Under the pieces are notes generated by a model. It was given only the letters and a program-made list of their open reading frames with translations, was not told the origin of the DNA and made no database searches. A stretch of DNA of 64,000 nucleotides from an uncultured cyanobacterium (GTDB lineage Bacteria > Cyanobacteriota > Cyanobacteriia > Cyanobacteriales > Nostocaceae). Position numbers and translations under genes: made by a program. Every line of letters begins with the position of its first letter. The first letter of the stretch is position 1. This document shows, one piece after another, positions 1 to 64,000 of this stretch. The DNA is taken from the NCBI GenBank assembly GCA_963706595.1, contig OY970166.1, positions 4,064,001 through 4,128,000 of the forward strand, read 5' to 3'.

Positions 1-969
1 GAAATTTTGCCAAAGGTGAGGTTCAAAATTTAGATCATGTCCGTTGAATTGCTGATTAAACCCAGAACCCCTTTAGCCAAAGCTACACTTTATTTCCTTT
101 ACCCGCCTGCAAAGAGGGGTTGGGGAGCTAGTAAGTTGCAGCACTTTCTCAAAGTCATAGGTGGGATGCAATGATTGTGGTCATCGTAGACTAATTATCC
201 GGGCTTAATATTACACTTCATAAGTACGGAAAAGATGTCTAGTGTTGTGTGATGGTAAATAGTCACCCTACACCATTTTGAGTGCCAGATACCATAATTT
301 ATAGCGAGATACAAGAAGTATAGTACAGACCAACAAAATAGATTTTTTAGCTAAATGGTAGAACCGTAAATAGTTTGCTTACTAATTTTTAGATTACTAT
401 AATTTTTGCAGAAAATAACAAAATTTTTATGAATATCATAAGGAATAAGTAAAGGAAACGTGAATAAAATTAGTAGCTATTTTCTCGACTTTTTTCCGGA
501 AACTCTACTTTGACAATAGATACCGTGCTTACACGTATTGCTAAATAAACCAATAATTATGAAATTATATGATAGCGATAACACCTAGAACCACAGTAAT
601 TATAGTAAGTATTAGATTATATATGGTAGTTTTAAATGGGGGATAAAATTATTGGTTAATCTTGTTGGTGTTCTTATACCAAACTTAGATGAGGCAAGCG
701 CTGATCTAAGTTTTTGTGAATTTCTTAGACAGTTGATCTATAAAATTACACTGTATGGAAACTAAGCTGGTGGGGGTTGATAAATAGGTTTCCAGTTCTA
801 AAACTTGTGCTAATTGCGGAACCGAAACAGAAACACTTGCACTTAATGAGCGCTTGATAACTGGCGATCGCGCCTAAATTCCTTTCTGACTCGGCTGTTG
901 GTTAAAATTAACAAAGTGGCAAGCTCTCCGTGCTTTACTGCCAGCAAGAGGAATTAATTTAGAACAATT

Positions 970-1899
970 GTGACCGCATTTAATTTACAAGTTGAAGAAA
1001 CAGGCGATCGCCTTGACCGCTATCTTTCCGAAAATTTACCTGATTTATCTCGTTCTCGCATCCAGCAATTGATTGAACAGGGAAATGTTCACCTCAATGA
1101 GCAAATCTGCACAACTAAAAAAATTAATGTCAAAGCAGGCGATCGCATTACCTTAGAAATCCCAGAAGTTCAACCCCTACAAGTGCAAGCCCAAGATATC
1201 CCCCTCGATATCCTCTATGAAGACGACCACTTACTGATTCTCAACAAACCTGCTGGCTTAGTCGTCCATCCCGCACCCGGTCATCCTGATGGGACTTTGG
1301 TCAATGCTTTGTTAGCACATTGTCCCAACCTCCCCGGAATTGGCGGTGTCCAGCGTCCAGGGATTGTGCATCGATTGGATAAGGATACAACAGGGGCGAT
1401 CGCGATCGCTAAAACCGATATTGCCTATCACAGCCTCCAAGCCCAACTCCAAGCAAAAACTGCCAGACGAGAATATTTAGGCGTAGTTTACGGTGCGCCG
1501 AAAACCGAAAATGGCATGATTGACGAACCCATTGGTCGTCATCCCCAAGATAGAAAAAAAATGGCAGTAGTCCCTATAGAAAAAGGCGGACGTAATGCGG
1601 TAACTCATTGGCAAATCTTAGAAAGACTAGGAAACCAGACATTAGTCCTCTTTCAATTAGAAACAGGACGCACCCATCAAATTCGTGTCCACAGCGCTAA
1701 AATCGGTCATCCCATCGTTGGCGACCCCATTTATAGTTCGGCTCATTCCGTGGGGGTCAAATTAAATGGTCAAGCACTGCACGCATGGCGATTAAAATTG
1801 CAACATCCAATTTCCGAGAATTTGATTGAGGTGACAGCTCCCCCTCCCCAAACATTTACAACTTTGCTAGAAATTCTCCGCCGACGAGTTGCTAGTTAA
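970..1899 (+). CDS. rluD: RluA-family 23S rRNA pseudouridine synthase with N-terminal S4 domain
   Basis: S4-like N-terminus (RLDRYLSE...SRSRIQQLI), NKPAGLVVHP, catalytic HRLDKDTTG and LETGRTHQIRVH motifs. Confidence 0.93.
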   Translation: MTAFNLQVEETGDRLDRYLSENLPDLSRSRIQQLIEQGNVHLNEQICTTKKINVKAGDRITLEIPEVQPLQVQAQDIPLDILYEDDHLLILNKPAGLVVHPAPGHPDGTLVNALLAHCPNLPGIGGVQRPGIVHRLDKDTTGAIAIAKTDIAYHSLQAQLQAKTARREYLGVVYGAPKTENGMIDEPIGRHPQDRKKMAVVPIEKGGRNAVTHWQILERLGNQTLVLFQLETGRTHQIRVHSAKIGHPIVGDPIYSSAHSVGVKLNGQALHAWRLKLQHPISENLIEVTAPPPQTFTTLLEILRRRVAS

Positions 1900-2334
1900 A
1901 GTTCTCAAAATATCATTCTGAAGGTAGATGCTTCAATTACGAACGTTGCATACGGATTAAGCAAGAAGGGGTAGAGGACAAACAGAAATAGGTGGGACTT
2001 GACTCCTCCCTATTCTCCTATATTTAGATTTGTAAAGTTTTTTGGGCTTTTTTGCTGTAAAAAGATCAGTTGATCACCATTTTAAGTAACAGGTCAACAG
2101 ACTATCTTAACATCTTTTAATAAAAACTGCACTGGCTAAAAATACTCATAAAAACTGCCATGTCCTGTATTTTCAATACTTCTAGAAAAATTAATAAAAT
2201 CTAAAACTCTGGAATTTTCCGGCGATTTGTAACAGACATGAAGTAATGTAAAGCAATTTTGGGCGATTTCTCAGGCAAAGTCCTTATATGTAAAGCATTT
2301 GAGGTGGTTCTTATTCGGTCATCTTATTTATTCA

Positions 2335-2390
2335 TAATTTGTAACAAATAAAGGATCTATGGCATTGTATAAACATAAGCTGAAGGGGTT
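2335..2390 (+). promoter_or_regulatory. Probable cpcB promoter region
   Basis: TGTAACAAATAAAGGATCTATGGCATTGTATAAACATAAGCTG about 210-260 nt upstream of cpcB; resembles Nostocales cpc promoters from memory; TATAAA is a -10 candidate. Confidence 0.4.
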
Positions 2391-2599
2391 AAATGACAGA
2401 CAGAAGTCAAACAAGGCATCCATTTAATCAAGTTTGCCCATTTCTCATAAATTACCCCAGGTTCTCATAATTGCTCGTTCATTTGGTGACAGGGAATTAT
2501 GAGACTAAGGTGAGAAGCGGTTTGATCCCCAGTCTGTTTTTAACCATAAACATTGCTAGTTTTAATCTAGACATCTCACAAATTAGGAGATTAAAGTCC

Positions 2600-3121
2600 A
2601 TGACATTAGATGTATTCACCAAGGTAGTTTCTCAAGCTGACTCCAGAGGCGAGTTTTTAAGCAACGAGCAATTAGACGCTTTAACCAACGTTGTTAAAGA
2701 AGGCAACAAGCGCTTAGATGTTGTTAACCGCATCACCAGCAATCAATCAGCTATTGTTACCAACGCGGCTCGTTCTTTGTTTGAAGAACAACCCCAATTG
2801 ATTGCTCCTGGTGGAAACGCTTACACAAACCGTCGTATGGCTGCTTGTTTGCGCGACATGGAAATCATCTTGCGTTACGTTACCTACGCTATCTTGGCTG
2901 GTGATGCTAGTGTTCTAGATGATCGCTGCTTAAACGGCTTGCGCGAAACCTACCAAGCTCTAGGAACTCCTGGATCTTCTGTAGCTGTCGGCGTTCAAAA
3001 AATGAAAGACGCTGCTGTTGGCCTAGCTAACGATCCTAACGGCATCACCAAGGGTGATTGCAGCAATTTGATGTCTGAAGTAGCTAGCTACTTTGATCGT
3101 GCTGCTGCTGCTGTTGCTTAA
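2600..3121 (+). CDS. cpcB: C-phycocyanin beta subunit
   Basis: [19 protein letters not shown]...[10 protein letters not shown]...GDCS; AGGAG RBS precedes ATG 2600, so the ORF-track start at 2471 is too long. Confidence 0.98.
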
Positions 3122-3199
3122 TATCAATAACAAAGTCCAACACCTAAATATTTAGGTAATCAAACCAAAAATTTACGAAATACCAAGGAGATTTTAGAA

Positions 3200-3691
3200 A
3201 TGGTTAAAACACCAATTACCGAAGCGATCGCATCTGCTGATACCCAAGGACGTTTTTTAGGCAACACCGAACTGCAAGCAGTTAACGGTCGTTATGTACG
3301 TGCTATTGCCAGCATGGAAGCTGCTCGTGCTTTGACCTCCAACGCTCAAAAGTTGATTGATGGTGCAACCCAAGCGGTTTACCAAAAATTCCCATACACC
3401 ACCCAAACACCAGGCCCTCAGTTTGCTGCTGACAGCCGTGGTAAGTCCAAGTGCGCTCGTGACGTTGGTCACTACCTACGCATCGTTACCTACAGCTTAG
3501 TTGCTGGTGGTACAGGTCCTTTGGATGAGTTCTTGATTGCTGGCTTGTCTGAAATCAACAGCTCCTTTGATTTGTCTCCTAGCTGGTACGTTGAAGCTAT
3601 CAAGTACATGAAAGCCAATCATGGTTTGAGTGGACAAGCTGCTAACGAAGCCAACACCTACTTTGACTACGCTATCAACGCTCTTAGCTAA
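3200..3691 (+). CDS. cpcA: C-phycocyanin alpha subunit
   Basis: [20 protein letters not shown]...[13 protein letters not shown]...YAINALS. Confidence 0.98.
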
Positions 3692-3699
3692 ATAGTATC

Positions 3700-3824
3700 T
3701 TGCCCGGATCAGGATGCAAGTGTTGGATGGAGTTAGTCAACCCTTTGGGGTTCACCAGTCGCTCGTTTTGTCAAACAAAAAGACCGTTCTGGCTCATCTA
3801 GCAGTTGAATCTCGCTCCGGGCAA
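3700..3824 (+). terminator. Long stem-loop (attenuator or mRNA stabiliser) between cpcA and cpcC
   Basis: Inverted repeat TTGCCCGGA (3700) / TCCGGGCAA (ends 3824) followed by a T-rich tract. Confidence 0.6.
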
Positions 3825-3913
3825 ACTTTTATTTAGCAGAGAAATAAAAAAGGTTTGAGTAAAGTCAGCACTCGGTACAAATAGCCGAAATGCAAATAAA
3901 TAGGTGAAAAATC

Positions 3914-4774
3914 ATGGCAATTACAACAGCAGCATCTAGGCTAGGAACAGAGCCTTTTAGCGATGCACGTCGAGTTGAACTGCGCCCCAACGCCAGCAAA
4001 GATGAAGCAGAGGTTGTAATCCGCGCTGCTTATCGGCAAATTTTGGGTAACGACTATTTGATGGCATCGGAACGTCTAGTCAGCGCCGAATCCCTCCTGC
4101 GAGATGGCAATTTATCAGTGCGGGAGTTTGTCCGCAGTATTGCGAAATCAGAACTTTACAAAAACAAGTTTTTTTACAACAGTTTTCAAACTCGGTTGAT
4201 TGAACTCAACTACAAGCATCTTTTGGGACGCGCACCCTACGATGAAGCGGAAGTTGTTTACCACTTAGATTTGTACCAGAACAAAGGGTACGACGCGGAA
4301 ATTGATTCTTATATTGATTCTCCAGAGTACCAAAATAACTTCGGTGACAATATCGTTCCATATTATCGTGGTTTTGATAACCAACCAGGGCAAAAAACTG
4401 TCGGCTTTACGCGGATGTTCCGGTTATACAGGGGTTATGCCAATAGCGATCGCACCCAAGTAGAAGGTACTAAATCCCGTTTAGCGCAGGATTTAGCAAG
4501 TAATAAATCTTCTTCCATTGTGGGACCATCAGGAAGCAATGATAACTGGAATTATCGTGCTTCATCAGATGTCGCGCCCAAGAAGAATTTAGGAAATGCT
4601 GTGGGTGTAGGCGATCGCGTGTACCGCATCGAAGTTACAGCAATCCGTGGTTCCGGCTATCCCAGTATCAGACGGAGTAGCACAGCATTTATCGTACCTT
4701 ACGAGCGACTTTCTGACAAGATCCAGCAAATTCATAAGCAGGGTGGCAAAATCGTCAGCATCACGTCAGCATAA
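3914..4774 (+). CDS. cpcC: Phycocyanin rod linker polypeptide
   Basis: [14 protein letters not shown] linker domain ([17 protein letters not shown]) and C-terminal CpcD-like domain. Confidence 0.96.
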
Positions 4775-4811
4775 GGTAGCGTTACTCAAACCATACAGGA
4801 GATAAGAAGTA

Positions 4812-5054
4812 ATGTTCGGTCAAACCACACTTGGGGCTGGTAGCGTTTCTTCATCTGCAAGCCGAATCTTTCGTTATGAAGTCGTAGGCTTGCGCCAAAA
4901 TGCAGAAACTGACAAAAATCAATTCGACATTCGTCGCAGTGGTAGTGTGTTCATCACAGTGCCATACAGTCGGATGAACGAAGAAATGCAACGCATTAAC
5001 CGCTTAGGTGGCAGAATCATCAATATTTCACCATTGAGCGCTGACGAGAACTAA
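4812..5054 (+). CDS. cpcD: Rod-capping linker
   Basis: MFGQTTLG...RRSGSVFITVPYSRMNEEMQRI. Confidence 0.96.
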   Translation: MFGQTTLGAGSVSSSASRIFRYEVVGLRQNAETDKNQFDIRRSGSVFITVPYSRMNEEMQRINRLGGRIINISPLSADEN

Positions 5055-5063
5055 TTTCTTGGC

Positions 5064-5894
5064 ATGAACGAACCCAGTGCGTCAGAATATTCAGCAGAAA
5101 ATGCGCCCCAGTTGACACCAGAGTTAGCACTCGCCAACCTGCAATCATCAGATTTAAGTCTCCGCTATTACGCAGCTTGGTGGCTGGGCAAAAATAAAGT
5201 GAGCCGCCCAGATGTTGTAGATGCCTTAATTGCAGCGTTAGAGGATGAAGCCGACAGAACAGAAATGGGAGGTTATCCACTGCGGCGCAATGCAGCCAGA
5301 GCATTGGGGAAATTAGGTGATGCCAAAGCTATACCAGGCTTAATTAAGAGCTTGGAATGCCATGATTTTTATGTGCGCGAAGCAGCAGCCCAGTCTTTGC
5401 AAAAGTTGCGAGACAAAACTGCCGCCCCAGCCCTCATAAAAATGTTAGATGGGGGTGTTGCCCAGGCCGTGCAAGTAATGGGTCGCCCTCATCTCACCCA
5501 GCCCTATGAAGCGGTAATAGAAGCCTTGGGAGCTATTGGTGCAACTGAGGCTATTTCTTTAATTGCACCGTTTTTAGAGCATGAAATCCCAGGGGTACAG
5601 TGTGCCGCCGCTAGAGCAATGTACCAGCTAACACAAGACCCTGTTTATGGGGATAGGTTAGTGAAAACTTTGTCCAGTAGTGACCTGAAATTGCGCCGCT
5701 TGGTTTTAACAGATTTGGGTGCAATTGGATACATGGCAGCAGCAGAGGCGATCGCGATCGCTCAGGTAGAAAATAGCTTCAAACTCATTGCCCTCAAAGG
5801 ATTACTAGAACATCAACTCACCCCAGAGTTAGATGTTTTGTCTGTTTCTGACAATGCTATCCAGGTGATGAATTTGATGGATTCACTTTTATAG
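5064..5894 (+). CDS. cpcE: Phycocyanobilin lyase alpha subunit (HEAT repeats)
   Basis: LRYYAAWWLG, GGYPLRRNAARALG; operon position. Confidence 0.95.
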   Translation: MNEPSASEYSAENAPQLTPELALANLQSSDLSLRYYAAWWLGKNKVSRPDVVDALIAALEDEADRTEMGGYPLRRNAARALGKLGDAKAIPGLIKSLECHDFYVREAAAQSLQKLRDKTAAPALIKMLDGGVAQAVQVMGRPHLTQPYEAVIEALGAIGATEAISLIAPFLEHEIPGVQCAAARAMYQLTQDPVYGDRLVKTLSSSDLKLRRLVLTDLGAIGYMAAAEAIAIAQVENSFKLIALKGLLEHQLTPELDVLSVSDNAIQVMNLMDSLL

Positions 5895-5975
5895 TCATTA
5901 GTCATTAGTTATTAGTCATTAGTTGAATGATGAGTAGCCAATGACTATTGATGATTAATTACCGACCGTTTACTA

Positions 5976-6572
5976 ATGACTGATGAATTAATTCGTGCCG
6001 TCGCCCAGGCAGATACACCAGCCAATATGGTAACGGCAGTCAAAAACTTGGCAGCAGCAAAAGATGTCGCCGCCATTCCCACATTAATTGCGGTGTTTGG
6101 CTATAACAACCCAACCGCAGCAACCGTGGCGGCGGCAGCATTGACCGAAATGGGAGAAATAGCAGTACCACAATTGCTATCTCAGATAGACGATTATAAC
6201 TATGGCGCACGGGCTTATTCGATTCGTACTTTAGCAGCGATCGCAGACCCCCGTGCTATAGACGTTTTAATCACAGCCGCAGCTACAGACTTTGCTCCCA
6301 GTGTCCGCCGCGCTGCTGCCAAGGGATTGGGAAATTTAAACTGGCATAAACTCGACTCTGCCGACAGAGAAACAGCGCTGAAAAAAGCATTGGAAACCCT
6401 GCTGTTTATTTCTCAAGACTCAGAATGGTCAATCCGTTATGCTGCTGTTGTCGGTTTACAAGCCTTGGCGAAAATACCTGATTTACAGCAACCCATTCAG
6501 ACGAGATTTGACCAGATGTTAGCCACTGATGACGAAAAAGCAATTCGCGCTCGTGTGCAGGTGGCTGTTTGA
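5976..6572 (+). CDS. cpcF: Phycocyanobilin lyase beta subunit
   Basis: GYNNP, YNYGARAY, DFAPSVRRAAAKGLG. Confidence 0.95.
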   Translation: MTDELIRAVAQADTPANMVTAVKNLAAAKDVAAIPTLIAVFGYNNPTAATVAAAALTEMGEIAVPQLLSQIDDYNYGARAYSIRTLAAIADPRAIDVLITAAATDFAPSVRRAAAKGLGNLNWHKLDSADRETALKKALETLLFISQDSEWSIRYAAVVGLQALAKIPDLQQPIQTRFDQMLATDDEKAIRARVQVAV

Positions 6573-6667
6573 ATCAGTGAACAGTTACCAGTTATCAGTT
6601 AGTAACTTTGAATTTCTGCGATCGCTGGTTTCTGACTTACATATCATAAAACAAGGAAAAAGTAAAT

Positions 6668-7507
6668 ATGTCAATACCATTACTGAATTATTCATATACC
6701 ACGCAAAATCAGCGTGTAGAAGGTTACGAAGTACCCAACGAAGACACGCCCACCATGTATCGGTTAGCTGCTGCTACCTCAGATACAGATATTGATGCCA
6801 TTATCTGGGCAGCATATCGGCAAATCTTTAGCGAACACTTAATCATTGCCAGTAATCGCCAAAAGTTTCTGGAATCTCAACTGCGAAATCGGGCAATTAA
6901 CGTCCGTGATTTTATCCGGGGATTGGGTAAATCGGAAGTTTACCGCACACAAGTAGCAGATATTAATACCAACTACCGCTTAGTTGACATCACCTTAAAG
7001 CGGTTTGTGGGACGCGCCGCCTACAACAAAGACGAAGAAATTTCTTGGTCTATTGTGATTGGGACAAAAGGATTACACGGTTTCATCGATACCTTGTTAG
7101 ATAGTGAAGAATATCTGCAAAACTTTGGTGATGACATCGTACCTTTTCAACGCCGTCGCTATAAAGACAGACCCTTTAACTTAGTTAATCCTCGCTACGG
7201 TTCATACTGGCGCGATCGCATGATGTTGGAATCTATCGGTGGTCGTACCTTCTACAATGCCCGCACCACAGGCTTTGCCAGTAAACAAGAGATTCGTCGA
7301 GTTATTCCCGCCAATTTCATGAGCATGGCCGGGCAAATTCTCGCCCCGGAATTGAACTACCAACGGACAGTAGCTACAGTCACCTCACAAATCAAAGATA
7401 TCAAGATTCCCGACAACTCCCGCGAAATTGGTACTCCCCAACCAACCATGAAACCTGTAGCTGTGGCTCTACCTTACCGTTACATCCCTGCAAATCCCAC
7501 AAATTAA
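6668..7507 (+). CDS. cpcG1: Rod-core linker CpcG1
   Basis: MSIPLLNY..TQNQRVEGYEV, linker domain, 279 aa, first cpcG in the cluster. Confidence 0.9.
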   Translation: MSIPLLNYSYTTQNQRVEGYEVPNEDTPTMYRLAAATSDTDIDAIIWAAYRQIFSEHLIIASNRQKFLESQLRNRAINVRDFIRGLGKSEVYRTQVADINTNYRLVDITLKRFVGRAAYNKDEEISWSIVIGTKGLHGFIDTLLDSEEYLQNFGDDIVPFQRRRYKDRPFNLVNPRYGSYWRDRMMLESIGGRTFYNARTTGFASKQEIRRVIPANFMSMAGQILAPELNYQRTVATVTSQIKDIKIPDNSREIGTPQPTMKPVAVALPYRYIPANPTN

Positions 7508-7527
7508 GACCTGAGCCATTACTTAAA

Positions 7528-7633
7528 TATAGCGGTATGCATTTGAATGAAGTACATCATAGTCCCCTCCTCGCTTGCGGGGAGGGGGTTGGGGGTGGGG
7601 TTCTTGTATCTCACTCAAACGATAACCGCTATA
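7528..7633. mobile_element. 106-bp MITE, copy 1
   Basis: Ends TATAGCGGT/ACCGCTATA; internal CCCCTCCTCGCTTGCGGGGAGGGG hairpin; similar copies at 54739-54844 and 56716-56821. Confidence 0.8.
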
Positions 7634-7674
7634 GTCAGACTCCAACAACTGATAACTGATAACTGATAACTGAA

Positions 7675-8418
7675 ATGACAATTCCTTTACTAGAATACAA
7701 ACCCAGTTCCCAAAATCAGCGCGTAGCTGGTTACGAAGTCCCGAACGAAGATACACCCAGGATTTACCGCATCGAAGACTGTGCTTTTGATAGTGAAGTC
7801 CAAGAATTAATTTGGGCAGCATATCGGCAAATTTTTAGCGAACACGAAATCCTCAAATTCTATCGGCAGACCAACTTAGAATCTCAGATCAAGAATCGAG
7901 CCATTACCGTGCGCGACCTCATCCGGGGTTTAGCTAAGTCTGAAGCCTTCCGGAATTTGGTAGTGCAAACCAACTCTAACTATCGGTTAGTAGACATTGC
8001 CCTCAAACGGATTTTAGGTCGTGCGTCTTACAACAAAGACGAAGAAATTGCTTGGTCAATCAAAATAGCCACCCTCGGCTGGAATGGTTTTGTTGACGCT
8101 TTAATCAACTCCCAAGAGTATCAAAGCAACTTTGGCGACAACATCGTTCCCTACCAACGACGACGCTACAAAGATAGACCCTTTAATTTAGTCACACCCC
8201 GCTACGGTAACTACTGGCGCGACAAGTTAGAAGATGCGCGCTATAAAGCAGGCGACATCAAGAACTTTATGGAACTAGCCAACTCCATCGAAATCAAGAT
8301 GCTGAAATTTACCCCAGTTAACCTAGCCAGCATTGAAATTCCCGACATGGCCAGGGATATCAACCCCCAAGGTATTCCCGTTTCCATAAATTCCAGCGCC
8401 AATTTCCCCGTGCGCTAA
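7675..8418 (+). CDS. cpcG2: Rod-core linker CpcG2
   Basis: MTIPLLEYKPSSQNQRV, linker domain, 247 aa. Confidence 0.88.
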   Translation: MTIPLLEYKPSSQNQRVAGYEVPNEDTPRIYRIEDCAFDSEVQELIWAAYRQIFSEHEILKFYRQTNLESQIKNRAITVRDLIRGLAKSEAFRNLVVQTNSNYRLVDIALKRILGRASYNKDEEIAWSIKIATLGWNGFVDALINSQEYQSNFGDNIVPYQRRRYKDRPFNLVTPRYGNYWRDKLEDARYKAGDIKNFMELANSIEIKMLKFTPVNLASIEIPDMARDINPQGIPVSINSSANFPVR

Positions 8419-8537
8419 ATTACTAACATAATGGGGGAGAATAAGTAAAGCATCAGTGAGGGTTTGAGGATTCAAACCTCCTTGAGTTTTCCGAGTCAGC
8501 TTTTTGTTCACATTGTTAATAAAGGGAAGAACGCAGT

Positions 8538-9305
8538 ATGTCTCTGCCATTACTTCAATACAAACCCAGCAGTCAAAATCACCGAGTCGCCAGCTTTGGT
8601 GTAGCTGACCTGAATGAAGATACACCATATATCTACCGCATTGAAGATGTCAGTTCTTACACTGATATCCAGAACATTATTTGGGCAGCTTATCGCCAAA
8701 TTTTCAGTGAACATGAAATCCTCAAGTTCAACCGCCAGAAGACTCTGGAATCTCAACTGAAAACTGGTTCCCTATCTGTGAGGGACTTCATCAGAGGTTT
8801 AACCAAGTCTGAAACCTACTATCGTTTAGTTGTCTCATCCAACAACAACTACCGTTTAGTAGACATCACCCTCAAGCGGGTATTAGGCCGTGCGTCTTAC
8901 AACAAAGACGAGCAAATTGCTTGGTCAATCGTTATTGCTACCAAAGGTTTTGGCGGCTTCGTTGATGCTTTAGTAGACAGCGAAGAGTACACCCAAAGCT
9001 TTGGCGATAATATCGTACCTTACCAACGCAAACGCATGGAAGGTCGTCCTCACAACTTGGTAACACCTCGTTACGGCGAAGACTTCCGCGAAAAAGTCGG
9101 TACAGTGGAAACCGATTGGCGCTTCACTTTGGAGAAGTTCTACACCCGCAAGTTCCAAGAAAAACGCCTCCCCGAAGGCGACCCTCGCAAATATGCGGAT
9201 ATGGCAGCATCTGTAGGTGGTAAAGGCAACTACGCGCAAAAGCTTTCTGCATTTGATATTGATTATCTTGATGCAGTTCCTTACCGTGGTGGTAGCAGAC
9301 GCTAG
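8538..9305 (+). CDS. cpcG4: Rod-core linker, CpcG4 type
   Basis: [17 protein letters not shown]; hydrophilic C-terminus without the membrane anchor of CpcL. Confidence 0.82.
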
Positions 9306-9333
9306 GATTTAAAATCTAACTGTCTCAAATTTT

Positions 9334-9424
9334 ATACTGGGTCTAGTTTTTGTGTTGATGTGACGACGGGTTTGCAGTTTTTCTGTTAGCTAGGCGTTGC
9401 GTTAACTGGAAACTAGACCCAGTA
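9334..9424 (+). terminator. Inverted repeat closing the cpc operon
   Basis: TACTGGGTCTAGTTT ... AAACTAGACCCAGTA just downstream of cpcG4. Confidence 0.55.
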
Positions 9425-9460
9425 GCTTTTAATATGGGGAAGGTCTAAAGGAGTAGTCAA

Positions 9461-10715
9461 ATGCTAAAAGAACTTCATTTAAAGTCTGTTGGACCTGCTT
9501 CTCAATTTGATGTTGAATTTGCTGATAGACTCAACATTTTTACTGGGGATAATGGACTAGGTAAAAGTTTTTTACTTGAAGTTGCTTGGTGGGTACTCAC
9601 GGGAAATTGGGTAGACCAACCCGCTTATCCCCAAAGAAATATAGATGAATTACCAAAAATTATATCCAAAATTATTACTCTAGATGATGATCAAGGAATA
9701 AATTATTCAAGTAAATTTAATTTTAATAAACAGAAATGGCAAGATTTCCAATATGGTGTTCCCTTATTAAAAGGGGTAATTATTTTTGTTCGCGTTGATG
9801 GAAGTTTTTCTGTTTTTGACCCTGCTCGCAACGATGAAGATTCGTATAATTTTACCCCGGATACACTTTGGAATGGCTTAAAATCAAAAGGTAAAGTTGT
9901 TTGTAATGGTCTAATTCAAGATTGGGTAACATGGCAAAATCAACCACAAAAAACGCCATTTCAACTTTTATCCGATGTCATTAAACAACTTGCACCTCAT
10001 CCTGATGAATGGATAGAAATAGGAGAACCAACGCGAGTATCTGTAGAAGATGTGCGCGACATTCCCACAATTAATCTTCCTTACGGTAATATTCCCATTA
10101 CCCAAGCATCAGCAGGGATGAAGCGTATTCTGGGACTTGCCTATTTGTTGGTATGGGCTTGGTACGAACACGAAAAAGCTTCGGAACTCCGGAGACAAGA
10201 ACCAATGAATCAAATAGTTTTACTAATTGATGAAGTTGAATCTCACCTACATCCACGCTGGCAAAGAGTTATATTACCATCTATTTTATCTGTGCCTAAA
10301 TGAGTTCCAGTCAAATATGAAAGTACAAGTTTTAGCTACAACTCATTCGCCCTTGGTACTTGCTTCCTTAGAACCAATTTTTGATGAAGAACAAGACAAA
10401 TTATTTTTATTTGAACTGGAAAACGAAAAAGTTTCCTTGGATGAAATGTCATGGGTTAAACAAGGAGATACAGTTGGATGGTTAACATCAGAAATATTTG
10501 GACTCAAACAAGCTCGTTCTCAAGAAGCAGAAACAGCGATTGAAGCCGCAGAAGCATGGATGCGCTATGATGATATGAATAATTTTCCAGAACACTTAAG
10601 AAGCCAGCCACAAATTCATCAGGAATTGCAAAAACTTTTACCCGGACATGATCCTTTTTGGCCTCGTTGGATAGTAACAGCAGAAAAAAGAAATGCTGGC
10701 TCATCCGAGGTATAG
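9461..10715 (+). pseudogene. ABC/AAA_21-type ATPase (Septu PtuA-like) split by a +1 frameshift near 10295
   Basis: Walker A GDNGLGKS, signature-like ASAGMKR and Walker B LLIDEVESHLHP in ORF 9461-10303; H-loop ATTHSP in ORF 10227-10715; removing one C from GTGCCTAAAT joins the frames. Confidence 0.8.
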
Positions 10716-10720
10716 TAAAT

Positions 10721-11287
10721 ATGTTAAAGTTTAATCCTCCACCAGAACCACCAGATTTTGATGCCAAAGCACGGCAGCTAGGTAATAATTGGTTAGTCAA
10801 AAATACAGATTCTAAAAAAAGACCAAGAGATTATTGGTCAAAATTTAAAATAGATTTAGCCGATGGTTTTGGTAGTCTTTGTGGTTATAGTGCCATGTTT
10901 GAACCTGTTGGCACTGTAGACCATTACCTCTGTTGTCAAAATCATCGGCATTTGGCTTACGAATGGAGTAATTATCGTTTTGCTTCTGCTTGGATAAATA
11001 GTAGCAAAGGCACTGTTGATGATCAAGTGCTTGACCCATTTCTGGTCGAGGATGATTGGTTTGAAATTTTGTTACCTTCCCTCCAGTTAGTCCTAACTGA
11101 TGCAATTCCACCACAGGAAAGGTCAAGAGCCGAATTCACTCTGCAACGACTGCATCTGCGGGATGATGAGCGAGTCATCCGTCAACGTCAACAATGGTAT
11201 CAGCTTTATCTTAATGGTGAAATTACTCTCACAGGATTAGAAGGGAAAGCTCCTCTCATTGCGCGTGCAATTAGAAAACAGCAGTAA
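10721..11287 (+). CDS. HNH-type endonuclease (PtuB-like)
   Basis: CGYS...GTVDHY...LAYEWSNYRFA...N..KG pattern; ATG 10721 lies 5 nt after the ATPase stop. Confidence 0.75.
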   Translation: MLKFNPPPEPPDFDAKARQLGNNWLVKNTDSKKRPRDYWSKFKIDLADGFGSLCGYSAMFEPVGTVDHYLCCQNHRHLAYEWSNYRFASAWINSSKGTVDDQVLDPFLVEDDWFEILLPSLQLVLTDAIPPQERSRAEFTLQRLHLRDDERVIRQRQQWYQLYLNGEITLTGLEGKAPLIARAIRKQQ

Positions 11288-11354
11288 TCGCTTCCAAATT
11301 AGAAGATCATTTTATTTCTATTACTCTATCTTGGACAACCATTTTATCAAAATC

Positions 11355-12161
11355 CTAATCACATCTAGATAAATCAGGCATGATTGTGTCCTGAAGATTA
11401 GCACCGTTGAGGTTAGCACCTTGGAGTTTAGCACCCCTCAAATTAGCTCTTTGGAGATTAGCCCCAGCCAAATTTGCTCCTGTAAGGTTACTCCAAGTTA
11501 AGTTAGCACCACTCAAGTTAGCTTCAGTAAAATTAGCTCGGAATAAATATGCACTACTAAGGTGAGCTTGGTGCAAATTCGCTTTGTAAAAGTCAGCTTT
11601 ATAAAGATAAGCTCCGTTTAATTGCACTTCGTACAAATTGGCTTCACTTAAGTCAGCATTAATTAAGTTGGCTTCAATCAAATTGGCAAAACCAAGATTA
11701 GCCCTGATTAACTTCGCTGTACCTAAATCAGCATCTCTCAAGTTCGCGTCTCTTAAGTCAGTTCCAATTAGGTTAGCTTCAACGATAATCGCGCCTTGAA
11801 GATTTGCTTCACTCAAGTCAGCGCCAATGAGATGGGCGTAACTCAAATTTGCTTGGGTAAGTGTCGCACCACTCAAGTTAGCCACACTCAAATTTGCTTC
11901 GCTCAAATTAGTTTCTATTAACTTGGCTTGGTGCAGGTTTGCGCCACTCAGGTCAGCGTTACTAAGGTTAGCTCGCACCAGTAAAGCATGACTTAAATCG
12001 ACTTTGTTTAAATTGACCCCTTGGAGGTTTGCGCCTCTGAGGTTGTCTCCTCTGAGGTTCGCGGCGCTGATATCTAGTTTCATTTGGGGATTTTGCTGTC
12101 TCCACTCCATCCATTGGACTGCACCTGCTTTGAGTAAAGCTAGATGCTCTCGATTTGCCAT
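11355..12161 (-). CDS. Pentapeptide repeat protein
   Basis: Continuous A(N/D)LxX repeats; GGAG RBS before ATG 12161. Confidence 0.95.
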   Translation of the reverse strand: MANREHLALLKAGAVQWMEWRQQNPQMKLDISAANLRGDNLRGANLQGVNLNKVDLSHALLVRANLSNADLSGANLHQAKLIETNLSEANLSVANLSGATLTQANLSYAHLIGADLSEANLQGAIIVEANLIGTDLRDANLRDADLGTAKLIRANLGFANLIEANLINADLSEANLYEVQLNGAYLYKADFYKANLHQAHLSSAYLFRANFTEANLSGANLTWSNLTGANLAGANLQRANLRGAKLQGANLNGANLQDTIMPDLSRCD

Positions 12162-12171
12162 GTTTTCTCCT

Positions 12172-12813
12172 TTACTCCTGTCCCCCACCCTGGGGATTTA
12201 TTCGACCTGCTACATTTTCAATGGCTGTTAATGCTCCGGCTGCACCTGCGAGAATATCTTGCTCGGCTCCACCTAAGTAAAGCCGTCCAAAACTTCCTAC
12301 AGCTTGCACTTCTAGGATATTAATCGCTGCGGCTTTCTCGGCTTCGTTCGCAGCTAGTGCGGCGTAAGCAGCCGGTTGAACTTCTAATACATATAGGGTT
12401 TCTCCGGCTAGAATTAGCTGTCCTCTGCGTGTGCGATTAATGAGTTGGGTTTGGTAAGCATCTATGTTGCGGATAATTTGGTTAGAAACTACACGGGGTT
12501 TTAGTCCGTCTTCTTTTTCGACTCCTAGTGCTGCTAAAATCGCTTGACCAGCAGCTCGCGTTTCTCCTTGAGAGCTAGAATGAATTTCTAATAATCCGTA
12601 TAGTCGTTCAACTATTTGCACTCCTGGACGCACAGAGGCTGATTTAAGTGCTATGTCTGTAATGCGATTAATTTCAATACCCGGAGAGATTTCAATCCAC
12701 AGTGATGTATCTCCGGGTAATGGCAGGAAACCTTGGGATACTGTTCCCATATAAGCTGCGTGTTGAGGTTGCAGGTTGTCGAGAAATACAAAACTGCGTA
12801 ATTCTATTCCCAA
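12172..12813 (-). CDS. ccmP: Carboxysome shell protein CcmP (tandem BMC domain)
   Basis: [47 protein letters not shown]. Confidence 0.92.
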
Positions 12814-12902
12814 GGTGATGCTCTCCAGTCATGAGGATAAAAGTAGTCTATTGCAATGTATGAGTTTAACCTTAAATTACCATAAGGCTAGGTACTGTTT
12901 TC

Positions 12903-13538
12903 TTACCCATGACTGTGGTCAAGTGTTTGAATTTCTGTTTGGAGATTGGAACGAGCAGATTGTTCGGCAATCTCGAACATCAAGGGCGTATGATAAATAC
13001 GCTGCTGTCGCAAAAAATGCGCTAAAACTTGTTGACGACCTGTAATATATTCGCATTCTGACAACCATGCATATTCTTGGCGAATAGCATGGGCGTATTC
13101 TTGATACTCTTCTGGGTTAGTTGCCAAAATAGCCAAATCTGCATCGAGTAAGACTTGGCTATCATAGTCATCTGTCGCAGCTTGGTGATTTTTGGTGTTG
13201 AGAATGAGACGGGTAACAGTAGCTATAGTCTTTGTGGGAATGCTTAAATTACTGAGCAATTCACCAGCATAGTCAGCGCTTCTTTGTTCGTTATCTTGAG
13301 CTTGAGTATTATATATTACATCATGAAGCCACGCCGCTAGTTGCACAGCAGGGAGGTCTTGAGCGTAGGCTTGTAAAGTGTCAATTGTGCGGAGGACGTG
13401 ATTAATATGTTTGAGTGTGTGGTAGTGGCGATCGCTTGTAGAATAAGCTTTAACTAAATCAGTAAAGCTTTGCTCAGATGCTACTCGGTCAACTCTCAAG
13501 TTTTGCAGTGTCTGCTGCCAATAACCAAATAATCCCAT
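12903..13538 (-). CDS. HD-superfamily metal-dependent phosphohydrolase
   Basis: RHYHTLKH, AAWLHDVIY, NEQRSA, LLDADLAIL, IRQEYAW. Confidence 0.85.
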   Translation of the reverse strand: MGLFGYWQQTLQNLRVDRVASEQSFTDLVKAYSTSDRHYHTLKHINHVLRTIDTLQAYAQDLPAVQLAAWLHDVIYNTQAQDNEQRSADYAGELLSNLSIPTKTIATVTRLILNTKNHQAATDDYDSQVLLDADLAILATNPEEYQEYAHAIRQEYAWLSECEYITGRQQVLAHFLRQQRIYHTPLMFEIAEQSARSNLQTEIQTLDHSHG

Positions 13539-13568
13539 TGCTCACTTTTAGATAAATATTTGTTCATG

Positions 13569-14549
13569 TTAAATCTGTGGTGATTGGAGTGTTGTTAGCA
13601 GTAGCAGTGACCACGGTACTTTTATATCTGGGATGAGGGATGAGTATTTTCTCAGTGCGGGTAAGGCTGCTGGGATCAGAAATTTTAGGGAGCGTAGGGA
13701 TGCTGGAATATTACCTTCTTGATCTACAATTCCATATTGTTGGGCTAGTTCGGCGACAATCTGCACTTTTCCTGTGCGGCGCATGACATTTGGATCACCA
13801 GTCAGTGCTGCAATTACTCGCCCTGTGAATAAGGGAGTTTCCCAATTATAACGCTCGGCAAATACTGAGTTTTGTCCGTCAGTAATGTTTTCTGCTGCCA
13901 TGTCATCTGCTAAACGGGAGATTTGCTCAGTACCCACGATTCCCGGCCACAGGGACACAGAAGCCACGTTATGAGGCTTGAGTTCTACGGACATATCAGC
14001 CGCTAATCGGTCACAGGCGGCTTTACCAGCACCGTAGGCGGCACTGAAAATTCGGGACATCCCACCCCATGAGGAAATGGTACAAATTAATCCCTGTTGA
14101 CGTTTGAGCATAATTCTGGCAGCATAAATACTGGCAACGTAATGGCTACGCAAACCAACGTTGTTAGTTGCATCCCAAAGGCTGGGTTCACACTCCCAAA
14201 AAGTCTTTTTTTGATTTTCTCTTAAGGCTTGGACTCCTGAGAAGACATTATTAACTAATAAATCTAGTTGTCCATTTTGCTCGTCTTCGATACGTTCAAA
14301 GAGCGATCGCACTTGTTCATCGTTGCTATGATCTACCTGGACGGGAATACATATACCACCGGCTTCTTCAACTGCGGCTTGGGTATCAGTGAGATTTCCT
14401 GACATTTCAGCACTCGGATCAGAATTATCTAGGGTACGTCCGGTAATATACACAGTTGCACCTGCTGCACCCAGACCAATGGCAATTCCTTTGCCAATAC
14501 CCCGCGTAGCACCTGTGACTAAAGTTACTTTTCCTTTAAGGTTTTGCAT
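13569..14549 (-). CDS. Short-chain dehydrogenase/reductase (DHRS1-like)
   Basis: TGATRGIGKG Rossmann motif, LLVNN, catalytic YGAGK. Confidence 0.92.
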   Translation of the reverse strand: MQNLKGKVTLVTGATRGIGKGIAIGLGAAGATVYITGRTLDNSDPSAEMSGNLTDTQAAVEEAGGICIPVQVDHSNDEQVRSLFERIEDEQNGQLDLLVNNVFSGVQALRENQKKTFWECEPSLWDATNNVGLRSHYVASIYAARIMLKRQQGLICTISSWGGMSRIFSAAYGAGKAACDRLAADMSVELKPHNVASVSLWPGIVGTEQISRLADDMAAENITDGQNSVFAERYNWETPLFTGRVIAALTGDPNVMRRTGKVQIVAELAQQYGIVDQEGNIPASLRSLKFLIPAALPALRKYSSLIPDIKVPWSLLLLTTLQSPQI

Positions 14550-16020
14550 CTAATATTTTATACTCAAGTTCATGAATAGCGATCGCTTCATCTTTACCTC
14601 TTAATTTTACGAATTTATCGACTAATCGCAGTGAAAATAATTCTGGTTCAGATAAACTTAAAATTACTGAATCAGTTACCAAAATTCCACAGTGATGGTA
14701 TTTAGTTATACTCTCAACCCGTGAGGCGATATTTACTGCGTCACCGACTACTGTAGAGTCAATGCGACAAGTAAATCCTACCGTACCCATGACCACCTCA
14801 CCACGATGAATGCCAATCCCGATGGCAATTTTTGGTAAACCGTGTTGCGATCGCGCATAATTAAACTGATCAAGAGACTGTTGCATTAAAATTGCGGCTT
14901 TAAGTGCGCCATCAGTGGCTTGATCATCAAACAGCGCCATGATCGCATCACCTATATATTTATCAATAAAGCCACCAGATTCATCAATGGCTTTTCCCAT
15001 ACAAGCTAAATAGTCATTTAAAAACAAAAAAATTTCCATTGGTGTCATAGTTTCTGACATGGAAGTATAATCGCGAATATCACAGAATAAAATTGTCATT
15101 TTCCGCGTCGCAGCCATACCTACTTGAATGTTTTCTATTCCTTGGGGAGCAATGACTGAAACAAATTTATCTGGGACAAATTTCTCAAATGATTCTAATG
15201 TCTTCTGCAATTTACTAAATGATATCTGCAATGCACGTGACATTTCATTGACGGAAATTGCTAATGCACTAATTTCATCTACACGATGATAAATATCGGC
15301 GCGATGTTGCAAATCTCCATTGGCAATTTTAGCAACGCTCATCTGTAACCGCCGCACTGGATAACTCAATTGATTCGCTAAAATGTATGCAAATACTAAA
15401 CCAAAGTTCAGTCCTACAAAACCTACCATCAAAGCTTGGTTAACTGCGTTACTAATAGCAATATCTACCCTTCTTAAAGATATACCTATGCGTAAAGTAC
15501 CGAGCTTTTGTTGACTTAATCCCAAAATATTTGAAGCCACTTCAATCACGCGTTCACCACGTTTAGCTCGTAGCTTTTCTCCAAAGTAAATATCTCTGAG
15601 CAGAAATGTTTCTGATACACGAGTCCGATTCTTAGAAGATGAACTTAGGGCATGATTGGTGACACTTAAAGGTACTAAATCAGGAATATATTGATCTAGA
15701 AATTCTTGAGGAGAACCTGCAACGATTTGATTACCTAAACGGGTATCCGATACAAAAACATAGACAACATCTTTATTTTCTTGCATCAAAAGATGTAAGT
15801 TTATGCGAATTTGACTCCAATTTTCTTCCGATAATTCGTTAGAATATGTAGAACTTAAAACTTTAGAGGTAATTTTAGCATCATTTAACTTTTCTTGCCG
15901 GTAGAGAGTGCTGTCAGTTTTTGCCCAAACCGTAACTATAGCTGTAATCAAACCCAGAATCAGCAAGGTAGTTGAAGTCATAATCTGGGTGCGAATAGAA
16001 CGAAAAGTTAAGATTTTCAT
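14536..16020 (-). CDS. Membrane-bound class III adenylate/guanylate cyclase with periplasmic sensor and HAMP domain
   Basis: Two TM helices flanking an extracytoplasmic region, HAMP (PVRRL...DEISALA..VNEM), catalytic ILFCDIRDYT, DKYIGDAIMA, GDAVNIASRVE; ATG 16020 overlaps the upstream TGA. Confidence 0.92.
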   Translation of the reverse strand: MKILTFRSIRTQIMTSTTLLILGLITAIVTVWAKTDSTLYRQEKLNDAKITSKVLSSTYSNELSEENWSQIRINLHLLMQENKDVVYVFVSDTRLGNQIVAGSPQEFLDQYIPDLVPLSVTNHALSSSSKNRTRVSETFLLRDIYFGEKLRAKRGERVIEVASNILGLSQQKLGTLRIGISLRRVDIAISNAVNQALMVGFVGLNFGLVFAYILANQLSYPVRRLQMSVAKIANGDLQHRADIYHRVDEISALAISVNEMSRALQISFSKLQKTLESFEKFVPDKFVSVIAPQGIENIQVGMAATRKMTILFCDIRDYTSMSETMTPMEIFLFLNDYLACMGKAIDESGGFIDKYIGDAIMALFDDQATDGALKAAILMQQSLDQFNYARSQHGLPKIAIGIGIHRGEVVMGTVGFTCRIDSTVVGDAVNIASRVESITKYHHCGILVTDSVILSLSEPELFSLRLVDKFVKLRGKDEAIAIHELEYKILDAKP

Positions 16021-17084
16021 AATTGTGGAGTTAACTCTTCGACAAAAGTCACCCATCGCTGCTTCTTAGTTCTGCTCGGACAATCATCACCAAAGGCCAA
16101 AGTCACTGGACCCCCCATTTGCGCGGTAATTAATTGTTTTTCTTCACCCCACCTAGTAGCTAAGATAATATCACATTTGAGTATATCCTCTGTTACTAAT
16201 TCGATGGGTTCAGCATTTCTGCGGTAAACTGCTGCTTTACCACGCACGACAACAGAACTAAGAGTATTTAATTGGACTCCAGCTAAGGAGAGAACATCTC
16301 GTAGTCTCACACCGTGTAATTTCACTTGACCACTCGGCCACCACACCCGATAACCAACATTTTGCGTCAAGCTAACTTGGGGTAATTGATCTAAATCTGC
16401 TAAATTGAGTTCACTGTCCCCTATACTCACTTTGGCTGTTTCTGTGCCAAAAATGACATGAGTCACATAAAATGCCCACATCCCCTCATCATAGTTTTTT
16501 CTAATTTCTGGATACTGGGTATAGGGAAAAATTAAATAAATCGGTCCACCTTGCTCACGCGGAATTGGTTGACCATCCTTGGCAACTGCTAAAATAATTG
16601 GGTACTTGAGTAAATCTTTGATGTTGATAGTTACTTGATAGGCATCATAGCAGACAAAAGTTATTTCCGTGATTTCTCCTTGAGCCGCAAAATTTTTTAT
16701 GAGTGAATTTACAGATATACCTGTAAATTTAAAGACTTTTTTGGGATTGACAATGTTATTGCCATCAACTGTATTAATATTGACTGTAGCTAAATCCTGC
16801 AACTGTGACCAATCTAATGTTTCCGTTTTTCCTGTTGCTGTCTGACCTTGTATAACTAAATTCCATTGCTGCTGCTGGTTATTTTGAGCTTTTTCTGTCA
16901 CAATTTCAGCATTGCGATCGCTTGCTTCTTTACGCCATACTTCCAGTTGTGCATCTGTCGGCTTTTCTGTACAACCTCCCAAACAGACCATAGCTATCCC
17001 CAAAGATATTAAAGCCAAGTTTTTCCAGACATTCCATACAACCACGTTCACAACTATTACTGGAGACAGTTGACATAATGGCAC
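16017..17084 (-). CDS. Lipoprotein with two molybdopterin-oxidoreductase-like (sulfite-oxidase/PruR-like) domains
   Basis: Lipobox-like CLGGC; FTGISV...YDAY...IILAVAKDGQPIPREQGGPIYLIFPY; second degenerate copy LHGVRLRDVL...IILATRWG...MGGPVTLAF; start codon uncertain. Confidence 0.7.
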   Translation of the reverse strand: MPLCQLSPVIVVNVVVWNVWKNLALISLGIAMVCLGGCTEKPTDAQLEVWRKEASDRNAEIVTEKAQNNQQQQWNLVIQGQTATGKTETLDWSQLQDLATVNINTVDGNNIVNPKKVFKFTGISVNSLIKNFAAQGEITEITFVCYDAYQVTINIKDLLKYPIILAVAKDGQPIPREQGGPIYLIFPYTQYPEIRKNYDEGMWAFYVTHVIFGTETAKVSIGDSELNLADLDQLPQVSLTQNVGYRVWWPSGQVKLHGVRLRDVLSLAGVQLNTLSSVVVRGKAAVYRRNAEPIELVTEDILKCDIILATRWGEEKQLITAQMGGPVTLAFGDDCPSRTKKQRWVTFVEELTPQL

Positions 17085-17137
17085 TAACTACGTTATTAGA
17101 AGCACCGTATTAAAGTTTACACCATGATTCTACAAAA

Positions 17138-17250
17138 TGGGGAGTGGGGGAAAGAGGCAGGGGAGCAGGGCGCAGGGAGCAGGGGGGAGAAGACGGTAAC
17201 TTCCAAATGACTAATGACTAATGACTAATAACTAATGACTAATAACTAAT
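17138..17250 (+). repeat. Composite STRR module, copy 1
   Basis: TGGGGAG and GCAGGG(G)A repeats, core GAAGACGGTAACTTCC, then (AATGACT)n; related copies at 42484-42735 and 59205-59310. Confidence 0.8.
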
Positions 17251-17253
17251 TTT

Positions 17254-20226
17254 ATGGTATTACAAGTACAAACCAGCACCTACGAAGCTAAAACTCAAGA
17301 AATTGCCAAACAGCTGCTCTCAGCAACCCAAGAAAATCGTTCATTTTTAGGTTCCTTGCGTGATCAGATGCGCTGGGATGATAAATTATTAGCTTGGGCG
17401 ATGAGTAATCCTGGTTTACGGGTGCAATTATTTCGGTTCATCGACACATTACCCGCTTTACAAAATAAACCAGAAATTGCCGCACATTTACAAGAATATT
17501 TAGGAGAAGAGTCTGTAGAGTTACCCTCAGCTTTAAAGGGAATGCTCAACTTTGCCCAACCTGATTCTATGCCGGGACAGGTGGCGGCGACAACCGTTTC
17601 TACAGCCGTGGAAACTTTGGCACATAAATATATTTCTGGGGAAAATATTAAACAAGTCATTAAAACGGTTGAAAGACTGCGAAAAGATAAAATGGCTTTC
17701 ACCATTGACTTACTTGGTGAAGCAGTAATTACTGAAACTGAGGCGCAGTCTTATCTAGAACGTTATCTGGAATTAATGCAGCAATTGGTGGAAGCATCAA
17801 AAAATTGGTCTGTAATTCCAGCTATTGATCAAGCAGATGGTGAATCAATACCACAAGTTCAGGTTTCTGTCAAGCTAACGGCGTTTTATTCCCAATTTGA
17901 CCCTTTAGATGCTCAGGGTAGTGAAGAGAAAGTTAGCGATCGCATCCGCACTCTTTTACGTCGGGCGAAAGAATTAGGCGCATCTGTGCATTTTGACATG
18001 GAACAGTACGCTTACAAAGATTTAACTCTGAATATTCTGCAAAAGCTACTCCTAGAAGATGAATTTCGCCAACGTACAGATATTGGCGTGACAATCCAAG
18101 CATATCTGCGTGATAGCGAAGAGGATGCTAAAAACCTGATTTCTTGGTTACAACAGCGCGGTTATCCTCTCACAGTCCGGTTGGTGAAAGGTGCATATTG
18201 GGATCAGGAAACCATTAAAGCGGAACAAAAGCACTGGAAACAGCCAGTTTATAACGATAAAGCGGCTACAGATGCCAATTTTGAAGTTATTACTCAGCTA
18301 TTGTTAGAAAATCACCAATATGTGTATGCTGCTATTGGTAGTCATAATGTGCGATCGCAAGCTCGTGCAATTGCTATAGCCCAAAGTTTAAATGTCCCTC
18401 GTCGTCACTTTGAAATGCAAGTGTTGTATGGGATGGGGGATAAGTTGGCGAAAGCTTTGGTAGACAAGGGTTATCGAGTTCGGGTTTATTGTCCTTATGG
18501 TGAGTTGTTACCGGGGATGGCTTATCTAATTCGGCGGTTGTTAGAAAATACCGCTAATAGTTCCTTTTTACGGCAAAATCTAGAAAATCGACCAATTGAG
18601 GAATTACTCGCGCCACCAATTCCAGCCTCCCCCTCGCTTGCGGGGGGGAATGAGGGGGGGTTCCTCGGTGTGGCGGATACAGATTATTCCGAAGAGGAAG
18701 CAACAATGAAGTCTGCTGAAGCTTTTAAATTGGTTCGTCAACAATTGGGTAGGACTTATTTACCTTTGGTGAATGGGGAGTATGTGAATACTGCGGAGTT
18801 TGTTGATTCTCTCAATCCTTCTAATTTTAGTGAGGTGGTTGGTAAGGTTGGTTTGCTGAGTGTGGAACAGGCGGAAGAGGCGATGCGGGCGGCTAAGGCG
18901 GCTTTTCCTGCTTGGAAGAAAACGCCTGTGAAGCAACGCGCTGGGGTTCTGCGGAAGGCGGCTGATTTGATGTCAGCACGTCGGGCGGAACTTGCGGCTT
19001 GGATTGTTTTGGAGGTGGGGAAACCTGTTAAGGAAGCAGATGGGGAGGTTTCTGAGGCGATAGATTTTTGTCTGTATTATGCTGAGGAAATGGAACGGCT
19101 GGATGCAGGTGTAATCTATGACGTAGCTGGGGAAACGAATCGTTATATTTACCAAGCGAGAGGAATTGCTGTGGTGATTTCTCCTTGGAATTTTCCGTTA
19201 GCGATCGCCTGCGGAATGACAGTCGCAGCTTTGGTTGCAGGTAATTGTACTTTACTCAAACCTGCGGAAACGTCCTCTGTAATTACTGCAAAACTCACAG
19301 AAATTTTAATTGAGGCGGGAATACCTAAAGGTGTATTTCAATACGTCCCCGGCAAGGGTTCCGAAGTTGGGGCTTACTTGGTAAATCATGCAGATACTCA
19401 CATTATTGCTTTTACTGGTTCTCAGGAAGTCGGTTGTCGCATTTACGCCGAAGCCGCAACGCTGAAACCTGGACAAAAGCATCTGAAGCGGGTAATTGCG
19501 GAAATGGGTGGGAAAAATGCGATTATTGTCGATGAAAGTGCAGATTTAGACCAAGCTGTAGTGGGAGTTGTACAATCAGCCTTTGGTTACAGTGGGCAAA
19601 AATGTTCTGCCTGTTCGCGGGTAATTGTGCTGTCACCGGTATATGATGCTTTTGTGCGGCGGTTAGTAGAGGCGACAAAATCTTTAAATATTGGCGCAGC
19701 TGAGTTACCGAGTACCCAAGTTGGTCCAGTGATTGATGCTAAGGCACGCGATCGCATCCTAGAATATATTGAGAAGGGTAAAACCGAAGCACAAGTAGCG
19801 CTGGAATTAACAGCACCAGCACAGGGGTATTATATCGGTCCAGTGATATTTAGTGAAGTTCCAGCCGATGCTACAATTGCCCAGCAAGAAATATTTGGTC
19901 CAGTGTTAGCTGTAACCAGAGTCAAAGATTTTGCAGAAGCTTTAGCAGTAGCTAATGGGACTAACTATGCTTTAACTGGGGGGCTTTATTCTAGAACGCC
20001 TTCCCACATTCAACAAGCACAGACGGATTTTGAAGTCGGGAATGTGTATATTAACCGCAATATTACAGGTGCGATTGTGGCTAGACAACCTTTTGGCGGT
20101 TTTAAGCTTTCTGGTGTGGGTTCTAAAGCTGGAGGTCCTGATTATCTGTTGCAATTCTTAGAACCTCGGACGGTTACGGAAAATATTCAACGCCAAGGTT
20201 TTGCACCTATTGAAGGCGCGGAATAA
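17254..20226 (+). CDS. putA: Bifunctional proline dehydrogenase / P5C dehydrogenase
   Basis: VRLVKGAYWD, YLIRRLLENTAN, aldehyde-dehydrogenase motifs ISPWNFP, EMGGKN, GQKCSAC, EIFGPV. Confidence 0.96.
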   Translation: MVLQVQTSTYEAKTQEIAKQLLSATQENRSFLGSLRDQMRWDDKLLAWAMSNPGLRVQLFRFIDTLPALQNKPEIAAHLQEYLGEESVELPSALKGMLNFAQPDSMPGQVAATTVSTAVETLAHKYISGENIKQVIKTVERLRKDKMAFTIDLLGEAVITETEAQSYLERYLELMQQLVEASKNWSVIPAIDQADGESIPQVQVSVKLTAFYSQFDPLDAQGSEEKVSDRIRTLLRRAKELGASVHFDMEQYAYKDLTLNILQKLLLEDEFRQRTDIGVTIQAYLRDSEEDAKNLISWLQQRGYPLTVRLVKGAYWDQETIKAEQKHWKQPVYNDKAATDANFEVITQLLLENHQYVYAAIGSHNVRSQARAIAIAQSLNVPRRHFEMQVLYGMGDKLAKALVDKGYRVRVYCPYGELLPGMAYLIRRLLENTANSSFLRQNLENRPIEELLAPPIPASPSLAGGNEGGFLGVADTDYSEEEATMKSAEAFKLVRQQLGRTYLPLVNGEYVNTAEFVDSLNPSNFSEVVGKVGLLSVEQAEEAMRAAKAAFPAWKKTPVKQRAGVLRKAADLMSARRAELAAWIVLEVGKPVKEADGEVSEAIDFCLYYAEEMERLDAGVIYDVAGETNRYIYQARGIAVVISPWNFPLAIACGMTVAALVAGNCTLLKPAETSSVITAKLTEILIEAGIPKGVFQYVPGKGSEVGAYLVNHADTHIIAFTGSQEVGCRIYAEAATLKPGQKHLKRVIAEMGGKNAIIVDESADLDQAVVGVVQSAFGYSGQKCSACSRVIVLSPVYDAFVRRLVEATKSLNIGAAELPSTQVGPVIDAKARDRILEYIEKGKTEAQVALELTAPAQGYYIGPVIFSEVPADATIAQQEIFGPVLAVTRVKDFAEALAVANGTNYALTGGLYSRTPSHIQQAQTDFEVGNVYINRNITGAIVARQPFGGFKLSGVGSKAGGPDYLLQFLEPRTVTENIQRQGFAPIEGAE

Positions 20227-20234
20227 TTCTTTTT

Positions 20235-20350
20235 AACGAACCGCCAAGTACGCCAAGTACGCCAAGGGAAGAAAGAAAAGGAAGTATTAGCAACAACTCT
20301 CTAAATTTCTCTTTCCTTTGTGTTCTTTGTGTCCTTTGCGGTTCGTTTCC
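20235..20350. repeat. Inverted 9-mer repeat element between convergent genes
   Basis: AACGAACCGCCAAGTACGCCAAGTACGCCAAG ... CTTTGCGGTTCGTT; a related half copy lies near 53775-53808. Confidence 0.55.
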
Positions 20351-20731
20351 TCAAAATTTCAAACTCGAAGCTGCAAAAGCTAACGTACCCCAACCTAGCA
20401 GAAAGGCTACACCACCTAAAGGCGTAATTGCACCCAAGTATTTCACACCAGTTAAACTTAGGGCGTACAAGCTACCTGAAAAAATCGCAATACCAACGAT
20501 AAATAACCAGCCAGTAGCTATTAATATTGGTTGAGGCGATGTTGTGCGACTAATTAATAAAGCTACTAGCAAAAGTGCCAAAGCGTGGTACATTTGATAA
20601 CGTGCGCCTGTATCGAAAATTTCAAGCGATCGCTCACTAATCTTTTCTTTCAACGCATGAGCAGCAAACGCACCTGCGGCTACTGATAAACCGCCTAAAA
20701 TGGCAGCTATGCTGACAAATATTTGTGCCAT
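20351..20731 (-). CDS. DUF423 (YgdD/TMEM256-like) membrane protein
   Basis: GAFAAHALK, ARYQMYHALA, FSGSLY, ITPLGG. Confidence 0.9.
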   Translation of the reverse strand: MAQIFVSIAAILGGLSVAAGAFAAHALKEKISERSLEIFDTGARYQMYHALALLLVALLISRTTSPQPILIATGWLFIVGIAIFSGSLYALSLTGVKYLGAITPLGGVAFLLGWGTLAFAASSLKF

Positions 20732-20736
20732 TTCTT

Positions 20737-21225
20737 CTAGATGTCAAAATGATATGATACTCCGCCTTTTTCGCTCACTTGAAAATCAGCATTGAATTCT
20801 TTAGCTTTCATATCTAAATACTCTTGTGCGTCTGCTGCTGGGAGTTGACAATTCATCGCCAAGCCTAAAACAGTGACGCGCCCGTTATTTTCTTGTAACA
20901 TTTTATAGAAATTCGATTGCAGGCGATCGCTTAATTGTTTCTGTTGTGCTTTTTTCTCATTCTTGCTTTGACGATACATTCCTAAACTCATCCAACCGCC
21001 TAACATCATTGTCGGAATCCCAAAAATTATCCCATTTCTCGCCGTATTATCCAGGAAATAAACAGCAGGTTCATTGATAAAATCCTCTGCTACAGCCTCA
21101 TGGTATCCTGTGGACATGGGCTTCAGCATCGATTTTTTCTCAACTGTCGCTGAAACTGATAGTGTCAAAAACATGAATCCCAGTGTTAATAGCCAACCCG
21201 CAGCCAATTTTTCAGCAGTCTTCAT
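20737..21225 (-). CDS. Hypothetical two-TM membrane protein
   Basis: Two hydrophobic segments and a soluble C-terminus; 5 nt from the DUF423 gene. Confidence 0.7.
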   Translation of the reverse strand: MKTAEKLAAGWLLTLGFMFLTLSVSATVEKKSMLKPMSTGYHEAVAEDFINEPAVYFLDNTARNGIIFGIPTMMLGGWMSLGMYRQSKNEKKAQQKQLSDRLQSNFYKMLQENNGRVTVLGLAMNCQLPAADAQEYLDMKAKEFNADFQVSEKGGVSYHFDI

Positions 21226-21344
21226 AATTTCCCATCAGATTTTAAACTTTGCTTGCGATTCTAACCTGACTTTAGTCAAGGTTCCAGTGTACTAATCTAC
21301 AGCCGAAAAATGCTAAAGTTAACACCCGCACACAGTGTTCTAAA

Positions 21345-21552
21345 AAATCCCCCCTCTCCTGACTAAGGAACCACGGTGTACACACAAATGATTGAATTAC
21401 CCCAAATCTATTTTTGTAGGGTGTGTTGTCGCGTAGCGCAACGCACCATCCTAGATTTTCGGTGTTAGGACTAACATCCATAACACACCCTACTTAACCG
21501 AGTAATATTCTCCCCTCTCCTTAATAAGGAGAGGGGTTGGGGGTGAGGTTCT
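21345..21552. repeat. Cluster of nested palindromic repeats and MITE remnants
   Basis: CCCCTCTCC...GGAGAGGGG hairpins, a lone CACGGTGTACACACAA end (compare 45435), and a GTAGGGTGTGTT...AACACACCCTAC REP-like pair. Confidence 0.65.
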
Positions 21553-21557
21553 ATATT

Positions 21558-22244
21558 TTATTTACGCGTAGCTTCCAATAAACGCGAGTAATAAAAACGA
21601 GTCTTCGTCATCGCTTGGCGTTGTACCGAAAAGCCATTACTTTCTAAAATTTTCACCACATCAGCCTCACGGTGGAGATAGGCGCGAGTAGCTTTACTTG
21701 GCCCAGGAAAGAAACTACCAATTTTCTTGAGTATAGTCAAAGCGCAGTTCTTGGGCGCAAAACTCATAATTACCCTAGACTCAGCCAAAGAACAAAGATG
21801 TGAAATCATCTCATCGGCTTTTTCTTGGGGATAATGAATGAGAACATCCAAGCAAATCACCGTGTTGTAGCTACCAGTCAAGGATTCTAAATCCTGGACA
21901 GCAAAAGTAGTATTTTCCGAATTTTCCAAAGTTGCTAAAGCTCTATCTTGAGCTTCTGTCACCATTTTCTCAGAAATATCACTAGCATAGATTTTAGCAC
22001 CATCAGCCGCCAAGGGGATGCTCAGACTACCCACGCCACAACCAGCATCACAGATTGATAATTCTGGTAAATTACCGTCATCTTTCAGCCAGCCAATCAC
22101 TGTATCTACAGTTTGCTGGTGTCCGGTGCGGATATCTAACTGAACCTTGTTTACCTCGCCATCGCCGTAAATTCGCCGCCATCGGTCAAACCCCGTGGAA
22201 TTAAAATACTCGCGAACAATCGTTTTATCGTCAGCTACGTTCAT
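21558..22244 (-). CDS. chlM: Mg-protoporphyrin IX methyltransferase
   Basis: YFNSTGFDRWRRIYG, DAGCGVG, CLDVLIHYP, KATRAYLH. Confidence 0.96.
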   Translation of the reverse strand: MNVADDKTIVREYFNSTGFDRWRRIYGDGEVNKVQLDIRTGHQQTVDTVIGWLKDDGNLPELSICDAGCGVGSLSIPLAADGAKIYASDISEKMVTEAQDRALATLENSENTTFAVQDLESLTGSYNTVICLDVLIHYPQEKADEMISHLCSLAESRVIMSFAPKNCALTILKKIGSFFPGPSKATRAYLHREADVVKILESNGFSVQRQAMTKTRFYYSRLLEATRK

Positions 22245-22658
22245 AAACTTAAATTTTCAAGTGTTCCCAATGCTTAAAATTATCATTAATAGCAACCGTC
22301 AAGAATACTTTGACATATTTTTTTCATAAGTTTTTCTCTCACTTACGGCATACTAACTAATTATAGATAATACCTGAGTCAGCTTGATATTTATCACTTT
22401 CGCCAGATAAAATTTGATTTTTTAACTATTTTATCTCAAATAAACTCCTGTTCAGAAAAACCTGAGCTATAGTTCTTACTCATTTTATGAAACAGACTCA
22501 ACTTTTTGCTTTTGCTTTTTCAGTAGTCTTGATTAAAATATAATTATAAAATATAATCTCAGTAGTCATGCTATCAATAATTTGTTTTTTACTAATTTCT
22601 AAATATTTGTATACATCGTACATTAGTTTATTGGCTCATTTAGCTTTATTCATCACCA

Positions 22659-24740
22659 ATGACATCAAATCTAATAACTGAGAGTCCCATTATTCAGTTT
22701 ACCATTCTCCTCACAGTAATTTTTACTGTCCCTCCGATATTTGAGCGCCTGCGAATACCTGGATTAGTCGGTTTACTGGTCGCAGGAGTGGTACTAGGGC
22801 AAAATGGGTTAAAGCTTCTAGACACTAACTCAGAAACGGTCAAGCTGCTTTCAGATATCGGCAAAGTTTATTTAATGTTTGTGGCCGGTTTAGAAATCGA
22901 TTTACAACAATTTCGTAAAACTAAAAATCGCTCAATTGTCTTTGGAATCCTCACATTTATAGTGCCATTAATTGCTGGGATACTTGTCGGGCGATTGTTC
23001 AATTTTGGCTGGAATGCGTCTGTCCTGATTGGTTCTTTACTAGCCTCCCATACTCTCTTAGCTTATCCAATTGTCAGTCGTCTGGGAGTGGTAATGAATG
23101 AAGCTGTGACAGTCACAGTCGGGGCGACAATTTTTACTGACACAGCCGCTTTATTAGTCTTAGCAATTTGTGTGGGAATTCATGGGGGAGAATTCTCGGT
23201 GATAAGTTTAGTAACTTTATTAGGTGGATTAGCAATTTATTCTGCTCTTGTACTCTTTGGCTTCGATTGGGCTGGTAAAGAATTTTTTCGCCGTTCTGGA
23301 GATGAACAAAGTAACCAGTTTTTATTTATCTTACTAGCTTTATTTCTCGCATCTGTGGGAGCGCAGATAGTTGGAGTTGAAAAAATTGTTGGGGCATTTT
23401 TAGCAGGTTTAGCAGTTAATGATGTTGTAGGACGCAGCCCAGTTAAAGAAAAAATTGAATTTATCGGTAGCGTCTTATTTATCCCTTGTTTCTTTGTAGA
23501 TATGGGGCTTCTAATTAATATTCCGGCATTTATCAAAACTCTTGGTTCAATTTGGCTAACAGTGGTAATTGTCGTCGCTTTAATTTCCAGCAAATTTATA
23601 GCTGCATTTTTAACCAAGCTCATTTACCGCTACAACACTGCGGAAATGCTCACAATGTGGTCGTTGTCCTTACCACAAGTAGCCGCTACATTAGCAGCAA
23701 CCTTAGTTGGCTATCAAACCTTAAATCCTGCTGGTGAAAGGCTAATTAGTGAAAGTGTCTTAAATAGTGTGATTGTCCTGATGTTAGTTACTTCAATTAT
23801 GGGTCCATTAATCACAACAAGATTTGCGGCGTTATTACAAATGCCCCAGACAGATTTAGAAACCGAAAATACTTCAAATTGGTGGGAAAATCCTGATAGT
23901 CAGCCAGCCGAAATAACTCAGCATCCATTCACTGTAGCAGTACCAATATACAATCCCCAAACGCAGCGCTATTTAATAGAAATGGCAGCCTTAATCGCTC
24001 AACATGAATCTGGTAAAATTTTGCCATTAGCTATTACCAAAGCCCACGTTCACATGGATGATCCACAATTAGGAATCTCACTAGAACAAAGTCAAAAAAG
24101 ATTAAAAATGGCTGAAGAAATCAGTCAAGAATTTAATGTAAAAGTGTCAACAGCAATTCGCATTGATGATGATGTTGCTTTGGCAATTAGCCGCATCAGT
24201 CGAGAACAAAATGCTAGTTTAGTCGTAATGGGTTGGTCTCGCACCACAGGTTTACGCGCCCGTTTATTTGGTAGTATAATTGATAGCGTTTTCTGGTCTT
24301 CTCACTGTCCAGTCGCAGTCACACGCCTGGTAAGTAGTCCCAAGACAATTGCCAGAATTATTGTGCCAATTGGAGATTTAAGACCTCAAACTATCAGCGC
24401 TTGGCGGTTTGCGGAAATGTTAGCTGATGTGAATCAGGCGGAGGTTGTACTATTACACGTTTCTAACAGCAACACTCCCGCGAATTTAGTAGAACAATTT
24501 ACAACTCAATTGTCTGATATTGTTGCTAAAAGTCAGTTGCAGGTTAATACAAAAATCCAAATCATTATCGATGATGATGTTGCTAAAGCCATAGTTCGGG
24601 AAGCACAAGCTTTTGATTTAGCTGTGTTACGTTCTGTGCGTTATCGCACCACAGGCGGGTTAGCCGTCAGTCAAGTCACAACTCAGGTGATAGAAGAGTT
24701 AACTGGTTCTATTGTGTTATTAGGAGAAGCACATCTTTAG
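22659..24740 (+). CDS. Cation/H+ antiporter (CPA2 family) with C-terminal USP-like domains
   Basis: Multi-TM N-terminus (LMFVAGLEIDL, IVGAFLAGL, PQVAATLA); USP-like VVMGWS...LFGSIIDSV. Confidence 0.9.
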   Translation: MTSNLITESPIIQFTILLTVIFTVPPIFERLRIPGLVGLLVAGVVLGQNGLKLLDTNSETVKLLSDIGKVYLMFVAGLEIDLQQFRKTKNRSIVFGILTFIVPLIAGILVGRLFNFGWNASVLIGSLLASHTLLAYPIVSRLGVVMNEAVTVTVGATIFTDTAALLVLAICVGIHGGEFSVISLVTLLGGLAIYSALVLFGFDWAGKEFFRRSGDEQSNQFLFILLALFLASVGAQIVGVEKIVGAFLAGLAVNDVVGRSPVKEKIEFIGSVLFIPCFFVDMGLLINIPAFIKTLGSIWLTVVIVVALISSKFIAAFLTKLIYRYNTAEMLTMWSLSLPQVAATLAATLVGYQTLNPAGERLISESVLNSVIVLMLVTSIMGPLITTRFAALLQMPQTDLETENTSNWWENPDSQPAEITQHPFTVAVPIYNPQTQRYLIEMAALIAQHESGKILPLAITKAHVHMDDPQLGISLEQSQKRLKMAEEISQEFNVKVSTAIRIDDDVALAISRISREQNASLVVMGWSRTTGLRARLFGSIIDSVFWSSHCPVAVTRLVSSPKTIARIIVPIGDLRPQTISAWRFAEMLADVNQAEVVLLHVSNSNTPANLVEQFTTQLSDIVAKSQLQVNTKIQIIIDDDVAKAIVREAQAFDLAVLRSVRYRTTGGLAVSQVTTQVIEELTGSIVLLGEAHL

Positions 24741-24776
24741 GGCTAGTAACAAATTAGATTTTTCAAACATCCTCTA

Positions 24777-24956
24777 AGCTCGACTTTATCCAAAATTAAG
24801 AACTCGGTTTTCTTTATCTGGCAAAACCTCTGGCTTTTTGGCAAATATTTTTTCCATATCACTTATTATCAATGAAATAAAAAAGGTACAACACCTACTC
24901 CACAAAGGTTTCCGTCATAGCTATTGCCTCAGCGTAAAAATGGATAAAGTCGAGCT
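24777..24956. mobile_element. 180-bp MITE-like element
   Basis: Perfect 16-bp terminal inverted repeats AGCTCGACTTTATCCA / TGGATAAAGTCGAGCT; no transposase inside. Confidence 0.65.
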
Positions 24957-25022
24957 GAGACGGCAAAGTTATCAAAGGTTAATCTCAGATTTTACTTACA
25001 ATTATTCTAGAACAAATAAACA

Positions 25023-25454
25023 ATGCAAGAGTCATTTTCCAATTCAGCAGGCAGACATCTACAGGATGCCCAAATTCTTTTGAACGCGCAACGGTGGGAC
25101 AACGCCGTTTACCTAGCAGGTTATGTTGTAGAATGTTCCTTTAAAGTACTTGTTGAGCAATACTTTAAGCATGACCAAGGTGCGGTAAAAAAATATGGAC
25201 ACGACCTCACTGAACTTGAGGGAAGGGCGATGGAACGCTTGCGAGTTCTCTATCCTATTTTGGATAAGCAACTTCCTGCTTTACGAATAGTTGGCACTGT
25301 TCTAGGTCAATATCATCCAGATCGTAGATATTCCAAATGTGGACTTTGGGCTGAAGCTGAGGCAAGAACTGCCGTTCAACGTGCGGAAGAAATCTACCGG
25401 GAAATACTCCCTAAGTTAGTGCTAAACGGCTCAATTTCTAGCCAGGATATTTAA
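25023..25454 (+). CDS. HEPN-domain protein
   Basis: RHLQDAQILL...AVYLAGYVVECSFK...GHDL..L...RRY pattern typical of classical HEPN helical bundles. Confidence 0.65.
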   Translation: MQESFSNSAGRHLQDAQILLNAQRWDNAVYLAGYVVECSFKVLVEQYFKHDQGAVKKYGHDLTELEGRAMERLRVLYPILDKQLPALRIVGTVLGQYHPDRRYSKCGLWAEAEARTAVQRAEEIYREILPKLVLNGSISSQDI

Positions 25455-25457
25455 TAA

Positions 25458-26819
25458 ATGACGATCACTTTTGGTGAAACCTTTGATAAAGTACGCGAAT
25501 GCTTTCAGGAACAAATCATTGTAGATACACTTGTACCTAAACTTCAGTCCGTCACTATTATTCGTGATGTTAATGGAAAGATTAGAATTTTTCTTGAACC
25601 ATTACAAAATAATACCATTCAAGAATCAGAAACAACTGATCTTAATACCGTTTTATCTACAGAACTGGGAAATTATTATGGGCATGACATTTGGCTGCCG
25701 ACAGGAGAAAAGGATGCTTACAAAGCTTTAATTGATACTATCAAAAATGAAAGAATTTTTGCGTCTTGGGATGATCAATCAGTTAAGCCTCGGTGGTATA
25801 TTCTTGAGCGCCACATTGCTAAACAGGCATGGACAGATAATAAACTAGGTAAACCACCTTGGACATATTCCTTAGTCGCGCAAAAGCATAAGCCTGCAAT
25901 CGTATCTTTTTTCTCATTTAAAGGAGGTGTTGGACGGAGCAGTCCTCTTGTTGCGACGGCATTGACTTTAGCCCGTAACGGTCATCGAGTTGCCATTGTT
26001 GACCTGGATTTAGAAGCACCAGGTTTGGCTACGATTTTTTCACCAGACAACTCCACAAATCTAGGTGTGATTGATTATTTATTGGAAAAGAAGATTCAAC
26101 AAGATGATTGTAAACTACGTACTCATCTGAGAAGCATTAATGAGCAGACTTTGCGAGGTGATGATGGTGAAAGTATACAATTACTTCCGGCTGGAACCGT
26201 AGATAACAATTATTTAGAAAAGTTAGCCCGATTGGACTTTCAGAACCTTGTGGATGGTGAAATGCAAAGTACAATGCAAAATATGTTAAAAGAATTGCAA
26301 AGCGAAGTAAGAGATTTAGATTTTATTCTGATGGATGCGCGAGCTGGTTTTCACGATATTGGTGGCTTGGCAATCACAAATCTCTCACATGGGGTAGTTA
26401 TATTTGGAACTCAATCACGTCAAAGTTGGGCTGGCTTAACCCATGTTATTCGACATTTAGCAAGTCCTGGAGTTGATGAACGTTTACCGTTGATTCTTGT
26501 ACATTCGATGGCTCCAGCTATAGGAATGCCAGGACGAGAAACAGAATTGAAAGAATTTCGGGAACAAGCATACATTGTTTTTCAAGAAAACTATTACTCT
26601 GAAGATGAAACTGTCCCTGATACTAACAATACAGAAGAACCATTTTTTCCTGTCGTTTTGCCGTATCAGGAAAGTCTACGTGGGGACATAGCTCTATTTT
26701 TTCGTAACTCAACTCCAGAAGAATCAAATCGACTGTCAGACCTCGTAAACATAATGACAAATTCTCCTTATCAGGATATTGCAGAAAAGTTATGTGGACT
26801 TTTTGGGCGTGAATTTTAA
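25458..26819 (+). CDS. ParA/MinD-like ATPase, KGGVGR variant, with N-terminal extension
   Basis: FFSFKGGVGRSS deviant Walker A, VDLDLEAPG, ILMDARAG. Confidence 0.85.
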   Translation: MTITFGETFDKVRECFQEQIIVDTLVPKLQSVTIIRDVNGKIRIFLEPLQNNTIQESETTDLNTVLSTELGNYYGHDIWLPTGEKDAYKALIDTIKNERIFASWDDQSVKPRWYILERHIAKQAWTDNKLGKPPWTYSLVAQKHKPAIVSFFSFKGGVGRSSPLVATALTLARNGHRVAIVDLDLEAPGLATIFSPDNSTNLGVIDYLLEKKIQQDDCKLRTHLRSINEQTLRGDDGESIQLLPAGTVDNNYLEKLARLDFQNLVDGEMQSTMQNMLKELQSEVRDLDFILMDARAGFHDIGGLAITNLSHGVVIFGTQSRQSWAGLTHVIRHLASPGVDERLPLILVHSMAPAIGMPGRETELKEFREQAYIVFQENYYSEDETVPDTNNTEEPFFPVVLPYQESLRGDIALFFRNSTPEESNRLSDLVNIMTNSPYQDIAEKLCGLFGREF

Positions 26820-26839
26820 AATTTAGATAAATTGAAACT

Positions 26840-28333
26840 ATGAGTGAATTTAATAAGCAAAAACTACTGGAATTAATCGTGGATATCGCCCCAGGTTGGG
26901 GTATTGCTGAACACGAAAGCTATAATGAAGATAAATTCTTAAAAAACTTTTTGCCCATAGCAGATTATCGTCTTGTTTTAGAACCGAATATATTATTAAT
27001 ACTAGGAGGACGTGGGGTAGGAAAAACAGAATTATTTCGTTTACTGGCAATGCCTTTAGGACGAAAATCTTTGGTTGAAAGCTTGGAAATCAGATCCTTA
27101 CCTACTTTGAGCAAAACAACATGGATAGCTGGTTTTGGAAGGACTCGCACAGCAGAAAAGCGATTTCCAACGCCAGAGAGTGTTGAAAGACAAATGGATA
27201 AGGCGACAAAGATTGAATGGCGTAGCTTCTGGATTGGTTTAATTTTAGGTGTATTATTACAGCAAGAAGATTTTAAGTTCAAAAATTTTCTGATTGAACA
27301 AATAGATCCAGAAATAGCCAACATTCTTAGAGATAACTTATCTCTCTTATCAATCTGGCAACCTATAGTTAATCAACATCTTGAAAAATTAAATTCTGTT
27401 TTGGATAAATTAGATCAAAAACTCACAGAAGAAGATGATTGGTTATTTGTAACTTATGATGAATTAGACCGATTAGTTGCTTCCTATACTGCCTTAGCAA
27501 GCCCAATTCGTGAACTTTTAGCTTTGTGGCTTGATCGATGGCGACGTTGGGATAGAATACGACCTAAAATATTTTTGCGTACTGATCTGTTTCGAGAAGA
27601 TTTTTTGAGTTTTCCTGATGCTTCCAAACTGCAAGCCCATCAAATCCGATTGGAATGGAAACATTCATGGCTTTATCAATTGTTGGTCAAACGACTTGCT
27701 AACTCTGGTACTGAAATGACGGAATATTTGCAAAATATCCCAGAGTTAATTATTGAAAACAAAACTGGTTTGGGCTGGACTGCAACATCAAATGAAAAAT
27801 TATTTGAAGAACTAATCGAAAGGATGATTGGTAAGTATATGGGGGCTAATGCTAAAAAAGGAATTACCTATCGCTGGATTCCTAATCACCTTCAGGATGC
27901 TGGTGGTAGAATTTCGCCACGTTCTTTTCTTAAATTATTTGCCTTAGCTGCACAAAGTCGAATACCACATTTGTCTTTTATTGAACAAAATACACTACTT
28001 TTACAACCCTCTGATTTACAAGGGGCTTTAATGCATACTTCAGATGATAGAATTAGGGAATTACAGGAAGAGTATCCTTGGTTAGAATCTCTCAAGACGA
28101 GCTTAGAAAATCTGAAAGTTCCTATGCAAAAAGAAGTATTTTTAGATGCTATAAAATCTACTACGTGGACTCCTGAAAAACGACCACCTGTAACTAAGTC
28201 TGAAGAAATTTTGCAATATTTACTTCAACTTGGAATTGTAGAAATTCGTTCTGATGGACGTATTAATATCCCCGAAATCTATTTGTATGGATTTAAAGTT
28301 AAACGCAAAGGTGGGCTGAAACGTCCCAAGTAG
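26840..28333 (+). CDS. P-loop ATPase (Sll1717-like / STAND-like)
   Basis: Walker A GGRGVGKT, Walker B LFVTYDELD, KIFLRTD, SPRSFLKLF, winged-helix-like C-terminus. Confidence 0.8.
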   Translation: MSEFNKQKLLELIVDIAPGWGIAEHESYNEDKFLKNFLPIADYRLVLEPNILLILGGRGVGKTELFRLLAMPLGRKSLVESLEIRSLPTLSKTTWIAGFGRTRTAEKRFPTPESVERQMDKATKIEWRSFWIGLILGVLLQQEDFKFKNFLIEQIDPEIANILRDNLSLLSIWQPIVNQHLEKLNSVLDKLDQKLTEEDDWLFVTYDELDRLVASYTALASPIRELLALWLDRWRRWDRIRPKIFLRTDLFREDFLSFPDASKLQAHQIRLEWKHSWLYQLLVKRLANSGTEMTEYLQNIPELIIENKTGLGWTATSNEKLFEELIERMIGKYMGANAKKGITYRWIPNHLQDAGGRISPRSFLKLFALAAQSRIPHLSFIEQNTLLLQPSDLQGALMHTSDDRIRELQEEYPWLESLKTSLENLKVPMQKEVFLDAIKSTTWTPEKRPPVTKSEEILQYLLQLGIVEIRSDGRINIPEIYLYGFKVKRKGGLKRPK

Positions 28334-28419
28334 CGTAATTGAAAATAATGATTCGTTGATGTATTGCTCATGATTCGATGTACCAAATTCTGGTAATAAT
28401 GTAATTATTCATTATCAAT

Positions 28420-29583
28420 CTAACCAAATAATCTTTGCCAAGTTAATTGTTTCGTGTTTTCATCTTTATGCCAGCGCAACAAATTGGCGGCTGGATTAGA
28501 AATAATTCCGGGTAAATTTATCGCTTTTCTAGGTGCATTTGTAGCTAAGGCGATCGCACTTTCTAAATCACACACTCCCCAGTTTACCAAATTTTGCACT
28601 CCCACTAATAAGGGTAAAGTTGTCCCTGATAAAGTTCCATCCGCTAATCTGGCTGTACCGTTTTTCACTTCAATTTGCCGACTGTCCCAAGGATACACGC
28701 CATCGGGTAGCCCCAGAGGTGCGAGGGCATCACTGACCAAAAATAGCCCTTGTGCTTGATGGCTGGCGCGGAGGAGAATTTGCAGCATTGTGGGTGTAAC
28801 GTGTTCACCGTCGGCAATGAAACCACACATCACATCAGGATGGGTAATTGCTGCACCTAATAGTCCCGGTTCGCGGTGATGTAATGGCGGCATAGCGTTG
28901 AAAGCATGAGTTACCATTGTTGCCCCCTGGTTAAAAGCCGCTTGTGCTTGGGCTGCTGTCGCCTGGGAATGCCCTAAACTGACAATTATCCCCAAAGAAC
29001 GCAAATATGGGATTACTTCCCCGGTAGTGTCTAATTCTGGGGCTAAAGTAATTACTTTGACAACATGGGCATAATCACCCAAAACTCTGTTTACTTGCTC
29101 AATTGTCAGAGGTAACAAATATTCGGCTGGGTGTGCGCCCCGCTTTTGGTAATTTAAAAATGGACCTTCTAAATGTACCCCCAGAATCTTTGCACCTATT
29201 TTTTGTGTGGGAATCAGATCAGCTATGATGGCGATCGCACGCTGGATATTTTCGACTGAAGTTGTCACTACAGTGGGCAAAAATCCATCTACCCCAACAT
29301 CCCAGAGAAATTGCGATATTTTAGGGATAATATCCGCATTTTCCGCCTTTAAATCGGGAAAAGCCAAACCCAACGCCCCATTAATCTGTAAATCCACACC
29401 GCCCAAAGAAATCCAATCACCAGCGACATCTAGCAAAGACTCACATCCAGTCAATGCCGTACTCATGGGTAAGATTTGCTCAATTATCCCTTCATGGTTA
29501 ACTAAAATTCTTTGTAAATCTTGATAACTAGGTACTCGTGCATTGATAATACATAACGGGTTTTGTGTTGCTTTGGTCATCAC
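28420..29583 (-). CDS. nagA: N-acetylglucosamine-6-phosphate deacetylase
   Basis: DLQING, HLEGPFL..KRGAH, TLAPE, SLGHS, THAFNAM. Confidence 0.95.
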   Translation of the reverse strand: MMTKATQNPLCIINARVPSYQDLQRILVNHEGIIEQILPMSTALTGCESLLDVAGDWISLGGVDLQINGALGLAFPDLKAENADIIPKISQFLWDVGVDGFLPTVVTTSVENIQRAIAIIADLIPTQKIGAKILGVHLEGPFLNYQKRGAHPAEYLLPLTIEQVNRVLGDYAHVVKVITLAPELDTTGEVIPYLRSLGIIVSLGHSQATAAQAQAAFNQGATMVTHAFNAMPPLHHREPGLLGAAITHPDVMCGFIADGEHVTPTMLQILLRASHQAQGLFLVSDALAPLGLPDGVYPWDSRQIEVKNGTARLADGTLSGTTLPLLVGVQNLVNWGVCDLESAIALATNAPRKAINLPGIISNPAANLLRWHKDENTKQLTWQRLFG

Positions 29584-29624
29584 ATTAGTTAGCTAAAATC
29601 TAAAATCTAAAATCTAAAATTAAC

Positions 29625-30146
29625 ATGGCTCCTCTTATCGGTATTATTATGGGCAGCGATTCAGACTTGCCCACCATGAAAGATGCGATCGCAATTTGTG
29701 CAGAATTTGGTGTAGAAGTCGAAGTAGCCATTGTTTCCGCCCATCGGACTCCAGAACGCATGGTGCAGTATGCCCAACAAGCCCATCAACGAGGGCTAAA
29801 AGTGATTATTGCCGGCGCAGGCGGTGCAGCCCATCTTCCCGGAATGGTAGCATCTTTAACCCCACTGCCTGTAATTGGCGTTCCCGTAGCGACTCGCAAC
29901 TTACAAGGTATTGATTCTTTATATTCCATTGTCCAGATGCCTGGAGGTATCCCAGTGGCAACAGTGGCAATCGGTAACGCTAAAAATGCTGGACTGTTAG
30001 CAGTGCAAATTCTGGCGACTCAGCAACCAGAATTACTCGAAAAAGTCCAACAATACCGCCAAAATCTTTCGGAATCGGTAATGGCAAAGCAAGCCAAACT
30101 AGAACAGATGGGCTATGAAAAATATTTGCAACAAGAATTGTTATAG
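29625..30146 (+). CDS. purE: N5-CAIR mutase
   Basis: [40 protein letters not shown]. Confidence 0.97.
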
Positions 30147-30156
30147 CACGACCAAA

Positions 30157-30290
30157 AAAGGCAGGGGAGAAGAGGAACGGGGGCAGGGTGCAGGGGGCAG
30201 GGGAGAAGAGGAATGGTTGTTAAGTAACCGGAAGTTGAAAATAATTTCTTACTCCCCCTTGCTCCCTGCTCCCTGCTCCCCCGCTTCTTC
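30157..30290. repeat. STRR-flanked dispersed module, copy 1
   Basis: Core GAATGGTTGTTAAGTAACCG..AATAATTTCTTACTCCCCCTTGCTCC, also present at 61917-61971. Confidence 0.75.
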
Positions 30291-30512
30291 TTTGACAGCA
30301 AGAGCTATTTGTTGATTTTTGCGGGTTCTTCTAGCAGCAAGTCAGCATGGAAACGTGACTTGATACTAACAAGTTATTCATCTTTTTTAGCCAAACTTAA
30401 TAATCTGCTTGACTTTTGGCTTTTAAAGTCAGAGAATGCTGACAAGGCAAAGGATACAGCTTCTGGCAAAGAATACTTACAGGCCACGACAGCAGTCAAA
30501 AAAACTAAAAAA

Positions 30513-30526
30513 GTATCTGCTAATAC
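30513..30526 (+). promoter_or_regulatory. Candidate NtcA binding site upstream of amt
   Basis: GTA-TCTGCTAA-TAC matches GTA-N8-TAC; a second match GTA-ATATTTTT-TAC lies at 30647-30660. Confidence 0.55.
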
Positions 30527-30988
30527 AGAACTTTAGTGCAAGTAAATAGAAAATCAGTCAACTTTACAGGCAATTTTACCAACGATTGCCACATAAATTA
30601 CTCTAGATAATGCCCAGTTTTGGTCATGCAAAGAAGTAAGCTTGCAGTAATATTTTTTACTGCTTATTGTGGCTTTTACGTAAAACTTCTCATTTTTGGT
30701 ATTTGTCGTGCCGAAGTATGACTGTTTTTAGATGCAAAATTTCAGTAAAAGTGAAGGAGGCTTGAGCGTTTCAGAAACTCGATAATATTTGTCTTAATAA
30801 AATCATAAAAAAATATTTACAAATGTACCCATAGTTTCCTAAACTCCTATTGAGATTATGTGAATTTTATGCTTTGTCAGCTAGTAGTCTGCATGGCTAT
30901 CAAAAACCACTAATTTTAACTTGGGGAGTTGGTTTTTTGGCTAAACTTGTGTTTTTCTGTTCAAGGTTGGAGGCTGTAATTTAAACTC

Positions 30989-32563
30989 ATGTACAAACAA
31001 AAATTGAAAAGGAAAACTAGGCATCTATCTGCCAGAAAATCCGCTAAACGTACACAAATTAACTCAAAATTTCAGGAACTTAAACTAGGAATTAAGAAAC
31101 TTTCTCCTAGCTGGCAAGCCTGCTTACCTTTAGCTTGTTTGATTGTTTTGGGCTGGGGTTATGTTGCCGTTGCTCAAACACCAGATGCCGGACCAACCAC
31201 AGCAGAATTGAAAGTTGCGCTGGATACTCTTTGGGTAGCGATCGCCGCTTTTTTAGTATTCTTTATGAATGCTGGTTTCGGGATGTTAGAAACTGGCTTC
31301 TGTCGCCAGAAAAATGCCGTCAACGTTCTTTCTAAAAACTTAATTGTTTTTGCTCTAGCTAGTATTGCCTTTTGGGCAATTGGCTTTGGCATTATGTTCG
31401 GTGATGGCAATGACTTCTTCGGAATCTCTGGATTTTTCCTCTCAGGAGCAGATAACAGTCCTGTAACAGGCGATGCTTATCAAGGTGTCTTCAGTTCTCT
31501 GAGTTGGGCGGGTGTACCTTTAGCCGCCAAGTTTTTATTTCAATTGGCATTTGCGGGAACTGCGGCCACAATTGTTTCTGGTGCAGTTGCCGAACGGATT
31601 AAATTTGCTGACTTCTTAATCTTCAGCATCCTACTTGTAGGTATTGCCTACCCCATTACCGGACATTGGGTTTGGGGTGGTGGTTGGTTAAGTAAATTTG
31701 GATTCTGGGATTTTGCTGGTTCTACAGTCGTTCACTCCGTTGGTGGTTGGGCGGCTTTAATGGGAGCAGCATTTCTTGGTCCACGTATCGGTAAATATCA
31801 AGAACAGCAAGTTGTGGCTTTACCTGGTCACAATATGAGTATTGCCACCTTGGGCTGTTTAATTCTCTGGTTGGGCTGGTTTGGTTTTAACCCCGGTTCC
31901 ACAATGGCTGCTGATGGCAATGCGATCGCTCACATAGCTGTTACAACTAATATGGCTGCTGCTGCGGGTGCAGTTGCCGCTACAGGTACAGCTTGGATTT
32001 ACTTAGGTAAACCAGACCTATCAATGATTATCAACGGCGTATTGGCGGGCTTGGTAGCAATCACAGCATCTTGTGCTTACGTGAGTATTCCGGCTTCTTT
32101 AATCATTGGCTTCATTGGGGGAGTCATCGTAGTTTTCTCAGTTACACTCTTTGACAAAATCCGCATTGATGACCCAGTAGGCGCGACCTCAGTTCACCTA
32201 ATTTGCGGTATCTGGGGAACTCTCGCCGTGGGTCTGTGGTCTGCCGGTCCTGGTGTTTATTCCTGGTATGGTGAAGGTGCGGGACCAACTGCGGGTTTAT
32301 TTGCCGGCGGTGGCTTGGGACAGTTATTCATTCAACTGGTGGGAATTCTGAGTGTAGGCGGGATGACAGTTGTGGTCAGCAGCATCTTCTGGTTGTTGCT
32401 CAAGGCTACTTTAGGTATCCGAGTATCTCGCGAAGAAGAATTAGAAGGTTTGGATATCAGCGAACACGGTATGGAAGCATACAATGGATTCGTGACAGAA
32501 ACTAGCTCCGGAGGATTTCCCGAAGGATATGGTTCATCTGGAATCTCACAAGACAAATATTAA
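30989..32563 (+). CDS. amt: Ammonium transporter (Amt1-like)
   Basis: [55 protein letters not shown]. Confidence 0.96.
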
Positions 32564-32644
32564 TTAGTCATTTGTCATTAGTCATTTGTCCTTAGTTCTT
32601 GAGGGTGCATAAATGACCAAGCACTCCGCGTATTTATTGCTGAA

Positions 32645-32690
32645 CCCGCCCATGAGATTTTTGACATCAATCCCAGTGGCGGGTTTTTTC
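32645..32690 (+). terminator. Probable intrinsic terminator of amt
   Basis: CCCGCC...GGCGGG stem followed by TTTTTT. Confidence 0.55.
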
Positions 32691-32789
32691 ATGCAAAATT
32701 TTTTCTCGCTTAAAGTTATGGGAAGTGCTAAGTGCTAATGACATATTGGCGCTGGCGATTTAAAATCTGAGTCAAATCATTGGTATATT

Positions 32790-33623
32790 TTGCTATTTGT
32801 GTCCACTTCTGCAAAAACCTTTCCGATCTGGGGATTTTTCTTGCTGGTAACCAACAGCATACTAATGTTGGCGGTCATCTTGCTGATTTGGCAACAGCAG
32901 CGATTAAAGGCTGTTTTTGGCAATCCACTCTCCCCCGACTCAGTTCGTCAAACTCAAGCCGTCACACTAGATTTAGGTCGCCGTCATCAACTCGGTTATC
33001 AGCAGTGGCTAGATATTCTCAAGCAAGAAGCTCAAGTGGCTTCTGACCAGCCTCCTGAGCGTTTAAGCATCCTCACAGGAGATTCTCTGAGTCTGTGGTT
33101 TCCGCCCCAGTTGCTACCCGAAGACAGAAATTGGCTCAATCAGGCGATTTCGGGTGAATCCAGTGATGGGCTATTAAAAAGATTAGACTTATTTGACCGT
33201 ACCCAGCCAGAGGTAATTTTTGTGATGATTGGCATTAATGATCTCATCCGGGGGGTAAGCGATCAAGTGATTTTAAAGAATCAGCGTCGAATTATGACTT
33301 ACCTGCGTAAAACCCATCCTCAAGCGCAAATTGTTGTTCAGTCGATTTTGCCTCATGGGGATGAAGCCGCAACTTGGGAGGGAAGAGAGAAACTGCTGAA
33401 GATTCCCAACAGTCGGATTCGCCAGTTAAATCAACAACTCCAAAAAACAGCTACCAAAGTTGGTGTTAAATATCTTGACTTGTATCCTTTATTTACCAAC
33501 CAGCAGGGTAATCTCCGCAGTGAATTTACCACTGATGGTTTACATCTCAATCCTACAGGTTATGTAGTTTGGCGGACTGCGTTACAAATGTATAGCAATA
33601 TGGAAGTAGGGCGTGGGGAGTAG
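32790..33623 (+). CDS. SGNH/GDSL hydrolase with N-terminal TM segment
   Basis: GDSLS, GIND, DGLHLN blocks; start may be GTG 32799. Confidence 0.9.
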   Translation: MLFVSTSAKTFPIWGFFLLVTNSILMLAVILLIWQQQRLKAVFGNPLSPDSVRQTQAVTLDLGRRHQLGYQQWLDILKQEAQVASDQPPERLSILTGDSLSLWFPPQLLPEDRNWLNQAISGESSDGLLKRLDLFDRTQPEVIFVMIGINDLIRGVSDQVILKNQRRIMTYLRKTHPQAQIVVQSILPHGDEAATWEGREKLLKIPNSRIRQLNQQLQKTATKVGVKYLDLYPLFTNQQGNLRSEFTTDGLHLNPTGYVVWRTALQMYSNMEVGRGE

Positions 33624-33742
33624 GGAGTGGGGAGTGGGGATTAGGGAGTGGGGAGTAAGCGGAATATTTTCCCATTGCCTAGAAAATAGCGTCTTAGCAC
33701 GAGAAAATAAGAAATAGTCATTGAAACTGCCAAAAAAGAACA

Positions 33743-34952
33743 ATGGATACAAAAGCTTTTAAACGGACACTGCAACATTCGGAAAATTACAACCGCAAGG
33801 GATTTGGTCACAAAGCAGAAGTTACTACCCAGTTGCAATCTGAGTATCAAAGTGACTTGATTCAAGAAATCCGCGATCGCAACTACACATTGCAACGAGG
33901 TGATGTCACCATCAGACTAGCCCAAGCCTTTGGTTTTTGCTGGGGTGTAGAACGCGCGATCGCAATGGCTTATGAAACCCGTCAGCATTTCCCCACAGAA
34001 CGCATCTGGATTACTAACGAGATTATTCACAATCCCTCTGTGAATCAGCGAATGCAGGAAATGAATATCGGATTTATTCCTGTACAAGCAAATCAAAAAG
34101 ATTTTTCAGTGGTAAAAACTGGTGATGTGGTCATCCTACCTGCATTTGGAGCCAGCGTTCAAGAAATGCAGATTCTCCATGATCAAGGTTGCAAAATTGT
34201 TGATACCACTTGTCCTTGGGTATCTAAAGTCTGGAATACCGTGGAAAAGCACAAAAAAGTGGCTTACACTTCCATTATTCACGGTAAATATAAGCACGAA
34301 GAAACAATTGCTACAAGTTCCTTTGCTGGCAAATATCTGATTGTGCTGAATTTGAAAGAAGCCCAATATGTTGTAGATTACATTCTCAATGGTGGCAACC
34401 GCGAGGAATTTTTGCAAAAATTTGCTAAAGCTTGTTCGGCAGGATTTGACCCTGATCAGGACTTACAACGAGTGGGGATTGCTAATCAAACCACTATGCT
34501 CAAAGATGAAACTGAGCAAATTGGCAAGCTGTTTGAGCGCACCATGATGCAGAAGTATGGAACCATTGAGTTAAATCAGCATTTCCAAAGCTTTAATACC
34601 ATCTGTGATGCTACCCAAGAGCGGCAAGATGCCATGTTGGAATTAGTACAAGAAGACTTAGACTTCATGCTAGTAATTGGGGGATTTAATTCATCCAATA
34701 CCGCCCAATTACAACAAATTGCGGACCGAGAGAAAAATTCCTTCCTATCACATTGATTGTGTAGAAAGAATAAAATCAGCAAATGCTATTGAACATCGCC
34801 AGTTAAATGGAGAATTAGCGATCGCGCAAAATTGGCTACCCAATGGCAAAATTATCGTCGGAGTGACTTCCGGTGCTTCCACACCCGATAAAGTAGTCGA
34901 AGATATCATGGAAAAGATTTTTGCATTAAAAGCCTTAGTCCCAGCACTTTAA
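33743..34952 (+). pseudogene. ispH: 4-hydroxy-3-methylbut-2-enyl diphosphate reductase with a +1 frameshift near 34725 (probably an artefact)
   Basis: [34 protein letters not shown]; the C-terminal GVTSGASTPD motif lies in another frame (ORF 34677-34952). Confidence 0.9.
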
Positions 34953-34965
34953 CCACAAAATCCCG

Positions 34966-35070
34966 CTCCCCTCTCCTACACCCCTCTCCTACTCCCCTCT
35001 CCTACTCCCCTCTCCTACTCCCCTTCTCCTGCTCCCTCTCCTTAGTAAGGAGAGGGTTGGGGTGAGGTTT
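34966..35070. repeat. Tandem 13-mer (CTCCCCTCTCCTA)n ending in a CCCTCTCC/GGAGAGGG hairpin
   Basis: Read directly between the convergent ispH and TPR genes. Confidence 0.75.
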
Positions 35071-35071
35071 T

Positions 35072-37288
35072 CTACAACTTAGGTAAAATTTCCGGTAACA
35101 AATGACCAGGAACCTGAGATAAAGCGAGATTTTGTCCCTGTATCCCCAATTTACTGTGGAAAGCCCGAATTGTTTTCACCACATAAGCGAAAGTTGTTTG
35201 ATAAGCCTCTGATTGTTGGCTAAATCCATTCAAGGCTTGCAAATGATGATTTAATGCTGCCTCTAAATGTTGCGAACTTGCGGCTTTGTCACCATGAAAA
35301 CAATCATCTGTTACTAGCTGATAATGAGCTAATCCCAAATTATTGTGAGCAGCAAACAAATCAAAACTTAAAGGTGTACCGCTAATTGAGTTAGCCAAGG
35401 CAATAGCTTCATCATAAGCATCAATACACAATTGTAATAATTTTTGGCGTGACTCTTTACTGGTTTGAGATAAGTTTGATAAATGCCAGTATGCAGTCCC
35501 CAAATTATTTTGTGTCGCAGCACAAGCACTGGGAAGATTCGCTGGAGTCCGATATTTCAGCGCTTCACAGTAAACATCAATCGCTAGTTGCAGGTTTTTG
35601 GCTGGTTGTTCGTCGTATTGTGCCAAATTCCAGTAGGCAGTGCCGATATTATTTTGAATCATGCCATACTTCAACGGTTCCTGTTCGGGGCTGTAGTGAG
35701 CCAACGCTTGACTGTATGAGGCGATCGCCTTGTGCAAATGCACCACTGGTTGATCATACTGCCCTAAATGCCAGTAAGCAGTGCCTAAATTATTTTGGCA
35801 AGCCGCATACTTTAATGGTTCCATATCGGCTTGACGATACCGCAGCGCTTCACTGTAAGCTAATACTGCTTGTTGCCAATTATCCGCAGAATTAGCAAAA
35901 CGAGCTAAATCACCATAAGCAGTCCCTAAATTATTTTGAACTCGTGCATAGGTTTCTGACTGTTCTTCGGCAGATATCAGCCTTAAAGCCAAATGATAAA
36001 ATTCAATTGCTTGTTCTATGTAAGCTTTTCCATCCCCTGAGTTATGGGGGGCGCGGTACAGCATCCAGTAAAGTGTACCCAAGTCATTTAAAATATCTGG
36101 GAGTTGCGGTGATGTTTCATCACAGGCGATCGCCTCCTGATAGGCAAGAATTGCCACCATCAAATTTTCTAAACTCGACTTTCCCTGTTCAATCCGTAAG
36201 CGATATAAGTTTCCTAAATTGTGATAAGCTGCCGCCAATACCTCTCCAGAGGCTTGTTGTGAGTGTAGTTCCTCAATCTCTAACAGCATTTGCTGCGGTT
36301 GTTGGTTATCCTCTCCATCTTCATCAAGCTTTGTGTTCATTGTTCCTAGAACTAGCTCGGCTAAGTCCTGGCTAATGTGAGACAACGACCCTGGCGATTG
36401 GCTATGATCTTGATTGGATCTAGACGTGGATTTCCGTTGCTGCGTTTCAACCTTCAGTAATTCCGAAGTTAAATGCCAAGCTTCTGGCTTTTTATCTGGC
36501 TGCTTTCTTGGTGATTCCACCGGGAAGTCAAAGTCATCCCCAAATTTTAAGCCGTTGGCAGACGCGGCTTTGAGTTCGGCTTCAATAACTGCTTCATCCA
36601 AAACAGATTGCTCAATATCTTCTAAATCCAAATCTCTAGAACGGTCAGAACGTTCTGGATAACCTTGATTTTCTGTTGTGGGCGTGGGTTCCCCCGCAAA
36701 CACAAACACACCAGTCCGCCAACGCCAAAACTGTGGTGCTGACTGCTGAATGGCAGACAACCAAGGACGCGATACCCACAACAGCATACTGGAATCTAAA
36801 AACTGACTGGACTCTTGACTAGAAAAATTTTCTTCACTTAAGCGCAGATAGTGTAAAAATAAACGCTGTATCGCTACTGGTTGCTTAGTTAACTGTTCCA
36901 CACCGACAATTTGAAATATCGGTATTGGTAGGGGTCTTCCAGACGTATCTTTTGATGCCCCAATAATTGGTGGTGGATAATTAGCTAACCATTGATTTAT
37001 ATGATCTATGGGATTCGGATCACTTAAATTCAACCTCAATGTCACTAATCGCGGATAAGCTGGAGTGCTAGATTCCTGACCATCCACAGATTTATATAGC
37101 ACTTGCCCCACTGGATAAGCTAAAGTGGAATGCAAACGAGCCGCTACTTGATTTCGCAAGTGTAAATTGTCACTGACTGCTAAAAAAACTTGTCGTCTTA
37201 AACCAAGACTGAGGGAAAGTTTCAGACGATGATATACTTGGCGATTCCAAGTAAAATTATTGGGGTGTGTAGTATCATTCACGCTCAT
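35072..37288 (-). CDS. Tetratricopeptide repeat protein
   Basis: Repeated A..QNNLGTAYW.L TPR units; N-terminal alpha/beta domain ending APQFWRWRTGVFVF. Confidence 0.88.
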   Translation of the reverse strand: MSVNDTTHPNNFTWNRQVYHRLKLSLSLGLRRQVFLAVSDNLHLRNQVAARLHSTLAYPVGQVLYKSVDGQESSTPAYPRLVTLRLNLSDPNPIDHINQWLANYPPPIIGASKDTSGRPLPIPIFQIVGVEQLTKQPVAIQRLFLHYLRLSEENFSSQESSQFLDSSMLLWVSRPWLSAIQQSAPQFWRWRTGVFVFAGEPTPTTENQGYPERSDRSRDLDLEDIEQSVLDEAVIEAELKAASANGLKFGDDFDFPVESPRKQPDKKPEAWHLTSELLKVETQQRKSTSRSNQDHSQSPGSLSHISQDLAELVLGTMNTKLDEDGEDNQQPQQMLLEIEELHSQQASGEVLAAAYHNLGNLYRLRIEQGKSSLENLMVAILAYQEAIACDETSPQLPDILNDLGTLYWMLYRAPHNSGDGKAYIEQAIEFYHLALRLISAEEQSETYARVQNNLGTAYGDLARFANSADNWQQAVLAYSEALRYRQADMEPLKYAACQNNLGTAYWHLGQYDQPVVHLHKAIASYSQALAHYSPEQEPLKYGMIQNNIGTAYWNLAQYDEQPAKNLQLAIDVYCEALKYRTPANLPSACAATQNNLGTAYWHLSNLSQTSKESRQKLLQLCIDAYDEAIALANSISGTPLSFDLFAAHNNLGLAHYQLVTDDCFHGDKAASSQHLEAALNHHLQALNGFSQQSEAYQTTFAYVVKTIRAFHSKLGIQGQNLALSQVPGHLLPEILPKL

Positions 37289-37509
37289 GGCGGCTCAGAA
37301 GCCCAAACATGGTATACATAAATTTCACAGGTCAAAGAAGAGGAACGGGGGCAGGGTGCAGGATCAATTTTTTCAGATGTTGATAATTTAAAAGTATTTA
37401 TTTATACTTGGTTCCTTATATAATTCTAACAAAAAAGAAAAAGCAAGGACCCCAATAACATGGGAACCTTGACCACCAAAATATTAAATTTTATGACAAA
37501 ATTTCCGGC

Positions 37510-37689
37510 TCAACCGACATGAGAAACAGAGAAGGCAACAACAATTAACCCAGCAACCAAAGCTGCACCAGCGAGTCCTAAGAAAATATAGGTACGTTTT
37601 TGGCTGTTTGTCGGAGGTTCTGCTGGGTAAACCTTTGGTTCGCGGGCGAAATTGTTCAGACGACCGCCTTCTTCGTTTGTATAGGGCAT
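37510..37689 (-). CDS. psb34: Photosystem II assembly factor Psb34 (Ssl1498 family), 59 aa
   Basis: Hand translation MPYTNEEGGRLNNFAREPKVYPAEPPTNSQKRTYIFLGLAGAALVAGLIVVAFSVSHVG; AAGGA RBS; absent from the ORF track. Confidence 0.85.
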   Translation of the reverse strand: MPYTNEEGGRLNNFAREPKVYPAEPPTNSQKRTYIFLGLAGAALVAGLIVVAFSVSHVG

Positions 37690-37777
37690 GAATTAATTCC
37701 TTATTATCTGCTTTTATTCGTTTTATGTTACATACACGCTATATTCTGCTTTCATACTTAGAGATAAATCTTTACGT

Positions 37778-37884
37778 TGGGGAGTGGGGAGTGGGGAGTG
37801 GGGAGTGGGGAGTGGGGAGTGGGGAATGGGGAGTGGGGAGTGGGGAATGGGGAATGGGGAGTGGGGAATGGGGAGTGGGGAGTG
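37778..37884. repeat. STRR heptamer array (TGGGGAG/TGGGGAA)n
   Basis: About 15 tandem heptamers read directly. Confidence 0.95.
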
Positions 37885-37910
37885 ATACTTAATTCCCAAT
37901 CCCCGATTCT

Positions 37911-38735
37911 TTAATTAGTAATTGTGCCTGTGAGTGGTGAACTGGCACTAGCGTAGGTTTTCAGAGGCATTCTGCCAGCTAGATATGCTAAACGACCGGC
38001 TACTGCTGCTAAATTCATGGCTTGAGCCATGACTGGGGGATTTTGGGAAAGGGCGATCGCACTATTAATTAATAAAGCATCAGCACCTAATTCCATCGCC
38101 TGAGCCGCTTCCGAGGGTGAACCAATGCCAGCATCTACCACTACTGGTATATTGGCATTTTCAATGATAATTTGAATATTAGCCGTTGTTTTCAGCCCTT
38201 GTCCTGAACCAATGGGCGACGCTAAAGGCATGACTGTGGCACAGCCCACATCTTCTAGACGCTTGGCTAACATGGGGTCTGCATTAATGTAAGGCAGGAC
38301 AGCAAAACCTTCTTTCACTAGCTGTTCAGCAGCTTGTAGCGTCCCAATCGGATCAGGAAGTAAATATTTCGGATCAGGTATAACTTCTAATTTCACAAAA
38401 TTATTATCTTCCTGTCCCAATAGTTTCGCCATTTCGCGCCCCAAACGCGCCACCCGAATGGCATCCTCTGCGGTTTCACAGCCGGCAGTATTAGGCAACA
38501 TCCAGATTTTTGTCCAATCCAAAGCTTCAGCTAAACCTTCATGTCCTGCGGCTTTCGTTTGCACCCTTCTGACTGCCACAGTCACAATCTGACAACCACT
38601 AGCAACAACACTTTGCTGCATTTCCGCAATACTGCGATATTTGCCCGTCCCCGTCATCAACCGAGATTGAAAAGTCTTCCCAGCAATTACCAATGGTGAA
38701 TTTGTAGAGACGCGATTCATCGCGTCTTCATTCAA
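37911..38735 (-). CDS. thiG: Thiazole synthase
   Basis: [43 protein letters not shown]; start uncertain (TTG 38735 or ATG 38720). Confidence 0.93.
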
Positions 38736-38741
38736 CGCGAT

Positions 38742-39896
38742 TCATGCGTCATCAACGATATTTCCGTTAGAGAAGTTAGCAGAGTGAGTGAACATAGAAG
38801 TGGGGGTAGATGACTGACTATGAAAGCGGGAATAGTGGAAATTAGACAATATCGGATCAGATTTGTGTTCCCAAATCAAATCGGCAATTAAGGCTGCGGT
38901 GATCGGCGCAAGTAATATACCATTACGATAATGACCTGTCGCCAAGGTTAAATTTTGACAGTGGCTAGTGCCAAAAATCGGTAACTCATCAGGTGTGGCG
39001 GGACGAAATCCCCACCAAAATTCCTGAATGGGATAATCCTGTAATTGGGGATAGAGACTTATGGCTTGTTGAAGTAAAGTTTGAATACCTGCGGGGGTGT
39101 TGTGGGGCGTAAAACCCACATCTTCACTCGTCGCCCCAATAATAATCGAACGGTTTCGCCTTGGTACGATGTAAATATTATCTCCGAACAAAACTCTTGT
39201 CAGGGGCAATTCTGGGATAAAATCTGGAACTCGCACCCTGAGCATTTGTCCTTTGCGAGGACTCACAGGTAATGGTAATAATTCATTAGACCATGCACCT
39301 GTAGCTAAAACATAATGGTCAGCACGAATCACGCCTGTGTTGGTTTGTACACCAACAACCTCTCCAGACTGCTGTAAAAATGCTTCTACTTTAATGCCAT
39401 CTTTAAATTCCACACCCAGAGACTCAGCAGCCGTCCTCAGTACATTTATTAAAGCCCGATTATCAACTTGTCCATCTTCTGGATACCACCAGCCACCAAC
39501 GACTTCTGAACCCAATCCTGGCTGATATTGATGAATTGCTGCTTGATTTAGCCAATATGGGAATTGGGCAGTGGTGGAAGCATTTAATTTATCTTTTTGT
39601 CCTTGATAAACTGGTGCTAAGATTCCACAAGGCCAGTAACCAGTATTTAAACCAGTCAAATCTTCAAGTTTGTGTGTCCAGTCTGGATATAAGGCACGCG
39701 ATCGCCTGCACAAAGAAAGCATTGCACCATTGGGGATGTTTTCCGCATCTGGTGCTAACATCCCGGCGGCGGCGTGGGTAGCAGCAGCCTGAAAATCACG
39801 GCAAAGCACGGTGACAGAGCCGCCGCGCAATTTTAACTCTACGGCGATCGCCAAGCCAATAACACCGCCACCAATAATTAAAACGTCACTAGTCAT
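38742..39896 (-). CDS. thiO: Glycine oxidase
   Basis: IIGGGVIG, AAAGMLAP, WWGFRP, ATGHYRNGILLAP. Confidence 0.93.
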   Translation of the reverse strand: MTSDVLIIGGGVIGLAIAVELKLRGGSVTVLCRDFQAAATHAAAGMLAPDAENIPNGAMLSLCRRSRALYPDWTHKLEDLTGLNTGYWPCGILAPVYQGQKDKLNASTTAQFPYWLNQAAIHQYQPGLGSEVVGGWWYPEDGQVDNRALINVLRTAAESLGVEFKDGIKVEAFLQQSGEVVGVQTNTGVIRADHYVLATGAWSNELLPLPVSPRKGQMLRVRVPDFIPELPLTRVLFGDNIYIVPRRNRSIIIGATSEDVGFTPHNTPAGIQTLLQQAISLYPQLQDYPIQEFWWGFRPATPDELPIFGTSHCQNLTLATGHYRNGILLAPITAALIADLIWEHKSDPILSNFHYSRFHSQSSTPTSMFTHSANFSNGNIVDDA

Positions 39897-39983
39897 TAGT
39901 CATTAGTCATTTATCATTAGCTATTTACCATTAGTACATAAACTAATAACCCATAACTAATAACTCGTCACGACTATCCTGGT

Positions 39984-40436
39984 TTACCACAAAGCCCGAA
40001 TTGGACTTCTAGCCCGATTGCTGGTGCTAGCTGTGTTGCTGGTTGAGGTTGTACCTGAGCTAAAGTCTGTGCTTCTAGTTCCTGATGTTGTAGTAGTATC
40101 AGAGCTTGAGAACGAATCATTACTCTGAGCAACACTACCTCTATTTTCAGAAGTAGAAAAGCTATCTTGAGCAACACTACCTCTATTTTCAGAAGTAGAA
40201 AAATTATCCTGAGCAACGCTACCGCTACTTTCAGGGGCTGTCTCGTTACTTGTAGTCCTACTAGGAGCGGAGCTATTAACATTAATATTAGCTGGGAGTA
40301 CTTTGGATGTTTTGCCGTCAGCAGCATCATTCCTGGCCGTTTGTTGTCCACCCATCGGAAAATTGATCCCTAACAACGTACCAAATAAAATTGCCAAGCC
40401 TCCGGCCATGAGAATTAGTGGAGTCCATCTACCCAT
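39984..40436 (-). CDS. Hypothetical membrane-anchored Ser/Thr-rich protein
   Basis: N-terminal TM, internal 14-aa tandem repeat, C-terminal PIRALW; GGAG RBS. Confidence 0.7.
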   Translation of the reverse strand: MGRWTPLILMAGGLAILFGTLLGINFPMGGQQTARNDAADGKTSKVLPANINVNSSAPSRTTSNETAPESSGSVAQDNFSTSENRGSVAQDSFSTSENRGSVAQSNDSFSSSDTTTTSGTRSTDFSSGTTSTSNTASTSNRARSPIRALW

Positions 40437-40460
40437 CTTAATATTTTCTCCTTTTTTAAC

Positions 40461-40799
40461 CTAACCTTCTGGTGTCCATACTATTTGGGAACCTTGTCCC
40501 CAAAACCCATCGAATTTTGTGACTTTTACATCCCCTAGTACCTCGGTTTGACAAGCTAAACGGAGTTCAGTTGTAGGAGAATGGGGAGGAAGCGAACGTC
40601 TCGCTTTGTCTCGCCAATTTGCAACAGATACCTCACCTTCCACTTTGACTGCACAGGTTCCACAACTGCCAATGCCTCGACAGTTGATTAACTTAGCGCC
40701 GCCATTGTAGAGGTCAACACCATTTTGCTGCAAAACTCGCCGTAAATTAGCTCTCGCGTCGCACTTAATTGTCTTACCTTGAGCTAGTACTTTGGGCAT
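40461..40799 (-). CDS. 2Fe-2S ferredoxin-like protein
   Basis: NCRGIGSCGTC...RLACQ. Confidence 0.9.
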   Translation of the reverse strand: MPKVLAQGKTIKCDARANLRRVLQQNGVDLYNGGAKLINCRGIGSCGTCAVKVEGEVSVANWRDKARRSLPPHSPTTELRLACQTEVLGDVKVTKFDGFWGQGSQIVWTPEG

Positions 40800-40874
40800 A
40801 TCTTAATTACCAAACTGGCTTTTTGTTGTATATTGGCACATCGCTTTACTCGTTGTCTCGCAAGTCTCAGTTTT

Positions 40875-42683
40875 ATGACCACAAATCCCTCACCTCAACT
40901 TTGGCTTTATGACACCACACTACGGGATGGTACTCAGCGCGAGATGCTCTCAGTTTCAATAGAAGATAAGTTACGCATCGCCCGCAGACTCGACCAATTG
41001 GGAGTTCCTTTCATTGAAGGTGGTTGGCCTGGTGCCAATCCCAAGGATGTTCAGTTCTTCTGGCAATTGCAAGAGTATCCGCTCAAACAAGCAGAAGTTG
41101 TGGCTTTTTGTTCTACACGTCGCCCTCATACCACTGCTGACACGGAGCCAATGCTGCAAGCGATTCTGACTGCTGGTACTCGTTGGGTGACAGTTTTTGG
41201 CAAATCTTGGGATTTACACGTTACAGCCGGACTCAAGACGACTTTAGCAGAGAATCTCGCCATGATTAGAGATACTATCGAGTATCTTTGTTCCCAAGGG
41301 CGACGGGTGATTTATGATGCTGAACACTGGTTTGATGGCTACAAGCACAATCAAGATTATGCTTTACAGACATTAGAAGTGGCGATCGCCGCAGGTGCGG
41401 AATGGCTAGTCCTCTGTGATACTAATGGTGGGACTTTACCCCACGAAATTGGTCAAGTCGTGGAATCAGTGATTAATCATGTCTCATTAGTCAATAGTCA
41501 ACAACCTCTACCCCAAATTGGTATCCACACTCATAATGATTCCGAAACAGCCGTAGCTAACGCCTTAGCTGCTGTCATGGCCGGGGCGAAAATGGTACAA
41601 GGTACAATTAACGGCTACGGTGAACGATGTGGTAATGCTAACCTCTGTTCATTAATTCCCAATTTACAACTTAAGCTCGGCTATAGTTGTATACCAGAAC
41701 ACCAGCTAAATCAGCTTACAGAAGCTAGTCGCTTTGTGAGTGAAGTGGTAAACCTTGCCCCCGATGAACACGCGCCCTTTGTGGGACGTTCAGCTTTTGC
41801 TCATAAAGGTGGTATCCATGTCTCAGCAGTAGAACGAAATCCCCTCACTTACGAACACATTCAACCAGAACAAGTCGGTAATCTTCGCCGCATAGTCATT
41901 TCCGAACAATCTGGACTCAGTAATGTTTTAGCCAAAGCCCGGAGTTTTGGCATTGAACTCGATAAAGACAAACCAGCCGCCCGACAAATTTTGCAACGTC
42001 TCAAAGAATTAGAAAGCGAAGGATATCAATTTGAAGCAGCAGAAGCGAGTTTTGCCCTGTTGATGTACGAAGCGTTAGGTGAGCGTCAGGAGTTCTTTGA
42101 AGTCAAAGGATTCCAAGTACATTGTGATTTAGTTGAAGGTAAAGAAACTAACAATGCCCTAGCCACAGTAAAATTAGGGGTGAATGGGAAAAATATTCTG
42201 GAAGCAGCAGAAGGAAATGGACCCGTTGCCGCTTTGGATGCCGCCTTACGCAAAGCTTTGGTTAATTTTTATCCCCAAATTGCCACCTTTGAATTAACAG
42301 ATTACAAAGTGCGGATTCTCAACGGACATACAGGTACAGCAGCTAAAACTCGTGTATTAGTAGAATCAGGTACTGGTTCAGAACGCTGGACAACTGTCGG
42401 AGTTTCCCCCAACATTTTGGCAGCTTCCTATCAAGCCGTTGTAGAGGGCTTGGAATATGGTTTGTTGTTACATTCTCAAGATTTGGGAGTGGGGAGTGGG
42501 GAGTGGGGAGTGGGGGGAAGAGGCAGGGGAGCAGGGGGCAGGGAGCAGGGGGGAAGAGGCAGGGGGGCAGGGAGCAGGGAGCAGGGGGGAAGAGGCAGGG
42601 GAGCAGGGAGCAGGGAGCAGGGGGAAGAGGCAGGGGGGCAGGGGGCAGGGAGCAGGGGGGAGAAGACGGTAACTTCCCAATGA
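40875..42683 (+). CDS. cimA: Citramalate synthase with repeat-derived C-terminal tail
   Basis: YDTTLRDGTQ, GGWPGANPKD, GKSWDLHV, HTHND, GERCGNA, AHKGGIH, DYKVRIL; ATG 40875 preferred as start. Confidence 0.9.
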   Translation: MTTNPSPQLWLYDTTLRDGTQREMLSVSIEDKLRIARRLDQLGVPFIEGGWPGANPKDVQFFWQLQEYPLKQAEVVAFCSTRRPHTTADTEPMLQAILTAGTRWVTVFGKSWDLHVTAGLKTTLAENLAMIRDTIEYLCSQGRRVIYDAEHWFDGYKHNQDYALQTLEVAIAAGAEWLVLCDTNGGTLPHEIGQVVESVINHVSLVNSQQPLPQIGIHTHNDSETAVANALAAVMAGAKMVQGTINGYGERCGNANLCSLIPNLQLKLGYSCIPEHQLNQLTEASRFVSEVVNLAPDEHAPFVGRSAFAHKGGIHVSAVERNPLTYEHIQPEQVGNLRRIVISEQSGLSNVLAKARSFGIELDKDKPAARQILQRLKELESEGYQFEAAEASFALLMYEALGERQEFFEVKGFQVHCDLVEGKETNNALATVKLGVNGKNILEAAEGNGPVAALDAALRKALVNFYPQIATFELTDYKVRILNGHTGTAAKTRVLVESGTGSERWTTVGVSPNILAASYQAVVEGLEYGLLLHSQDLGVGSGEWGVGGRGRGAGGREQGGRGRGAGSREQGGRGRGAGSREQGEEAGGQGAGSRGEKTVTSQ

Positions 42684-42735
42684 CTAATGACCAATGACCA
42701 ATGACCACTGACCAATGACCAATGACTAATGACCA
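42484..42735 (+). repeat. Composite STRR module, copy 2 (inside the 3' end of cimA)
   Basis: (TGGGGAG)n, (GCAGGGGA)n, core GAAGACGGTAACTTCC at 42662-42677, (AATGACC)n. Confidence 0.9.
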
Positions 42736-42969
42736 TTAAGAAAACTGTTCCCAGGATTGCGTAACCAATTGACTTAGCCAACGCCGTTGTTGCTGATTTA
42801 ACATGGGATCGTCAGCTAGTAGTTGAGCAGTTAATTCTTCTAAGGATTGTCCCTGAGAACTCACAAGTTTGATCACTCCGGCGATGGCTGAGGCGACTAA
42901 TTCTGCATCAATTGGCTGTTGTCTTAGGGCAAAAATTTCCTGGGGACTGTCTGGGATGGGATAATTCAT
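42736..42969 (-). CDS. Small hypothetical protein
   Basis: 77-aa ORF with helical, protein-like composition (VASAIAGVI..GQSLEELTAQLLADD). Confidence 0.7.
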   Translation of the reverse strand: MNYPIPDSPQEIFALRQQPIDAELVASAIAGVIKLVSSQGQSLEELTAQLLADDPMLNQQQRRWLSQLVTQSWEQFS

Positions 42970-43130
42970 GGCGTAGGGTTAAAAAAATACAAAATGAACA
43001 ATAAACTTTGACAAACTATTAAAAATTCTTTACTCAATCTTTATTGAACCAATAGGGCGGAGTCTAGCGTAGTTTCTACCTTTATAAAATCTGTCTGAGT
43101 GAATAGATTCATCGGAGATGTCAGCAAAAA

Positions 43131-45271
43131 ATGATGGAAGAAATACTTTATTTGGAAGTTCCCACACCGGATACTGCAACTGTACTTACTTGGTTGCAAA
43201 TTGAATTTGAACCAGGAACCGGGGAAAAATTACTCCGACCGGATGGCTTCCGCCTGAAAATACCGAGAGGAGCTAGAAATGCTGACGCGGCCATGACCGA
43301 AAAATTACTGAGCGAGCTTTCTGTATTTGTCTGGTCAGTGCAGCGAACTACTTATCTAAAAGTATTTCGTTGGGGAGATCAAGCTGTTTCTGGAGAAGCA
43401 CAAATTCTGCAACGTCTGAGTCAGGAAATTAGAAAGCAATTTCCCCATAACTACCCAGAACCTCCAACCATTGATTCCCAAAAATCGATTTTCGAGGAAC
43501 TAGGAACTTATTACCCCCTGACAGTGAAATATTTTCAGCAAATGCCGAATGGGGAATATGACCTCAATCGTGTCTATTGGTGGGAACAAAGATGGCGCGA
43601 AGGAGTACGGAATCCTCGGCAGCCTCGTCAAGTAGTTTTTTCCCAAAATGCAGAATCTGGGGGAGGTCAGAAAGACAGTAGTATAACATCTTCTTCGCCT
43701 ACTTACGATCTGATTTACATCGGCGGCGCGTTAGGGGTAATTCATGCGGCTGTTATGGCCAGATTGGGTTATAAAGTGCTGCTAGTGGAACGTTTGCCTT
43801 TTGGACGGATGAATCGAGAATGGAATATTTCTCGTGATGAGCTGCAAAGTTTAATTAATCTGGGTTTGGTAACAGCCGCCGAGTTAGAAACTGTGATTGT
43901 TCGGGAATACAAGGACGGATTCAATAAGTTTTTTGATGGCAATAATCCGGTTAAATTGCGATCGCCTATTCTACATACCCCCACTGTCTTAAATATTGCC
44001 TTGGACTCGGAGAAATGGCTGCGGATGTGCGGGGAAAAACTCCGAGATGCGGGGGGGACATCTGGGATGAAACAGAGTTCATGCGTGCCGATATTGACGA
44101 TGCACAGGTGACGATTACAACCAAGCATTTACCCAGTAAAAATGAGCAACGCGTGACTGGGCGATTATTAATTGATGCAATGGGAACAGCTTCCCCTGTG
44201 GCTTGGCAATTAAATGGTGGTCGTGCTTTTGACAGTGTATGTCCCACTGTGGGCGCAGTGATTGAGGGGGGATTTGAAGCAGGGGTTTGGGATTCCCAGT
44301 ATGGAGATGTGCTTTACAGTCACGGCGATATTTCTAGGGGAAGGCAATTAATTTGGGAATTATTCCCTGGATTTGGTGAAGAATTAACAATTTATCTATT
44401 TCATTACCACGAAGTCAATGGGGCAAATCCCGGTTCTTTACTGGAAATGTATGAGGACTTTTTCACGATTTTGCCAGAGTATCGACGCTGTGATTTAGAT
44501 AAACTGGTGTGGAAAAAGCCGACATTTGGCTATATACCGGGACATTTTAGTGTAGGAAGTAGCGATCGCACCATTGCCTTTGATCGATTAATTGCCATTG
44601 GTGACGCTGCATCCCTCCAGTCTCCCTTAGTGTTCACAGGCTTTGGTTCCCTAGTTCGCAACTTAGACCGTTTGACAACACTGTTAGATACAGCCCTCAA
44701 GCATGACTTGCTGAGTTTCCGCAATTTAAACAGGATTCGGGCTTATCAAAGTAACGTCTCTGTAACGTGGCTATTTTCTAAGGGAATGATGGTTCCCACT
44801 GGGAAATTCTTACCACCCCAACGAATTAACTCTATGCTGAATACCTTTTTTGGGTTGTTAGCAGATGAACCACCAGAGGTAGCAGATAATTTCATCAAAG
44901 ACCGATGTGATTGGTGGACTTTTAACCGTTTAGCATTGAAAGCTGCGCGCAAAAATCCAGCCCTGCTGTTATGGATTTGGCAACTAGCTGGATTTAGGGA
45001 TTTAGTTCGGTGGCTGGGTAATTATTTTAGCTTCGGTCTTGATTCCCTCGTCGGTGCTTTACTCAGAGGATGGTTCCCCCGCTTGTTGATGCGGAGTCAA
45101 TCTTGGCTGGAACCCCGGTATCCGGCGTTATGGTTGCGGCTGTTGGTGATTAACTATGCGATCGCTGCTGGTAAACTGGGAACTAACTTGTCAGTGCGAT
45201 CGCCAAATCATTCAGCACCAGTCAATCCAGATGCCAATATCCCCAAATCAGAAGCAAAAATTCTGAATTAA
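43131..45271 (+). pseudogene. cruA: FAD-dependent CruA-type lycopene cyclase, one base missing in a G run (possibly an artefact)
   Basis: YDLIYIGGALG, REWNISRDEL, DAMGTASP, GDAASLQSPLVFTGFGS; one extra G in the G7 run at 44051-44057 joins ORFs 43131-44111 and 44015-45271; CruA rather than CruP inferred from the N-terminal extension. Confidence 0.65.
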
Positions 45272-45348
45272 TCGCCGAATTTTGCCCAAATAAACTCACA
45301 GTAGTCAACCCCCGGAATAAAATTCGGGGGAATATGTCAATAGAGGTT

Positions 45349-45651
45349 ATACCAATTTTATGTGAGGCTGCATATTATTGTTACTCCACCCCTTACTCCT
45401 AACCCGTAAAAATCCGGTTCCCTCCTCGCTTGCGCTACGGTGTACACACATCCTGGATTAAAGACAGTTTCCAGTCCTAAAAACAAGATTTAAGCAGAAA
45501 TCTTGTTCCCCTCCTCGCTTGCGGGGAGGGGTTAGGGGTGGGGTCTTATGACACAAAAGAGAATTTTAAGACTTGTGTGTACACCGTAGCCTCGCTTGCG
45601 GGGAGGGTTAGGGAGGGGTTCTTTTTATGCCTCTTTATATAAAATTGGTAT
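45349..45651. mobile_element. Outer MITE carrying a nested 155-bp MITE at 45435-45589
   Basis: Outer ends ATACCAATTTTA/TAAAATTGGTAT; inner TIR CTACGGTGTACACACA/TGTGTGTACACCGTAG flanked by direct repeat CCTCGCTTGCG. Confidence 0.85.
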
Positions 45652-45902
45652 TACACATTGACAATTAACATTAAATATGTGTTGTCAAAAACCATATCTT
45701 TCGTAGGGGTTTAGCAATGCTAAACCCTACAATGCTGGTCTATTTACAATCAAAATAATCGGGGATAAAAGTCTGAAACGACGTAGTTTATGGAAATCAT
45801 ACCCTGATTAATTTGTAAAGTGCGTAAGTTCTAGTCAATTAGTTTCACCTCAAAAATTATCCACAGCCCAAAGCGTATTCATAGCGAAGATGGTACAATT
45901 TC

Positions 45903-47379
<1,477 letters not shown>

Positions 47380-47490
47380 GTTAATTCTCGTTAAATGTCG
47401 TTACTGGGGTTAACCTGGTAACGATATTCATGTTGAGGGTAAATTTGGAACAATCGAAATATTTATATTGAAATTAAAGCCTAAAAATCA

Positions 47491-47658
47491 ATGAGTGAAT
47501 CAATTAAATGGACTGCTGACGCTGAAGCTAAACTCAAGGAAATCCCTTTTTTTGTCCGTCCTTTTGCCCGTAAAAAGATTGAAACCTATGCTGAGGAGAA
47601 TAATATTTCTCTCATCACTCTCGAAATTTATGAAGCTGTGAAAAAACAATTTAATTAA
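47491..47658 (+). CDS. Stand-alone PCP_red (ChlB C-terminal-like) domain protein, 55 aa
   Basis: Hand translation MSESIKWTADAEAKLKEIPFFVRPFARKKIETYAEENNISLITLEIYEAVKKQFN; absent from the ORF track. Confidence 0.85.
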   Translation: MSESIKWTADAEAKLKEIPFFVRPFARKKIETYAEENNISLITLEIYEAVKKQFN

Positions 47659-47772
47659 GATTTTAACTCATATCATTTTCTGCAAAACATTTATAATTCA
47701 ATTTCACGCAGAGGCGCAGAGTCGCAGAGAGTTTTCATGAGTGTTTATGATAACTAATTCAACTGACTATAT

Positions 47773-48993
47773 ATGCTGAATGTTGAAAATTTTTCTAGAA
47801 ATATCTTCTCTCGGAAAAAACTCTGGACTGTCACTATTTCATTGACGGCTATCCTGTTTGTGGTGACGGGTTGGACGCAATTCTCTTGTTACCCAATGGT
47901 GACTGGTGGAGTTTTACCCAAATTTTGTAATAGTCACGAAAGGATACTAAAAATTATCCAAGAACCTAGAACTCATGGGAATACTTTAAGGATTTTGGCT
48001 GCAAGTCCTGAATCTGATGAAAGTGTACTCAGAGCCTTGACATCTTCCCTTGATAGCCCAAAGGTTGATAAAAATCTCAAGCTGCTTAAACGTGCGATCG
48101 CTTTTAATTCCAATACTCCTGTAGATGTCTTAGATGTGTTCGTACAATCGGAAGATGTGGGTATACTTGAGAATATTGCTAAACGTTCAAATGCTACTCC
48201 TGAAATCCTGAGAGAAGTTGCTAACAATCCTTATGCAGATGCTTTTGTAGTTCAAAAAGCTCTAGTTGCAAATCCTCAAACTCCTGAAGATGTATTAAAA
48301 AAATTAGCTAACTCAAAAGAAAGCCAAATTTTGTGGTCAATAGCCAATCTAAAAAAAGCTTCTCCTAGTATATTACGAGAAATATCTAATAATCCTGTCA
48401 TCACCAATCCTATGATTCAGGATGAATATCTCAAAAACCTTCCTATTAAACTGGCTGCTAATCAAAACACTCCTGAAGATGTCCTAAAAAGATTGGCTGA
48501 ATATACAAATTATAGTGTCTTACTTTTAGTAACTAAAAATGTAAATTCCTCTGAAGCAGTAATGGATTTGGTAGCAGAAAATCCTATCACATGGCAAGAA
48601 AATGGTATTCAGATATCACTAGCTAGTAAAAACAAAATATCAAACAAGCTCATCCAAAAATTAGCTGATTCTAACGACGGAAATGTTCTGTTGGCATTAT
48701 CTCAAAACTCAGCTTTACCTTCAGAGTTAAAAAACATTGTTATCGAAAGACTCGATCAATACACAGATGATTTGAAAATTGAAATTTCTCAACCGCTTGA
48801 TATTTCAGACAACATAGTAATTGACAGTAAAAAAAACAACTGTCCTAACAGACATCTTCGGAATAATCTCTTAGGAGGAGCCGCAGGAGCATTAGGATTT
48901 ATATTTGGTGGACCTGTGGGAGCATTAGCTGCTTATGGTACAGTGACTGCTTCACTAGAAACTGTGACAACTATTTATGGTTGTCAGTTCTAA
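47773..48993 (+). CDS. Membrane-anchored leucine-rich-variant (LRV/HEAT-like) repeat protein with glycine-zipper tail
   Basis: N-terminal TM; repeats A.NP.TPEDVL..LA; C-terminal GGAAGALGFIFGGPVGA between two Cys. Confidence 0.75.
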   Translation: MLNVENFSRNIFSRKKLWTVTISLTAILFVVTGWTQFSCYPMVTGGVLPKFCNSHERILKIIQEPRTHGNTLRILAASPESDESVLRALTSSLDSPKVDKNLKLLKRAIAFNSNTPVDVLDVFVQSEDVGILENIAKRSNATPEILREVANNPYADAFVVQKALVANPQTPEDVLKKLANSKESQILWSIANLKKASPSILREISNNPVITNPMIQDEYLKNLPIKLAANQNTPEDVLKRLAEYTNYSVLLLVTKNVNSSEAVMDLVAENPITWQENGIQISLASKNKISNKLIQKLADSNDGNVLLALSQNSALPSELKNIVIERLDQYTDDLKIEISQPLDISDNIVIDSKKNNCPNRHLRNNLLGGAAGALGFIFGGPVGALAAYGTVTASLETVTTIYGCQF

Positions 48994-49047
48994 TGTTAAT
49001 GCTAAATGTTGATGATTTTTTTATAACTTAAATTGGAGAAATTAATT

Positions 49048-49470
49048 ATGGAAAGCGAAAACTCAAAATTGGTAGGAAAATCTGAGCAATCATTTACAAA
49101 GTGGATAGTGACTGCTTCATTAATCACTTTTTTACTATTTAGCACATTTTTATTTATGGGCTTAAAAAGCCAGTATATTGAAGTAGATTTGTGTGTTTTT
49201 GCGGTTAATTGTTCTCAAGCCCCGGAACAAGTCACAGATAAGGCTCGAATTGATATAACAGAAGTTCCTCTAGATCCAAATACAGCCTTTCAGCCAATGA
49301 AAATAACTGTCAAACCATTAGCAGTAGCAGCAGTTGCTGGAGTGGTATCTAGTGCTGCTATCGCAGCCTTGATTGGATTGGGATTGATTAGTCTGCCTAT
49401 GGAATTGGCTTTGGCTATAGGAGCTTTAATCGGTTATGGAACTCATTTTGCTTTGAAAACTTTGTATTAA
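49048..49470 (+). CDS. Hypothetical membrane protein
   Basis: N-terminal TM, Cys pair, Ala/Gly-rich hydrophobic C-terminal hairpin; GGAG RBS before ATG 49048. Confidence 0.7.
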   Translation: MESENSKLVGKSEQSFTKWIVTASLITFLLFSTFLFMGLKSQYIEVDLCVFAVNCSQAPEQVTDKARIDITEVPLDPNTAFQPMKITVKPLAVAAVAGVVSSAAIAALIGLGLISLPMELALAIGALIGYGTHFALKTLY

Positions 49471-49563
49471 TCTGGTTGTTGGCAATTCGTTATTATTATG
49501 CTATTGCAAATAGCTATTATCTCACTATTAAAATCAACATCAAAATCTAGAGGAGAATAAAAA

Positions 49564-51096
49564 GTGAATGTCATTGAAATAGACAATATAAATTACGCTC
49601 GTTCTTATATAGAACATCCTCTAGAAAATATACAACTTACAGTCAAGCAAGGAGAACTTGTACATTTAAAGGGTGAAACTGGTGCTGGTAAATCCACTCT
49701 CATAGATATTCTTCTAGGCATTAAATACCCTGATAGCGGAACAGTAAAAATTTTTGGTTCCCCTCCCAGCGAACTTAAATCAAAATTTCTCACAGGAGTT
49801 GCACCACAAAAAATAGGACCTCCAATTGAAAATGCCCAGTTAGGCAGGTTAATTGATTTAATTGAAAGTCATTATCAAGGAGCAGAAGGTAAAATAAATT
49901 CTATCTTAGAAGATTTTGGACTTAAGTTTTCTAAAAATAAGCAAAGATTGTCAGGTGGACAAGAAAGAATTTTATTTTTTGCACTTGCACAGGCTGGTTC
50001 TCCTAAGCTTTTAATTCTCGATGAACCTACTACATTTCTCGATACTGAAGATACGGAAAATAATGTTAGTAAACTCACAAAATTCTGGAAGCATTTGCAG
50101 AAGTTTCATGAAGAGGGTAATACAGTTTTACTAATTTCCCATGATCGAGAAATTGGTGTTCAGCCAACACGAACTATCTGCTTAAAGGATGGTCGCTTAA
50201 ACGAATCATTTAATGTTTCCAATACGGAGGAATCATTCGATCAAGAAGTTGATTCAAATTTAATTGATTCTGATAACCAAGTAGGTGCATTGCACTGGCT
50301 ATCCTTACTTAGTAAACACGTAAAGTTTAATATTCAACAAACATTCCAGGCTGACCGAAAATATATATGGCTGACATTCATAGCTAGTTTTGTGTGGGCG
50401 GGCTGCATCTCTTTTGCTGCAAAGATAGGAAGCGGTGAAAATTCCAGCAGTGTATATACTATCGCTAATGCTTATTCTTTCTATCTAGCGATGACTGCCG
50501 CTAACAGCACTGGTAACATTATTGCAGAGGAACGCCAAAATGAAATATTGACGAAATTTCTGAAGGTTCTTCCATTACCTCCAATTATTTATCTATCTGC
50601 CAAAGTAATTGCATCTTGGTTAATCACTTCTTTACTAATATTAACAATGCTATTTACAACACTGTTTAGTAATGTAATATCCCCATCTATATTTATTTCA
50701 TTATTAGGGAGTTTAATATTGGGAGTAATTCCGTATTTGTTTTTAGGATTGGCATTAGGCTATTTATTTGAAAAACCAAAAAGTATTCAGATAGCGGCTT
50801 TAATGTCTTCGCTTATTTTGACAATACCAGTTTTTACCAGACCTATATTTAAGGTAATAGAAACTGTATTTGCAATACCAGGAAAACTAAATATGGCAGC
50901 ATTGATAGGAGATAATGTTGCAGCTCATTCTCCTATTTACCATTACATCCAAATAATACTTTTTTCGGGTAAAGCACCTGAATATGATCGGTACTTGTGG
51001 CTGCACTTGGGTTGGCTAATATGGTTTACTCTCATTTCCATACTTATAGCTTTATGGGCATACTGGCGTACCTGTAAGCAAGAAGCACAAGCATGA
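49564..51096 (+). CDS. Fused ABC transporter (ATP-binding domain + ABC-2-type permease)
   Basis: GETGAGKS, LSGGQ, ILDEPT, ISHD, then about six TM helices; GAGGAG RBS. Confidence 0.88.
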   Translation: MNVIEIDNINYARSYIEHPLENIQLTVKQGELVHLKGETGAGKSTLIDILLGIKYPDSGTVKIFGSPPSELKSKFLTGVAPQKIGPPIENAQLGRLIDLIESHYQGAEGKINSILEDFGLKFSKNKQRLSGGQERILFFALAQAGSPKLLILDEPTTFLDTEDTENNVSKLTKFWKHLQKFHEEGNTVLLISHDREIGVQPTRTICLKDGRLNESFNVSNTEESFDQEVDSNLIDSDNQVGALHWLSLLSKHVKFNIQQTFQADRKYIWLTFIASFVWAGCISFAAKIGSGENSSSVYTIANAYSFYLAMTAANSTGNIIAEERQNEILTKFLKVLPLPPIIYLSAKVIASWLITSLLILTMLFTTLFSNVISPSIFISLLGSLILGVIPYLFLGLALGYLFEKPKSIQIAALMSSLILTIPVFTRPIFKVIETVFAIPGKLNMAALIGDNVAAHSPIYHYIQIILFSGKAPEYDRYLWLHLGWLIWFTLISILIALWAYWRTCKQEAQA

Positions 51097-51205
51097 TATC
51101 TGAGAAACCAAACAATTTAGATTTTATATCACTTGAATTAGAGGGATAGGAAAGCACAAAAATGTTGCTATGTATGAATTTTATCCCCAGGGATAGAACA
51201 GGCGA

Positions 51206-52819
51206 TCAGGAATACAATTTAGCCTCTAACTGTTTTAATATCCGCTTAGGATCATTCTTATCTCCTTTGAAAAACTTCCAAGCCGCAAAACCAGCACCAG
51301 CAGCAATTAACGCCCCGCCACCTGTTACTGCTGCTAATCCTCCTAACATTCCTAAACCACCCGTAGCTACAGAGCCACCACCTAATAGAGCTAAAGTTGC
51401 ATTAATCGCTGCACCTCCAGATAAAGTGCTAATTGCTGTCCCTGTACTAGCAACACCAAAAGCACCCGCAGCAGTCCAAACTGTACCAACAGCAGCAGCA
51501 CTTGTTGCAACTCCAACTCCAGCTGCAATTCCTAATTTTTTCTTATCTTCAGCATCCATTTGGCTAACAGAAGCAACGGATACTAAAGCAGCTGCACCAA
51601 TTAACGCGCCTCCACCCGTTGCTACTGCTAATCCTCCTAACATTCCTAAACCACCCGCAGCTACAGAGCCACCACCTAACCAAGCTAAAGTTGAACTAGT
51701 CGCTGCACCTCCAGATAATGTACCTATAGCTACTCCTGTTCCTGCTTTTATCCCATTTTTTGATGCAATTTGTATAGCAGTTGGGACAATTGCAGCAGCT
51801 TTTTTCACTGAATCGCTGATTATTCTGACTTTAGCAAGAACATCATCATTTTTCTTTCCGTTCTGATTGTTCACTGGTTCACGCATCAACTTGTAAATTA
51901 CTTTACAATCATCTGGTATCTGAGAATCTAAGATGAGTGAGTCTAATAATTTCAAATTTACTCGCTCAGAAACTTGTTTACCATCTATGAGTGCAGCATA
52001 GGTATTAAGTATATCGGATTTGTATGTACTACTTGTGATGCTAGAACAACTATCAATTAGATTGACTATAAATATATCAACAGTCATCGCTTTAGCTGTG
52101 ACACTGGAAGAGAAATATATTTGTTTAAGTTCGTCAGGCAGTGAACTATTTTGAATAATGGTATCAAGTTGATTTAAAATCTCAAAATTAGCTATGTTTT
52201 TTCCGGCTTTGATACACTGATATGTTCCTCTAATCAACTGCTTCTCATTCTTATTTAAGTTAGATGCAGTTAAGGCATTATCAATACATTGTTCTATTTG
52301 GAATAATCTAGAATTTTGACTTGCAATATTGTATCGCTTAGAAACTGAAGAATTTACTTGAGAGGATGAAATAATAAAATCTAATAAATTTAGAGCAGGT
52401 AAGTCATCTATAGATTTAGCATCGCTAATATTCTGATATACATTTGCACATTTTTCTTTGCTTGTTAACTTAATATCCGCATTGTTGATTAAGTCATATA
52501 TTATTTTCTCTATGTTTGTACTATTGTCAAACAATGTATGGACAGTGATAATAATATCATTTTCATTATCTATATATTCTGGTGAAAAATTTTCATAAAT
52601 TTTACTAATAATTCCTTTAAAAGAATTATTATTTTTATGTGAATTACGTCTTTTTAAGCGTAGTTTAGTTTCTTCCAAACAGTTAGCAGGAATTTTAACT
52701 TCATAGCTTTTTCCTGACCTTGATGTAACTTGTTGCGTTCCACCTTGCTTGGCTGTTCCATAAGCTACAAAAATGTGCTGTAACTCGTCTTGTTGAGCTT
52801 GCATATTTTGTTCTGTCAT
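51206..52819 (-). CDS. Hypothetical protein: DnaJ-C-like N-terminus, helical repeats, duplicated glycine-zipper region
   Basis: A..GG......GKSYEVKIPA.....KLRLK; three LD.II..S.(L/I/V) units; two 98-aa-spaced TG.AI.TLSGGAA...TLA.LGGGSVA.GGLGMLGG copies. Confidence 0.75.
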   Translation of the reverse strand: MTEQNMQAQQDELQHIFVAYGTAKQGGTQQVTSRSGKSYEVKIPANCLEETKLRLKRRNSHKNNNSFKGIISKIYENFSPEYIDNENDIIITVHTLFDNSTNIEKIIYDLINNADIKLTSKEKCANVYQNISDAKSIDDLPALNLLDFIISSSQVNSSVSKRYNIASQNSRLFQIEQCIDNALTASNLNKNEKQLIRGTYQCIKAGKNIANFEILNQLDTIIQNSSLPDELKQIYFSSSVTAKAMTVDIFIVNLIDSCSSITSSTYKSDILNTYAALIDGKQVSERVNLKLLDSLILDSQIPDDCKVIYKLMREPVNNQNGKKNDDVLAKVRIISDSVKKAAAIVPTAIQIASKNGIKAGTGVAIGTLSGGAATSSTLAWLGGGSVAAGGLGMLGGLAVATGGGALIGAAALVSVASVSQMDAEDKKKLGIAAGVGVATSAAAVGTVWTAAGAFGVASTGTAISTLSGGAAINATLALLGGGSVATGGLGMLGGLAAVTGGGALIAAGAGFAAWKFFKGDKNDPKRILKQLEAKLYS

Positions 52820-53067
52820 GACTAAATAGTATAGTGAGAGTTTTGGTAAGAAATATACCAATCATGACCATGAGTCTAAGTAATTAGCAACCGAATAAAC
52901 ACTTATAATCATGCAAATAATTTTAACCAAAACAGTATTATCAACCATACCCTCAAACTACAGCTTAAAAAACAAGGGTGTCAAATGACAGAAGAGCAAT
53001 ACCTCTGGTAAAGGGTGCGATCGCTTCGAGATAAAATAAATATAATCACGGTAAATATTGTAATTTT

Positions 53068-53409
53068 TTACCGACTATTGCTGATTTCCACAATCATTTC
53101 TCCTTGGCGCAATTGTTTAAGCGCAGCAGGTAATGTCAAATTCAGGAGTCGATGCAAATTACGATTAGTAACATTTCCACAAGTCAGCCAAAGAATTTGA
53201 GGGGGTATCCCTAGCCGACAAACCAAATCAACGAAATCACTGTCTTTAGTCATGATGATGACATTGGCGATTCTTGCAGCTTCAAAAATTTCGATATCTT
53301 TAGCGTCGCGGAGTCCAATATCTCTTAATGAAAAGGCTTCTATAGCAACAGTATTTGTTATCCAACTTGCCAATGTTGGCGGTAACTGAGCATCAATCCA
53401 AATCTTCAT
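53068..53409 (-). CDS. DUF5615 PIN-like toxin
   Basis: MKIWIDAQLP, D.EIF..A...IIMTKDSDF, WLTCGN; 4-nt overlap with the upstream antitoxin. Confidence 0.88.
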   Translation of the reverse strand: MKIWIDAQLPPTLASWITNTVAIEAFSLRDIGLRDAKDIEIFEAARIANVIIMTKDSDFVDLVCRLGIPPQILWLTCGNVTNRNLHRLLNLTLPAALKQLRQGEMIVEISNSR

Positions 53410-53630
53410 GCTGTCAAACGGACAAAATCAGTGCGACGTGCAGCAAACAAAAGACAAGCTTGAATATCTTCTGGTTCTAAATCAGGAAAGTCCTCTAAGA
53501 TTTCGTTAACGCTGACATTTTCCGCTAACATTTCTAAAATGTCGCTGACTCTAATTCTCATACCTCGAATGCAAGGACGACCCCCACATTGACCCGGAAT
53601 TTGCGTGATACGAGTCAATAATTCACTCAT
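53406..53630 (-). CDS. DUF433 antitoxin
   Basis: RIT..PGQCGGRPCIRGMRIRV...ILEDFPDLEPEDIQACL. Confidence 0.92.
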   Translation of the reverse strand: MSELLTRITQIPGQCGGRPCIRGMRIRVSDILEMLAENVSVNEILEDFPDLEPEDIQACLLFAARRTDFVRLTA

Positions 53631-53853
53631 TGAATTAATCGTTTATTGGGCTATAAAATTATATTTTACCATAATTTCGATATCATAAATTGACTATACG
53701 CTTTTTTCGACATTTTCAATATTTACTATGTGCGATCGCATATCATGAAAGTAGCAAGCTGACAAAGTGCCTGTCCTTGGCGTTCTTTGCGTCTTGGCGG
53801 TTCGTTTTCTCATTCTTCTGTAAGCCAAAATCCCATAAATCAATGAAAAAAAA

Positions 53854-54735
53854 TTGCAACCTTTAACACAGGGATATCAACTGCAATACACACATCCTCA
53901 CGGAAAACTTTATCAAGGTAATTCCATAGATTGGCTGACATCACTTGAATCCAAAAGCATTGATTTAGTCTTTGCTGACCCACCTTATAACATTAAAAAA
54001 GCTGAGTGGGACAACTTTGAGAACCAAGAAAAATATATCGATTGGTCAATTCAATGGATTAGCCAAGCTTCACGTATTCTTAAGCCCACTGGCTCACTTT
54101 ATATTTGTGGTTTTTCCGAAATATTAGCTGATTTAAAACATCCAGCATCAAAATATTTTAAAAATTGCCGTTGGTTAATTTGGCATTATAAAAACAAAGC
54201 TAATTTAGGTAATGATTGGGGACGTTCCCATGAAAGTATCATTCATTTTCGTAAATCTGATTCCGTTAAACTAAACATTGACGATGTGCGAATTCCTTAT
54301 AGCGCACACACATTAAAATATCCCTCTCACCCCCAAGCCCAAACCAGCGCCTACGGAAAAGGAACAAAGCAGAAACATAATAACTGGACACCTAACCCAA
54401 AAGGCGCAAAGCCTAAAGACGTAATAGAAATTCCTACTACTTGTAATGGAATGGATGAGAAAACACCCCACCCAACTCAAAAACCAGAAGAATTAATCAG
54501 AAAATTTGTATTAGCATCTTCTCAAGCAGGAGATTTGATTATTGATCCATTTTCAGGTTCAGGAACAACTGTTGTAGTTGCAGAACAACTTAATCGTTAC
54601 TGGATGGGATGTGATCTAAATATTGAGTATAACGATTGGGCTACTAAACGAATAGAAAATGTCCGTCGCCTGAGCAAAGAAGAATGGCTAGCCTTTGATC
54701 GTAAAAATGCCGAAAGAAGAGTATCTATCAGATGA
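53854..54735 (+). CDS. N4/N6 DNA methyltransferase, beta class, apparently orphan
   Basis: ADPPYN precedes HPTQKP and DPFSGSGTT. Confidence 0.92.
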   Translation: MQPLTQGYQLQYTHPHGKLYQGNSIDWLTSLESKSIDLVFADPPYNIKKAEWDNFENQEKYIDWSIQWISQASRILKPTGSLYICGFSEILADLKHPASKYFKNCRWLIWHYKNKANLGNDWGRSHESIIHFRKSDSVKLNIDDVRIPYSAHTLKYPSHPQAQTSAYGKGTKQKHNNWTPNPKGAKPKDVIEIPTTCNGMDEKTPHPTQKPEELIRKFVLASSQAGDLIIDPFSGSGTTVVVAEQLNRYWMGCDLNIEYNDWATKRIENVRRLSKEEWLAFDRKNAERRVSIR

Positions 54736-54738
54736 ATA

Positions 54739-54844
54739 TATAGCGGTATCCACTTCAATGAAGTAAATCATAGCCCCCTCCTCGCTTGCGGGGAGGGGGT
54801 TGGGGGTGGGGTTCTTGTATCTCACTTAACTGATAACCGCTATA
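54739..54844. mobile_element. 106-bp MITE, copy 2
   Basis: TATAGCGGT...ACCGCTATA ends; body matches 7528-7633. Confidence 0.8.
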
Positions 54845-54960
54845 TAAGGTTTCTAAATTATTATGCAGTAGAAACAGGGAGAGTGCATTTTTACCTAGTT
54901 ATCAGGTGCGAGGCTAATCATATCAAATTTGGGTGATTACTTATCATAAAATATGTCAAT

Positions 54961-55035
54961 GTAGGTTGGGTTGAACGAGAGTGAAACCCAACTCTGTCCA
55001 TGATGTTGGGTTTCGCAAAGCCTCTACCCAACCTA
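54961..55035. repeat. REP-like paired palindromic repeat
   Basis: GTAGGTTGGGTTGAAC...GAAACCCAAC / GTTGGGTTTC...ACCCAACCTAC. Confidence 0.7.
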
Positions 55036-55188
55036 CTTTAATTATAAGTGTTTAACCGAACCCAAAATCAAACGTTTTGTGCTGACAGATGCGGATTTTG
55101 TCATGGTGTTGTAGATGCTTCTACAAGTATTAGATAGAAATATTGAAAATTGTGTTGGGAGAGTCGCAGCGCGACTCTTATCCCCTGA

Positions 55189-55806
55189 CTAATTAGCTAA
55201 TTCTTGATACCGTTTTTGCAGGTCAGCAATTGTGAATACAGTCTGAAAGTTCAACCCCACTGACTGATAAAACTCTGCACCACCTTGTAGTCGGTCTACA
55301 AGTGTAATTACGGTATCAACCGTATAACCAGCTTCCCGAAGACGCTCAACGGCTTTCATGGCTGATTTCCCCGTAGTCACCACATCTTCCAAAACGATGA
55401 CTTTTGCACCTTCTGGCAAATTTGGCCCTTCAATATAAGCCCTTGTTCCATGACCTTTGGCTTCTTTGCGAATAATCAGCGCTGGTATGGGGCGATTTTC
55501 ATAAGCAGAAACCACACTTACGGCTGACACAATGGGGTCAGCACCCAATGTTAAACCGGCTACAGCTTGAGTATCTGTAGGTAACAGGGATAAAAGAATA
55601 CGACCAATGGCTAAAGCTCCTTGGGGATGAAGTGTTACCTGCTTACCATTAATGTAGTAAGAACTGCTTTGTCCTGAAGAAAGGACAAAATCACCCTCTT
55701 GATAAGCGAGTTGGCAAAATAAATTTAGTAGTTTGTCGTGCAGGGTGGTCAGGTCAGTAGTAGCTGCACTATCTGATTGGGTAAAGGTTTCAGTAGTATA
55801 TGTCAT
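55189..55806 (-). CDS. pyrE: Orotate phosphoribosyltransferase
   Basis: FVLSSGQ.S.YY, RKEAKGHG, PRPP-binding VLEDVVTTGKS. Confidence 0.96.
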   Translation of the reverse strand: MTYTTETFTQSDSAATTDLTTLHDKLLNLFCQLAYQEGDFVLSSGQSSSYYINGKQVTLHPQGALAIGRILLSLLPTDTQAVAGLTLGADPIVSAVSVVSAYENRPIPALIIRKEAKGHGTRAYIEGPNLPEGAKVIVLEDVVTTGKSAMKAVERLREAGYTVDTVITLVDRLQGGAEFYQSVGLNFQTVFTIADLQKRYQELAN

Positions 55807-55906
55807 TACAAAACAGGCAAAATTATGTTACACCAAAGGTTGAACTGATCAGAGTTCTGAAATTAAGCATAAGTTAGGATTGCCCAAAAGTTGAGGAGTA
55901 GAGAAT

Positions 55907-56341
55907 ATGGGTATTAATTTGAAAACCTTTGGTGGTTTATTAGCGTTGCTGGTTTCTGGTGTAGCTTTTCCCTCTGTTGTAGTTGCTCAAACAGAAACAA
56001 CCAATTATGAAACTACAAATAATACATTTGAGCGAGCTTTTTTTCGACACGATCGCAACTTCTACGAGAATAACAGCCCTAAGCGTCAGCTAGACTCATT
56101 TGTGGGCTTTGGTACTCCTTCGCGTAATTCTTTCCCAGAAAATGAAATCGCCCGCGATGCTGAGTTAGTTAACACTCTCTATCGTGATGTTTTCCAGCAG
56201 CAGGTAAGTAATGATCCGTATATTCGCACACCAGATTTACCCAATCCTTATGACACATCTTTGCTGATGTCTCCTCGTTTTAATGCTAACAAGCTCAGAG
56301 TTGGGACCGAGTTCCGATTTGAAAATGTGACCAGACGGTAA
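55907..56341 (+). CDS. Hypothetical exported protein
   Basis: Signal-peptide-like N-terminus, GAGGAG RBS, IRTPDLPNPYDTSL motif. Confidence 0.75.
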   Translation: MGINLKTFGGLLALLVSGVAFPSVVVAQTETTNYETTNNTFERAFFRHDRNFYENNSPKRQLDSFVGFGTPSRNSFPENEIARDAELVNTLYRDVFQQQVSNDPYIRTPDLPNPYDTSLLMSPRFNANKLRVGTEFRFENVTRR

Positions 56342-56408
56342 GATTGCTCAGTTTCAGATGGGGACTGGGAAATTAACTATTCAGCACTTAAAAAATTCCT
56401 ATGGAGAC

Positions 56409-56531
56409 GCGATGAATCGCGTCTCTACTTGGCGATGAATCGCGTCTCTACTTGGCGATGAATCGCGTCTCTACTTGGCAATGAATCGCGTCTCTACTTG
56501 GCAATGAATCGCTTCTCTACTTGGCAATGAA
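56409..56531. repeat. Tandem array of a 23-bp unit (GCGATGAATCGCGTCTCTACTTG), 5 copies plus a partial
   Basis: Read directly; no spacers; abuts the 3' end of the tRNA. Confidence 0.92.
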
Positions 56532-56535
56532 AAAA

Positions 56536-56608
56536 TCCAGGGTGCAGGAGTTGAACCTGCCTCGCGCAAATTATGAGTTTGCTGCCTCAACCGCTCGGCC
56601 AACCCTGG
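56536..56608 (-). tRNA. tRNA with CAU anticodon, probably tRNA-Ile2 (lysidine) rather than Met
   Basis: Reverse complement CCAGGGTTGGCCGAGCGGTTGAGGCAGCAAACTCATAATTTGCGCGAGGCAGGTTCAACTCCTGCACCCTGGA folds into a cloverleaf; Ile2 identity inferred from resemblance to plastid trnI-CAU. Confidence 0.92.
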
Positions 56609-56715
56609 TCGAATTCCTATTGTAGCTTAATTTGACTAATTGTGTAGACTCGACAATAGTTTACCACAAGATTATAGTACATATTTCCTCAAAAATAGTG
56701 CTTCTTAGGATTAAT

Positions 56716-56821
56716 TATAGCGGTTCTCGGTTGAGTGAGATACAAGAACCCCACCCCCAACCCCCTCCCCGCAAGCAAGGAGGGGGCTATGATGTATTTC
56801 ATTCAAGTGCATACCGCTATA
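56716..56821. mobile_element. 106-bp MITE, copy 3 (opposite orientation)
   Basis: Reverse complement of the element at 7528-7633. Confidence 0.8.
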
Positions 56822-56997
56822 AGTTTTATTAAGAAGTGAGGTACACGTCTGGCAATATTGTCATCTCCAGAAATTAAATATGCGTCTTCGCTAAAATGTG
56901 GAGAGTAGAAATATTTAAAGTATTTTTATGTGGGGGCTGCATTCATACATTTTTTGTTCAATACCCTTAAAATAGACCAGAATTTTTCCGCAATAGC

Positions 56998-57708
56998 TTG
57001 TCAGCGATGAAAATAAATTCCACTGTACTTCTAACTTTAACGTTGTTAATTCTGATGCTGGGTGCAGGTTCTGTGAGTGCGTTTTTAGGTTTTGATATGG
57101 GGAGTTCAGCGCTCAAAGGTGTCACAACACCAGACGGTCGCCCTACTAGCAAATTTCCTAACAGTAAGACCAATAACTCTCAACAGTTAAGTGTGGCACT
57201 ATTGAAAGAAGATGAGATCCTGAAAATTGTTAAGGCTCGAATTGAAGGTAAGACTAAGGCTGCTAAATCAGAAAAGCTAGAGGAAAATGACGAGGACACC
57301 AGAAGCACTAGGCAAAAGCCCAAGGAACAACCCCCAGCAGTGGTTGCAGAAAAACTTGAACCAGGATTTCCAGTTACTTCCGAGAGTGAGGGTGTAACTT
57401 TTGCGGTGCAGTCTGTTCGCTACTCTGGCGGTGATTTACTCATGAGAGTAAATATGCAGAATAAAGGTAATGATTCTGTGCGCTTCTTGTATAGTTTTCT
57501 GGATGTGAGTGACGAAAAAGGACGAACATTGAGTGCTAGTACAGAGGGTTTACCAGCAGAATTACCTCCTGATAGCCCAGCCGTTTCAGGTACGGTGATT
57601 ATTCCTACGGCTTTACTGGATGATGTGAATAAGATATCTCTGTCTCTCACAGACTATCCTGCTCAAAAACTGAAGCTAGAGGTGTTAAATGTTCCTGTAG
57701 AAAGGTAA
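56998..57708 (+). CDS. Hypothetical membrane-anchored protein with beta-rich C-terminal domain
   Basis: N-terminal TM, charged linker, VRFLYSFLDV motif; ATG 57007 is a likely start. Confidence 0.75.
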   Translation: MSAMKINSTVLLTLTLLILMLGAGSVSAFLGFDMGSSALKGVTTPDGRPTSKFPNSKTNNSQQLSVALLKEDEILKIVKARIEGKTKAAKSEKLEENDEDTRSTRQKPKEQPPAVVAEKLEPGFPVTSESEGVTFAVQSVRYSGGDLLMRVNMQNKGNDSVRFLYSFLDVSDEKGRTLSASTEGLPAELPPDSPAVSGTVIIPTALLDDVNKISLSLTDYPAQKLKLEVLNVPVER

Positions 57709-57830
57709 ATGGGGAGTGGGGAGTGGGGAGTTACTTCGACTACGCTCAGTAACCGAGGGAGTGGGGAGAAGAGGAAAAGGGGCAGGGGGCAGGGGGCAGG
57801 GGGCAGGGAGTATGATTCCAAGATGGGGGC

Positions 57831-59204
57831 GTGATTTTTACACGAGCTTTGGCGGTGAGTGGTTTTTCAACCTTAATTTGGACGGATGTGGGGCTGAGAT
57901 TGTTATCAGTGCTATTGCTGATTGCGATCAATGCTTTCTTTGTGACGGCAGAGTTTTCGATGGTGACAGTCAGGCGATCGCGCATTCATCAGCTGGTTGA
58001 GGCGGGTGATATTCCGGCGATCGCAGTTCAAGGACTACAACGTAGTATTGAAAGATTATTATCGACAACGCAGTTAGGCATTACCCTTTCTAGTTTAGCC
58101 CTGGGATGGATTGGTGAAAGTTCCATTGTGGTATTGGTGAAGTCATGGTTAAAATCCTGGCCTTTACCCTTAGAGATGAGTAATGTGATCGCTCATTCCT
58201 TATCAATTCCCATCGCCTTCTTTCTGATCGCCTATCTGCAAATTGTTTTAGGCGAATTATGTCCTAAATCATTAGCTATGTTGTACCCCGAAGAACTGGC
58301 GCGATTTTTAGGGCCTTCGGTAAAAGCCATCGTCCGTTTTTTTAATCCCTTCATCTGGATTCTCAACCAATCAACCCGGTTTTTGTTGCGAATTTTTGGG
58401 ATTGAATACACTGGACAAAGTTGGCGATCGCCTGTAACTTCAGAAGAATTGCAGATGATCATCTCCACAGAACGAGAATCTACTGGTTTAGAGCTTTCAG
58501 AACGAGAATTACTGAATAATGTCTTTGAGTTCGGGGATGTCATCGCTCAAGAAGTGATGACTCCCCGGACTAGCATTACCGCCTTGTCAAAAGATGCCAC
58601 TTTCCAGAACTTACTTCAGGAAATGATTTCTACTGGTCATTCCCGCTATCCCATCATTGGAGAATCTTTAGATGATATTTGCGGCATAGTCTACTTTAAA
58701 GATTTAGCCCAACCCTTAGCAGTAGGAAAATTGCCCCCAGAAGCAAATATCCAACCTTGGATGCGTCACGCCCGCTTTGTACCAGAACAAACGCCCTTAA
58801 GTGAACTATTACCTATGATGCAGCAAGAAAAGCCCGCTATGGTGATAGTAGTCAATGAATTTGGCGGTACTGTGGGATTACTGACCATCCAAGATGTGAT
58901 TGCGGAAATTATTGGTAACGCAGGCGAACCTGACACTATCAACGACTTGCTGGTGGAAATGTTAGACAATCAGACATTTTTAGTGCAAGCCCAGATCAAC
59001 CTCGAAGACCTCAACGAAGTTTTACATCTCAACTTACCTCTAACAAAGGAATACCAGACCCTGGGGGGTTTTGTGCTGTCTCAACTACAGAAAATTCCCG
59101 TTAAAGATGAAGTATTCTACTATGACAATCTGGAATTTACTGTAGTCTCAGCCGTTGGTCCACGCCTGCATCAAATTCAAGTGCGACGCTTAGAAGCAAA
59201 ATAA
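57831..59204 (+). CDS. Hemolysin-family/CNNM (DUF21-CBS-CorC) protein
   Basis: INAFFVTAEFS, TQLGIT, GELCPK, VMTPR, HSRYP, NEFGGT.G..T..D, TLGGF. Confidence 0.93.
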   Translation: MIFTRALAVSGFSTLIWTDVGLRLLSVLLLIAINAFFVTAEFSMVTVRRSRIHQLVEAGDIPAIAVQGLQRSIERLLSTTQLGITLSSLALGWIGESSIVVLVKSWLKSWPLPLEMSNVIAHSLSIPIAFFLIAYLQIVLGELCPKSLAMLYPEELARFLGPSVKAIVRFFNPFIWILNQSTRFLLRIFGIEYTGQSWRSPVTSEELQMIISTERESTGLELSERELLNNVFEFGDVIAQEVMTPRTSITALSKDATFQNLLQEMISTGHSRYPIIGESLDDICGIVYFKDLAQPLAVGKLPPEANIQPWMRHARFVPEQTPLSELLPMMQQEKPAMVIVVNEFGGTVGLLTIQDVIAEIIGNAGEPDTINDLLVEMLDNQTFLVQAQINLEDLNEVLHLNLPLTKEYQTLGGFVLSQLQKIPVKDEVFYYDNLEFTVVSAVGPRLHQIQVRRLEAK

Positions 59205-59310
59205 TGGTTATTGGTCATTGGTCATTGGTCATTGGAAGTTACCGTCTTCTCCCTCCTCCCTCCTCCCCCCTGCCCCCTGCCCCCTGCCCCCTGCCTCTTC
59301 CCTACTCCCT
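59205..59310 (-). repeat. Composite STRR module, copy 3
   Basis: Reverse core GGAAGTTACCGTCTTC at 59234-59249 with (GGTCATT)n and (CCCCTG)n flanks. Confidence 0.8.
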
Positions 59311-59986
59311 ATTCCCGATATGGCAATGGGTCTTTCAAGCCCAATTCGGCAAAAGCTGCTAGCCTTAAACGACAAGAATCACAGATACCGCAAGCGACAT
59401 CATGACCTGCGTAGCAAGACCAAGTTAAATTCCAAGGAACTCCCAATTGGTTGCCAAGTTGAATGATTTCGGTTTTTTTCAAATCAATTAGCGGTGCAAC
59501 AATTTCGATCGGGTTGCCCTCACGTCCTTGTTTGGTTCCTAGCTGGAAAACTTTCTGCATCGCCTGGATATAGTCGGGACGGCAATCAGGATATCCAGAA
59601 TAATCTAGAGCGTTCACTCCAATATAGACCCGTTCAGTCGCGATCGCTTCCCCATAGCCCAGGGCAAAGCTTAAGAAGATAGTATTCCGTGCAGGTACGT
59701 AGGTGACTGGAATACTTTGAGACATTTGTTCAAGCGATCGCTCTTGGGGTAAATTAATTGTGTCGTCCGTCAGTGCCGAACCGCCCCATTGTCGGAGGTC
59801 AAAGTTGACCACCTGATGTTTAACTACTCCAACTTTTTCAGCGACGAGAAAAGCTGAGTGCAACTCTCGCCGATGTCGCTGCTGGTAATCGAAAGAAATT
59901 GGATAACATTCATAACCATCAGCTTTGGCTTGATACAAAACTGTGGCAGAGTCTAATCCTCCAGACAATAGAATTACAGCTTTCAT
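59309..59986 (-). CDS. queC: 7-cyano-7-deazaguanine synthase
   Basis: LSGGLDS, TYVPARN, SGYPDCR, TWSCY...CGICDSC. Confidence 0.96.
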   Translation of the reverse strand: MKAVILLSGGLDSATVLYQAKADGYECYPISFDYQQRHRRELHSAFLVAEKVGVVKHQVVNFDLRQWGGSALTDDTINLPQERSLEQMSQSIPVTYVPARNTIFLSFALGYGEAIATERVYIGVNALDYSGYPDCRPDYIQAMQKVFQLGTKQGREGNPIEIVAPLIDLKKTEIIQLGNQLGVPWNLTWSCYAGHDVACGICDSCRLRLAAFAELGLKDPLPYRE

Positions 59987-60700
59987 AGAAATACCTAGTA
60001 TGTATGAAACTCAGTCACCAAGAGTGCTGAGAGGGAAGCAACACCAGCAGTTTTAACCGCAGTGATTATTAGTCCTGTGCAGCGTCGCATTCAGATCCGT
60101 TTCAAGTTTGGGATTTCCCATCGCCAAATTACACTTCAACAAAATGCCAGAAACAATGCTACAGTCCTCCTAAACCTATTTTGGCTATGGCAGTTTTTAC
60201 TGTGTTTACCATAGCCAAACAAAACTGCCTATACTAGCGCATGAAAAAAAGTAGTCGGCTCAATATGTAGAAGTTACAGATAATTATGCAAAAATTGTTT
60301 GAGTGTTTTAGCGGTGGCGATCGCGTGAAACATACCATACCACCATCACCATGCAATGTTTTCAAATTTCTGTATTTTTGATCACAAAATAATATTATTT
60401 TTGAATGGTGACAAATTAAATATTGATCCCGTTCATTAATTACCCAACCGGGTTGTTATGAGTTATTACTTACGTTTTCGTAGGTTTTCAAAGTCAAAAA
60501 TCAGACATATTATATTTTATGTGAAGCACAAAATATGGATTAATTTACAACTGAATATCCAAAAAAGCCAAGTTTCGGGAACTGATTACAAACTTTGAAA
60601 TTCTTCATAAATGTAACCTCTATGTTACCATCTGGATGGTTTTCGACAGAGCATAACTGGCTTTTAAGTATAAATAGCAACGGCCGTAGCGTCTCTAAAT

Positions 60701-61807
60701 TTGGTGGTTGAGGAGAGAATAATAGTGCAAAATAGCATGTCATTGGCAGAACCAAATTCATATACACAGCGCAATCAACCAAAACCAATTCGCATAGGCG
60801 TAATTGGGGTAGGTAACATGGGACAACATCACGCTCGTATACTGAGTTCAATGAAAGATGTTGAACTGGTAGGTGTGTCAGATATTAATGTTGAACGAGG
60901 CTTAGAAACAGCTAGCAAATACAAAGGACATTTTTTTGAAGATTACTGTGACCTGCTACCCCATGTAGAAGCAGTTTGTGTTGCGGTCCCCACCCGCCTG
61001 CATTATGCAGTAGGCATCAACTGTCTGTTAGCAGGAATTCATGTTTTGATTGAAAAGCCCATTGCTGCCAGCATTTCTGAGGCAGAATCACTAGTAAATG
61101 CTGCCGCAGATTCTCAGTGCATTCTGCAAGTGGGACATATAGAGCGTTTCAATCCAGCATTTAAAGAACTGAGTAAAGTTCTCAAAACAGAAGATTTGCT
61201 CGCCCTAGAAGCTCATCGCATGAGTCCTTACTCAGACCGGGCCAATGATGTTTCAGTGGTGCTGGATTTAATGATTCACGACATTGACCTGCTATTGGAA
61301 CTAGCTGCTTCTCCAGTGGTAAAGTTAACTGCTAGCGGTACTCGGTCTTTGGATTCTGGTTATTTGGATTACGTGACAGCTACCCTGGGCTTTGCCAATG
61401 GTATTGTTGCCACTTTAACTGCCAGCAAAGTCACTCACCGCAAAATCCGCCGCATCGTGGCTCACTGCAAAAACTCATTTACAGAAGCGGATTTTCTCAA
61501 AAATGAGATTTTAATTCACCGACAAACAAATAACAACACTCTAAACGACCATCGACAAGTGCTTTACAGGCAAGATGGTTTGATCGAGAAAGTTTACACC
61601 ACTAATATTCAACCCCTGAGTGCAGAATTGGAACATTTTGTCAACTGTGTACACGGCGGCAATCAACCCTCAGTAGGTGGTGAACAAGCCCTGAAAGCTC
61701 TGAGATTGGCAAGTTTAATTGAGCAAATGGCCTTGGAAGATCGAGTGTTGAATCCATTAGACTGGCAATCTGAATTGAGAGTGCAGTCATTAACCCCAAT
61801 AGTCTAA
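60701..61807 (+). CDS. Gfo/Idh/MocA family oxidoreductase
   Basis: GVIGVGNMG, IEKP, VGHIERFNP, DLMIHDID; true start probably 60725 or 60737. Confidence 0.92.
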   Translation: MVVEERIIVQNSMSLAEPNSYTQRNQPKPIRIGVIGVGNMGQHHARILSSMKDVELVGVSDINVERGLETASKYKGHFFEDYCDLLPHVEAVCVAVPTRLHYAVGINCLLAGIHVLIEKPIAASISEAESLVNAAADSQCILQVGHIERFNPAFKELSKVLKTEDLLALEAHRMSPYSDRANDVSVVLDLMIHDIDLLLELAASPVVKLTASGTRSLDSGYLDYVTATLGFANGIVATLTASKVTHRKIRRIVAHCKNSFTEADFLKNEILIHRQTNNNTLNDHRQVLYRQDGLIEKVYTTNIQPLSAELEHFVNCVHGGNQPSVGGEQALKALRLASLIEQMALEDRVLNPLDWQSELRVQSLTPIV

Positions 61808-61814
61808 ACGAAGG

Positions 61815-62040
61815 GAATGGGGCATTAGGGAGAAAAGGCAGGGGAGAAGAGGAACGGGGGCAGGGTGCAGGGGAGAAGAGGAAAAGGGGCAGGGGGCAGG
61901 GGGCAGGGGAGAAGAAGAATGGTTGTTAAGTAACCGCAAGTTTAAAATAATTTCTTACTCCCCCTTGCTCCGGTGCGCCCTGCTCCCCTGCCTCTTAACT
62001 CCCCCTTGCTCCGTTGCTACAGTGACCCCCTGCCTCTTTT
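61815..62040. repeat. STRR-flanked dispersed module, copy 2
   Basis: Shares core and flanks with 30157-30290. Confidence 0.75.
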
Positions 62041-62188
62041 TGTCACAAATATTACGCTGAAATTGCTGTTAATGGCTTGGGGAATGTAGAAAGCCCAGAG
62101 CTTCAGGCAAAGCCGGCTTGGGGTAGTTCATGAAAGTTAAGCTAAAGTTATCCACGAGACTGGTGCGACAATTTTAGGAATAAATTCA

Positions 62189-62803
62189 ATGCTCGAATGG
62201 ATAATTAATACTATTAACTCTCTGGGCTATTGGGGAATCGCGCTGCTGATGTTTATCGAGAACCTCTTTCCCCCCATTCCTTCAGAATTGATTATGCCAC
62301 TAGCAGGATTTACGGCTAGGGCAACCCCGGACAAGCTCAATATCTTTGGCGTATTTTTCGCCGGGCTTTTAGGTTCTGTAGTAGGAGCGCTGATCTGGTA
62401 CTATCCAGGTAAGTTTTTGAGTGAACAGCGTTTAATAACTTTAGCTGACAAGTACGGAAAGTGGTTGACGATATCTGGACAGGATATCACTAAGGCCAAG
62501 AACTGGTTTGACAACCAAGGTAGCAAAGCGGTGTTCATTGGTCGCCTTGTACCGGGAGTCCGCACTTTGATTTCTGTTCCCGCAGGCATCAGCAATATGC
62601 ACTTACTGCCATTTGTATTTTATACAACTCTGGGTAGCGCTGTCTGGGTCGGTTTGCTAACATACTTAGGATACGTATTGGGTAGTCAGTATGAACTTGT
62701 AGAAAAGTACCTTGCCCCTGTATCTAAAATTGTGCTTGGGAGTCTGGTACTGGCATTTTTTGGCTGGATACTCAAACGCCAACAGAAAAGCACTAGAAGC
62801 TGA
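62189..62803 (+). CDS. dedA: DedA family membrane protein
   Basis: ENLFPPIPSELIMPLAGF, GRLVPGVRTLISVPAG. Confidence 0.93.
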   Translation: MLEWIINTINSLGYWGIALLMFIENLFPPIPSELIMPLAGFTARATPDKLNIFGVFFAGLLGSVVGALIWYYPGKFLSEQRLITLADKYGKWLTISGQDITKAKNWFDNQGSKAVFIGRLVPGVRTLISVPAGISNMHLLPFVFYTTLGSAVWVGLLTYLGYVLGSQYELVEKYLAPVSKIVLGSLVLAFFGWILKRQQKSTRS

Positions 62804-63064
62804 AATGTGCGGCTTTTAGGTGAAATTGGGGGTTACATCTCGTCAAAATTAACTTACACTATGCCAAATAATGCTGAATTGGCGTTGGCAATCGCGCCAC
62901 CTCTCGTAGAGAAGCCCATAACACCGAAAGGTGTAGCCTCAACGAAACATTTGCCGTAATTCTAGCTACACTTGACGGAGCCGAGAATTTTTGGTGTCTC
63001 GAATGTTTGTCAGATAGGCATGATAAATTTTTAAAGTTAAGTTAACTAAGGATTAGGAGCTTTC

Positions 63065-64000
63065 ATGACAGACCAACCTTCCGCAGCTACCCCAATGAAT
63101 GCCGCTGCCATACCTCTAAATAGGGTGTCAGCATCTACCCCGATGAATGCTAATCCTGCCACCAATAGACCAAATACTGGAGCCGGTAAAACCATTCTCA
63201 GTGTTGATTTAGGCAGAACTTCTACCAAAACTTGTATCAGCCGCGAAGCAGCTAGTGTAGTGTTCGTACCTGCCAATGTTAAGAAAATGTCCATAGAACA
63301 GGTTCGGGGTGGCGTTTTTGAAGCCAGGGCTACTGACCCTCTGATGGATTTATGGCTAGAGTATCAAGGCAATGGATATGCTGTTGGTCAGCTAGCAGCA
63401 GACTTTGGCGCGAATTTAGGAGTCGGCCAATCTAAAGTAGAGGATGCACTCATAAAAGTTTTGGCAAGTGCCGGCTACTTCAAGCTTAAAGACGAAATCT
63501 CAGTTATCCTCGGTCTTCCTTTCCTTTCTTTAGAACAATTTGAAAAGGAAAAAGCTCAGTTGACTAGCCAGGTAACTGGTCCCCATGTCTTGAACTTCCG
63601 AGGCGAATCTTTATCGCTGAATATTACTAAAGTTTGGGTAATGCCAGAAGGTTATGGCAGTCTGCTTTGGTCGGAAGCTCAACCGAAGACAGGTGCTAGA
63701 GTCCCCGATTTCACGAAAATTTCGGTAGCAGTCGTCGATATTGGACATCAAACCATCGACCTTTTGATGGTAGATAACTTCCGTTTTGCTCGCGGTGCTT
63801 CTCAAAGTGAAGATTTTGGGATGAACAAGTTCTATGAAATGGTAGCCGCCGAAATAGACGGAGCTGATAGTCAATCTTTAGCACTGATTACTGCCGTCAA
63901 CAAACCCAAAGGTGAACGCTTCTATCGTCCTAAAGGTGCAAGCAAGCCCACCAATCTGGATGATTTTCTCCCCAACCTGATAGAAATGTTTTCTCGAGAC
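63065..64000 (+). CDS. ParM/StbA-family actin-like ATPase (chromosomal, CorM-like); 3' end lies outside the window
   Basis: Hand translation MTDQPSAATPMN...SVDLGRTSTK...LGLP...VMPEGYG...VDIGHQTID; AGGAG RBS; absent from the ORF track because it has no stop in the window. Confidence 0.88.
   Translation, partial: MTDQPSAATPMNAAAIPLNRVSASTPMNANPATNRPNTGAGKTILSVDLGRTSTKTCISREAASVVFVPANVKKMSIEQVRGGVFEARATDPLMDLWLEYQGNGYAVGQLAADFGANLGVGQSKVEDALIKVLASAGYFKLKDEISVILGLPFLSLEQFEKEKAQLTSQVTGPHVLNFRGESLSLNITKVWVMPEGYGSLLWSEAQPKTGARVPDFTKISVAVVDIGHQTIDLLMVDNFRFARGASQSEDFGMNKFYEMVAAEIDGADSQSLALITAVNKPKGERFYRPKGASKPTNLDDFLPNLIEMFSRD

Follow-up and report, generated by a model that had tools for sequence, protein, structure and literature searches.

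Pterin signalling through PruR is known from PruR-DcpA as well as PruR-DTB systems in Proteobacteria (Atu3496 of A. tumefaciens; PDB 7kos, 7kou, 7rkb, 7kp2 and 7kom) and has been described only for this phylum and only with c-di-GMP or kinase outputs (PMC11194511, PMC13259868). Neither cyanobacteria nor adenylate/adenylyl nor cAMP is named in the main text of PMC11194511, and its three supplements contain no Nostoc, Anabaena, cyanobacteria, adenylate or Myxococc. Cyanobacteria produce pteridine glycosides in large amounts, and the roles and receptors of these compounds are described as still unclear (PMC13259868, PMC3546692). Control of a membrane enzyme via its outer domain by a co-encoded exported binding protein is also found in NspS-MbaA and TorT-TorS (PMC11194511); unlike the protein described here, which has a degenerate molybdoenzyme fold, these use periplasmic solute-binding-protein folds and have other outputs.

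A lipoprotein gene and a membrane adenylyl cyclase gene were analysed in a 64,000-nucleotide stretch of DNA, hereafter the window, from an uncultured cyanobacterium of the Nostocaceae (contig OY970166.1). As in PruR systems, an exported SUOX-fold protein devoid of the ligating cysteine is encoded directly upstream of a membrane signalling enzyme with two transmembrane helices, the ring-contact positions (N/D-x-Y...W) are conserved and contact is proposed to occur outside the cytoplasm. Unlike PruR, the lipoprotein has two copies of the fold and an N-terminal helix with a predicted docking role (mature length about 320 aa versus about 146 for PruR), its lipobox Cys is near-invariant whereas PruR Cys19 is dispensable, and its domain 1 lacks the PW tryptophan. 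The partner differs too, its sensor being a Cache/PAS-like alpha-beta domain in place of the WX7E motif and predicted four-helix bundle of DcpA, and its output coming from a class III adenylyl cyclase where PruR systems have GGDEF-EAL or a histidine kinase. A Glu eight residues past the conserved W32 was found in 0 of 75 cyclases, 13 of the 75 matching WX7E via another, unconserved Trp, and a Glu stands at +4 from W32 in 42 of 46 rows. Because the cyclase lacks the DcpA-type WX7E/four-helix sensor, the pair is a parallel design and not a member of PruR-DcpA; the analogue proposed in the initial annotation is partly supported, namely for a PruR-like lipoprotein paired with a HAMP cyclase that it is predicted to contact, and is not supported for a short-chain dehydrogenase (SDR) as third member. 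No description of the pair was found in the literature searched, most subscription papers being outside its reach.

Coordinates of the features within the window
Feature	Position	Strand	Remarks
DHRS1-like short-chain dehydrogenase	13569..14549	-	local neighbour, outside the conserved module
Membrane adenylyl cyclase	14536..16020	-	494 aa; TM1, single Cache-type domain, TM2, HAMP, class III catalytic domain
Class IIIb catalytic domain	14584..15111	-	D314, D358, K354, T423, N430, R434, K476
Single Cache/PAS-like (PDC) domain outside the cytoplasm, roughly aa 34-185	15466..15921	-	predicted model and fold matches
Lipoprotein gene	16017..17084	-	two Cys-less SUOX/PruR-fold domains, preceded by a signal peptide with lipobox and an N-terminal helix
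Domain 2 of lipoprotein, aa 215-355	16020..16442	-	diverged second fold copy; profile similarity to domain 1
Domain 1 of lipoprotein, aa 72-214	16443..16871	-	PruR-like by profile and fold comparison
N-terminal helix of lipoprotein, aa 44-68	16881..16955	-	seen in structure model; outside PruR-matching region; main predicted cyclase-docking element
Lipobox-like LGGC	16971..16982	-	ends at Cys38, predicted lipid anchor

All three open reading frames (lipoprotein, cyclase and SDR) were confirmed, every one on the minus strand. The overlap between the lipoprotein TGA and the cyclase ATG recorded in the initial annotation is real (ATGA, 16020-16017, minus strand) and recurs in 38 of 74 loci. Conservation of the neighbourhood, which that annotation had put forward for checking, was borne out for the pair: the cyclase gene lies directly downstream of the lipoprotein gene in 77 of 80 genome loci and in 39 of the 41 metagenome loci that have downstream DNA, including 23/23 of the GC-rich ones; loci without a downstream cyclase include L067 and L079 in genomes and L118 in metagenomes. 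Among 301 cyanobacterial genomes sampled, the same 22 carry both partners and none has one whole partner alone; in three of the 22 the two genes are apart. The pair also recurs in GC-rich contigs whose named relatives are Myxococcota, a distribution unlike that of PruR systems, and cyclases of these two distant groups are 43-53% identical. The conserved module consists of two genes, not three. Clusters of neighbouring ORFs in the 80 loci included putA (41), an HD-like gene (19) and a redoxin (16), with no conserved pterin-pathway gene among them. In a single GC-rich locus (L104) a PTPS/QueD-family gene, more likely queuosine-related, lies beside a Vut_1 transporter gene; the genome studied here has a tandem PTPS-domain gene far from the pair, which is common and uninformative. 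A promoter/terminator scan stayed at chance level (12 versus 12.8; 3 versus 3.0).

The lipoprotein reading frame (17084-16017, minus strand) spans 355 aa counted from the first GTG, and the start is likely the GTG at 17045, the position at which relatives begin. The lipobox Cys is present in 74 of 75 homologue rows and in all 14 GC-rich loci examined, and lipidation would take place at Cys38; a simple pattern check of 105 lipoprotein signal regions detected no twin-arginine motif. With a secretion signal and two domains in about 340 aa, the protein contrasts with PruR, a single domain of about 170 aa. Residues A54 and N58 of the N-terminal helix are kept in 74/75 rows. The two sulfite-oxidase-fold domains first read from the sequence were recovered by Pfam, in which Oxidored_molyb (PF00174) matches twice, the second stretch weakly, and by hhalign, which aligned the two domain profiles with a probability of 94.5 (E 7.9e-8); the SUOX-type fold of domain 1 is seen by profile and fold comparison, that of domain 2 via its profile similarity to domain 1. 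The database name carried by the protein is 'molybdopterin-dependent oxidoreductase'. A search of the ESM Atlas returned nothing beyond the family's own cluster. One relative (P0159) is fused to a membrane Ser/Thr kinase, of which it makes up the outer portion, an arrangement to be expected of a sensor module.

The PruR-like character of the tandem lipoprotein, also suggested initially, was upheld by sequence and structure comparison. PruR chains were its top four sequence matches (E 4.5e-18 to 4.8e-11), the best being the domain 1 profile against 7kos (E 4.5e-18), and the first true Mo enzyme in the same search followed at E 1.5e-3. Foldseek placed PruR at ranks 1-7, and PruR matches reached VIA Z scores of 18.7 and 18.5, the former for domain 1 against 7rkb (rmsd 2.4 A, 137 aligned), with Mo-enzyme domains close behind (Z 16.2) and SoxC, SorA and MsrP also among the fold matches; identity of domain 1 to PruR is only about 28%. 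Both lipoprotein domains share their fold with MsrP/YedY and sulfite oxidase family molybdoenzymes but, unlike these, the protein has a duplicated small domain, no Tat-type signal and no Mo-ligating Cys. The missing Cys before the FTG-type motif, noted earlier for this one protein, proved general: in 75 rows, the hairpin that leads to the F-x-G / L-x-G motif has no Cys in either domain, and the same is true of domain 1 in 14 GC-rich loci. In the domain 1 pocket D147, Y149 and W203 align with PruR N102, Y104 and W160; across the 75 cyanobacterial rows these positions are D 64/N 11, Y 69/F 6 and W 75, the N102 position thus being mostly Asp, and all three are conserved in the 14 GC-rich loci examined. 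These residues also occur in the wider fold. The PW tryptophan of PruR (W70) is missing from domain 1, which has Pro108 in 47/75 rows and no conserved Trp after it. In domain 2 the corresponding place is taken by an invariant W249; K283 and W344 are likewise invariant, and a Cys304/Cys335 pair present in 75/75 rows likely forms a disulfide. This domain is without the N/D-x-Y motif, keeps the Trp alone of the PruR pocket positions and found only weak sequence matches (sulfite oxidase E 0.012, PruR E 0.73-1.4). It is probably either an altered second site or a structural partner braced by the disulfide.

The cyclase, in which Pfam detected HAMP and Guanylate_cyc, is 72% identical over 491 aa to CyaA of Anabaena cylindrica (Swiss-Prot P43524, CYAA_ANACY), from which it shows no substantive difference, and by sequence it is the orthologue of that enzyme. 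The copy in A. cylindrica UHCC 0172, which shares its 90% cluster, directly follows the lipoprotein gene (locus L017). The Cache domain was modelled with a pLDDT of 86 and matched the sensor domains of WalK (VIA Z 14.7) and CitA (13.6); weak dCache_1 and sCache_3_2 matches occur in 33/75 and 15/75 family members, respectively. LuxP-LuxQ is a further pair of a binding protein and a Cache sensor. The initial annotation had mentioned neither the CyaA orthology, nor a sensor unrelated to that of DcpA, nor the extension of the pair beyond cyanobacteria. All seven catalytic residues listed in the table are invariant in 46/46 rows; from what is established for class III cyclases, we take D314/D358 to bind metal, K354/T423 to specify adenine and N430/R434 to be the transition-state pair, and by general class criteria the enzyme belongs to class IIIb. 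Either cAMP or cGMP had been envisaged as output. Because of K354/T423 and the identity to the A. cylindrica adenylate cyclase, the product is most likely cAMP, and cGMP was rejected on the same grounds. CyaA of A. cylindrica could reportedly complement a cya mutant of E. coli and is said to occur in thylakoid fractions (work of Katayama, Wada and Ohmori in 1995). We know of no partner or input signal described for it.

Co-folding, suggested at the outset as a check, was in favour of contact between the two proteins, with a score of 0.73 for lipoprotein and cyclase against 0.24 for the best of three controls; the mark applied is attained by 116 out of 157 solved complexes and by 2 out of 215 mismatched pairs. 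Runs agreed in at least 54% of contacts, with a partner pLDDT of at least 75; low-error contacts numbered 96/97 in one run, versus 41/100 and 43/101, a majority in one of three runs only. The lipoprotein is predicted to dock on the Cache domain. All 25 of the lowest-error contact pairs involve lipoprotein residues 47-61, so that the surest contacts come from the N-terminal helix and not from the domain 1 pocket, and the conserved Cache residues N67-W68, Y111-x-P113-x-x-V116 and L141 sit in the predicted interface. In the best run the mouth of the domain 1 pocket (aa 146-149, 175-180, 205-206) also faces the Cache domain.

Since the closest solved relative is a pterin receptor and docking is predicted on the outer sensor domain, the lipoprotein likely supplies the cyclase with an outside signal, possibly a pterin. 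In the mechanism that we propose, which we consider evenly balanced between right and wrong, the lipoprotein would be a lipid-anchored, non-catalytic receptor subunit of the adjacent adenylyl cyclase, its N-terminal helix contacting the Y111-V116 loop of the Cache domain. By analogy with PruR, a small pterin-type molecule would bind in domain 1, and occupancy of the pocket would alter the lipoprotein-Cache contact and with it cyclase activity; the signal would pass via the membrane helix and the HAMP domain to cAMP output, with either sign of regulation possible and no part for the SDR. The abundance of pteridine glycosides in cyanobacteria would be in keeping with a pterin ligand. Weighing against the mechanism are the missing W70 and the low identity to PruR, the lack of a conserved pterin-pathway neighbour and of an RxG-type SDR in a motif scan of the genome, the single co-folding run with mostly low-error contacts, and the loci and genomes in which the two genes are not together. 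A bolder version, somewhat less likely than not, is an independent second pterin-sensing system, in which a tandem PruR-fold lipoprotein that evolved its own docking helix for a Cache domain would translate into cAMP either a pool of exported (or lumenal) pterin or the redox state of that pool.

The same complex might instead read a signal other than a pterin, a reading that is possible but clearly short of even. Another flat heterocycle (a flavin breakdown product, a purine or a folate-type compound) could be bound, or the lipoprotein could be a ligand-free regulatory or redox subunit, sensing redox via Cys304-Cys335, in which case the Cache domain, which could itself bind a ligand, would be the ligand binder. 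Linkage and docking fit this equally well, and the missing W70, the low identity to PruR, the invariant disulfide-like pair, a redoxin gene close to the pair in 16 of 80 loci and the occurrence in GC-rich non-phototrophs speak for it; on the side of a pterin are the binding of pterins by the closest solved relatives and the three ring-contact positions, kept in every cyanobacterial row and GC-rich locus, and among 39 distant representatives about a quarter have lost the Cys pair. That the two genes are merely co-regulated neighbours whose products never touch is very unlikely: kin genomes are not independent, a co-folding score is the confidence of a model and a few loci are unlinked, but the linkage spans both distant groups, co-folding passes its controls and the predicted interface takes in the invariant residues of the Cache domain.

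We give still less credence to the lipoprotein being an atypical molybdoenzyme or Moco carrier whose turnover the cyclase reports. The PF00174 matches, the source database names and the fold matches to SoxC, SorA and MsrP would suit it; against it stand the absent Mo-ligating Cys, a poorly kept Cys145 (27/75 rows), scores far below the NCBIfam MsrP/SoxC cut-offs and a signal of Sec/lipoprotein type that lacks twin arginines, whereas Moco enzymes are exported via Tat. A three-gene module in which the SDR, as a PruA-like pteridine reductase, makes the ligand is also highly improbable. The SDR is indeed the third co-oriented gene, and from its ATG at 14549 it shares 14 bases with the end of the cyclase gene (14536-14549), as described initially, but only 6 of the 80 loci have it next to the pair, and the overlap is local. 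Its YGAGK at 172 fits YX3K, which is common to all classical SDRs, whereas its TGATRGIG has Gly at the Arg position of TGX3RXG, given as the pteridine-reductase motif in PMC13259868; Gly also occurs in some PruA-like clusters described there, which keeps the motif from settling the matter by itself. The closest solved relatives of the SDR are human DHRS1-like enzymes (best match DHRS1, PDB 2qq5, E 9e-70), it matches NCBIfam PRK08303 below the cut-off, and by motif and best match it is unlike PruA/FolM/PTR1-type reductases. At E<=1e-60 it occurs in only 6 of the 22 pair-holding genomes, on another contig in five of these six, and 34 of 40 SDR-holding genomes are without the pair; neither linked nor co-distributed, it was rejected as the PruA counterpart. 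A motif scan of its own genome found no RxG-type SDR.

The pair bears on two questions, the receptors of pteridine glycosides and the input of CyaA, with residues now named on both sides of the predicted interface. Should pterin sensing prove right, the abundant pteridines of filamentous cyanobacteria would have a receptor and CyaA its missing input, and the same receptor pair could let Myxococcota read those molecules. Even with another ligand, a dead molybdoenzyme fold would have been reused with a second sensor family, and a membrane adenylyl cyclase would have a dedicated receptor subunit.

All three open reading frames proposed by the initial annotation on the minus strand, encoding a lipoprotein, a membrane cyclase and an SDR, were borne out as described, with an ATGA common to the lipoprotein stop and the cyclase start and the SDR start lying 14 bases within the cyclase gene. 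The starts of lipoprotein relatives, those with 81–88% identity carrying the name Nodularia, align with a GTG 24 codons upstream of Cys38, an ordinary length for a lipoprotein signal. A divergent putA upstream shares a short intergenic region with the lipoprotein gene; it was matched in 43 of 80 genome loci, mainly from Nostocales, and the neighbourhood is probably lineage synteny. In 16/80 loci, all from non-heterocystous cyanobacteria, the lipoprotein has an AhpC/TSA-Redoxin gene nearby. Elsewhere in the window, an ATPase-like gene split over two overlapping ORFs precedes an HNH-like ORF; on visual inspection the arrangement resembles a putative Septu-type defence pair.

Coordinates of features in the window and, where a homologous locus (L) is named, in that locus
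Feature	Position	Strand
Lipoprotein	16017–17084	-
Aligned GTG start of lipoprotein	17045	-
Shared ATGA	16020–16017	-
Cyclase	14536–16020	-
SDR	13569–14549	-
putA	17254–20226	+
ATPase-like and HNH-like ORFs (ATPase-like ORFs 9461–10303, 10227–10715)	9461–11287	+
AhpC/TSA-Redoxin gene (example)	L052:4618–5271	
Shortened lipoprotein locus (genome G086)	L133:2762–4345	
SAM-dependent methyltransferase (examples among others)	L083:7988–8764; L085:9234–10001; L088:7593–8369	-
PTPS/QueD-family gene and Vut_1 transporter	L104:3723–4956	-

The lipoprotein was hit twice by PF00174, and its AlphaFold2 model (pLDDT 85.6) consists of a helix (44–68) and two compact, homologous domains (hhalign 94.5%). Its proposed likeness to the Agrobacterium pterin-binding protein PruR held by sequence and by fold, PruR proteins being the best solved matches (7kos, E 3.8e-10 with the single sequence and 4.5e-18 with a profile; first Mo enzyme, E 1.5e-3). 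PruR proteins took Foldseek ranks 1–7 at 20–28% identity, and the VIA fold comparison gave Z 18.7/18.5 (rmsd 2.4 Å, 136–137 aligned), followed by SoxC (Z 16.2). As claimed, the Mo-ligating Cys is missing: the Mo-ligand hairpin is Cys-free in both domains across 75 aligned homologues, 74 of which have the lipobox Cys. A simple pattern identified no twin-arginine motif in 105 of 119 proteins, those in which a lipobox-like site was located.

The cyclase outer domain is encoded behind the lipoprotein in 77/80 genome loci; of the remainder, one stops 52 bases downstream, and L067 and L079 are truly without a cyclase within 6 kb. Of the 74 loci in which lipoprotein and cyclase parts are both complete, 38 show the ATGA overlap. 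A whole lipoprotein occurs in 22 of 301 sampled genomes of the phylum, and the identical 22 carry the Cache (outer sensor) domain, although these linkage counts come from kin genomes and are not independent. The two genes are at most 700 bases apart in 19 genomes, about 3 kb apart in two (a helicase-like ORF is inserted in the one inspected) and on separate contigs in one. A 23rd genome has only the first part of the lipoprotein at the same locus, with no cyclase there and no Cache match elsewhere. At locus L133 the lipoprotein gene ends after ~100 residues and the cyclase is missing, while putA-side and HD-like neighbours remain; here the pair has been lost jointly.

When the mature lipoprotein was co-folded with the cyclase outer domain, using a 75-row alignment for each, the score was 0.73 (runs 0.77, 0.73 and 0.71), against 0.24 for the best control. 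This mark is one that 116/157 solved complexes and 2/215 mismatched pairs reach, counts that are only rough for our own alignments. At least 54% of contacts agree between runs, with partner pLDDT of at least 75. The prediction supports, but does not show, that the lipoprotein binds this domain; no comparable solved complex is known to us. The pairs with the lowest error connect residues 47–61 of the helix to Cache residues 110–121 and 141, including the invariant P113, V116 and L141. In the best run the domain-1 pocket rim (146–149, 175–180, 205–206) also lies against the partner; in each of the other two runs, low-error contacts make up under half of the total. In P0159 (640 aa, from a single Logan contig), a Ser/Thr kinase domain and then a hydrophobic stretch precede both SUOX-fold domains of the lipoprotein family, a natural fusion to another signalling output that fits a sensor role. 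In P0169 (337 aa) the first half of the lipoprotein is in frame with the cyclase catalytic domain, which is an internal deletion or mis-assembly. P0168, P0177 and P0208 are secreted or surface proteins in which the SUOX fold is repeated four to six times; one of them also has S-layer domains. They form a wider set of repeat PruR-like candidate binders; the P0168 repeats bear a DPW motif resembling the PW of PruR.

The cyclase outer domain lies between two hydrophobic stretches and is modelled as a single Cache/PAS-like sensor fold (pLDDT 86; Z 14.9 DctB, 14.7 WalK, 13.6 CitA); HAMP and then a class III cyclase domain come after it. D314, K354, D358, T423, N430, R434 and K476 are invariant in 46/46 rows, an intact ATP-type set by the criteria of class IIIb. 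The cyclase is 72% identical to Swiss-Prot P43524 (CYAA_ANACY), which falls in the cluster of the A. cylindrica cyclase copy. Of the cAMP/cGMP output claimed, cAMP is the most likely product, and cGMP found no support. The A. cylindrica enzyme was reportedly cloned by Katayama and colleagues in 1995 via E. coli cya complementation and reported by them in thylakoid fractions; if that localisation is correct, the lipoprotein receptor might be on the lumenal side instead of the periplasmic one.

The PruR study describes a pterin ring held between Y104 and W160, with N102 giving a hydrogen bond (PMC11194511). The matching lipoprotein positions are D/N (64/11), Y/F (69/6) and W (75) in the 75 homologues, and a 2026 review notes that some PruR-like groups have Asp in place of Asn102 and Phe in place of Tyr104 (PMC13259868). 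These residues fit pterin binding without proving it, because domain 1, unlike PruR, is missing the PW tryptophan and Y104 is described as common also to YedY-type enzymes (PMC11194511). In domain 2, W344 is retained, as is W249, which occupies the PW position; an invariant Lys283 replaces the N-x-Y motif, and Cys304/Cys335 are an invariant pair. The signature WX7E of DcpA, the membrane partner of PruR, was found from the conserved W32 in 0/75 cyclases (13/75 rows fit the pattern only by way of other Trp), and the DcpA sensor is a predicted four-helix bundle (PMC11194511); the cyclase therefore belongs to another family than DcpA. The proposed PruR–DcpA analogy would hold for a similar manner of working, but not for membership, from which the pair departs in size, PW motif, partner sensor and output.

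The SDR had also been proposed as a module member and counterpart of PruA, the pteridine reductase of SDR type, which need not adjoin pruR. Its nearest solved relative is human DHRS1, and its motif TGATRGIG has Gly where pteridine reductases have Arg (PMC13259868). It adjoins the pair in 6/80 loci (four Nodularia, two other Nostocales) and occurs in 40/301 genomes, six of them with the pair, five of these six having it on other contigs. Nothing links the SDR to the pair, and we rejected it.

Beyond cyanobacteria, 48 metagenome loci were available, of which seven stop within 140 bases; the same Cache-type gene comes next in 39 of the other 41, including 23/23 on contigs of 65–76% GC (some near-duplicates). 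For 14 of these 23, chosen to have a complete cyclase and to leave out obvious duplicates, cyclase identity to that of the window is 43–53%, and catalytic, pocket and interface residues are retained. Among 64 hits, relatives of the GC-rich type bear a taxon name only in three Kofleriaceae and one Myxococcales record, names belonging to those records and not to the contigs. A conserved SAM-dependent methyltransferase gene oriented towards the cyclase was found in 14/28 GC-rich loci and 0 cyanobacterial loci; the A. tumefaciens pterin is O-methylated, and this arrangement may be plain synteny. At one GC-rich locus, a PTPS/QueD-family gene and a Vut_1 transporter are divergent from the lipoprotein.

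Most likely, the lipid-anchored receptor would stay on the Cache domain, docked via its N-terminal helix; a ligand within the domain-1 cleft would change this contact, and the signal would travel via TM2, then HAMP, and so reach the catalytic dimer. Lipoprotein and cyclase very probably form a physical receptor–cyclase pair. Given such a pair, a pterin is the somewhat favoured ligand, so that the chance of both together is about even. A literature search returned no description of the pair and no work linking pterins and cAMP through it. Pteridine glycosides are plentiful in cyanobacteria, with unclear function, and motility is tied to pterins as well as to cAMP (PMC3546692, PMC4284465, PMC13259868).

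Follow-up and report, generated by a model that had tools for sequence, protein, structure and literature searches.

The three adjoining genes at positions 25023..28333 of the window (the whole 64,000-nucleotide stretch of cyanobacterial DNA analysed here) very probably form a member of PDC-M28/HINPO, a candidate immune system, and a role of the trio in conflict or defence is likely. Three PADLOC models, applied as HMMs alone, matched the genes in order: PDC-M28A (E = 4.1e-13; best stretch, 51/138 positions), PDC-M28B (E = 2.1e-66; 382/438 positions) and PDC-M28C (E = 5.5e-81; 478/480 positions). The shortness of the gene 1 match might count under the score and coverage thresholds of PADLOC's own rules. 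The trio also fits the description of HINPO in the relevant sections of a preprint by Li, Burroughs and Aravind (bioRxiv 10.64898/2026.10.19.760177). In view of these matches and this fit, the claim of the original prediction that the system is undescribed is rejected, the trio matching a system already described. The features of the locus are as follows.

22659..24740: antiporter-like gene, 693 aa, upstream flank (named from the original prediction and sequence appearance)
24739..24780, unstranded: 42-bp dispersed short repeat with 28 genome matches including itself; outside the system
24773..24960, unstranded: 188-bp MITE (terminal inverted repeats of 20 bp), lying 62 bp upstream of where the HEPN begins; outside the system
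25023..25454, plus strand: gene 1, HEPN, 143 aa; PF05168/class II type; PDC-M28A; PA-HEPN1 of HINPO
25458..26819, plus strand: gene 2, 453 aa; iNTase and ParA/MinD-type ATPase
25458..25895, plus strand: N-terminal domain of gene 2 (iNTase); predicted fold MNT-like (Pol-beta nucleotidyltransferase), catalytic GSx10DxD absent
25893..26819, plus strand: ParA/MinD-type ATPase domain of gene 2; KGGVGR (ConB2) clade; NF047398; PDC-M28B
26840..28333, plus strand: gene 3, STAND/ORC-CDC6-like P-loop ATPase, 497 aa; NF047389, Sll1717 family; PDC-M28C
28420..29583, minus strand: nagA-like gene, downstream flank (named from the original prediction and sequence appearance)

The three plus-strand ORFs adjoin one another in the window sequence with spacers of 3 and 20 nt, and their coordinates agree with the predicted layout of three co-oriented genes between an antiporter and nagA. 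The genes had also been called AT-rich, which is correct for genes 2 and 3 (GC 0.385 and 0.358, compared to 0.413 for the genome) but not for gene 1 (0.438). What had been described as MITE scars ahead of the trio is one 188-bp MITE with 20-bp inverted ends. This element is a recent insertion; neither genome G006 nor run X1, whose contig skips 24775-24958, has it at the equivalent site. A promoter scan performed at chance level (8 found versus 11.2 expected).

PDC-M28 is listed in PADLOC-DB 2.0, as one of the candidates for phage defence put forward by Payne et al. (bioRxiv 10.1101/2024.01.29.577857). Passages of that preprint present the PDC set as predicted and experimentally untried, with candidates picked because they sit inside BREX, DISARM or type I RM systems; M28 is unnamed in its main text. 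HINPO, according to the relevant sections of its own preprint, consists of an upstream HEPN, a ParA whose N-terminus is an inactive Pol-beta nucleotidyltransferase (iNTase-ParA) and a downstream ORC-CDC6/STAND ATPase, with fused forms, and the account in those sections is computational. Since the main text of the HINPO preprint mentions neither PDC nor PADLOC, we equate HINPO with PDC-M28 by inference. PADLOC has included PDC-M28 since 2023; the name HINPO and its interpretation come from the 2026 preprint. A literature search, outside which lay most subscription journals and preprint supplements, found no experimental test of PDC-M28 or HINPO. As a discovery the trio carries little weight, being catalogued in PADLOC and named in a preprint, and it has some value as a test case.

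Domain anatomy of the three proteins

Gene 1 scored above the Pfam HEPN (PF05168) cut-off (26.3 bits versus 22), as expected from its original assignment, and PDC-M28A was matched by 88/88 aligned HEPNs. Residues E37, C38, K41, R102 and Y103 are invariant in 72/72 rows and H60 is present in 71/72; judged by sequence, this E-C-x-x-K, H, RY pattern places the protein in the class II HEPN type. The PF05168 HEPN type includes the sacsin HEPN. The Rx4-6H motif was not found in the window HEPN, and its R102-anchored form occurs in only 2/88 aligned rows, so that RNase activity of the protein is not assured. In the relevant part of PMC7641770, class II HEPN-MNT pairs are described as having PF05168 HEPNs that lack RX4H and retain a conserved Tyr, with no biochemistry reported for class II HEPNs as of that publication. 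Passages of PMC3710099 propose an alternative active site using an upstream His for the PF05168-type HEPN, and apply the term 'inactive' solely to HEPNs in which no polar residues are conserved.

The ParA-type domain of gene 2 begins at residue 146, from which NF047398 (KGGVGR-motif ATPase) was matched with E = 1.4e-55, consistent with the predicted N-terminal extension of about 145 aa, and the predicted Walker A with Arg (KGGVGRSS) is present in the sequence. The reported lack of ParB or MinCE nearby was also borne out, the neighbours being the HEPN and STAND genes and then the antiporter-like and nagA-like genes. R160, D182, D184 and P188 are invariant in 148/148 rows, and G189 is found in 146/148. 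Motif comparison reveals both ConB2 marks in gene 2, namely the second Walker A Lys replaced by Arg, and PG after the sensor DxD; according to the corresponding part of the HINPO preprint, this arginine marks the ConB2 clade as a whole. The full gene 2 model (pLDDT 93.5) resembles FleN, ParA and MinD structures.

The first 146 residues of gene 2 were also modelled alone (pLDDT 89.8) and compared with 48,161 chains. MNTs accounted for four of the top five structural matches (Z 6.1-6.6, rmsd 2.6-3.0, 85-89 aligned), specifically 8xeh (Z 6.6), 1wot (6.6), 1no5 (6.3) and 5yep (6.1), with OsmC tied at 6.3; a second structural comparison again returned MNTs, as its top three. As the Z scores are middling and OsmC ties, support for an MNT-like fold is moderate, though the result is in line with the HINPO preprint. 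The relationship to MNTs was undetected by sequence searches, and Foldseek, applied to the question of the MNT fold, gave no match at E<=0.001. The catalytic G[SG]x8-12DxD motif is present in 0/64 rows of the domain. The N-terminal domain should be an MNT-like fold that is catalytically inactive, and the iNTase should not AMPylate because GSx10DxD is absent (0/64 rows). The original prediction had denied the HEPN an MNT partner. This stands insofar as no catalytic MNT is present, and falls insofar as an MNT-like fold appears to be fused to gene 2; with the extension read as an inactive MNT-like domain, the HEPN would therefore have a vestigial MNT partner.

BolA was also considered as a reading for this domain and set aside, none appearing among the 50 structural matches listed. 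The fused paralog (described below) gave a weak BolA match (E = 0.052), and its N-terminus yielded no profile alignment with the window N-terminal domain (probability 0.4%).

Gene 3 matched NF047389 (Sll1717-family P-loop ATPase; E = 9.5e-32) and contains the STAND-like motifs GGRGVGKT and YDELD that had been attributed to it. Across its family the Walker A and B residues are invariant, as is a basic C-terminal motif, G..R.GG. The ORC-CDC6-like model PF24389 was matched by 34/47 rows at E<=0.01; gene 3 of the window falls below the cut-off and the fused paralog exceeds it (29.6 versus 27). By Pfam, the assignment to ORC-CDC6 is therefore a weak one. On our reading of the sequence pattern, gene 3 may carry a C-terminal winged helix.

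Conservation and distribution

The 24 genome loci collected with gene 3 comprise 17 intact trios, 3 broken by contig ends and 4 decayed copies. The metagenome set consists of the best 80 of 560 confirmed loci by gene 2 alignment, so that closer relatives are over-represented and some entries are near-duplicates. Within these best 80 of 560, HEPN lies upstream at 66/67 informative loci, STAND downstream at 60/60 and both partners at 51/52, as scored with profiles partly built from the same loci; in a first pass without those profiles, upstream ORFs matched at 60/68 and downstream ORFs at 54/58 of the same best 80 of 560. In a search from the HEPN model, the ParA gene adjoins 21/24 matches. The co-occurrence check called for in the original prediction, once run, thus indicates a conserved trio, on the strength of both partners at 51/52 informative loci.

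The cassette is accessory. It occurs in 4/11 genus genomes, two of these having it at another site, and an empty site is seen in six other genus genomes, where 51-778 bp separate the antiporter-like gene from the nagA-like gene; a core-genome housekeeping distribution was checked for and is not the case. PDC-M28C was matched in 22/201 phylum genomes, with frequencies of 12/26 in the window's family, 0/82 in family f35 and 0/14 in controls. ParA and STAND are fused in 20/29 cyanobacterial PDC-M28C matches, in frames of 873-955 aa. The genome of the window carries such a form as a second copy, a HEPN gene followed by an 894-aa ParA-STAND fusion (C1:5553300-5556463), and the fused variant is also present at locus L135. 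The value of the trio as a test case lies in its being common in the window's cyanobacterial family (12/26 sampled genomes), with split and fused versions in one genome.

Relatives of gene 2 were found on 24 plasmid records, the trio is present on both plasmids examined (Calothrix and Enterobacter), and the plasmid-borne cassette adjoins integrases. Phage collections contained no relative detectable with the queries used. Defence-type neighbours are present, as a raw count, at 7/19 loci (125 flanking ORFs, 3-4 per side), and include CBASS, type II RM, SoFic-like, BrxC, PDC-M52B, Csx3 and a second M28-type gene; 12/19 loci are without a clear defence neighbour among 3-4 ORFs per side. Locus L042, additional to the seven, adjoins type V-K TnsB/TnsC genes. 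TnpB/Cas12f (L032, L046, L054) and a kinase (L056) were excluded from this count, as were weak single matches to PtuB (L050), mad2 (L058) and BrxP (L045). The window copy stands alone between housekeeping genes. Overall, the accessory distribution, plasmid copies and PDC-M28 matches support a conserved, patchy and mobile module of defence type with two NTPases and a HEPN, and to that extent the original prediction. A stand-alone HEPN-iNTase pair was considered at two further loci (L162, L167), where a HEPN is paired with a 129-aa partner; profile comparison with the iNTase was not significant, and the partner had no Pfam match, matching only unnamed Atlas clusters.

Decayed and fused loci

At L078, HEPN and iNTase-ParA share one open frame. 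The iNTase-ParA gene is damaged or missing at nine loci (L045, L049, L062, L063, L070, L126, L141, L149, L160), and at all nine the HEPN is broken, truncated or absent, such that an intact HEPN beside a damaged iNTase-ParA was seen in 0/9 decayed copies. HEPN alone is damaged at three loci (L073, L074, L131) and STAND alone at two (L092, L112). The decay set was hand-picked for anomaly and is small, and metagenome frameshifts in it may be assembly errors. The asymmetry is weak evidence because the anomalies were picked, numbers are small, neighbours can be deleted jointly, and the HEPN at L160 keeps its RY motif and has lost its last helix alone. To that extent, and in addition to the folds, the L078 fusion and the asymmetric decay favour an antitoxin reading of the iNTase.

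Proposed mechanism and alternatives

The analysis bears directly on gene order, conservation and mobility, on how the two domains of gene 2 fold and on which residues are conserved. We tentatively favour a dormancy or abortive defence in which a class II HEPN-MNT toxin-antitoxin pair has been grafted onto a two-ATPase sensor switch, the likeliest of the readings considered, at somewhat below even odds. The HEPN would be the toxic effector, an RNase with an alternative E/K/H/R site. The MNT domain, its fold supported by the structural comparisons and its catalysis presumably lost, would bind the HEPN and so restrain it, being itself anchored to the ParA-type ATPase. The ORC/CDC6-STAND ATPase may sense the invader, probably as DNA, via its C-terminal region and basic tail, and may act on ParA where ParB or MinE act in housekeeping systems. 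A changed nucleotide state of ParA would then free the HEPN, RNA would be cut and growth would stop. The two-NTPase switch controlling a HEPN effector, as originally proposed, is thus retained in part: two NTPases do accompany the HEPN, but with Rx4-6H absent the RNase activity of the latter is not assured. It is conceivable, if somewhat doubtful, that the antitoxin has abandoned AMPylation and now keeps the toxin in check through binding, and that STAND acting on the ParA switch controls release. If true, the scheme would show a HEPN RNase at work with no Rx4-6H, through the site E-C-x-x-K / H / RY, and would illustrate a two-NTPase relay in bacterial immunity. The trio could serve to decide if class II (PF05168) HEPNs act as toxins when Rx4-6H is missing, and if an inactive MNT can remain their antitoxin.

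A different division of labour is proposed in sections 22 and 41 of the HINPO preprint (10.64898/2026.10.19.760177), where ORC/CDC6 recognises the DNA of the invader and seeds multimers of ParA, which cover this DNA and block it, with ParA as the main effector, HEPN as backup and the iNTase as nucleotide sensor. The fusion of ParA with STAND in 20/29 cyanobacterial matches accords with this model, as do the three loci at which ParA and STAND are intact and HEPN alone is damaged (L073, L074, L131). However, the HEPN is present in 66/67 informative loci (best 80 of 560), which suggests a core part rather than a backup, and it is MNT antitoxins that the iNTase most resembles, with loss of iNTase-ParA accompanied by HEPN damage at 9/9 loci; we therefore consider the model rather unlikely. 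The HEPN might instead be non-catalytic, serving as an RNA- or nucleotide-binding sensor or adaptor while the ATPases supply the output through ATP depletion or DNA binding. The absence of Rx4-6H is compatible with such a role, and the relevant part of PMC7641770 reports no RNase activity for class II HEPN. Nevertheless, E, K, H, R and Y, all of them polar, are conserved across divergent rows in an active-site-like manner, and PMC3710099, in the passages concerned, keeps 'inactive' for HEPNs that lack conserved polar residues, which renders this alternative improbable.

Equally, the cassette could serve mobile elements as a module for stress response or addiction and play no part against phage, given its plasmid copies beside integrases, the TnsB/TnsC neighbours at L042 and the absence of defence neighbours at most loci (12/19). 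We regard this as decidedly improbable: the PDC candidates were, according to passages of the Payne et al. preprint, picked from within BREX and DISARM as well as type I RM, CBASS, BREX and RM genes are among the neighbours here, and two NTPases would seem to exceed the needs of addiction. Independent of these alternatives, and whatever the family does, the window copy itself may be compromised, with its private Pro163 after Walker A and the fresh MITE upstream. Pro163, in the helix following Walker A, occurs in 1/148 aligned rows (the query itself) and in 1/120 close matches; genome G006 and runs X1 and X5 have a Thr codon at this position, and G006 and X1 also lack the MITE. Set against this are three open, full-length frames with all catalytic motifs kept, the tolerance of position 163 for A, L, T, S and others, and the chance that Pro163 is a sequencing error, so that impairment is a lesser prospect.

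Comparison with known systems

ParABS and MinCDE are set apart by the KGGxGK Walker A, gene 2 having Arg, and by a linked ParB or MinC/MinE gene and a core-genome distribution, neither of which applies to the trio (4/11 genus genomes). The HepT-MntA pair of class I (type VII TA) has RX4HXY and an active MNT with GSx10DxD, both of which are lacking in the trio. Likeness is seen to the class II HEPN-MNT pairs, which, as far as they are described in PMC7641770, place a PF05168 HEPN without RX4H and with the conserved Tyr beside an MNT-fold domain; the trio differs in that its MNT-like domain is without GSx10DxD (0/64 rows) and is fused to ParA, and in the added STAND gene. ParA-HeH subtype 4, as outlined in part of the HINPO preprint, resembles the trio in that a ParA-family ATPase is teamed with a HEPN effector for defence against phage, but belongs to the ConB1 branch, has a HeH partner and lacks iNTase and STAND; this subtype (ParA, HeH and a HEPN tRNase) is there reported to have been tested in Salmonella.

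The closest counterparts are the two catalogued forms. Section 22 of the HINPO preprint is silent on the missing Rx4-6H and on an antitoxin role for the iNTase. The window trio matches PDC-M28A, B and C in order, with no difference found, and shares with HINPO, as described in the relevant sections, the order HEPN, iNTase-ParA (ConB2, with the Walker A Arg and PG after DxD) and a third gene, putatively of ORC-CDC6/STAND type, together with fused ParA-STAND variants; no anatomical difference between the two is apparent.

Fused and size-variant forms of the cassette

The window's own genome carries a second locus of the type named PDC-M28 by PADLOC and probably the same as HINPO of a preprint, the candidate immune system to which the HEPN, iNTase-ParA and STAND trio is assigned; this copy (G000 C1:5553300-5556463; L031:5301-8464, minus strand) has a fused form. 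Here the HEPN gene is followed by an 894-aa ParA-STAND fusion, which over the matched stretches is ~40% identical to gene 2 (iNTase-ParA) and ~24% to gene 3 (STAND), and whose N-terminal domain is unlike that of gene 2 and weakly matches BolA. Split and fused versions lie a few kb apart in two genomes (L054:6181-14812; G091 C152). At L078:3617-5251, a single 545-aa open frame encodes HEPN and iNTase-ParA, representing either a natural fusion or the loss of a stop codon.

Size also varies among relatives of the two ATPases. The STAND proteins of L096:5314-7566 and L097:5251-7542 are longer, at ~750-760 aa, and therefore carry an extra domain. Relatives of gene 2 reach 907-1377 aa (P0250, P0251, P0305, P0306), and the 1377-aa protein must contain further domains.

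Sequence details of the window

In gene 2, a single A-to-C change at window:25944 produces Pro163 after Walker A, a residue absent from every other aligned relative. Two further features were recorded:

window:24739-24780, a dispersed repeat of 42 bp, matched 28 times in the genome
window:47001-54000, several ORFs in an AT-rich stretch whose GC, measured per kb, is 0.30-0.42

The end of the repeat is the insertion point of the MITE upstream of the HEPN gene, and the AT-rich stretch is possibly another acquired island.

Neighbouring and alternative partners

In Anabaena sp. UHCC 0187 (L042:9490-11463), type V-K TnsB/TnsC genes directly adjoin the trio, which may therefore be cargo of a CRISPR-associated transposon. 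Elsewhere, a HEPN closely related to that of HINPO occurs without the ATPases, together with an unnamed 129-aa protein (L162:1058-1836, L167:1462-2240 and L168-L176). This partner was detected in 9 of 301 phylum genomes, with HEPN upstream of it in six of the nine loci, and the two proteins may constitute a minimal toxin-antitoxin pair.
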